Source: Pocillopora damicornis (taxonomy: Eukaryota). From it: 64,000 nt of DNA. How positions within the stretch are numbered: the first letter of the stretch is position 1; each line of letters begins with the position of its first letter. Positions 1-64,000 of this stretch are shown in pieces. Position numbers and translations under genes: made by a program. The notes beneath the pieces were generated by a model. The model was not told the DNA's origin, made no database searches, and worked only from the letters and a program-made list of their open reading frames with translations. The DNA is taken from positions 62,001-126,000 of the forward strand of contig NW_020844683.1 of the NCBI RefSeq assembly GCF_003704095.1, in the 5' to 3' direction.

Positions 1-85
1 GACAAATTATTGAAGCTCTTTCATGGTACAATCGTTTTTCATCAGCCAAGCCGAGGATGTAGTTTGGATGAATATCTGACTCATC

Positions 86-3000
86 AGTAGCCCCAGCAGG
101 TGCAATCTGCCTCAAGTGTTGGAACACGTCAAACCTATTTGACTCTTTTGCCATCCGAGCCAAGCAAGAGATCACTATCTTAGTTTTACGGTCTGCCTCA
201 TTCAGAGAAGCTTTATCTATTTGCAGACTTGCTTTGAGTCGTAGTAAACCTCTTTGGCACCACGCGAAGCTGACATGAGTGATTATTGAACTTCAGCAGG
301 AAGGGATATTTTCTCAGAATCTAAAATGAAAACGTTGCATCACAGTCAAATTCTTTTTATTCTTTCGTGAAACTTTTCTTCCTGGAACGGAGAATTTACA
401 TTGCAATTAACCCTAAACCCTGACTTACATGGAAAAATAAGGATCGAAACACTGGTCAATAGGTTCATTTGGTGACTAGAAAAGATTTCATTTTTTCCTC
501 TCCGCTGCTTTTCATTTCCTATCTTCGTCCTTACAGGTTGCCTCACTCTGCACACCGTCGAATTAACTGCGGACAACCTCAAGCCAGGCATCTCCATCGG
601 CTATTTTGTAGCAAGGTGAAAATTCCATATTAAGAGTAAACAAGAAAGATAAAGGAATTTTCTCTTAAAGATTGTGATGTTTGCTGATTACTTTAACTGT
701 CATTATTTCTCTTTTCCTTAAAAGGTATTTCTCATTGGTATGTATATCTGAGGAAGTCAAAGAATGTTAAATTTGCAACTTCCATGCTTTGCCTCTGTGA
801 AATGAGATCGAATGTGTTGAGACGACAGTTTTCTTAAGGTCCAATTTAGCTGCTTCATTTGCGCATAAAAGGTATACATGAAATACCGCTTTAACAATTT
901 AGACAAAAATAACCTCAAGTCACCTTTCATAGCAACCAACTCTCTCCCATTCATGTTCAGCTTTCAGCTGTGGGACATGAGCAGAAATAATCATTTTTCG
1001 GCACATGAAATATTGTTAATTATCCTGGTAATGCCGCCTACAGAGAGCGTGCGAGATTCAATCACTTTCAGCCCTTAAAAGATAGGCCCAGCAGTAACCT
1101 GGTGAAGTTTCCACCCTTAAATTACCACCTCGTTACCACGAAAAACAAACTTTTATTCGTGTTAGTAAAGTGAATCGTAGGTCAAAGCGTGATACAAATT
1201 GTGCCGCCTTAAAAATATGAAGAAATTAAATTCAAAGTTCATGTACAGCACAAAAGCTGAGAAAAAGGTAATGTTACGATGAAAAAAGATCGTTACCTGG
1301 CTTTCATTTGGTGACAACCATGGCGAAAATGTCTCGACCTGAACTTTTTTGTTTAGTGCAGTGGGACACCTCCTGCAACGAACGGTTCTCTTTGCACTGC
1401 ATATTTCAGACTCAGTCCAGTAATGGAGACAATCCTCCTGCTTGCAATCTCCTGTGCGATGTGGGCGAAAGTACTTGAGTGAGCCTCCTGTACAACTGAC
1501 CGGACACATGAAACTCACATCAAATCTCAAGTTCTTCATCCAAGAGAACTCCTTTCGCATTGACTCAAGTACTGATCCCAAATGTCTTCACACTGTATGA
1601 GCAAACGTCTCGTCGAAGGTTTCATTGCTGACATTCATACACAACGTCACCTGTGATGGCTGGAAGCATTTCAATTCATCAGCGAGATAAAGAAATTGTG
1701 CTCATAAGAAAAGGCTGCTGCAGCATTTTCATCTTGGTGTTTTTCTCCTGCTTTCCATACCTCATAAACAATTTAAAAATGGGAAGGATCAGCATCTATC
1801 CCAACAGTGCTGTCCTCAAGTGGATTGAACTTTTGGCTCGTAAGTGATGTTTTTAAGCTGGTCTTTCCAGAGCGGTCTTGTCGAATCAACATGATCGGAA
1901 CCCTTTTGTTTTGAGTCTTCCCTCCAGCAAGAGCCTTGTTCAAGGCCCTTATAGCCATACGTCCCCTTGCAAGAATCTCTGGAGGAGCGACCTCTGTAAC
2001 AGTTGCCAAAAAATTGCGAAAAAGTTACGTTTCATAGAGCTAACAACAAGGAAAATGTAAGACACTACCTAATTAACAGAGAGTTCAAAAGTATCTTAAC
2101 ACTATCGAAACACATTTACATTTTAGAAGTGAGCAAATCTAATTTCACGATGATGATTCGAGCCGATAACCTTAAATTCAAACACACTGCTAACATAAGC
2201 AACTCAGAAACAAAATTTTAAAGTATTGTTAATTTTGTGAGTGGAAACATCGCCTGAAGAGCACTAGTAGTATGTAGTCGAAACGTTGCAATCCACATCC
2301 CAATTGACCGCATCGTGAGAAAAACGATGATATTTCTTTTTTGAAAGAGTTCTTTACCTCGATGACAAACCACCACCTATTTTACGATACGGTGAAAAGG
2401 AAGTTAGAAAATTAGGCTTTGCAGTCAAGATTGCCTGCGATACTGTCTATTTTGAAGGAAGTATATTTAGGCGTCTGCGTATTTGCTATAGTTCACAGTT
2501 TGCTGAGAGGAGGATATCTTCCGTAAGGAAGCAGAGTTTTCCACGAACCTACCGCTTTTTCCATTTTTTATAGCAATACAAACCCGTTATTTCAACCACC
2601 GTCTGCACATGGAAACATTTTTTGTACCAGAACCAAAAACATCCAACATTTGCCGTCCAAGCTGAATACACGTTTACCTGGCTTGTCCTGGGCTGGCGTA
2701 TGCTTCAAATTTTCGATAATTGGTTCTAGAATCTTGACCGTGTCGTGTTTTGTTGATCTAATGTCCCTTTTTTGTTTCAAAGCGTTCACATCTGAGTAAA
2801 TGCTCTCCGGCGGCTTTTGTAGGGAATTTATCTGAGTTTGATTTTCCCCTTTGATACGTTGTTCTAGTCTACGAACTTCATTTGTGGGAAATTCTGACCC
2901 TGTTAAATCACCAACGATATAAAGAGGGTTGACACTAAGAGCTCTAAATGCTTCTGTAGCGTGCTGCACCTACTGATCAAAAGTGACTTTCACAATTTCA

Positions 3001-3343
3001 GGAGACAGCGAGTGAATAAGCGAATTTCTTAAAAGACGCAATTGATCAATAGCTAATGCCAACGTTTCAGCAGTATTTGCGCTCGGGCCTGGAACAGGGT
3101 GGCACAATCCCATTTTTCTTAGGAGAGGTGTGTGGGAACTTTGATTTTTCCACCCTCTAAAGTGAGAAAGAAATTTCTCACTGCAGTGGAGTCATCCCAC
3201 AGATGATGACTGTGAAGATGTGTTAAGTTGTTTTCCCACATAGTCTTGAATGTCTGATGTAAGGCTTTTGGGAACCTCTCCAAAACAATGGTCGAAAATT
3301 TAAAATAATTCAACTCCTCCTCCCGAAATTGTTGTTGCGTCAT
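86..3343 (-). pseudogene. Decayed HEPN (DZIP3-like)-Roc/COR (Roco-like) protein pseudogene
   Basis: ATG 3343 (MTQQQFREEELNYFKF...WDDSTAV...VPTHLS*EKWDCATLFQA). After a frameshift it reads AETLALAIDQLRLLRNSLIH (HEPN-type Rx4H, 3012-3029). Roc-like N-terminus at 1773-1995: PPEILARG...[17 protein letters not shown]...[12 protein letters not shown], with the first P-loop G replaced by R. It jumps almost at once to a COR-tail-like segment at 1295-1620 (LGSVLESMRKEFSWMKNLRFDVSFMCPVSC). Further exon remnants at ~534-599 and ~86-319 (...NRFDVFQHLRQIAPAGAT), the latter ending in an apparently mutated donor (G|ATGAGT). In-frame stops at 3119, 2970 and 1773, plus frameshifts and a large internal deletion. 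Confidence 0.8.
2249..2292 (+). ncRNA. Degenerate minimal type I hammerhead ribozyme motif (Penelope-like element remnant)
   Basis: atcgc-CTGAAGA-gcacta...tagtc-GAAAC-GTT-gcaat. Core CUGANGA and GAAA are present, with ACGU palindromic helix III and imperfect helices I and II. Confidence 0.45.
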
Positions 3344-4388
3344 TTGTTTTAACAGCTGTCTAAAAGGTAGTAAACCAGGCTTATTAAATCTTGGCAATCT
3401 GTGGAATACTAATAAAGTTGGAAATTTGAAAATCACATATAACACATTACTACTTAACGGTAAATCAACTCCAAGTTTGTTCTTTTTGAGATCGTCCGTG
3501 CTTTTCAAGATTTCATTACTTTTCTCTGTGTACGTGAAGAATCGATATTTATCCAGTCATTTCAGCTATTGAAAGAAAATAAATGAAAGGAAAACAGAAA
3601 GATAATCAGTGTGCTAGTCTGGAGTGGGCTCCTTTGTCAGGAATAGGACAATAACTTGTATATGGTACCAAAGAAAGAGGCACCCCATTCCTCATCTAGA
3701 GGTCTAGGCCAAGATTTAATAGAAAGAATAAAAAATATAATGTTCAGTTCTAGGAACAAGTTTCTTTGTGTGTAATTGGGGGAATAACAGAGAAATGGGA
3801 CCAAAAATGGGAACCCCACTTCCCATTAAAAACATGGTCCATTGTTACGTGTACAATCATTGACAATAAAATTTTGAAATCAACCCACACCATTTGGACT
3901 TTTAGTTTTCTGCCAACCATTCAGTGCATACTGTTAAGTGGATGATGATAAACATGAACCCTGGAGAGTCCAGATGATCCTCCAGAGTGTTCCCATCTCA
4001 AAGAATGCAGGATGCAGGGAAACAGCAAGTAACCAGTATATTGATATCCAGAGGTTTAAATCCCTGACATCAGCTACTTCTAATGATGAGTAGATTCCAC
4101 ATCTTCCCTAGTCAGATTTGAAGTCTTTGCTTTAGAAATTCATGACATCAAGAAAATTAACTTAATAGAACTTAAAGGATTAAAAAAGACCACAGAAATT
4201 AAAAGCTGATATAAAGTAAAGATTCCAAATATGACCAGACTATGCTTTCAGTAACATATCTCGAAGAATAACCACTGTAAGTGGGAGCATTTGGGGTTGA
4301 TTAGGTTGATGAAAGAGTAAAAAGCAAAAACAAAATAAATTTACTTGCATGGAGATTTTTGATCCCTGTAATCATTATCATTTTACAT

Positions 4389-5666
4389 TTAGGGTATCTT
4401 AGTTATTTTATAACTCCTGATCTTTCTTGGGGGACTGGGCACTACCACAGGTATTCTCCCACCAAAGAAATTGTTGCTTATCTTTGATACTTGAGAAATG
4501 TCTGCTACTTGCATACTGAGCAGATTGTTTATACACTGTTTTAATGCCACTGCTTTACTTTGAAGTAATGGTCCACTTTTTAAGCTACTAGCATCATTAA
4601 GAAACAAAAGGGGGCAGTTTCCAGTAGTAAGACCATCCAGTAGAAGATGAAGAAGATCCAAGAGCATTTCACCACAGTCTTTTTCACAGCATAAGAAATT
4701 GGACATGAAGTAACACATGAGTAAATGCTTCAGAGAAAAAGTGTCACAGATGCTTATACTAGCAGAAATAGATGTGTGTTCACAAGCTTCGACAAAATGA
4801 GTTTCATTAATCAGTTTTGCCACACGATAAACCACAGCAGCTTTTTCATTTTCACTGAAAATATATTTCAGCATAGTTATCTCTGCTCTGGACCAAGAAA
4901 TTCGCCAAATAGTTCCAACCTTCGTAACTGCATGAAAGCCTGAGCTCTTAATTTTATTTTTGATCAAGAGGGCTGGATGACCTTCATCAATTAAACTGTC
5001 AAACATTCCAGACAGCAAAGGCCATCCTTTGCATTCTACAGCCACACATAAATCTACAGACACCTTAAGATGATCTTTCCACAAAAGATCTACTTTTTCT
5101 GAGGCTGCAATTTGCATGGCTCCTCTTAATTTCAACCGATCAAAGGTAAGACCAGTGGAAGAAAGCAACTTTATATTTGAAGGCCAGGTTATCGATTTAA
5201 ATGCCTCTCTTAACAAGGAAAAAAACCTCTGCTTCAGCATGCTACCGTCCAAACAAAGAAAGGTGTGGCCATCAGCAGTGGGAGCGGTGTCGAAAGGATC
5301 AACAACATTGTGTACCTCCTCGCAAAGTTCTGACCATGAATTACGTATTTCATCCTCGTCAAGAGTTGGAATACGCAAGAAGATGTAACGCTGTTTTCTA
5401 TCCTTATAAACTACATCACATTTTCCCGCAAGTTTGGAAAGGCACACCATAAAATCGAACTCATCGGCTTGCTTGATTTTTGTACCCTCGTAAAAACTAC
5501 CTGACGGCTCAAGTTTGCTTTCGAATCTTGGATCATTAGAGGCCACATTTAAAAGCAGCAAGGAAACTGTTTCCTCTATGGCCTTTTGGATATCTTGAAT
5601 CTCTCTGTTATCGGGTAGTTTGGCGTAATTTTTGTCCAAATAACCAATACACTCATTTAAACTCAT
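4389..5666 (-). CDS. cGAS-like receptor (cGLR) / Mab-21 family nucleotidyltransferase, single coding exon, 425 aa
   Basis: Uninterrupted ORF with the NTase signature SGSFYEGTKIKQADEFDFMV (GS motif + E-x-D), a third acidic residue in VSVDLCVAV, GWP, and the Mab-21-type WRISWSRAE motif. Confidence 0.92.
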   Translation of the reverse strand: MSLNECIGYLDKNYAKLPDNREIQDIQKAIEETVSLLLLNVASNDPRFESKLEPSGSFYEGTKIKQADEFDFMVCLSKLAGKCDVVYKDRKQRYIFLRIPTLDEDEIRNSWSELCEEVHNVVDPFDTAPTADGHTFLCLDGSMLKQRFFSLLREAFKSITWPSNIKLLSSTGLTFDRLKLRGAMQIAASEKVDLLWKDHLKVSVDLCVAVECKGWPLLSGMFDSLIDEGHPALLIKNKIKSSGFHAVTKVGTIWRISWSRAEITMLKYIFSENEKAAVVYRVAKLINETHFVEACEHTSISASISICDTFSLKHLLMCYFMSNFLCCEKDCGEMLLDLLHLLLDGLTTGNCPLLFLNDASSLKSGPLLQSKAVALKQCINNLLSMQVADISQVSKISNNFFGGRIPVVVPSPPRKIRSYKITKIP

Positions 5667-5825
5667 TCTCCGTTGCCAGTAAACAATTTCTTTCAGGTGG
5701 TTGCCTACTTGGTGCCAGTCTTTCCCGTTTATTTACTAATCGCAGAGTCTGACGGGACGGCTTGGTTCCATCACACGTTGTCTACCATATTGTCGTTCTT
5801 CATCTAAAGTATATGTTCTCGAGAT
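5667..5825. promoter_or_regulatory. Putative bidirectional promoter/5' UTRs shared by the cGLR (-) and the RBM4-like gene (+)
   Basis: Only 159 bp separate the divergent ATGs (5666 and 5826). The region is locally richer in CpG. Confidence 0.6.
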
Positions 5826-8800
5826 ATGGCCAGTGAAGAAAGCACAAATAATGATGCTGCGGAGGTCAGTAATGAACAGAAAGATGAGAAGACAGAAGAT
5901 AACGAAGCTACGACGTCGGAACCCAAAGAAGATAGCAATGACACCCAAACCACCGGAAAAGATAGTAACGAAGACGAGAAAGAAGTGAAGTTGTATGTTG
6001 GAAATCTTCCAGACCGCTGCAGACGAGCGTCTCTGCAGGAATTGTTTGAAAAATACGGAAAGGTTTCACAATGCGATATAGTAAAGAATTTTGCATTTGT
6101 GGTGAGTTTGAAGTTAAGGATCAATAAATATTTGCACGTGACATTTGACTATATCTGTATTAGTGGTATAAACAATGGAAAGTTGGCCACACTAATGTTG
6201 GTGGTGTAAAATTGTATAATTCCGAGTCCTTTGTTTTCACTTTAAATCAGTTGATATTTAAGGATAGGTAACTGTTAACTTTTGTGTCGCCCTTATTCCA
6301 AAATTCATATACAGATTTAAGTGATAGTGTAGTCTGATCATCCAGGTGAGAGTAGTCCTGAGAAGTGACTGACGTTTCAACAACCTGAGCAGAAGTCATC
6401 ATTAGATTCAAGTGCATAGTTGTTGTTAGTCGAATGTTCTAAGTCTGGTTCATTTTTTTAAAGACTGACACCATGGACTGTTCACTACCTATTTGATTGC
6501 CAATTTCGTTTTTTTATTTATTTTCAGCACATGGTGGGTGAAAAAGGTGCAGAAGAGGCTGTTAATAAATTAGATGATTCAGAATTTTCAGGAACTCACA
6601 TACAAGTACAAGTAAGACATTAGAGCAATCTTTATTTATATAAATGACCTTCAACCACTGGGAGTGGTGTCATTGAGATTGAAAAGAAAATTAAATGTAT
6701 TTGGTTAAAAAAATGGGGACTGATTTTTTTGGTAGACCAAGAAAAACTGTAACAAGGTTCTTATCAATAGAAAAGGCATCTTCTTCATGAGTTACATGTT
6801 AAATACAATTTGACCTTTTCCATGGAAAAAAATTGATCATTTTCTCATGGGTTCAATGCACTTATTGTTTAGCATGAGCTTTCAGGGAAGTAAACAATTG
6901 AGAAGGTATTGCTAAATTTCACCTTACTCTAAGGCCTACTCTGCACACCAGACCAAATAGATTGTTTGCCAAAACTACATCCTTGGGAACCACACTGCAA
7001 ATGAAATAACTTGAAAATGCAACTGTTGCATTTTACTTTTATTACATTTTCATAAACCTTTTTGTTCACAACTTTTCGAACCATCTTGGTTTTACTAGCC
7101 AACATGATAGCTCTTCTCTTAAATTAAAATTCTCATGAGTTAATTTTATATGAGTGTCATGTAAGTTGCTTGATTGTACATGTTTTCAAATTATTGGTCA
7201 TGTGAGCACTGTTTATTTGTAGTATGCAAAAAGTAAAGGGAAGCCATCTGAGGATGAGTGCTTTCAGTGTGGTAAACATGGACATTGGTAAGTGTGGATG
7301 CTCCTGTGACAACATATAACTTAAACCCTCCTCAGTAAGATTGTTACAAGAAATGAAATGGTGGACAATGCAAGAACTTTTGAATGTGAACAAATTCTCC
7401 TTTTCGACTCCAAAAGAAATGTAAAGAGAAGGGTATGGAAAATATTATTGATGTTGTGGTGTAAAGGATTAACTCTCATGGCTGACCTAGACAGGATTTT
7501 CCTTACAATATGAATACATTATCAAGATAAGAGTAAACTCAAGAAAAATCTAAACAAGGGGACTATTACAAGTTGATCCAATACCAAATTCTCAGAACTA
7601 ACTTCAGTACAGTACAGTACAGCAGACAGTAAGGAGATTTACTTAGTTGCTCACACATTATTTTGGACTTTCTGGGGTTGAATATCAATTGGGACATCGT
7701 CCTGTTTTCTTCTCCAGTTGCCAATACTATTCTGTACATGTAACAAATTTCAGTAAAGTAAAGTATTTGTATAGTTGGTTATAAGATTTATTGACTGATG
7801 TTTTCTTCTTAATTTTAAATCCACAGGGCAAGGGATTGTCCAAAGAGGCGAAGGTACATATCCAAGTTATAATTCATAGAGATACAAAAATTTTTGTGTG
7901 CGAGTAATTTTTACCATCAGCCTAAGCACAACATTTCTTTATCAAGTTACAAGAAAAATAAACTTTACAGCTAAACCAAAACATAGTGTCATGACTACAA
8001 GTACCTTTTTCTGATTTTCATTTTAATACCAGTGAAACATCTATTCCTTGGGAACAAACAATGTGGCATCTCACATGCATAATATTCAGACTTTTTGACA
8101 AGTCAAGCTCTCTCAGATTTTGAATAGATTTAAAATTGAACTACACTCATAATATGTCTAATTCTGTTTGCCGGTGATACTATGTTGGTTTTATAATTTG
8201 TTTTTGTTTTCTGCTAGTACGTACAGGTATGATGATCGCCGAGACAGATACGACTATCGTGGATATGATTATGGACCTCCCAGAAGAGGACCATATGACC
8301 GGCCCCCACCAAGAGGGTATTATGACCCCTATATGGATCGACGCCCTCCCCCTAGCAGAGATTATTATAGTGGTTATGGTAATTATTACAGAGGTCGCAG
8401 CCCTCCAAGGTCACCTCCAAGGTATTGATCAACCAAAATATTTGTACCCTTAGCCTTTTATTTAGACTGCAACACACAAGCCTTGAGAATGTTCATCTCA
8501 TGCAGTGCAACAATTGTTTCCAGGGTGGTTTACACAACAGGGACCAATCGGATTAAAGGAAAGTGCACTGAATTCCACCTCAGCTGTTGTGTCCTTAGTT
8601 TGCCATTACTCTTTAGTTAGAATTTTTGGAATGATTGCTTATTTGTTGAAAATGTGGTGGACTCAAGGTCAAGTGGTCTAGGTTGGAGACCTGGCTAGGG
8701 GACTTTGTTGTGTTTTTGGGCAAAACTCTTTACTCCCATAATGCCACTCCCCACCTAGGGTGGATTGTTCAAAGCTGGGTAAAGATATCCAAAGGTTATT

Positions 8801-10268
8801 ATGAAATTTTATTTCAGATCTGAAAGCTTTATAAGAAAATTCATTTCACTTCTTTTTGCTTACAATTTGATGATTGGATATTCTAAAAAGAGTAGAGAAA
8901 ATTATTATAAAAAGACTCTTGAATAGAAGAAGAAAGCAACCTTGATTAAAATTTAACTGTGAGTTAACACTAATTGGCCTGCAAACAACTGGGCCCAGGA
9001 GTTTAAATGGGTACTGATTACCAAGGTACCAATTGTCAGGGAAGCCTGGTGAAATGCTGGGAGATTGCTCATCCACGAGGGGGAAGTAACACTCTTAGTC
9101 ACTTCATACTATGGAAACTGGGATAGGCTGCAGCTAAATGGGCCACATGGCTCAACTACAGACTACCAATGCATTGCATATTTCCTGTAGTGCTGATTAA
9201 TTGAGTGATTTTGTTAAATGACCTAATTTCAATTAGTCATCATTGAAGCTTTGAAAAAGCTATGGTGTAACAAGAAAGCTTTTCATTCAAACAAGTTTGT
9301 GACTGTCAGACCTTATTTTTTCACAGATATACTGGAGCTTATGAAGGTTACCCAACACCTCGCGATGGGTATGGAACTCGCAGGTACTCTTGCTTTCTTT
9401 ATTTAACTTGTCTATGTTGATTCTCTTGTGGCAAGTTCTTCCTAAGAATAAATGAAAAGGGAAATGTACAGAAAAATCTAACTTAAAATGCACATGTATT
9501 GGTTTTTTGTTGAAAATATTTTGGCTGAATCACACAATCTTTTGTTTGTCTTTTGGAGTGTAAATGGTTACACAGCGTTGAATTATGTAACCACTCCTTC
9601 AAAGGGCCCTCCAATGGGAGGGTCAAAATATTTCCAGGAAATTCAATATATTCCAGTCAGCTTCTTGTACAGAATATGTTTTTACAGTGTGGAATGAAAA
9701 TTTTGCTTCTAAAAAAAGGTAGCTCTGACTTTGTTTGAAACAACATGTGCAATAGCTGACTGGGAACCTGCTAGTGATATAAAAAATTGCATCAAAACAA
9801 AAAAAAAACTGCGAGTCTATCTGTCTGTTGGTTGCAGTCGTCGTTAGTTAAGGTGTCTTATCCTACTAGTATGACAAATTGGAAGTGAAAATTTGAGGCA
9901 TCTTTACTTCCATTTGAATTATATCATGTTTTCGTCAAATCTGATCTGTTCACGATCTGTTCGTGATCCCGAAAACATTTGTTCAAATTTCATTGAGGTT
10001 TTTGTCTGTACATGCGAAGGTTCATCTAATTTCTTGATATTTGACTTGGTGTGGGAGAATTTGCCACAAAGAAGTGTTGAAATTTTGTGTCCCTTACTTT
10101 GTTAGGAGTCATGAAAAAAAGTTAAATCTGTCACCGAAGTTCGACCAATTAAATGGGGGAATCTTTTCTTTCTCACATATCTACAAAGCTACCATGGCTA
10201 TGAGTTAAGCAGATTCTGTGCTCCGTTTGCAGTTTTTCCATAGGTTTCTTTTCTTTCTCAGGTATTAA
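5826..10268 (+). CDS. RBM4/Lark-like RNA-binding protein (acidic N-terminus, one RRM, CCHC zinc knuckle, R/Y/D/P-rich tail), ~239 aa
   Basis: Exons 5826-6101, 6528-6611, 7223-7287, 7827-7853, 8218(or 8227)-8421, 9327-9383, 10262-10268; all GT-AG, 720 nt in frame. RRM KLYVGNL...CDIVKNFAFVHM...AVNKLDDSEFSGTHIQVQ, knuckle CFQCGKHGHWARDC, tail RDRYDYRGYD...RSPPRSPPRY. The last two exons are less certain. Confidence 0.85.
6328..6450 (-). mobile_element. Penelope-like terminal-repeat fragment with mutated hammerhead core, in intron 1 of the RBM4-like gene
   Basis: Similar to 46622-46760 (gatcatccaggtgag...gactgacgtttcaacaacctgagcagaagtcatc). The core reads CTAATGA instead of CTGATGA. Confidence 0.65.
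8651..9164 (+). mobile_element. tRNA-derived SINE copy interrupted by a MITE; related copies at ~34207-34522, ~38383-38620, ~62290-62400
   Basis: Shared motifs across the copies: ttgggcaa.acact.tactc...ctcc.ccacc.agg...aaatgggtac...catcca.ggggg...gtcacttcat...gaaactgggat. Confidence 0.65.
8759..8995. mobile_element. PIF/Harbinger-like MITE nested in the SINE
   Basis: Imperfect TIRs (GGTGGATTGTTCAAAGC / GCAAACAACTGGGCC) flanked by TAG (8756-8758) and CAG (8996-8998), consistent with a 3-bp TSD. Removing it restores the SINE motif ccacc-cag-gagtttaaatgggtac. Confidence 0.6.
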
Positions 10269-10764
10269 GTGTCTGGAATTCCTGGGCGGTTGACGGAGCA
10301 ATAATCTTTCGTTGTGCGGTCGGTTTTGAAGAACCTGTATGTCTTGGAAAACATCTCTGAGAGGATCGTGCAGATTGACTGTTACTCTTTTTTTACGTTC
10401 CCTTATAATGCAATTTTTTTAGAATAATTTTTTAAAGACACTGTCAATTACCCGCCAAAAAGTGTTTAATTGTAACTGGTTCGAGATTGGTTTTTCTTGA
10501 GTTTCTGCCGTGTTTTAATGTCTTATGTAAATCCTATTTGCGTTTAATTCAATCTTTGTTAGTAACATTTACTATATCTTAGTAAGGGACAATATTTACG
10601 GATGCAAATTGTAGAACAATTTTCAAACCTGTCTGAAACAAATATTAAACTTCACTGGCAAGAGTGTTCTTTTGTCTAAAGTCTATAAGAAAATAGATGG
10701 AGAACTTTTAGATGATCCTTGCCGGTTTCCTTCTCTCCTCTACGTTGTCCAGTACTTACAGGAT

Positions 10765-11070
10765 TATTCTTCAGCATTTTCCTGTGATATCAATTACTTG
10801 TGGAATTTCAGTGATCATCATTTCAGAATCGTGAGGTTCTTTCCAGCGTTTTCCTACGGTGGATAACACTTGTGCGGCATTCCCGTGATCTTCGAGTCAG
10901 AATCGTGAACATTCTCTGAGGCGTTCTACTGGCGTGGATTTTAATTGTGTGTGGCATCCCGTGATCATCGTGTCAGAATCGTAACCATTCTTTGAAGCGT
11001 TTTCCTGCGGTGGATATTAGTCGGGTAAAGCGTTCCAGTGATCATCGTGTCAGAATTCGGGAACGTTCTT
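10765..11070. repeat. Degenerate ~75-bp tandem repeat (about 4 copies)
   Basis: Core GTGATC.TC..GTCAGAATCGT starts at 10811, 10885, 10961 and 11038 (spacings 74, 76, 77). GCGTT.TCCT.CGGTGGAT also recurs between the cores. Confidence 0.75.
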
Positions 11071-11538
11071 CGCGGCGAGACAATGTCATGTCATTATCGG
11101 CAGCGAAAGCGTGAGTAATCGTCTTGTCGCACGGAATCAATCTGTTGTGTTTCTCGTGAACCATGATTCGCTATGAAAACGTCCATCCAAGGTGTTCTGA
11201 TGACAAACAGTGACGAAAATGATCAATTTTTCTCAGGATTCCTCTACGTTTTTCTTCCTCTAACAGATCTTTCTTTCTCTGGATATAGCTCCAGCTTTAT
11301 TTTGGTCCTATTTGTGGTAATGCAATTTTTCCTCACTTTCATTTCAGATAGTTTCTTTGAAGCACAGTTGACAGACTAAGAAATTCATGGCCATCCAGTC
11401 ATCATCTAATCCATTGGCGGAATTGTTACCCAACCATTACTGATGCTGGTTCAGCCTCTGAGGTAACTCTCTTGTGAATATTTAGATACAGAGACTTCAT
11501 TTTATGTACTGTATGACTCTTGTGTCACTCATATGAAA

Positions 11539-11745
11539 TTAACCCTTGAACTCCCACGAGTGACCAAGACAGAATTTCTCTTCACAATCTTAATGCAATA
11601 TCAAACAGACAAATGATGAAAACAAAGAAAAGTATCAGTAAGGAGATTATTAGTTGATCCAGTAGTAAATTCTTCTAACTAACATCACAAGAATTCTATG
11701 GCAGACAGTAAGGAGAATTACCTATGAAATCTTGGGTGTGAAAGC
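11539..11745. mobile_element. ~200-bp TTAA-bounded MITE family B (piggyBac-like); other copies at ~7468-7650, ~37255-37362 (partial), ~39644-39846
   Basis: TTAACCC start; shared internal sequence agacagaatttctc.ttacaat...ttagttgatcca.ta..aaattct...gacagtaaggaga.ttac; GGG(A/T)TAA-like ends. Confidence 0.7.
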
Positions 11746-11983
11746 GCTAGGGAAAAGGGGAAGGGAATGAGGCTCTTACTGATTTTTTTCCTAAATCGTA
11801 GCTAGGTACGATCATTTTTTTTTAATGCACAGAAGTTGTGCAGGCACAACATTATGAGGGTTGTATTATTGTTTGAAGCTTTAATTTCAATCGAAGCAGA
11901 GTTGGGACTACTTGTAATGAAGAGTTAGGCTAGTATAGTGCAAATGTGTATGGGTGGGTGACAGTGATGTAACACGACCACTA

Positions 11984-12504
11984 CAGTTGAACTCCGATGA
12001 CTCGAACCCTCGGTAACTCGAATTCTCCGCTAAATCGAAGCAAAACTGATTTCCCTTGGATTTGCCTTACATATATTTACTTTAATTCTAACCTCTATAA
12101 CTCAAAACTCCACTAACTCGAAACGATTTTCACTTCCCTTTAGTTATGTTTGTTTGTAATTTTACCTTCAATAACTCGAAGTCGATTTTCACTAACGAGC
12201 CGTAACATTTTGCACCGGAAGATTACATTTAATCTCGTCCATATGTTATGACAAAGTGACCTTTGTCGATATCACACGTTTGTATGTCCGTAAACATACA
12301 GTCTTGATATTTCTTCCCAGTGAAGAGAAATAATGGCGCGTAATCTGGAATCGATATGTTGTCATTACTTTTCAATCTTGCCCAGTTCATCCTTGAGAAC
12401 AATGACACGTTTCTTCTTCCCCTCAAAGACAAAACCCCTATAACCGCGATAACTCGAAGTAATTTCAGTTTCCCTTGGCAGTTCGAGTTACCAGGGTTTA
12501 ACTG
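11984..12504. mobile_element. Tc1/mariner-pogo-like MITE
   Basis: TA target duplication at 11982-11983 and 12505-12506. ~24-bp imperfect TIRs: CAGTTGAACTCCGATGACTCGAAC vs reverse complement CAGTTAAACCCTGGTAACTCGAAC. Internal AACTCGAA subterminal repeats. Confidence 0.8.
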
Positions 12505-12789
12505 TAAAATTTTCGCTGTGTTTTTGTGGTTGTGGAAGTCGTGCTTTTTGTAAAACCTTTGAGTAGTGGTAAAACCATTGTAATTACATGTATCCAGCCA
12601 GAAGTGTGAGAGTAACTTTCCTTACCATAAACCCACTTTCTTTTTCAGATGTGGGATTGAGTATCACTCTGTCGTAACTAGAATGGTCGAGATTTCGAAG
12701 AGGCGTTTTCCCTCGCAGCATTTCCCTCTAGTTTTCGTAGTCTATTATGGGAATTAAGCAGTGGACGTTCCACAAGGGGAAAGTGGATT

Positions 12790-12858
12790 CCAGCGAATCG
12801 AACACGAGCCACAGCGGTGAGAGGCGAGCGCTCTAACCTCTGCGCCATCCGCGCTCCC
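12790..12858 (-). mobile_element. tRNA-derived SINE head
   Basis: Minus strand GGGAGCGCGGATGGCGCAGAGGTTAGAGCGCTCGCCTCTCACCGCTGTGGCTCGTGTTCGATTCG has A-box and B-box-like motifs but no complete cloverleaf. Confidence 0.6.
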
Positions 12859-13176
12859 TGAGTCTCTTTTATGTCTCCTAGTGGCTTACTTTCTACAAAT
12901 CTCTTTCCACTTGACTACTAGTAAATCCCACTTTAAAGCGCAGAAAGTTGGAATGGACAAATAATTTTTATCATTTAAAAACGCTGCCAATAAAAGAAAA
13001 CATAAACGAAAGCGTGCGAAAATAATACAAGCTCAAGCTGGTGGCTTTTCTCCCTCGCCTTAGGTCTTTCACTGACTCGATCAATGAGAGATTCGGCGTA
13101 AGTAAGACGGCATGTTGCATGACTTTCAAACAAATATGCACGAACAATTTTTTTATTCTGATGACATAACTGGGTA

Positions 13177-13633
13177 CAGTCGACTCCTGTAATTGCGGAC
13201 ACCCTCCGGAGGGAGAGTTAGTGTTCGTAATAACGCGAGTCCGTAATAGTGGGGTACGAGAGAAAACAAATTGTTTTACTCCGGACATATGAAGTAATAT
13301 GTACCTACACAAACATTAAACTTCTAACGTGACCTCGCGAACGGGAAAAAGATGCGACCACAAGAAGAAGATTCTTTTGACCTATTAAAGAATGGTTTCT
13401 TTATTTTCCTTTATTGTAATGTAGCTTTATATTATGTGAGTCGGGATCTTTGACGAAGTACTGAAGTGTCCGCTATAGCGAGAGGGGGGGGAGGGTACAT
13501 GAGAGTGTCTGCATTTCCGTATTAACGAGATTCCGTAACAATAGGAGTTTGTTTCAGATATTTCTTAATGCGTTTCGTCGGGGGGGCAGGCTCTTGTCTG
13601 CAATGGCGAGGTTTCCGCTGGGCGAGTCGATCG
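13177..13633. mobile_element. Second pogo/Tigger-like MITE (degenerate)
   Basis: TA|CAGTCGACTC left end; GAGTCGATCG degenerate right end; internal GTCCG(T/C)(A/T)ATAG subterminal repeats. Confidence 0.5.
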
Positions 13634-14989
13634 TTGCCTATTTCCGTCCCTCAGTCTGTAAACGGGGGCTGTAGAGGAGCAGAGCAGAAAAAGGTGGAGC
13701 TCTTGGATGATCTCGAACCAAGATCTCTTTTGATTGAAATGTATATTCGTTTTTGCCCTGGTAATGGTTGGTAGAAGATCAGGCTTAGGTCAGGATGTGA
13801 CCAGTACAAAAATGCGCTCACTCTGCGCAGCTACACCGCTTTGTTTGGCACGTGCCCCATTTACCAAATAAACCTCTAGAATAAGCTAAGTTTTGTAATC
13901 GTCAGTCGAGGAGCGAGTTATGATTTTCACTTTCTTTCTTTTTGGATTATTAGAAGCCGGATCAAATAAAAAATTGTAACAATTCTATCCTCATGAAGTT
14001 TTCCTGTTCCTTGTTAGGGGGAAAGGATCAGTGTTGGCCCATTTCTAACAATTATAATGACCCAAATCTTGGGAAGTTTTTCAGAAAGGCCTTTGTTACT
14101 AATGGTGTAGACCGATTTGTTTAAAACGAGTCAGACGGGCGTAACCTAGCCGCGCTGTATGCTGGTCTTTTCGCTCCCAAAATCACTTAAACTTGCTTTG
14201 TGGCCCATTGTACTGGAGTTTATCACAGTTTTATTCAGCGCGAAGTGATTATTGTATGACCAATCTCCAAGGATGAGATGTAAGTTGCAGGTTATCCCTA
14301 AACATTTCGTTTTATTCCCCTAGACAGTTCGCTATAGTCCGTTTACTTTCCACAGGAGAGAGAGAGAGGTTTTGTGAATTGGAAGTGTCTCGCGCAAGAA
14401 CATCGGAGCCAGACCCCGGTATGAGCTCGAATAAGGACCTTTCGACTCGGGGTCTGTCACGTGCAAACGGTAAGGTCACATTACACATATTCCCTTGGAA
14501 ATGAGACAACAGGTAGAGGTAGAAGGGAAGTAATTTATTCCCTTCCATACCACAAAGCAGGAAATCTCATTCCTTCCACGTAATATTAGCCTGAAAGAGG
14601 AGGCAGGGTACCCCCGTACACTTAATTTTGTCCCTTGTCACGTGCTCTTGAATCGATTAAGAGTGACATCAATAATTTTTCTAACCTTTTTCGGGATCAC
14701 ATCTGACCAGGTCTTTAAATTTTTTAAACCTTCAAAGGTTTGTTGGGATAGCCGGAGCCGGACTCACAATTTCTAAATGCTTGTCTTAACATTGCGTAAG
14801 CTTTACAGACACACTTTTCGTAAGGGCGTTTTCCGTGAAAGAAGCTTGTGCCGAAACGTTTACATTATTCAAATTTGCGATAAAAATGAAAAAGTATCAG
14901 TTGGAAAGGTGAGGTGAGTGTCAAGCCAGCCGTTGTGTCAAGAAGTACTGCAGTGAGCATGAGGAGACGAGGAGTTCTGGGCACTAAGA

Positions 14990-15000
14990 GTGAGTCAGCA
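14990..15000 (+). promoter_or_regulatory. CNC-sMaf / antioxidant response element (GTGAGTCAGCA) in the PSMC1 proximal promoter
   Basis: Perfect match to RTGASTCAGCA, 66-76 bp upstream of the PSMC1 ATG. A second ARE-like ATGAGCCTGC lies at 15029-15038 and TGCGCATG at 15007-15014. Confidence 0.6.
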
Positions 15001-15065
15001 ACAGACTGCGCATGACATCTTATTCAACATGAGCCTGCGATATCTAGCAGATCTTCAGAGACAAA

Positions 15066-22038
<6,973 letters not shown>

Positions 22039-22750
22039 TTCTGGATTTCGTCTTTTTTAGTAACAATCCGTTGAGAATTCTTTGTGTAAAAATTAATAAA
22101 ATCGATATCAGTAACAAATTTTCTTGTAATGTGCTCTGATAGGTATTCTTAGGGAGAAAATACTGAGAAACAGAACCCAAATTACTGATAGAGGTGTGAC
22201 CCAAAGATGATTTTTGTTTTGTTTTGTTTTTTTACAGCTAGTCACCTTTAGACACGCTGTAGGCGAGAGAGGGCCGTGGGGAAGGGAAAATAGGAAAACT
22301 TCTTATCCTTTCCCATCACACCTAGCGCTCGTGTACCATCCGTTGTATGCCAACGACTTTCTTTTACCCAGAAGTCGCGGTGCCTTGAGCGAAAATCCCC
22401 AAGCGAATGTTAAAGACAATAATCAACAACATAAAATGTTCGTTATTTATTTGTTGTAAAAAATATATCTTATCATTTCTTCGAATTAATTTAGTACAAA
22501 AAAATGTTTTTTCAAGTAAAATTCCAATGTACTGATCAAGAACGAAAGAGTATTTTCGTCATCCTTGATTTTTTCCAGAACCTTGGGTATGGACTTGTAG
22601 TGTCACGCAATCACAAACACGTTTATGACCGAAATTTCATCAAACCCCTACGCAACGCTGTAACCAACCTCCTTGGAGAAGGTAGATCTTTACGTTGTAC
22701 AAAAATAATCAGCAGTTGAGACACATCCGGTTCAGAGTCGAGTCCAAAAT

Positions 22751-25700
22751 TCAGGCATCTGAGAGTGCGGTGTTCATCTCAGCGCCTCCATCTTTGTAAA
22801 CAAAGTTGGCCTAGAGGTAAGGATGAGGGGCACCTCAGGTTTAATTCAAAAGGTACCGCTGGAAAAGGAGCCACATGTTAATGACACAATACGAACACAC
22901 GAGACAAGGTAAGTCATCGCTTGAATTCTTAGAGCCGGCTAAAATCCACACCACGGTTTTACGCGATCAGTGGGCCTCAGGCTCTCTCTATAAGAGGATT
23001 GATTTAATGAAACTAATGTTCTTCCAATATGAGCTTTCGGCCTTCTTGACACCGTTCACAAAGATAAATGTTCAGATAAAAGGTTCAGCTGAACTGAGGA
23101 TTGTTAAGGACGCTATTTTGTTAAACTACGGCTACACTTTGTTTAAATGATCAAACGATGAAGTTCCTACTCTCAAAGATCGTTACTTACCCTCTCCTCC
23201 AGACCGGAGCTTCTCCGTTTTTTTTGAATTAACTAAAAGATGAAAGGAACAAAGTCAACAAAGATAGTAAATGTTGAAGGGAAAAATTGGAATCTACCTA
23301 ACCTTTAATGTCAACGGGTTTCACAAGGACAAAAAGATTTTGTTTTCCCTAACACAGTTCGCTTAAATTCAATTTCATACCAATATCAACTTCAAACTGA
23401 AGTTTGAGTTAATCCAGGAATTACCCCAACCCTTTACATCCTAACATCATCCATATTCTCCATACTGTTGTTCATACATTTACAAGGAAAATCTGATTAA
23501 CAATCGAGAGCTTTAGTTGTTGATCATTTCCTATCTTCTCGTGACCTTAATGTTTTATCCAGGCTTGACATTGTAAGGAGAAGTTAGATGCTAGTCACTC
23601 TTGGGGATCAAAGGGTTAAGACTATTCTGCACACAGAATTTTCTCACCATTACCGCCAACTCCGTTCCAGTCTCATCTCTTTCTTGACTTCGAAGGGGGA
23701 ACAGAGAGGACCGTGGAAGCGAAGTTGCATTCACATGCATGCAGCATGCTTGTTCGCCGACACAATTTCGAACAGTGAAGTAAGCATTGGGACTAGGGTT
23801 CTAATACCGCTTTATGTTTAAGCCAAGACCATGCACTCGATTCAAAAGGTTAGGGCACAGAATAAGCAATTTTCTTTTTGGTATCCGCCGCTTTCGCCCC
23901 CTATCGAGTTCGCCCCTACCTTATACCGTGTTGGCCCCCACACTTTTCGAGTTCGACCCCACCAAGTCGAGTTCGCCCCCAGATTGATTCATGTCTAAAT
24001 TAGTTGCTATCGAACATTGCAAACAAGTTAAAACCAAGACAAGTTTTGAATTTTAATTGACCGACGGCCATTTTGAAAGTTTATATGTGCGTGGGAGCTG
24101 GGGCGACCGGAAACAAAAAATAATGTGGTCAAACAGTGAAATACAGAGAACTTTCGTTGGTCATGACCTTTATAGATTGGGTGGCTCCTACAAGAGCCGT
24201 TTTTGTATTTGACCGAACCGAAAGGCTACAAGGTCGTTCGACGAAAACCATATGAAGCGTGGAACGCATTCTCTTGGTCAGTCTTAAATAATCAAAAGCC
24301 TGACCAAATCGTGGTGTCGTAAATTCTTCAGTCTTAATTTCATAAATAAAGCTAAACGAGGTAAGTATCTGTTACACATTTATTACACATTTATTACAAG
24401 TCTAACAACTTAAGCAATGCTGTCGCGATGAAAGTGTGGTTAGCATCTTTTCAAGTCTGGTTGTTATGATCAACACAATGCGATGAAAGCGTGATTTGCG
24501 ATCCTGGTTTGCATTTTCTCAAGTCTGGTTGCTATGACCTTAAAACACAATGAAGTGTGCAACGCATTCTCTCAAGAAGTCTTAAATAATCAAAAGCGTA
24601 ATCAAATCGTGGTTTCGTAAATTCTTTAGTCTTATTTTCATAAATAAAGCAAAACGAGGTACAAGTCTAACAACTTAAGCAATGCTGTCGCGATAAAAGC
24701 GTGGTTTGCATCTTCTTTAGTCTGGTTGTTACGATCAACACATTTCGTGTTCGTTAGATAAACCGAGGTTGTTTTACATCTTTTCCAGTCTGAATAATAA
24801 GTTAAGCAATGTTGTTTTCATTAAGTGTGGTTCTCTTTATCACAAGTTCAGTGTATACAATTATTTCTGGTAACCCCAGATTCCACGCAGAGTATTTAGT
24901 TGATTCCGTCAACTCAGTTCCCGAGCGGGTTCCGCGCAATTGCCGAAATTCAAAACGGTCGTCGCTGACGTGACATTTGGAACATTCTGCTAGTGCCTTC
25001 GTCACAAATCAACTCATCTGGATATCACTCAATCAAGGGGCGAACTCGACTTGATGGGGTCGAACTCGGAAAGTGTGGGGGCGAACACGGTATAAGGTAG
25101 GGGCGAACTCGATAGAGGGCGAACGCGGTGCAATTCTTCTTTTTGAGTCTATAAATTTATTCTTTGCAACCTAAGAAACTCTTCGGCATGCTGAGCTTTT
25201 CATGATGAACTTAAACATTGCCTTCACTCCTCCATGACACCAAGACTCGTCAGAACAAAAAGTAAATTTCACTTGGAATGAAAAGGTTTTTTCTTTAGTA
25301 TAATATACGCTCAGAAAGACAAGGCTACCCACCTTAAACGCTACAAGAGCCACAGCAACTACAGCCAAGGTGCAGAAGACAGATATGAATGCAACACTAG
25401 TAACAGACACACTGCTGCTTGCGGTTTCCTCTTGTTTTTTGGAAACAGTTTTTTCTTCCACATACATGGGCGACGCTAACATAACGTCGGGTTCAGCTAC
25501 AAAGGTGATACCGCTGAATTCAATGACCAGTTCGTGATTGCGAGCCTGTAAAAGGAAAAGAACGCTCTTCTACACAAAGTAACATAAACAGTTTTCACTC
25601 CAGAGATCTTTTGGCTAAATAACTCGTAGTTATAGTCAAAATAACATGAGCTGTTGTTCCAGAAATTTGTCCCGAAAATCCTTTGCTACATCCAAAACTC

Positions 25701-28700
25701 TTTGTGAACCACGTGGTGTTCCTGTGACCTACTAGGGTTGACTCTTGTTTTTGTCAGATCAGTAATGAGATTCATCAAACCTTTTCAGTTATTTCATCTG
25801 CAAAGTCTCTCAGGTCTTTTCCCCCGCTAGCTGGTTCAACGCTAAATCCAACTAAAATACTTCCCTCTTGCACCTAAAAATATAACGGAGAGGAACTCAG
25901 AACGAAGAGGTGAATCCATGTGCGACAGACAAACAGTGACGAAAACTACACAGCTATGAATTAATGTATTTTTACCTTAAACATAATTCTCTCCAGAGGA
26001 AATCTTACTTTAAATCATATTATTACAAAAGAAGTACCCTTGGGGTTTTTGTTTGATGTTTTGTCAGAGACCCTCCTCCCAGTCAACTTTGCACGCAACA
26101 CGCTCTCTTTTGCGTTACATGACGGGACGGATGCGGAGGAGACTACCTTCATCCAAGTATATATCAAGAGCGCACATACCTCAAGGCCATGTAGTTGATT
26201 TTCCTTTAATGAAAACATTGTTATCATCTGTGTCTTGACTGATCTAGAAAACGAGACATGAATATTTATTTTAACACAATCACCGGTACGATCTACTAAA
26301 CGGACCAGCTGACTGACTTATGACTACGAACGGACGGACGGCCAAATAGATGGAAGAAAAATAGAAAGAGGCTGAGACAGACAAACAAACGCAGCTACGA
26401 AAAGCTGACGGACCAGTCAAGTACAGATTCATTGCTTAAAAGTGATTTTAAAAAAATCGAACGAACAGTGCACTCACTCTTTAAATTGACCCAAAACATC
26501 CTTCACTAAACCTAGGCTGTAGTTGAAGGTAAGTCCAACATGGACGCTCCTAGAAAAAAAAGGAAAACTCAAAACAGAACCATCAAAACAAAATTCCAAA
26601 CTGAGGTTACAACAGTAAAAAAAAAAACAGCAATTTTATTTAGAACAGAACGATTACTTTAAGGCAGAAAGCATACTTACAAAAGTTGTGGACCTGTGAA
26701 GAAATAGGGAAAAAAGAAACCATGAACATTTCAAAGCCTTGTCAACCAGATTAACGTTTAACTGGAACGATGATGTTTTGTCTCGTGCGGGCTAAAAGAA
26801 ATAACTTAGACCTCCGGATCACGAAGAAAAATCTTTCTTTACAGTTGGAACTGTTACTTTTAGGGACTTTTAGAAAACCACGACGGCGACGGAAACAAGA
26901 AAATAGATCTAATGATCTAGAAAAATCTAAACCTATGTGCATTTCTAAGCCTTCCTCTGTAGAACACCAACTTCGCACGGGAACCTCTACATAAATTTAA
27001 TCGCGTTTTTATTTTGAACTCCACACCATATTCACATGTCTTGCCGAAAGAAGAAGTCGCACTGCCACAAAAAGTAAATATATCAAGCAACTGGCGAAAT
27101 TCTATGAAATTAAGTCTTTACATATCAAGAAATTCTCAGGAAAAGTAAAGAGATTTATCAGGGTTGGTAATATCTATACCTTTATTGGCGTCACAGTTGG
27201 GTTTTCCCCTTACTCTAGTTCCAGGCCACTCGGATCCGTCCCCTGACGCGCACCAACAATATCCAGTAGAGCCCCAGCACTGCACAAGCGCATAGCTACC
27301 ATCTGCATTGCACTGGGGTATGAAGGCTCCTACCAGCGCGGGGTGGGTGGCTTGATAAGCTTTCTGTTGGCATTCTGTGAGACCTGAAAGTAAAAAAAGA
27401 TTCCAAGGTACAACCCATAAGTTTTTCTACCCTTGAAATATCACTGCTAGCAAGCAACGTCTCCTAATGCTATAGTCATTTCATCATAAAGGCCACCGAA
27501 ATATTAGAGAACAAACACAAAATGGATTAAGAAGGATCAACCTCGCTGTTCCTAAAAAAAACTGTGTATACACTGAAACTGTGAGTTCAGATCTGATTTA
27601 CAGAATCTTTATGGTTTGAATATGAAGAGACCTCAAGCGAACCAAACATAGACACAATAAACCACAGTACAACCACTCTGTATTTCAAAGTACGGTGCCG
27701 CTTACATTGCACCTCCTTGCCCATTCTGTTGTAGAACTTGGGTTTGCAAGCATCAGGGCCACAGCCTCCCATCGGGGCTATACAGTTGGCGTCAGGATTG
27801 CTGGTACAAGAAGCATTCTTACAAGTATCACCGCAAAGCTGCCATGTTTTGCCGTCATCACAAGAAGGACCGATACTGAATGTGATGGCACCTACAAGGA
27901 ACAGTGACTTAATACTGTGCCTAATGGCAAGATGTTAAATTCGTTAGAGGCATCAGATTGCTGGAAACGCGGATATCAACACTAGTCACTCTCGATCTCG
28001 TTGTAATATATTAAAATATCAACAGCTAAATCACTCCTAATGTCTCGAATATGACTCATTTACTTATTACAATTGCAAAGGCAACTTCTTAAGTACACTC
28101 TCAATGAGGTTGCTTAGGAAATACGATTTACGTCACCTTTAAAAGGTAAGAGACATTTGTTACCTCAAAGATACCTTTTCTTTCTTTCAGTTTGAAACCT
28201 ACATGTAACATACGTGGCTACTTTGCCCCATTGTCAGATCGCCCCCATAATCAGAGCGTTCCATAAAGAGCGAGATCGCCCCGCCGCCGTCATTTCGCCA
28301 CAAACAAAAGTGAATTTGCTCCAAACACTTGGCGAACTAATTGAAATCCTAAAACGCATACGACATAATTCGAAAGAGAGTGAAAAGGAAAACGAACGAC
28401 CGAAAAGAACACCCCTGGAAGCACAGATAACTTTGCATTCTCCCAAACCTCAATTTCATGTCGTTAGCAATTAATATAGTTGAAATGAGGCCGGTGCGAT
28501 ACCGGTGCAGCGCTCTACCAACTGAGCTAACAAGCTAACTGGGATTGGCAGAGGTCATAGGTTCAAATCCCGTATGGGCCTGAATTTTTTTCATGCCTTA
28601 TTTCAACTACTAGATTAGTAGTGTTCATAACTGCCAGGATCGCTTCTATATCCGTTTCTTCAATCGCAGTGCACATACACGATTTTCATCTATTTTAAGT

Positions 28701-31700
28701 CATCAGCAATTAATATAATTCATAAAGAATTTATACAACTTAAGGACTAGGGTAGTGGCTGAGAGGTCGAATAACAAAACGTTTTGTTCACTACTGTTGG
28801 GAAATGCTTGTTCAATTGCAGAAACAGATTTGCTGTAAGGGAAATTACTAAATGGATTGATCACTCACACGTTGGTCGTCCCCTGATTCTGGTGTCAGGG
28901 ATCTCTTTTCCATCTTTATCAACACACCAGCAGAAGCCTATGGAGCCGTGACACTGTACTGGGGCATATGAACCGTCAGCATTGCACTTTGGAACAAACC
29001 CGCCAATGAGAGGGTTTTGAGTTGCATTCAAATTCTCCTTTTGACATTTCGTAGAGCCTGAAAATGGAAACAAAAATAAAACTTCTCTCACCCATGAGAA
29101 TTCTTGAAATTTCTATAATTTCAAACTTGAGGTCTCAACAGTTGATTGATTCAACTCTTCCCTCAAAAGCCCCGACTAACTTGCCTTCACCCTTTCTGTA
29201 AGCGGCTTGAGATAAAGTAACTTCAATGTTACGGGGAGGGGGGGAGTCAGGCGCGGTGGGGTGTGGTGCACTTGACAAAAGGGCATTTTGGTNNNNNNNN
29301 NNNNNNNNNNNNNNNNNNNNNNNNNNNNNNNNNNNNNNNNNNNNNNNNNNNNNNNNNNNNNNNNNNNNNNNNNNNNNNNNNNNNNNNNNNNNTGATGACA
29401 TTTTTCAATAAGCTTCCTCCGCATTTGTAAAATCTTGATTGCCAAGCTGCAGTTCACATTTCACATACTTAGAATCTTCAAGCACAATAATTCTAAACTA
29501 CCCAGCACAACACGTTTGGTTCATTTAGCATAAACAGAAGATGCGACAAAAAAGTTGACTTTTCTGTCATGAAGATCAATTATTAATTCGTCTCACAATT
29601 AATAAAGAATGTATTTAATATCATATCTAAGGATGTTTGAACTGATAGACTAACTGACAAATTACTAGACTGACAAATCACAAATATTTCCAGTAGGTAC
29701 CCGAGCACGAAGAAATAATCAATTCCACGATACGTACTCGCTAAACAGTCCACAATATTGTCGTTGTCATCAAAGAACTGTGCGTTGCAACCGCCACAGT
29801 TATCCGGAAGGCATTTGGCTTTGGGATTTGCAGGGCAGCTAGCTCTTTCACATGGGTTGTTATGACACATAATGAAAGGGGCACCACGGGGACAAGCTGC
29901 AAAAGATGGAAAGAAAAGAAAAGAAAAGAGCATCACACTCTACACCTCACCAAATTTTGGATGAAAAGTTACCTGCTGTGTAAAATTGAATTAACTGCCA
30001 ATTAAAATAAACTGTAGCGCACTATCTGCAATAAAAGGACTTAAATTAAACTAACCAAGATATAAAGCAACAAAATGTTCTTGTTAATTATATTAGTTCT
30101 CCTTTACTAAGGAAATATTCTCTGACAATTAAATGAGAAACTTTGCCCTAAGGAAGAGTACCTTCTCGGACAGGTGCACTACAGACACGCCCACATCCAT
30201 TACCGCAACACTTCTGTTCTCCTTGGCAGTCACGGTCTGAACTGCACTCACTTTTACAAATACCGACATGGTGGATATCAACTGCTGGGCAATACCCCGG
30301 TTTAGCTGCAGAAGAAAAGCAGTAATTTTATTTTTGTGCCATCCAGTCAACACACGATTGTCACAATTTAATGCAATCTTAAGGCATATGAATAAGTTTT
30401 AGTTACTTGTTAGTTACTTGCATGGATTCATTTTCCAATCAATTTCTTTCTCAGTCGCTCAAACAATTATTTCTTCACAATTAGAGGGATTCTTCCAGAA
30501 AGAGGCATTCTTTTTTCTCATCAGTTTTAACAACAATGTAATGACATTGAACTTGAATCATTATCTATTTTGACTTTTAACAGACTCCCCAAGCTTCTAA
30601 AAGATTTCCCTATGAGTCAGCCCAATAAGTTGCTTTCTCCACCATCATTTGTGCCATAACAAGGTTGAGCATCGTATCTATGCATAATTAGAGAAAAGCC
30701 AGTTTTCACCTAAAAGCCTTATTTAAAACGGTTCAGTAATTTCACCTGAACTATGACCTTCTTGCAATCAGCAACTAAATCCACACCATATTTTTGATGC
30801 ATCATCAGATGTGACAAAGCAGCAGCATACAAAGCATACATATTTCAGGAAGCTTGAGAGTCCAACTTCTAGAACATTAGCGCTTTTTATGAATTAATTG
30901 AAAATATTTCTGACCATACAAGGATAGATCAACAAGTACCTTTATATTCTGGAGCAGTACAGACATGACCACAGCCATTGGAGCAGCACTTTTGATTTCC
31001 TAGACAGTCATTGTCAGTGCTGCATTTCTCTGTGCATGTAGCAACTTGATCTGGCTCTACCGCTGGACAGAAACCAGGCTTGATGGGAACCTCTTTGCAT
31101 TTACAGATATCACAGCCATCTGGACCCTGAGCCCAACCAAATTCACAGTACATTCTGCACACTACAGGCGCACACACTGAAATAGTGGAAGTCTTTTATG
31201 AGCTTACAGAACATTGAATCAAGTTTTTTTCCTGAGCAAATTAAAAATTTAGTTGAAAATTGGTCAATTCTATATCTGAGAGGTGAGAGCTAAACAGTGT
31301 TTCATATCTTTTGTCTCACAATGTTAAAACTCAAAAAGTTGAGGTGTTGGATGATTTGTTTACCTTGAGCTAGCAGTTATAAATAATGAAAAGAACATAA
31401 AACAGTGATCAAATCGAAACTGACACATCACAACCAACTTACACCACTTGAATCTTATGGCTAATAACATCACAGCCAAATGACAAATCAGTTTATACAA
31501 ACTGGACTTAGTTCATTCAGCTGATAACATCTATTCACTTGACTCTGTTGAGGACTTACATTCTGAATGTCAAAATGTTAGTCACTACTTCCGTCGACAA
31601 TCCCTCTCAGGACTACACTTACCCAGATGATCAGACTGCACTGTTACATGTGATCATCAGAAATAAATTACCTTTACTGCAGGTTGGTCTTCCTCTCACT

Positions 31701-34700
31701 TTAGTTCCTTTGATTTCCCACCCCTGTGTGTTAACACACCAACAGTAACCAGTGGAAGGGTGGCATTGCACTTCTTCAAAGCTGCCATCAGCTTTGCACT
31801 GTGGTATATAACGACCAGGCATACGAGTCTCTCCTTTGTTCCAGAGATAAAAGATATAAATGTTATCAATACTACATTGTTTAAACACACACACCTGCTA
31901 TGCAACATTTCAGTGCCCACTATATACCATTTCAGCTATAATAAATACAAGAATTTTGGGGTCAAGATTGAGAATTGCATATCTCTGAAAAAATACCATC
32001 TAGCTGTTCTAATGTTAGCTACTAAATTTGTTCAGGTTCTTTTGCAATACATTCACTTGTAAAGGCAGAGCTACTTTGAAAACATCCTACAGAATGAGTC
32101 TCCTAACCTCCCATGCAACGTCTCTCAGTCTATTGAAAGTAAATTTTATCTACAATGAGAAAAATTTCAGGGTTTTCTAAAATAACATATTTGAATATTT
32201 GTGATATTTTTTAAATGGTTATTTCAATCATTATTTTTCATATGTTATTTTTCATTCCATTTGTTTTTTCTTTTTTTTCTCCTTTTTGGAGTACACATGT
32301 CACTTAGCATGTTCCATTTTGGGGAGAGATTGGGGTAGTATAGTCAAAAAGACAAACTTGGGAATGAGAGTGGAGATCACAAACAAATCTCTGCATATCA
32401 GATTTCCAGAGGTTGACATCTAGTAAGTAAGTAAATAAGTTAACTCCTTATTTAAAGAGGGTTTCACTTAAAGGCCAAAAGGTTTATAATTTGTGGCCCT
32501 CAAAACTTGTAGCCATCCCTGAAATGATGGTCAGTTCAATGAATACCTGTAATTTACACATTTTGTTTGGGATCCCAATTATTCATAATTACACTTACCA
32601 CTTTGTAGCGTCTGTAACTGGCACAATGTTAGACCTACCAACAAATTTTAAAAAGCATCATGTTAAAGGGCACTGATTACTGACACGTTTTCAGCAGTGG
32701 AATTATTATCCAATACCTGCAGTTAGTCTACCTAAACAAGTAACACTCAACGTACAGGGCTAAGTTATCTGAATTAGGTTCACTGACTACTCAAATATGG
32801 TTTCCTTTACAGTTATTGATGGTGGTTCAGATTGGGTTCTACCAAATCAGCCCAATTCATAAAACAGTCTTGAGAAAATAATCAAGGTTTTCATTGAGAA
32901 ATTTAGTACATGAAGCACTCTTCACAGAAATTTAATATTAGCCACATTATAACATTTTTTTTTTTTGTAACTTTTGATGCACATGGATAGCCCTGGATAG
33001 TTGATAATTCTATTTATGGTCTTCTAATCAACTAATCGTGAGTTCATGAATTACATGTGTTCTATTGGGATCCATCAATTTGATTGCACCTGTTTTGGCT
33101 GACAGGGATGAAGTCTCCCCTCAAATCACCATACCAGTCACTCCTGGAGATTATCTAACCTAAAACAACTGATCCTGAAAGACCATGACCCAAGATACCT
33201 GAAAAATTCTTAATGGAGTTTACGAGAACTTGACAATGATTCTAACATCCTGGCATTTTCAGACCATAAAAACCAGGTCATTCATGCTCTCAACACCAAC
33301 TAAATGTTAGATATGCAATTTTTCATAGCTTACTACTCTTCAGTTGACTGAGACATGTTGGTTTGTGGAAGTGTCTCCTTGTCCCATTCACTTCCTTTCC
33401 ATCAGCATCAACACACCAGAAGTAACCTTCATGGGACTGTACTGGCTCAAAACTTCCATCACTCTGGCACTTGGGAACAAACTCTCCAAGCATACCAGTT
33501 GATAATTTTTGCCGAGCTTGACACCGAGTTAAACCTAGACAATAAGATGAGCCAAAAACTGTTACTCCTAAGTAAATTTTACAAATATCTAAGTTGTCTG
33601 GACTTTGAGAAAGGTCAGCTTGGGTATTTCTGCCCAATATGTTCCAACTAAAGGTTAATAATTCCAAAAAAAAAAGGTGAGTTCAGACAAGTTTAAGATT
33701 GTTCTACTGTTAATGTATGTAACTCTCTTGGATGGAATACAGGTTAAACATGTGTGAAAGAATAAATAACATTTACCCTTGACACAAGATTGACTATTGG
33801 CACAGAACAAACCTTTAGTGCAGTTGACAATATTTCCTTGTTCATCATGAAATTCAACCTTGCACATCTTACATGGATCAGAGAAGCAAGTAGCTTTTGG
33901 ATAAGCAGGACATCTAGCAAACTGACACATGTGTAGACACAGCAAGAAAGGTTTTCCATTTGGACAAGCTGAAACAATGACAATGACAACAAGATTCTTT
34001 CTTTGTCCCACCCTTAAACAATCGCTTCTTATCTTTGTTAAATTAATTGATAGAGCTAAACAATTTCTCTCAGTGTAGCATAGGATGATGTCAATATTGG
34101 TGATACTAACAGCACATAGAAAACTTTCACATGTGACCCTGATATATGGCCTAAATGACCAACAAGTCTTCTGTGGCTCATAATCAGTGTAGAAGTTGAA
34201 AACAAGTGGGGAGCATGGTAGCCTGGCAATCAGCATGCAAGATTCACCAGTTCCAAGACCTGACCCCGCCACTGTGCTACATTCTTGGGGTAAGCACTTA
34301 GCTCTCACAGAGCCCCTCTCAACACTGGAGAGTAAGTGGGTAGTAGAAAACAGTCAGAGAAGTGTGACAAATTGTATGGGGTCATCTGCAATGGACTATG
34401 ATATCCCATCCAGGGAGGAGTGTCAATACCCAATATCCCATCCAGGGAGGAGTGTCAATACCCAGCTGGTCACTTCATGTTACAGAAAGCTGGGATGGAT
34501 CACTTGGCTCAAAGACAGACTTGCATGTAACCATGATTAGTTTGTGGAGCATCTGATCCTGAATCAAGTATGGTTAGGCTTTGAACCCTCACACTTAACT
34601 CAGATCATTATTTGCCCCACACTTGTGAGAAATAATGAACATCATTCTTTAACTATTTCCCATGAACAATACACTCAATACAATTCTTGAGTTTTTCTAC

Positions 34701-37700
34701 TTATACAAAGGCAAACCAACTGTCTCAAGCATGTTCTTTGAAAACTCCACTTTAGACATTTTACACAGATTTATGTACAAGAAAACATAATTATTGTCTC
34801 AAAGTGGCTCAGAACATTTATTTAGCCCCTCAGTAAAACTGATAACTCCTCTTTCTTCAAGCACCAACCTAATATTTCATAAGAGGTAACTGTTGTAACT
34901 GATGTTGTTGTTGTGGAAGCAGAGACCTATATCTCATTTTGGAGGGGCAGAAATGTCCCCCAGGGCAAAGTTTACTGAGAGGACATTACAAAATTGTAGG
35001 TTGAAAGAATGCTGATAAGAAAATAAGAAAAAAGAACCAATAATAATAATGAAAATAATTTATAAACTCATATAATGCATGCTACATGAGGCAATAATCC
35101 AGTGCACTTTATCAAAAATATGATAAAATTGGCAGATACAATATGATAACAAACAGTGAAATTGCTTAAAATTACAAGAATGAAATGCTGTGAAAAAAAT
35201 TTAAGACTAAAATCATGTGACAACTAAAATGGCTTTAACTAAAGCAGCTTAGGCAATTTACATACTTGTAAAAGAAGGTTCTTGGCAGGTTAATCCACAT
35301 CCTGAGACATTACAGCACTTTTGCATTTCTTGGCATTCATTATCTGAACTACATTTGTTTGAGCATGCCCCAGTTCTTGGCTGTTTCACAATTGGACAAA
35401 AGCCATCCTTGATAGATCGTTCTGTTGAGAAGAGAAACATATCAGTGTTACTGTAACATTCTCAATGTTTTGCACTGGGTTTGATTTCAATGACATTGAT
35501 AAACCTTGCTGAAGTTGTTTATATGGGTGTGACCCATTTTGACCAGGGACTGAAACAATAATGTTGCTAGCGCTATTATGGGTAACCAATCCACAAAAGA
35601 ACATAAATTAGTGAAGACTTCTTTCAAATACCCAAAGCAAATAACACAATACCCACTAAAAACAGACTGACATTTAAATTCAAAACTCTTGTTTCAAAAG
35701 GACATATGCCAGAAATAGTTGACAAATTGCTTAAACACACACAAACTTTTCTAACTCTTAAAACATGGAACCATACAATCATATGACCCACCCAACATTT
35801 TGATTGATTATGACTGACATGTCAATTCAGAGTCTTCACCCCTCCACACCCTAACATAAGTATGCATGTTCTTCATATTGTTCTCTCAACATTTCCTAAT
35901 TAAGTTGCTGCCGATGGGAATTTCTTTAACAATCAACAGCCTCTTTGGTTGGTGATCATTGCTTATTTTTCTGTGATCTGAAGGTGTAATTCAAGGATAT
36001 TGCAAGGAGAAATTAGATGTTGGTCATGCTTATGGGACAAAGGGTTAATTAAATATATTACCACCAAGTGAACATAACATCTGCTCCATCAGTCCAGTCA
36101 AAAGGTACCAGCAACAGGCAATTTTGTTGCAAATAACAAGATATCTGCTGCTTACTTTCTACTAAACTTCATTGACAACAAATATATAGTCCCTACTGTT
36201 TCAAACTGTGAGCAAGAAACAAAAAAGATGAACAGAAACCGTTTCTTCAAATGAATTGACAAAGGCCCCATCATTTAGCAAATGTGTACAAGCACCAAGT
36301 GGCAGAAATTAATGGGGCCAAGAAACAACTTGAACATACTGGCAACTGCATGAAAATTAGCCACTGAAGTGGTCAGCAGTCAATGTTCTTGCAGACATTG
36401 TTACTGCTGCCTTAAGCAATACAGGCCTTCAACCTTTGCTGCCTACTACTCAACTCATCTTGCCTACCACTAAAAAACCTTTGGACTGGGCTGCTCCATA
36501 CACCTGCATTAACATGTACATACTTGAACGTCCCTGGGAAGGACAGACTGGCATGCCTCTGACTCTTGTTCCTTGCAACTCAGTACCATTCTTGTCCACA
36601 CACCAGCAGTATCCAGTAGATGACCAACACTGAATCTTGGAGTAACTACCATCTGCTTCACACTTTGGTACAAACCTGCCAACAGGTTGTAGGCCACTGC
36701 CACTGAATGCTGAGGCCTTCTTTTCCTGCAGTTTACACTTTGAGAGACCTAAAAATATAACAAAACAATTATGGTGAGCACTTAATCATCCTGTAAGTAG
36801 CAGGAACTATAATTAGAAGCACTTAATTTATAACAAAGGGTTAAGAGTTTCTAAAGAAACTATTGTGCTACAAAGGTGGGGGTGGGAGGGGGGTTATACA
36901 AGATAATTAAGGTTAGTCGACTTAATTGAGTGTAAATTGGTGACCATAAAGAGTTTCTAAAGCTGATATTTTGAGTGTTAACCCTTCATCGGCTCAAAAT
37001 GTCAGCTTTAGAAACTCTTCATGAAGACCAAATTGAATCATCAACTCAGTTGATAAAACCTAATTATCCTATTTTAAAACAACCAATTTATGTAGCACTG
37101 GACATTCAGTTATATCATTCAGTTGTAAAGAGCTGAATCGTGGACAGAAAATTGCTGAATGGTTTTTATCTCAGTGCACATCCCAGAACAGGGTTCAATA
37201 GTTTACTCAAATAATTTTTGTCTTGGAACCATTTCTTGCACAAAAAAATACATAATACATAATTAGGGATACAATACATAATTCTCCAAACTGAAATCAC
37301 AAGAACTCTATGGCAGACAGTAAGGAGAATTACTAATGAGATCTTGGGAGTTAAAGGGTTCAAGCTTCATGTAAAATTTGGTAATACCTTCATGACAGTC
37401 AACCACTTTGCTGTTCTTATCAATAAACTCAACTTTGCATCCACCACAGGGGTTAATACGGCATTTTGCCTCAGGATGGGCAGGGCATGTAGACCACTGA
37501 CAGAAGTTGCGTAAGCAGGTGAACATGGGTTTCCCTGAGCAAACTAGAGAGGAAAACAGTGACATAGATTTTGTTTCACACTTGTGTAAGGCTCTCATCA
37601 GTAAATCATTTCAGTATCAAGAACAAACAGAGAGTAATTCCTCCTTTCATTATAATCAAATGTATACATTGCAAGAAAAAAATGGAATTGAAGAAGAGAA

Positions 37701-40700
37701 TCTTGATCAATCAACTGATAACAAGACAATTCTCTCTGCATACAGATAAAGCTATAAATTTAAACATGGACTTGGATATGACCTATTCATACAATACTAC
37801 TATAATGCCAAAAGTAAGATAAGGTTAAATCTGTGATTGATTTCTGATCATCTACTGTATCTCATTATATCTCAGTTGTCATTTCACCAGCCATGATATT
37901 TCACACTAGTAAGGCGAATTAATTATGTGAGTTCAACTGTTACAGCACCTCCCATAGCTGTCTTGTTACAATGTGGTAAGCCACGATTCATGGTTCCGAC
38001 CACAGGGTTTCCTCCAACATCAACACACCAACAGTAGCCAGTGGAGCCATAACACTGTACTTCCTCATAGCTTCCATCTGCCGCACACTGTGGTACAAAC
38101 CGTCCAATAATGGGGTGAGCTGGTTTTTCATCTAGAGAGTGAGTACCAAGGGCTTTCAGACGTTGATTCTGGCACTTGGAGAAACCTGGTGGAGAAATAA
38201 AACACAACAAAAAATGTACCAATTTATCCAAAAATAATGGTTAGTCTCTAGTAACACTGGCACTTGGAGAAACCTAGTGGAGAAATAAAACACAACGAAA
38301 AATGTACCAATTTATCCAAAAATAATGGTTAGTCTCTAGTTTTCAGAGGAATAAACAAAGTATGGAGAGTAAATGACTGCTAAATGCAAAAGCAAGAGCC
38401 AAGGGACTCTGAGTTGTGCAGAGTAAGTTAAATCCCTGCTGGCCTGATCATGGTGTTATATTCTTGGGCAGGACACTGTACTCCTACAAAGCCTCTCTCC
38501 ACCCAAGAATGGATGAATGGTAACCGTGAACCATCCATGGAATCTGACAAAATGCTGAAGATACACTACCATGGGCTAGCATCCTGTCCAGGGGGACAGG
38601 CTTAGAGCAGCTCTGATCTGTCGTGCCAAACCCCAATTTACCAATTTTCAAGCACAGTGATGATTTCAAAATAGGGAAAAGTAACAACTGTATAATTTCT
38701 TACAATTCTTTTGATAATTACTACTTCTAAAATAAGCTCCATTCCACCAAGTTGCATTAAACCACAGATCATCAATGGCCAAGCAACTGGGGAAAATTTT
38801 AGCCTGAACAACAAGATAATCCATTCATGAAGTTTATCTACACATTCTGTCTAACTCAATCTTCAACCCAGCTAAAGTAGTTTTTAAAAATTATTAGTAC
38901 GTGTTTCAAATGGGCAATACTTGAAGGACTCAAATCCATCACTTCCTTTAATAGCAATTACCATAACACTACAGTAGTGTGCTACACTTCATCTAATTGT
39001 ACAGTAGCATACCAAGTAACGAAACCTAGTTGCTCTCTAACAACTTCAATACTTACAGTCAACCTTTCTGCCATTTTTATCAAGGAACTCCACTTCACAT
39101 TTGCCACAGGTGTTCACCCTGCAGGTAGCATCTTTGTGGGCGGGGCATGAGGCTGTATTACACAGCATTGGATCACAGTCAAACCCTCTAACTGACACTG
39201 GGCACACTGAAAATGACATCGAATCTCTCTGTCAGCAATGACCATACAGTCATCTACATTATGGGTTAAACTCTCTACTATGTATGTTTGTACATGTGTA
39301 CCCAAATGACCACTCCCCAATGGGCCTTTTCATTCACTAACAAATGGTAGGATGGAGATGCCTCAAGAGCAGGTGTCTAAGCTAAACTTTACATTGAGAT
39401 GCCATTTGTTGACCTAACATGACGACAAGAAATTATTAACAGATACACAATTTCAATCATCAGAAAAAAAAAAGAGAATATCATGCACACTGCTGATGGC
39501 ATTGTATGTCTTTGGAGAAAGTGAAACATTAGCTGGCAATCAGTTAAGAAATTCATGCAACATTTTCTAGCTTAATAGTCTAACAATTCAACAATTCATG
39601 AAATGAGCAGGGGAGATCTTTCTTTCTCAATCATTCAACTTGTTTAACTCCCATGAGTAACCCAGACAGAATTTCTCCTTACAACATAAGTACAATATCA
39701 ACCAGATAAGTGATGAGAATAAAGAAAAATATAAATTTGGGGATAATTAGTTGATCCAATACTAAATTCTCTGAACTAACTTTATAAGATGTGTATGTTT
39801 GACAGTAAGGAGACTTACAAATTTGAGGTGGGAGTTAAAGGATTAAGAAAAGGTCATCTAAATATTGAATGAATGTTAACAAAACATGTGACATTCCTGA
39901 GAGTCTAAGAAGCCACTTTTTTCAATTCACATGATCACCACAGATACCTAAAAAAAACTGTTAATCTGATAATCAGTGAGACAAACAATAAATTACTACA
40001 AAAATATCACATTTGCAATTGATAACACAAGCAGAAAAGCAACTGGCATTGAAATGAATGCCAACATTAAAGAATGTTTGCTGGTTGAAAAAGAAATTCT
40101 TAAAATGAAAGCTTTCCCTATTAGTCTTGGGCCTTTCAAACTAAGCTGACGGCTTGCATTTTAGAGAGATTTTTAACCAGAAAATGCATTTCTCATGTTT
40201 GTGGCTAAAATTTGCAAATTTTTGCCAGTAGCGTCTAGATATACCAGAAGTTGTACAATCCAGGTCTCCTCTTGTTCGCGTTCCACTCCATTCATGTCCA
40301 TTCTGATCTACACACCAGCACTGTCCAGTTGATGAATGACACTGTTTCTCCTTAAATGAACCATCACTCTTACACTGTGGCACAAAACGACCCAATGGAG
40401 GAAGTTTTTCAGCTTCTTTCCTCTTCTTTTGGCACAGAGATAACTCTGAAATATAAAAGAAAAAACATTATTTAAGAAATTGTTTGCAGCAAACCTCAAA
40501 AATATTTGTTTCACACTGTTTGCAGCTACTCTATTTATTTATTTTGCTTTGTTTCTATAAACCATCTAAAAATATAAGAGGCTGTGAAGCACTGACTTTA
40601 ACAACAAAAAAGCTAGCAGCAGTAACTACATTAGAGTAAGTGGTTTGAACCTGATTGTGTAGTCTGATCACTCTTGTAAGAGTAGTCTTTATATGGAGGC

Positions 40701-51103: not shown

Positions 51104-52207
51104 TTATGTACAAGCTACCAGCGGCTGCAGCATTGTTGAATTTTCTGTCCCAGTCTCCTTCTGGCCATTTTCCATCACAGTCGGAGCATCGCTTGTTTTA
51201 CGAAGAGTCGTAGACGAGCCACGCGTCACTCGCTGACGTCCAAATAAAGTACACTTAAGAGCTCTTCTGTACGAGGGAAGCCTCCATGCATAAATAAAAA
51301 TGTCCAGGGCGACTTTGATGAAAAGCGCTAGATCACTGACTCGTAGACAAATATGGATATTGACTTTTTCAACCAAGTTTTTTGGTTTCTTAAAAAGATA
51401 AATGTAGAGAGCAATATTGTGCAGCGAAGCCGAAACTAACAAGATGGCTGTAAGATAAAATGTCATGATGGTAAACTGGCGTTCGTTGTGTCTTTTCTTG
51501 TAAGAATTTGCTCTTCTGAGAGACTGGTTCACAGAGGCCGCTCTGCGGAGAGTGTATTTTCGTTTGAGATGGCGGTTAAAGGATGTATAGAGTAGTACCT
51601 GAACAACGATTAAGACAATAGAAAACAAAGTAGGGTGCATGACAAGGTCTATTAATAAAAATGTGTTCAGCTCTATTCCCGTAAACTGCAGCATGCAAAA
51701 GCCCGTGATGTAAACACTGCTCACAGCAAGAGAGCAGAGAACTCGCTTTTTGGACACTAAGGCCTTGAATTTGTGTGGGTATGTGACCGCTACATATTGA
51801 CAAACAGACAGGGCGAGAACCACGAAAAATGACACACTGATTGCTATAGTAGAAATGATTCCGCCAATCCTTTGAATTAGCTCATAAACTGCACCAGGCC
51901 TTGCGTTGAAGTTGGAAAAACCAACTACGTAAAAAATTGCAAAAAATGGCTCGACGGTCAATCCCACGAGCAGGTCGGATATGGCGAGACCCACGATGAA
52001 AAATGTCATCGGTGTGCGAAAACACCGCAGAGGATCTTTGTAGATCGCTGTGAGAAGAAGGGCGTTGGATATAACTGTTATAGGCGACAAGATGCACAAT
52101 ATGACGGCAAGAGCGAGTTCTACTTGTCTGTACAGGCGTACTTCTGGGGAAATGAATGAAATATTTCCACTTACGTTTTCAAACACGTTCGTAAGCGAAC
52201 CATTCAT
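51104..52207 (-). CDS. Rhodopsin-like (class A) GPCR, orphan, single coding exon, 367 aa
   Basis: Seven hydrophobic segments; N-terminal N-glycosylation sequons (NGS, NVS, NIS); TM1 SNALLL, TM2 GLAISDLLVGL, TM3 LALSVCQYVAVTYP, TM7 ALDIFIYAWRLPSYRRALK. Confidence 0.9.
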   Translation of the reverse strand: MNGSLTNVFENVSGNISFISPEVRLYRQVELALAVILCILSPITVISNALLLTAIYKDPLRCFRTPMTFFIVGLAISDLLVGLTVEPFFAIFYVVGFSNFNARPGAVYELIQRIGGIISTIAISVSFFVVLALSVCQYVAVTYPHKFKALVSKKRVLCSLAVSSVYITGFCMLQFTGIELNTFLLIDLVMHPTLFSIVLIVVQVLLYTSFNRHLKRKYTLRRAASVNQSLRRANSYKKRHNERQFTIMTFYLTAILLVSASLHNIALYIYLFKKPKNLVEKVNIHICLRVSDLALFIKVALDIFIYAWRLPSYRRALKCTLFGRQRVTRGSSTTLRKTSDAPTVMENGQKETGTENSTMLQPLVACT

Positions 52208-55200
52208 GACTGCTCAGCAGTTCAGTCTAGATTGACCCTGAAGATGATGAAATTAACTAAAAATCCTTGGTCATAGCTTAAGATCCAATCACCGTCGAAA
52301 AACAACCTTGTTCATCTTAGAGGACCAGGACAATCAAAATATATTTTCCGCCAACATGTTTAGTTCACCTGCCAGTGAGTCATTCAATGTCAGCCAATAC
52401 TTATTAAATGGCCTGCAGGGTTTTATATCAACAACAGAGCTGAATAATTGTTTCCACTGTCTGATCCCCGAGGCGCAATGAACTTTAATGGCGCCGGCGA
52501 GGGAAATATATTCCCTCAACAAATAAAACTGACAAATTTCGCTTCACTAAATATCGTCGATCAAAGTGCGATGGCAGGTGCTCTGACGTTGGGAATGAAA
52601 ACAATATGTACGTGTATAGAGGGTGACTTAAGTCTTCTACTGGAAGCTATGACGTAGGTCTTCCGTGAGTTCGGTCAATTTTATTAAATACAGCTCGTCC
52701 TTTCACAGAAGTCTGAAAAAAAAACGGAGAAATATCAAGTTTTTGAATGAAGTTAGAATGAAACAGTAGTTATTTTCGATTCCCTGCTGTTACCCAACGG
52801 TCGCGCGTTTCTCTTTTCGAAGGATGGGGTTGATGATGTTTAACATGACCAGATGACACGTTGGGTATATAAACAATATCACTCCGACTAAACTTGTTTC
52901 ATTCGCATAAAAATTATTTATGCTGCACCTTTACTCGAATTTACTCTATAATTCGTTTAGAAATGATCGTCATAAAGGGCACGATGTTCGCGACACTGAT
53001 TACGCAATGATTTAAGAAGGAAGGGCAATAAATCGTTTCTCTGTTGCTAACTGCACCCGTACGCACGAAAATTTGGGACCCTTTAAAACTGAAATAGAAA
53101 GCGAAGTTGTGTGATACTTACAACTTTCACGTTAGAGGGATTGGAAAATCAAGATGCTTCTCTATCGGCCTGAGATGTCGATGAGGTGATTGAGATGTAG
53201 TTTGAATAGAAATCAGTCCTTTTCCTCCGTGATTAAGCCTTGAATAAAAAAATGTCTGCTGAGGAAGTTCAATGAACAATGCGACATACACGTAAAGTTT
53301 ACTTAGCAGGCGATTACAAATCACTCCCTCCCCCACTCCTCAAGAAAGAAAAAGTCTTGGTTCAGCTGGATGTTTAGGTTTACGACCACTCAAGTCTTGC
53401 AACGAAATAAAATGATAAACACCAATTTTTAAAAGGCTGGTGAACAAAGTTCCATTGGCACTTCACTATTCATGTTTGAAAAGAAAACACAGAGTTTTGA
53501 ATGGTAATGAATTAAATTTTTTCTGTCAACGAAGGCGGTGGCAACGCTCTTTATCAAAATACTGAAGAGTACAACTTATGACAGGTGCCATCAAGATCGC
53601 AAATTTCAAAGGTTCCCTGATATCTTGTTTCTCATTCAGGTGAAAACTTTGTTTTTTCTGAAGGAAAGTAATCTGGCTTCAGCAAATCAGAGCATTGACA
53701 GATTTTGTGATGATGTTCTCACTTAAGTCGAAATTTTGAACAGCCTTACTCCTTTATCTCGAAAATCCTACGAAACAATAAAATTATGCCGATGGAGAAA
53801 CTATAATTTTCTCTGAGCGTTAACAATTAACAATCGATTTGCTATATTAACACCAGCCACACTGTAAATTTTTCAGGTTTCTATTTAGTTGTCGATGAGA
53901 TGGTTTTTTCGAGTCATTCATTTTACTTTCGAAAGGTTCTCTGCTATTTTCGTTTCTGATGTACTTAGGTTAAATTGCCATTCTACGTTTGTAAATAATT
54001 TCTATGCAAAATTACTGTCCACTGTATTACAGAACAAACAAGAATTCGTAAATTGCATGCCTAACTTGATTAAAAACAGTGTTAAAGGCCAGGGGAAATT
54101 TACCTACTTTCATACATGTCAGCGGGTTAAACGTCAGTTTTTTGCAAATAGACGTGTTTAAAATGAAAGCGATGTCGACTTCTTTTAATGTTTGTCGTGT
54201 TCATCGGGCACTGTTTGCGACATGAAACAAGGTATTTGCACTGAGAACAAGGCTGAAAACAACTCCTAACTGATTGAAAAGAAGGAGAAAAAGACGTGAA
54301 AGAAGTCCTAGACATCTATAAATTTGCATTAGCGAGGGATATGCTTTTTTGACGCACGCACTCATACTTACTTTTAGGCTTAAAGATCTCATAAGTTATT
54401 CGAGTCGGAGTCAATCGTTTACTGAAAGCAATATCTAAGTAATTTCACGAGCGGAAACTGTTTGTCATTCGGCACAATATTGTACAGTAGAAGCTTTCAA
54501 GTAGTTTCTGATTTCAGAACTACTACGTGCAATATCAAGTGTGTGCGTAAAATAAAATGAAAATCAGTAAACTATACCGGATTCAACGTATTTGGAATTA
54601 TCATTTTTTTTCGCAAAATTTTAAAGAAAACTCGTGACGTTTATTGAACAATTGTGGCATTTGAGTTACGCAGTATGGAAACCGACGGCTTTCGTGACGT
54701 AGAGCACCCGAGCAAGGGAAAGGCAGTAAGTGTATATTCCATCTCTGTTGTTATTTTCAAACTGTTTTCCCCTTTACTCGATTTTTTTTCGGCCATTTCT
54801 CTGTCCGGTGCTATTCCTTGCATCCCTTGCAGCGGTGCTGTTCACCCCTATGCTCTTCTGTTTTTCTATCTTCTTTTCTTTTAATTCCAACCGGATTTAG
54901 TGTGTTTTGTTACTAAGGAACGGTCGGGGGGAGGGGTTGGGTAAGCGCAAATGGAGATGGGGTCATACCGTTTTGTGAACCTGAAAATGAGGTGCTGTAT
55001 AAAATTCTCCAAACATTTCTGAGATGTAGGGTTTTTTGGTGTTCTCTATTTTCCTTTCTACAGAGAAAGCAGCACTAAAGGGACCAACGACAAGTTGCTC
55101 TTGGAGGGAGGGGGGCGGGGGAATGGCACATTATCTTATGCAGTGACAACAACAGGGCCACTGGAAATTATGTAGAGGGAAATTAAATTTCAGCAACCCA

Positions 55201-58200
55201 ATCGCCCCACCTTGCAGTAAAAAACTGTGCAGTCCCTTACATTCAGCAAGAAACTTAACACCTGACTCCACAACACGGTGTATACTTTGTTTCCTGAAGG
55301 ACTTTCTAGTCCCATACATCAGTTTTAACAAAGACTGCTAGTCACTACATGTTTCAAAAACCAGGAAAAGCTCAGGCTGCAATATGAATTAGTCACCCAT
55401 ATCGACTTCATTTGATTCTGGCTTTCGACTGTTTCCTCTCTCTTCTTTAAGCGAAAATTGGGTTGTTCGTACACATTAATTTCATTACAAATTGAAGGTG
55501 TTTCAGTGTGGAGCAACTAACTAACGAAATTTGGGCCGATTTTGCGTTCATTGTAACGATATAGCTTAAAATGAACATATTAAAAAAATTGATTAATTTC
55601 TGTTTTTTTCTCACAGATAGCACGAATATTGATCAATTATTCGTTAACGTGTGGCTGAACGGGTCTAGAGACTCATCACGATTGTTCGAACCATCGAAGG
55701 TTTTAGCCGGACCGGAATTGAAAATATAATATAAACACTAAAAGAGCCCTCGAATCCTTATACGAAACTTCTGTCTCACTTCGATATAACAACTAAAAAA
55801 GGTGAAAATTGCCTCCAAATCTGGGAAATTTCAAAATGGCCTTAACGCGTGTACCAAAAGAAAACCATTATAAAAGAGCGCAGTGAAGGAGCGTGAACAG
55901 GAGCGAAGCTAGAAGAAAGTGAAAAGCACATGTTAAATTTATCAAATAAAGAGAGACAAAACTAAGTTTGGTCACAGCAGTTTCCTAAAATTTGTACAAG
56001 ACACCGGCGTCGATATCGCTTTTTCACCAAATGGGGCGACGTTAAGCTAAACTCTTACTCTTTTTGATGGGAAAATGTCGCAGCTTTACCTTGGAACACA
56101 TTTTCCGTTAGTAATGCATTTCCTGTGAACCAACGAAAATGACAGCAATGTGGCAGCAATGTGTAAACTGCTTTTTCGCCTACTTTAGGTTCCCACTATG
56201 ACGAGATTTATGTGCCAAAAACTGTCATTTAATTGCATTCAGGAGATAAAATCGCCAAATCATTCGACTTTAGAGGAGTGCTTTAATCGATTTGGTCACA
56301 TCGGCTTGCGTCAGCGTTCAATGTGTGATGCCAAAACTTAATGAAGACTTCATTATCTGCTAAGTCCATATTAAGCCACACCAATTTGTCGACAAATGGC
56401 AAATTTCGAAAAGAAGTTATATTTTGACTACGGTTCATGTATTGAATATTCATTCATCCCACGCATATGTTTATGAAATTGTCAACAGTGAGAAAAAAGA
56501 TTTGTTAACTGCGAGAGAACATCAAGGCAATGTCCTCTTGGTAGATCAGATGTTAATCAAGCGCCTACCGCGACAAGTGAATTACAGTTTAGAATTCTCA
56601 AAAAAGATATTCATTTCTAAACTATTATGTAGAGCGAAAGCACTGTGTCATAAAACACAACGAAAACGTTCACTGCTGTTGGTCAATTTAGATTTTTGCA
56701 TGCTTAAGTGTTTATGGATCTAATTCTGTCTCAGCAATTGCTGTTTGGGGATTTTTTCCCATATATTCAACATGCCATTTGCTCAAAATGTTCGCTTCAA
56801 ATGTTATTCTGCATTAATTCAAATTGTGGGTCGGTCGAGCGAACAATCACTTCTTGCCTGACAAAACAGTTGTGAATTTAGCTTCAATAGCGAACTACCG
56901 AAATATTTATCCAGGTGTACATATTTCATTTTCACGCTCGACAAAGTTTAGAGTCATATTTTGAAAGTAAAAGCTAGCTTAAAAGATCTCCAATGGTGTT
57001 TCTAAACTACATAAAGCTGAAAAACAAACTGTAAACATTACATAAATAGCAACTTAAAGATTCAGTGTTAGAAGATAGTTCTAATCTTAGCTCACCTAGC
57101 TGATGTGAACGTTGTCAATAAGAAACATCAGACGGTAGCCAGATTTCAACAGTAGACTTTTATCCACAATTCTTTTCATTTATGGTTCTTGCAGGTACAG
57201 TCAATGCTTCACTGAGCAGAACATTAAGGCAAAGACAGAACTTCAAAAGGACGCACGATAACACCTCCCAGAATACATTGCAGACCAACGACATGTGCTT
57301 TGAAAACCTTTGATTTGCAATACACTAGCGAGCTTGAAGGAGACCTAAGATTAAAGAAAGACTCAGAAATGGCTCCTGCATACCTAAATGACAGAGAGAC
57401 ATCAGTTATTCGTTGTGAACATTTGATTTATTGACTTGACCGTTGTACCTCCATCACTTTTGATTCATGATATCGAAAACGACCACACGCTCAAATCAAG
57501 GTATTTTTTACTCTCGGTAATAAAACTAATAACACAGCAGATAATTAAGCAAATATGTCACTTTAAAAAGCATCATTTTTTGCCACCATCTTGAATACAG
57601 TTCTTAACATATGCAAGTTACCATAATAATAACACACAAGAACAGTTCTGAGTCTCTTTTAATGCAGAAAATTTCAAAATGACTTAAAAACGCAAACTTA
57701 TGAGGCCATTTATTCTTTTGCGGTTCCAGTATGTTTTTTTTTCAAGATTCAAAAGAGGGCCTGTCTCCATGGTGGCTTTTTTGATCATCATAATATTAAA
57801 TATTCTTGGTAGTATCTTGTAAGATAAGAAATGAATTAGTTTCCTAGAGAGAAATAAATTTGCAAAACCCTTTAAATTTTGAGAAGAGATTTTAATTGTA
57901 CATATCATTTATCAGCGTTCGGAAACGCAGCTGAGGAACATAATGTCTACGGAACTCATTAGTTTTGTACGGAAGCTTATCTCCACACAAAACTAATTGC
58001 TTTGAAGACAATGCCTAAATTTTAATTGAAGACGTTTTAATTAAAAACATGTTTACAACAGCCTACGTGCTCAGTTGTGTAAAATGCAAACTTCAGCTGA
58101 CATTAGATTTAAAGTTATCTCAACACCTACAATTTCCTCTCTAAAAAACGTAGGATGTCCTCCTTCTAATATCTCATACTTTGTGATGAGAGATGATGAA

Positions 58201-59340
58201 TCAGGGACAAAAATCATTACAATTCATTACTATGTAAAACGAGTGATATCCATTGCTGTGGTTATTATCTTAAGATAGAATTGACAAACTGACAAACGCG
58301 TTAAATTTTTTAATCCAGGCGGTGTTTAGAGGGTAAATACACAGTTTTTTGTCCAGTAACTTAAAAAATTCAGAGCGGTTATAATATTGTGTAAAAAAAA
58401 TGAAGCTAAACACACTTATTGATAAAAGGATGTAACTATATGCAGGTACCAGGGCGCATGAGAAACCCTCGTTTTCGAACAAATTGTTACTTCATACGAC
58501 AAGTTACAAGTGGGTGTCGAAAATAATCCGGGATTGCTTCGGTTTTGCTTCAAACTTGCACCATCCTCTCGGCCAACCACATTCATAACTAAAACCAAAC
58601 GCAAATTGGCCACTTACATACTTATTCCGGCGCTTCAGACAGTTCGCTTGCTTTTGCTTTGACTTTTCAAATGTTCCTTACGATGTTTCCTTTCTTCTCA
58701 TTGACTGTCGTGATTACTGTTGTGATTGGATTTACGAGACTCAAACGGAATGAGTTCTGTTAACAAGAAAACAAGTTGGTATGGCCCCAAATTTCTACAA
58801 AACGGTAAGGTAGAACCCCTTCCCCTTCCCTGGTCACTAAGCCACAGTGATTCCTTGGTATACCACCCGCTTGTACTCGTGGTATTTTAACAAGATAATT
58901 TGATTTTATCAACTGAGTAGATAATGTAGAAAATGGCCTCCGGAAAGAGTTTCTAAGGTTCTAGAAACTCCCTAAAGTGCCTAATTTATATTATCGACTC
59001 AGCTGACAAAACCAGATTATCTTGTAATATCCCACACCGACGCAGCAACACGGTTTGTTTGAAAACTTACCCTTTATTCATTGAGTGTTTTAACAAAGTT
59101 TGGATGTTTGTTGTATTTAAAAGTTACTTTGTCTTTTCTTTTGCAACTTTTAAGGAGGAATACAGATTTACATTAAAATACAATTGAATCAAGCTATTAA
59201 GCTGTTTTCAGTTCGAACTGAACACAAGACTTTCTTAAAAAGGCGATTAGTATGAGCCACCTGACCTCATTCGTGAGTAATGATCAAACTGTGCTCAGCA
59301 ACCGACGTCTATAACTGACAGGTAAGTGAATCGTTACTCA

Positions 59341-59756
59341 GGGTAATTTAGTATTATTAACTGAGTTGATAACGTAAATTGGCCACCGTAAAGAGTTTAA
59401 AAGCTGTCGTTTCGAGCGTTAGCCCTTCGTCAGCGAGCGATTGGAGGAATTGTGGGTTATGTGTGGGTTTTTATGCAGAAATGGAGTTACCCTATCGGTG
59501 GCAATGTGGTGATGAGAAAACATGAATAAATTAGTTGACTGAAAAGCGCTCGTTAATACCGTGGGGATTAATTGCTTTTCGTTCAGTGGCAACTATTACA
59601 AGTAAACTAATGGCGTAGCCGTGGTTACTCAAATGGGACCCAGCTAGGCCAATCTTTTCGTAGATTTACGTTATCAACTCATTTGATAAGACTAAATTAC
59701 CCTGTTATACTCTCCCACCGACGTAGTATTAGAGTTTCTTTAGAAACTTACCCCCT
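59341..59756. mobile_element. Fold-back non-autonomous element (Penelope-like terminal-repeat derivative); related copies at ~58890-59082 and ~36836-37070
   Basis: ~40-bp inverted repeat (GGGTAATTTAG..TTAT.AACTGAGTTGATAACGTAAAT vs 59664-59702). Flanking direct repeat TGAATCGTTACT(C/T)AG at 59327 and 59757. Degenerate hammerhead CTGACGAAGGGCTAACGCTCGAAACGAC on the minus strand at ~59401-59437. Confidence 0.65.
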
Positions 59757-60404
59757 TGAATCGTTACTTAGCTTTTCTGCACAACTGATCATCGAAACTC
59801 GCAAAAGCAGTAAAAAATGAACTTTGTTCTTCACACAAAATCGGCGCGAAATATGCATTTTCCAGGTGTCTCACTGCAACATTTAAATCTCCACGAGCCC
59901 CAATGAAGGTAATTCACCGCTTCATTTCCGAAGCCTGTAACACAAAAATCTTTAAATCTAGCTCTTTCCTAGCAAAAGACCCTGACGTACTTAGCTTGAG
60001 GTAACTGTCCACAAAATCTGGTTGAAATTTTTCGTTTTTTAGCTCTTCAGCTAGGGAAAGTAGTTAAGTTTGATTTACAGGAAAAAAATTGTAAGATCTC
60101 TATGAGAAAGAAAGATGGGGCTGCAAGAATATTTTGGGGGAAGCCGTACTGAAGAGCGAAAGGTGTCATAATTGGAAAGGTCTCCATTTTTATAGTTTGA
60201 AGGCACCCTATTTTGTTGATAGTGACCTTAATTAATGTCTCTCTTGGTATGTAAAAGCAAGTCACTCTTTGACATTTAAAAGCTTTACTGTCTAAACTAA
60301 AATGACACTGAAATTGAGACTTGGTTAGCTATTTTTACATTACACAATGAAAATGATAATATACTTCGAGATTATTTTGTTAAGTGCCACAAGTGTTCCC
60401 AAAT

Positions 60405-63400
60405 TTAATAATTCTCTTCGTATTCAGTGGCCATATGTATTTGCGAAGGGGAGGCCGTTCGATTTATCGTTTGTTCACAATTTTCTATCATTTCTTTCAC
60501 GGTGAAATTTGAGGGATCGCAGTCCACTTCCACTACAACTTCTCTTTCAGGACTATCAAGAGTTTCTTCTTCGCTCATACTCCTTCTATCTGCTTGTTGA
60601 AGGGATGTTACTTTGCTGTCAGAGCCTGTTTCACTATTAATCAAATGAGACTGTGTCTGGAACAGGGATGTATTCACCATCCGATCTTTCTTTAAACAGT
60701 AACGCTCCTCCGGAAAGGTGCGCTCTGACAATATGAAGAGTCTTTGATCGATTTCAATAAGACATTTCTCAATATAGGCGCATTCATCTTCAAAAGTCAT
60801 ACTCTCACAATAGAGTTTGCAGTTCTTGCGTTTTTTCCAGCCAAATAGATTAGAAATGCCCTGAAATAAGTAACTAATCATAAATTCGGCCAAGTCGAGC
60901 TCATCTGCCACAGAATCAAGATTATTCTTAACCTCCTCCAAAGCACAGTTCAAAACGACGATGAATAGATTGAGGAAAAAGACAGTCATAGAGCAAATGT
61001 AAAGGCTAAAAAACACAAAGGAAAGAAAAGGGTTTACTCTTGCCATTTGAAAATTGGGCACAGCCTTTCCGAGTAGGAATTCAAACTGAGCCACACAGGC
61101 ACGTGGGAAACTGGAATAGGACTCCACAACAGATCCAAACGCCATCATACCAGACATGGCAAACGAACAGAAAATGATAATGAAAACGAACGAGAAGGAA
61201 AACAAATATTTTCCAGCAAATCGAATTGTTATCGACAGAAATACTGTTTGCTTGCTAAAGCGTAGGAGTCTCAGCAGCTTAACTGTCGCCAGAAAGATGA
61301 CGATGGACAGAGCAGCAGTTTCAAAGTGCAGTAAACGTAAAGGTTTGTGGAAGCTGACCATGGCATAAATGTTCCTCTGAAGTTCCTTTATGGTGTCTTT
61401 GGCGGCCCTCTCTCGAAAGATGTGAAGAACTACAGAAGTTATAGAAGTAATGATGAGGGCAAGAATAAGCCAGTTCCAAAAGCTTTTGAAGTATGACTTT
61501 CTTTGACGGTACATTTTGACCACTTGAATTACACTGAAAGCAATGATCATGACCAGAAGAAGAAGGCGACAAAGTAAGACAACTTGCACCAAACCAGTCT
61601 CTGTTCCATACAAATTCAACATTTGCACACTAACATATTTGAAAACTCCACCTGTTGGTAGGAATTCGAAGAAGTAGTGTGCGACCACGAGGATGTTCAT
61701 GTTACTGTTGAAAATGTTAAATTCCAAGACGACGGCTCGAGTTCGCCGATCGATCCAGCTGTTCTCATTTAAGTTTTCCATAACGTATCTTGCTGTCTGT
61801 AAATCATATCCAAGATCAGCCACATAACCACCTCCTCCATATGTTTCTCGAGGGGTTACTTTTGGTAAATTGTTAGTTTCTTCTGAGGTATGATACCGCC
61901 AAGGCTTTGGACACAATCTATCAAACGAGGACGATGAAAGAACAGTTGGAGGAAGTTTCCATTTTGGGAGGTACATTGGTGTTTTATCTTCACGGCAAAT
62001 GGCATAGTGAGGATAGCAAACTTCAGTAACGTTACAGATTTCCACGAGCCTCTTAGGACATGAGTCTATCGAATAGAATGCACTAACATTACTACAGTAA
62101 GCACAAGTAAATTGAGCGAATATAAGAAAGGTAGTAAAAAGAATTTCTCATCACAGGTAGTTTACTTGTAAGACCAGAAAACAACGTTGTTGCGACGGGT
62201 CGGGAGCAGCAAATTCTACACTGAGCAGATATTGAACGCTGTCAATGCAGGTAAGTTTTTTCGGTGAGCCGTAAAGGCCCAATGTTAGTCCGCAAGGCTG
62301 TGGGTTCGAGGCCTGGTCGGGTTTAGTGTTTTGTTTTCGGGCAACACACTTAAGTCTAACCGCATCTCACCACCCACGAGTGTAAAGGGTTTCCAACGAA
62401 TGGAAACTACCAAGTGACAGCGTAGATCCAAACCCCAAATTTCCAGCATTATTCTTAATTAAAAAGCATTTATATCCTTTTTCTTTGCACTATTTTATCT
62501 TTAAATGAAAGGTCCTTGTGAGAAGAGAAGGATCCGTATTTGAATATTCCTATTGTCATCAAATATTCACCCTGGAAGACTGAAATTTAATCGTGCAATA
62601 GGATGCCGTGCCGAAGTCCAAGCAGAAAAAAAAGCGATAAAACTCGATTATGTGAAAAGTCAATTTCGCAAGAAAACTTTTTCATCGAAGTTGAAAAATC
62701 CAAACACACACAAAAAGGGAAAACTGTAACTCGTTCCTCTCGAAATAACAAATAAGTAGTGGAATACAAAGTAATGATAGTAAAATATAATATTTTACAC
62801 CACGCTTACTTCTTTCGATCCTCAGTTGTCTGATCCGTGGCATGCCAATCAACACAGAGCTCATGTCACTGATGTACATCTCGTTGTTTCCCTTATCGCC
62901 GTTGTACCAATGTGATGGGTACATAGCAGGAGCATAAATGTTCATCAACCACATCCACAAACCTAACGCTTCATGTACCTGAAATTACCCCCAAAAGGCG
63001 TCACTGATAAACATGTAGTTAACTATAAACAGGTACACTACATATATATTACCATAACGATTATAAAAACTTCAATATTCAAATGAAATCCACAAAGTCT
63101 TCAATTGCTTATAATTGTACTTGATCGCTCTTTTCTAGATCTCAGGCCTTTTGTTTCCGACAGATTTCTACTAAAATCTATTATGAATGTTCTAAACATC
63201 AACATCTAAAATAAGTCACGAAATGACAAAAGCGCCGAAATAAAGCCTTGTCTGGAAAGTAAAGTATATTTCGTATTCAGTGTACCTCCGTTTGTAACGT
63301 TTTATTGGCAATGATCATGATATCAGGATAATTAAAATTTGGGCCTCAGAGATTATGTGCTACATCGAGGACTTCGTTGCTTTAAGGTTTTCTTCTATGT

Positions 63401-63769
63401 TTTTTTATCTGTTTTTTAATCGGGGAAAACTTTACACAGCGACAAAGGTATGAACATTTCTAGCATGCATGACATCTTTACCTTTTCACTTCGTGGTAAA
63501 ATAGCCTTAACTTCTCTACCTATCAGATATTGGTGATAATCTTGGTTTCCATAACACACAATCCCAAGTATCAAAAGAAATGAAACGAAGAACGTCAAAG
63601 ATTGGAATGCCGACACAGTTCTCGATTCATTGATTCTGTACTTTTTGTAACCTTCCAACTGCGTAGCATCCGGCAAGGCTCCTTTAAAACTATCAGGTGG
63701 TTCATCATTCCCATTGTCCCTCCGTGCCAGAGATCTGCAATAGGAAGACATGTTTTTAGTTGTTGATGA
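60405..63769 (-). CDS. Polycystin family protein (PKD1-like, PKD1L2/PKDREJ-type), 3' portion; gene continues beyond the window
   Basis: Exons ~63482-63769, 62810-62978, 60405-62065. Motifs WYNG...GMPRIRQLRI, YGGGGYVADLG, WIDRRTRAVVLEFNIFNSNMN, YFKSFWNWL, KLLRLLRFSK, F...FFLNLFIVVL (polycystin + PKD channel domains). The 5' boundary of the first visible exon is uncertain. Confidence 0.9.
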
Positions 63770-64000
63770 CTTTAAAAATTATATTTCTCACATGTCTGGT
63801 GGCCTGAAACCGATTGAGAAGAAAAATATAACAAATCAGAGCAAGAGAAATTTAAGTGATGCCAAATGGGAATTTAATGCAAATACAGGTGACCGGAAAG
63901 TGAACATTGTTTAAATTTTGTTCTTAACTGGGAAAAAAAATCTGAAGCGAGTTACCGCCACAGCGTCACACAGCTTAAAGAAAAATTCCAACCAGATGCA

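What the first reader, a model, noticed from the sequence alone, without database searches (positions are those of the whole stretch)
22751..43538. Giant membrane-tethered multi-class protease-inhibitor-like mosaic
Seen: one ~1302-aa reading frame joins a signal peptide, 8 TY, 4 WAP, 1 antistasin-like and 6 X modules to a SEA-like domain, a TM helix and a short tail with an NxxY-type motif (ANFVY). Nearly all module exons are symmetric phase 1-1. Known: TY domains (thyropins such as sea-anemone equistatin) inhibit papain-like and cathepsin D proteases; WAP and antistasin domains inhibit serine proteases; these are usually small secreted proteins. Inference: a cell-surface broad-spectrum protease shield or scavenging receptor, built by exon shuffling. 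The ORF track shows only fragments of it.
Basis: partly seen in the sequence, partly recalled or inferred. Interest (0 to 1): 0.75.

Follow-up and report, generated by a model that had tools for sequence, protein, structure and literature searches.

The report
Coral membrane-tethered protease-inhibitor-like mosaic gene
This is one real, expressed coral gene for a long cell-surface protein built from some twenty small inhibitor-type modules, already predicted in related corals but never studied, and the assembly gap inside it hides further modules.

Summary
On the minus strand, 28 assembled exons (43538 to 22754, stop at 22753-22751) give a 1301-aa frame. All 27 introns are GT-AG and all 19 module exons are phase 1-1. 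Pfam confirms 8 TY, 4 WAP and 1 antistasin unit; the six X modules match no Pfam family.

RNA contigs from four studies show the predicted splices from AS-WAP3 to the first tail exon. The N gap lies in the intron between X5 and TY7. The transcripts do not join those two exons directly. The Pocillopora verrucosa protein (96-100% identical per exon, except the alternative last tail exon) has two extra TY modules there. So the gene is single, but the real protein probably has 10 TY modules and about 1430 aa.

The juxtamembrane domain fails Pfam SEA but matches this genome's own SEA domains profile-to-profile (89-91%), with the G|S motif in register. The NxxY motif is not conserved.

Orthologs with the same module order exist across Anthozoa, named "thyroglobulin-like" or "uncharacterized". 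Similar mosaics occur in hemichordates and arthropods. X is a widespread uncatalogued module (789 cluster representatives). Inhibitor function remains an inference. The scan's earlier notes concern this same window only.

The parts
43494..43538 (-). Exon 1: ATG and hydrophobic start of the signal peptide (45 nt, phase 0 out)
   Evidence: Donor CAG|GTTAGT. The N-terminus matches 5 anthozoan orthologs. No RNA was laid here.
43318..43336 (-). Exon 2: 19-nt micro-exon, end of the signal peptide (ATLLSA + 1 base)
   Evidence: Found from the ortholog N-termini. AG/GTAAGT flanks.
42648..42776 (-). WAP1 exon, phase 1-1
   Evidence: Pfam WAP 41.1 bits; 8 Cys; 100% identical to P0192.
41870..42037 (-). 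X1 exon (8-Cys module), phase 1-1
   Evidence: No Pfam family; member of the X profile.
40979..41170 (-). TY1 exon (4-Cys variant), phase 1-1
   Evidence: Pfam TY 38.4 bits; lacks the two central Cys.
40245..40445 (-). TY2 exon, phase 1-1
   Evidence: Pfam TY 71.9 bits.
39057..39206 (-). X2 exon; its 8th Cys codon is split over the junction to TY3
   Evidence: split codon reads C.
37949..38185 (-). TY3 exon, phase 1-1
   Evidence: Pfam TY 69.2 bits. Donor 37949 chosen by colinearity with the orthologs.
37388..37543 (-). X3 exon
36524..36748 (-). TY4 exon
   Evidence: Pfam TY 69.5 bits.
35266..35421 (-). WAP2 exon
   Evidence: Pfam WAP 42.1 bits.
33813..33968 (-). X4 exon; an in-frame alternative donor at 33777 would add 12 aa
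   Evidence: the orthologs run on from ...NCT(K/Q)G straight into TY5. No RNA was laid here.
33337..33534 (-). TY5 exon (4-Cys variant)
   Evidence: Pfam TY 53.3 bits.
32599..32634 (-). TY6a: 36-nt exon with the first Cys of TY6
   Evidence: 100% identical to P0192 residues 680-690.
31672..31833 (-). TY6b exon
   Evidence: Pfam TY 70.3 bits, profile positions 16-67 only.
30940..31176 (-). Antistasin unit + WAP3 in one exon
   Evidence: Pfam Antistasin 30.3 bits and WAP 53.7 bits. RNA joint 30305>30940 in 4 of 4 runs.
30162..30305 (-). WAP4 exon
   Evidence: Pfam WAP 52.5 bits. RNA record 10 joins it to both neighbouring exons (table 8).
29738..29896 (-). X5 exon, last exon before the gap
   Evidence: RNA record 10. 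A 28-letter loose end follows it in 3 of 4 runs.
29293..29392 (.). Assembly gap inside the intron X5->TY7; probably hides two TY exons of about 192 nt each
   Evidence: RNA loose ends and record 23. P0192 residues 929-1053 (two TY modules) have no counterpart in the window above 75% identity. The gap was not filled.
28869..29057 (-). TY7 exon; its last Cys codon is split over the junction to X6
   Evidence: Pfam TY 70.1 bits. RNA joint 27888>28866 in 4 of 4 runs..
27706..27891 (-). X6 exon (longer loop between Cys 6 and Cys 7); its 8th Cys codon is split over the junction to TY8
27180..27383 (-). TY8 exon
   Evidence: Pfam TY 62.4 bits. RNA joint 27381>27704 in 4 of 4 runs.
26681..26693 (-). 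13-nt micro-exon linking TY8 to the SEA-type domain (phase 1->2)
   Evidence: The same 11 letters lie between the sides of joint 26549>27178 in 4 of 4 runs (table 5c). They are found in the window with AG/GT flanks.
25781..26549 (-). SEA-type domain in three exons (26549-26478, 26243-26180, 25873-25781); the GSILV motif is in the third, and the domain runs on into the TM exon
   Evidence: RNA joints in 4 of 4 runs. hhalign against this genome's SEA domains gives 89.4% and 91.5%. Pfam SEA is not met.
25333..25545 (-). Exon with the end of the SEA-type domain, a stalk and the TM helix
   Evidence: RNA joint 25544>25780 in 4 of 4 runs; hydropathy 2.78 over 19 aa.
23191..23232 (-). Tail exon 1: basic stop-transfer stretch (LIQKKRRSSGLEER)
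   Evidence: The 43-letter loose end at 25333 in 3 of 4 runs equals this exon over the 30 letters shown.
22751..22810 (-). Tail exon 2 with the conserved C-terminal motif (ANFVYKDGGAE...) and the stop
   Evidence: Matches the C-terminus of 6 orthologs. No RNA was laid here.
22844..22858 (-). Alternative 3' acceptor giving a short tail (RYLLN, stop)
   Evidence: It equals the C-terminus of P0192, isoform X2 of P. verrucosa.

Best explanation
The locus is one expressed gene of a Pocillopora coral. It encodes a type-I membrane glycoprotein of about 1430 aa, of which 1301 aa are assembled.

Architecture (shown). A signal peptide is followed by WAP-X-TY-TY-X-TY-X-TY-WAP-X-TY-TY-(antistasin)WAP-WAP-X-TY(x3 in the transcript, x1 in the assembly)-X-TY. 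Then come a SEA-type juxtamembrane domain with a G|SILV motif, one TM helix and a 34-aa tail.

Mechanism (inferred). The protein sits on an epithelial cell surface as a multivalent protease-binding array. Its p41/saxiphilin-type TY modules would block papain-like cathepsins. Its WAP and antistasin units would act on serine proteases. The SEA-type domain would make the ectodomain a non-covalently held, sheddable chain. Alternative splicing of the last exon adds or removes a conserved cytoplasmic motif.

Shown here: gene structure, splicing of the 3' half, the modules, conservation across phyla, and SEA-type homology. Inferred: inhibition, SEA cleavage, shedding and location. My odds: one gene 0.95; membrane-tethered 0.85; at least one module inhibits a protease 0.5.
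For: - Pfam hits for 8 TY, 4 WAP and 1 antistasin unit.
- 27 GT-AG introns, no in-frame stop, and three conserved Cys codons split across predicted junctions.
- Seven spliced joints seen in 4 of 4 RNA runs from 4 studies; contigs join AS-WAP3/WAP4/X5 and TY7/X6/TY8.
- The P. verrucosa protein P0192 is colinear and 96-100% identical per exon in 22 of 23 exons compared; the 23rd, tail exon 2, is absent from that isoform.
- The same module order is found in all 7 full-length anthozoan orthologs, down to Nematostella at 52% identity to the Montipora query.
- The TY profile hits saxiphilin (1e-39) and the cathepsin-L-bound p41 fragment 1icf (1.3e-19) far better than IGFBPs (6e-10 and weaker) or EpCAM (6e-5).
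- The WAP profile hits anosmin, nawaprin, omwaprin and elafin.
- The juxtamembrane profile against 7 SEA domains of the same genome gives hhalign 89.4% (E 2e-6). With 11 homologs it gives 91.5%, with the GS motif in register. Controls give 0.3-1.1%.
- The three best named ESM-feature clusters are SEA (scores 0.81-0.83, a lead only).
- TM hydropathy and the basic stop-transfer stretch.
- Homologs in a hemichordate, arachnids and crustaceans add further inhibitor families (Kunitz, Lustrin_cystein) to a TY/WAP/antistasin/X array. A C-terminal TM stretch was flagged in 4 of the 5 examined (not the shrimp P0143), and a GS[IV]xV motif only in the hemichordate.
Against: - No activity data exist. TY and WAP domains also occur in non-inhibitory proteins such as IGFBPs, nidogen, EpCAM and anosmin.
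- The antistasin hit is a single 26-residue unit.
- Pfam SEA is not met for 6 of 6 homolog segments at E<=10, nor at this locus in the genome scan. The PDB profile search gave only chance-level SUMO hits.
- One coral ortholog (P0191) reads GDSILV instead of GSILV.
They rest on orthologs.
- No single contig spans the gap.
Confidence: 0.55

Rival explanations
1. The same gene and architecture, but the modules do not inhibit proteases. The protein is then an adhesion, matrix-binding or signalling receptor. Its membrane-proximal X-TY-SEA-TM cassette would work like the EpCAM/TROP2 TY + SEA-like pair, as a contact- or force-gated proteolytic switch that releases the conserved tail.
For: - EpCAM and Trop2 carry a cysteine-rich TY domain next to a juxtamembrane SEA-like domain, and such tandems behaved as proteolytic switches (PMC6586460, passages read).
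- The tail motif is conserved in all 6 anthozoan orthologs with the long tail, and it is alternatively spliced in two genera.
- The WAP profile's best solved match is anosmin, an adhesion protein.
Against: - A profile of the TY8-SEA cassette reaches Trop2 and EpCAM only at E 0.18-2.2, and only over part of the TY domain.
- The TY modules lie much closer to p41 and saxiphilin than to EpCAM.
- Every family that accompanies X in the homologs is an inhibitor family: WAP, Kunitz, Kazal, pacifastin, TIL, antistasin.
Confidence: 0.28
2. The protein is mainly a shed extracellular-matrix, mucus or skeletal-matrix component. The membrane form would be only a transient precursor, as proposed for agrin-like proteins in coral skeletons.
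For: - Red-coral skeletal matrix holds 'agrin-like' proteins drawn with FOLN, TY, WAP and TM parts (PMC7853314, section 9 read).
- SEA domains allow release of ectodomains (PMC10556640, abstract in the search listing).
- A Clytia protein that UniRef names 'Agrin' holds X and TY modules.
Against: - No proteome evidence for this protein was found in 6 literature searches.
- The conserved, alternatively spliced cytoplasmic tail argues for a function of the membrane form.
Confidence: 0.12
3. Two or more separate genes, or an assembly chimera, joined only on paper at the N gap.
For: No single RNA contig bridges the gap, and the contigs end 28-29 letters beyond the flanking exons.
Against: - Those loose ends continue in frame as TY-type coding sequence, not as UTR, when read by eye.
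- The sister-species protein runs through the region as one chain.
- 7 of 7 full-length anthozoan orthologs have the same order on both sides.
- Exon depths are alike on both sides within each run.
Confidence: 0.03

Closest known systems
RefSeq predicted orthologs: 'thyroglobulin-like' of Pocillopora verrucosa (P0192, 1416 aa) and Montipora capricornis (XP_068730483.1 and its isoform X1); 'uncharacterized protein' LOC111327458 of Stylophora pistillata and LOC5510701 of Nematostella vectensis
   Same: The same gene. The module order WAP-X-TY-TY-X-TY-X-TY-WAP-X-TY-TY-WAP-WAP-X-TY(n)-X-TY, the SEA-type domain, the TM helix and the tail are shared. P0192 is 96-100% identical per exon in 22 of 23 exons compared.
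   Different: The number of TY modules between X5 and X6 differs: 1 in Montipora, Oculina, Nematostella and the unnamed Logan protein P0191; 2 in Stylophora and Porites; 3 in P. verrucosa. The window shows 1 because of its gap. These are automatic names. I found no study of the protein.
Thyropins (MEROPS I31): MHC class II p41 fragment, saxiphilin TY domains, sea-anemone equistatin
   Same: The TY profile matches saxiphilin (1e-39) and p41 (1icf, 1.3e-19) over the whole domain. Six of the 8 TY modules keep all six Cys.
   Different: Thyropins are small secreted proteins or inserts (recalled). Here 8-10 TY modules are strung with other families on a membrane anchor. Inhibition is untested. TY1 and TY5 lack two Cys. 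Equistatin was not compared by sequence here; that an automatic annotation gave its name to a Stylophora paralog says nothing about function.
Membrane-anchored Kunitz inhibitors HAI-1/HAI-2 (SPINT1/2)
   Same: It works like them in principle: a type-I membrane protein carries inhibitor modules at the cell surface to control pericellular proteases. HAI-1 and HAI-2 are described as inhibitors of the membrane-anchored protease matriptase in the abstract of PMC3431340, seen in the search listing.
   Different: No Kunitz domain is present in the coral protein, though the arthropod homologs have them. The families differ, the modules are far more numerous, and a SEA-type stalk is present. This is an analogy, not membership.
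EpCAM / TROP2
   Same: The membrane-proximal plan is alike: Cys-rich module, TY, SEA-like domain, TM helix, short tail (PMC6586460 passages). The domain order of EpCAM is partly recalled.
   Different: Sequence support is weak. Trop2 and EpCAM are hit at E 0.18-2.2 and over the TY part only. The coral SEA-type domain keeps a G|S autoproteolysis-type motif.
Agrin and cnidarian 'agrin-like' proteins
   Same: A long array of inhibitor-type modules combined with a SEA domain. Red-coral agrin-like proteins are drawn with FOLN, TY, WAP and TM parts (PMC7853314, section 9).
   Different: No Kazal/FOLN, laminin-G or EGF modules here. X stands where FOLN/Kazal would be.
Arthropod TY proteins with WAP and antistasin domains
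   Same: PMC3407033 (passages read) reports thyropin-domain proteins associated with 'WAP-ATN' that are shared by insects, crustaceans and mites. Tick, scorpion and shrimp homologs found here carry TY, WAP, antistasin and X; an isopod homolog carries TY, WAP and X. A C-terminal TM stretch was flagged in the tick, scorpion and isopod proteins.
   Different: The arthropod proteins add Kunitz and Lustrin_cystein modules. In the passages I read, the paper mentions neither a membrane anchor nor X. Its Additional file 3, which lists architectures, could not be opened.

Membership tests
Thyroglobulin type-1 domain / thyropin (Pfam PF00086, MEROPS I31) | Match to PF00086 above the gathering score | tested here: met
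   8 of 8 modules score 38.4-71.9 bits against a cut-off of 20.6.
Thyroglobulin type-1 domain / thyropin (Pfam PF00086, MEROPS I31) | Six conserved Cys with the QC...CWCV core | tested here: met
   6 of 8 modules keep all six. TY1 and TY5 have four; these are the 4-Cys variants, a label I recall as 'type 1B'.
Thyroglobulin type-1 domain / thyropin (Pfam PF00086, MEROPS I31) | Tight inhibition of papain-like cysteine or aspartic proteases | not testable with these tools
   Only nearness to p41 and saxiphilin is shown.
WAP four-disulfide core (PF00095, MEROPS I17) | PF00095 above the cut-off and eight Cys | tested here: met
   4 of 4 modules score 41.1-53.7 bits against 20.8. Three WAP exons have 8 Cys; the AS-WAP3 exon has 14, i.e. 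6 + 8.
WAP four-disulfide core (PF00095, MEROPS I17) | Serine-protease inhibition or antimicrobial activity | not testable with these tools
   The closest solved chains are anosmin, nawaprin, omwaprin and elafin.
Antistasin (PF02822, MEROPS I15) | PF02822 above the cut-off | tested here: met
   30.3 bits against 21.2, covering profile positions 1-26 of 26. The unit is also found in Montipora, Nematostella and Glandiceps homologs.
Antistasin (PF02822, MEROPS I15) | Tandem antistasin repeats forming a full inhibitor domain (recalled from the leech protein) | tested here: not met
   A single 26-residue, 6-Cys unit is fused to WAP3.
SEA domain (PF01390) | Match to PF01390 | tested here: not met
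   No hit at E<=10 for 6 of 6 homolog segments. None of the 39 genome matches lies at this locus.
SEA domain (PF01390) | Profile-level homology to bona fide SEA domains, with the G|S[IV]xV site in register | tested here: met
   hhalign gives 89.4% (E 2e-6) and 91.5% (E 8e-7) against 7 SEA domains of the same genome. Controls give 0.3% and 1.1%. GS[IV]xV is present in 11 of 12 homologs, and GDSILV in one.
SEA domain (PF01390) | Ferredoxin-like alpha/beta fold and autoproteolysis | not testable with these tools
ESM-feature neighbours are SEA clusters at 0.81-0.83, a lead only.
EpCAM/TROP2 family | Sequence homology over TY plus the C-domain | tested here: not met
   E 0.18-2.2, with only about 32 residues of the TY part aligned.
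Type-I single-pass membrane protein | N-terminal signal peptide, one C-terminal TM helix, basic residues after it | tested here: met
   Hydropathy is 2.88 (10 aa) and 2.78 (19 aa), followed by K-LIQKKRR. SignalP and TMHMM were not available.
X module (uncatalogued 8-Cys domain) | C-x7-8-C-x3-4-C-x4-C-x7-9-C-x4-6-C-x2-4-C-x13-15-C with a conserved F and V, recurring in other proteins | tested here: met
   6 of 6 copies. The library holds 789 representatives at E<=1e-3 and 197 at E<=1e-10. No Pfam family was found for X-only proteins. No PDB relative was found.

The most novel reading that the evidence does not exclude
This is the cnidarian member of an ancient, pre-bilaterian family of sheddable, membrane-tethered poly-inhibitors. 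In this reading the uncatalogued 8-Cys X module is itself a new protease-inhibitor fold. X also alternates with Kazal domains in volvocine green algae. The membrane-proximal X-TY-SEA-TM cassette would be the ancestral form of the EpCAM/TROP2 type of proteolytic switch.
Probability: 0.12. Interest if true: 0.8.

Novelty: new variant of a known kind. Interest (0 to 1): 0.5.

Why it matters
If the modules do inhibit, this is a cell-surface, possibly sheddable array aimed at several protease classes at once. It is conserved from sea anemones to corals, with look-alikes in hemichordates and arthropods. That makes it a candidate for how epithelia without adaptive immunity buffer their own and microbial proteases at the mucus or symbiont interface.

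It also gives three concrete leads:
- A widespread disulfide module (X) that no domain library searched here names.
- A natural series of 1, 2 or 3 tandem TY exons at one position in different corals.
- A TY + SEA + TM cassette to compare with EpCAM/TROP2.

For annotation, it shows that the assembly gap removes coding exons from this gene.

Tried and rejected
The folds of X and of the SEA-type domain are untested.

Sequence searches that gave nothing useful:
- The X profile against PDB gave one hit at E 4.6.
- The ESM atlas gave no usable hit for X.
- The SEA-type profile against PDB gave only SUMO at E about 0.01, which I take as chance.
- Pfam SEA was negative.
- The TY8-SEA cassette reached EpCAM/Trop2 only weakly, so I rejected EpCAM membership.
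- X against WAP by hhalign gave 0.6%.

Gene-model choices that I dropped:
- Exon-1 donor at 43490 (phase 1). It was replaced by 43494 plus the 19-nt exon, after reading the ortholog N-termini.
- TY3 donor at 37970, replaced by 37949.
- X4 donor at 33777. I kept it only as an alternative to 33813.
- A single-exon TY6. It is in fact split.

NxxY as an endocytic signal: rejected. N is found in 1 of 6 orthologs with the long tail, and Porites has F for the Y.

A tRNA origin for the repeat at 28495-28544: ARAGORN found no tRNA.

Literature. Six searches found no paper on this protein or on this architecture with a membrane anchor. Additional file 3 of PMC3407033 (arthropod TY architectures) and Supplementary file 7 of PMC12549020 (Nematostella 'thyroglobulin repeat proteins') may bear on this. 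Novinec et al. 2006 was seen only in reference lists.

The spliced model was searched exon by exon. Whole-protein questions were put to the database proteins P0151 and P0192 instead.


Full report
WHAT IS THERE

The window is AT-rich eukaryotic DNA (GC 0.34-0.41). It has two runs of 100 N, at 29293-29392 and 46468-46567. All coding pieces of the finding lie on the minus strand.

It finds WAP in 4 of 4 pieces (41.1-53.7 bits, cut-off 20.8). Antistasin scores 30.3 bits (cut-off 21.2) directly upstream of WAP3 in the same exon. None of the six X pieces reaches any family's cut-off. The best were DUF4926 at E 0.25 and Toxin_21 at E 0.043.

The six X modules align with seven invariant Cys plus an invariant F and V. 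The eighth Cys lies inside the exon in four copies. In X2 and X6 it is a codon split by the intron and completed by the next exon.

GENE MODEL

Canonical splice sites in the right phase flank every module. I refined the model in three ways.

With the Montipora capricornis protein P0151:
- the TY3 donor is at 37949;
- TY6 is split into a 36-nt exon (32634-32599) and a 162-nt exon;
- the last exon is 22810-22754.

With RNA:
- a 13-nt micro-exon lies at 26693-26681 with AG/GT flanks;
- the borders of the three SEA-type exons and of the TM exon were fixed.

With the N-termini of five anthozoan orthologs:
- exon 1 ends at 43494;
- a 19-nt exon (43336-43318) completes the signal peptide.

The final model has 28 exons and 3903 nt, giving 1301 aa and a TGA at 22753-22751. 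It has 27 GT-AG introns and no stop inside any exon. All 19 module exons are phase 1->1. The micro-exon, SEA, TM and tail exons use other phases.

An in-frame alternative donor at 33777 would add 12 aa to X4. The orthologs argue for 33813. I did not build or search a joined protein of the window. Every search of window sequence was done exon by exon.

THE GAP, TESTED FIRST AS ASKED

The gap lies in the intron between the X5 exon (29896-29738) and the TY7 exon (29057-28869). Both borders are phase 1, so the frame is kept whatever the gap holds.

The run search returned 23 rows from 8 studies. Twelve rows are on record as RNA, and these are coral or marine metatranscriptomes and transcriptomes. 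I laid Logan contigs of four RNA runs from four studies on 25150-31149.

Seven spliced joints appear in 4 of 4 runs: 25544>25780, 25871>26178, 26243>26478, 26549>27178 (with the same 11 letters between in all four), 27381>27704, 27888>28866 and 30305>30940. Allowing for the stated cut offsets, these are the predicted borders. One contig joins AS-WAP3, WAP4 and X5 (record 10). Another joins TY7, X6 and TY8 (record 9).

No contig joins X5 to TY7 directly:
- In 4 of 4 runs the contig that ends with TY7 carries 29 further letters.
- In 3 of 4 runs the contig that ends with X5 carries 28 further letters.
- Neither set of letters is the other exon.
- Read by eye in the frame of the flanking exons, the letters after X5 begin like a TY module. 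Those before TY7 end like one, again with the last Cys codon split by the intron.
- In the fourth run a contig (record 23) continues from X5 for about 192 letters. The last 113 of them are only 86% like TY7 (16 of 113 differ). Other exons in that run differ by 1-3 letters in about 200.

The transcript therefore holds TY-type exon(s) that the assembled stretch lacks.

The protein 'thyroglobulin-like isoform X2' of Pocillopora verrucosa (P0192, 1416 aa) maps to every exon of the window at 93-100% identity. The exceptions are its residues 929-1053 and its last five residues, which belong to the short-tail isoform described below. Residues 929-1053 are two TY modules whose best match in the window is the TY7 exon, at 73-75%. 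P0192 has three TY modules between X5 and X6. Stylophora and Porites have two. Montipora, Oculina, Nematostella and an unnamed Logan protein (P0191) have one.

I conclude that the gap hides most probably two TY exons, a tandem triplication that the assembly collapsed or lost. The continuity is supported by frame, by the coding nature of the loose ends and by the sister species, not by one contig across it.

RNA SUPPORT AND ITS LIMITS

RNA evidence covers 13 of the 28 assembled exons (AS-WAP3 to tail exon 1). The 43-letter loose end at 25333, seen in 3 of 4 runs, equals the window's exon at 23232 over the 30 letters shown.

Exon bins lie at depths of about 240-1300 in the polyA and cDNA runs, against about 0-67 in intron bins. 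The tool warns that contig depth cannot rank expression.

The other 15 exons rest on splice sites and on orthologs. These are the two signal exons, the 12 exons from WAP1 to TY6b, and tail exon 2.

THE JUXTAMEMBRANE DOMAIN

Between TY8 and the TM helix lie about 110 residues with a GSILV motif. Tests against it:
- Pfam SEA does not match six homolog segments even at E<=10. Receptor_IA-2 is sub-threshold in 2 of 6.
- None of the 39 SEA matches in the coral's genome lies at this locus.
- A PDB profile search gave only SUMO at E about 0.01.

Tests for it:
- The three best named ESM-feature clusters are SEA, at 0.81-0.83, which the tool rates as a lead only.
- I took seven SEA domains of the same genome that pass Pfam's cut-off and compared profiles. 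hhalign gives 89.4% (E 2e-6) over 60 columns, with the GS motif in register.
- With 11 homologs it gives 91.5% (E 8e-7) over 70 columns.
- Controls: against TY 0.3%, and reversed query 1.1%.

I accept 'SEA-type' at the level of profile homology. Fold and cleavage are untested. GS[IV]xV is kept in 11 of 12 homologs examined; one coral has GDSILV.

TAIL

After the TM stretch (hydropathy 2.78 over 19 aa) come K-LIQKKRRSSGLEER and then ANFVYKDGGAEMNTALSDA.

All six anthozoan orthologs with the long tail keep the pattern A-x-[FI]-[VIL]-[YF]-[KRQ]-[DA]-[GE]-x-A-E. Position 2 is N in Stylophora only, and S or G in the other five. Porites has F for Y. An NPxY-like endocytic signal is therefore not supported.

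An upstream acceptor at 22858 gives the short tail RYLLN-stop. This equals isoform X2 of P. verrucosa, and Montipora has a similar pair of isoforms. The conserved motif is thus optional, which points to a regulated cytoplasmic partner.

RELATIVES

A profile of the six X modules was run against 1.84 billion cluster representatives. It finds 789 proteins at E<=1e-3, 197 at E<=1e-10 and 26 at E<=1e-30. Sources name 25 of the 28 representatives I looked up:
- rotifer, nematomorph and tunicate;
- echinoderms (sea stars, sea cucumbers, a brittle star, a crinoid);
- amphioxus and hemichordates;
- a hydrozoan protein named 'Agrin';
- arachnids and crustaceans;
- two volvocine green algae.

X-only proteins get no credible Pfam family. 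Their automatic names ('kielin/chordin-like', 'uncharacterized') show that no library names X.

X keeps company with inhibitor families: WAP, TY, pacifastin, TIL, Kunitz, Lustrin_cystein and antistasin. In Volvox and Edaphochlamys it alternates with Kazal domains.

Closest in plan is the hemichordate Glandiceps protein P0022. It has a WAP, antistasin, TY and X array, then GSIIV and a TM helix. Tick, scorpion, shrimp and isopod proteins add Kunitz modules, and three of them add Lustrin_cystein. A C-terminal TM stretch was flagged in the tick, scorpion and isopod proteins, not in the shrimp protein.

Within this coral genome X is rare. There are 9 matches, 6 of them in this gene.

X modules are as conserved as TY and WAP modules. 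Against Nematostella, X is 44-67% identical, TY 51-68% and WAP 53-81%.

WHAT IT MOST LIKELY DOES

Established knowledge that I recall, not tested here: TY domains of p41, saxiphilin and equistatin inhibit papain-like proteases, and one equistatin domain inhibits cathepsin D. WAP domains of SLPI and elafin inhibit elastase-type proteases. Antistasin inhibits factor Xa.

The TY profile of this gene matches saxiphilin (1e-39) and the p41 fragment solved with cathepsin L (1icf, 1.3e-19) over its full length. That is far better than IGFBPs (6e-10 and weaker) or EpCAM and Trop2 (6e-5 and weaker). The WAP profile matches anosmin, two snake waprins and elafin.

Together with the membrane anchor, this makes a tethered multivalent protease-binding array the best reading. 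SEA-type domains on membrane proteins often self-cleave and hold the two chains non-covalently (PMC10556640, abstract in the listing). A SEA or SEA-like domain next to a structured neighbour, as TY is in EpCAM and Trop2, behaved as a contact-gated proteolytic switch (PMC6586460, passages). Regulated shedding is therefore a reasonable second step. All of this is inference.

COMPARISON WITH WHAT IS KNOWN, AND NOVELTY

The protein is already predicted in RefSeq for sister species under automatic names. The sequence itself is therefore not new, and the window's copy is incomplete.

A 2012 survey noted arthropod thyropin-domain proteins combined with WAP and antistasin (PMC3407033, passages). A red-coral skeleton study drew 'agrin-like' proteins with FOLN, TY, WAP and TM parts (PMC7853314, section 9).

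In six searches I found no description of this gene, of the conserved WAP/TY/X + SEA + TM plan, or of X as a domain. I file it as a new variant of a known kind, the membrane-anchored multi-module protease inhibitor, with function unproven.

The EpCAM/TROP2 likeness is architectural only.

VERDICT

- Observation: confirmed, with the module count corrected upward by the gap.
- Interpretation: partly supported.
- Interest: moderate (0.5). It is a solid, conserved, unstudied family with an unnamed domain, but it is an already predicted gene and its function is only inferred.

Noticed in passing
window 28495-28544 (intron between X6 and TY7): A 50-nt element is very abundant in this genome. There were 860 first-look candidates; 40 were scored, and the matches listed are mostly 98% identical. 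RNA contigs pile up and break there in all four runs, with bin depth 480-720 against about 20 beside it. ARAGORN finds no tRNA. It is probably the core or end of a transcribed short mobile element.
   Followed up: partly
window 23888-24006 and 25010-25128; 24244-24747: An inverted repeat (119-nt arms, 89% complementary, 1003 nt apart) encloses two pairs of direct repeats (120 nt at 86%, 88 nt at 90%). It lies in the 2.1-kb intron between the TM exon and the first tail exon, and looks like a foldback or MITE-like insertion.
   Followed up: partly
proteins P0016 (Edaphochlamys debaryana) and P0025 (Volvox carteri), found with the X profile: The metazoan 8-Cys X module also occurs in volvocine green algae. 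There it alternates with Kazal domains and has a longer loop between Cys 6 and Cys 7, as in the coral's X6. Whether this reflects ancient origin or transfer was not examined.
   Followed up: partly
orthologs P0151, P0190-P0195; window intron 29058-29737: The number of tandem TY exons between X5 and X6 differs between coral lineages. It is 1 in Montipora, Oculina, Nematostella and P0191, 2 in Stylophora and Porites, and 3 in Pocillopora verrucosa. This natural exon-duplication series sits exactly at the assembly gap.
   Followed up: yes
G000:C2873:210830-213744 and G000:C3313:150493-150618: These are the only other X-module matches in this genome: two on one contig and one on another, at E 8e-9 to 8e-5. 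They were not examined.
   Followed up: no
window 46468-46567: A second 100-N assembly gap lies about 3 kb upstream of the gene's start. It was not examined.
   Followed up: no
window 26773, 26929-26963 (intron TY8 to SEA exon 1): Low-depth unspliced RNA contigs show a 16-nt insertion in 3 of 4 runs and a 33-nt deletion in 1 of 4 runs relative to the window. These are probably intron polymorphisms between colonies or species.
   Followed up: no
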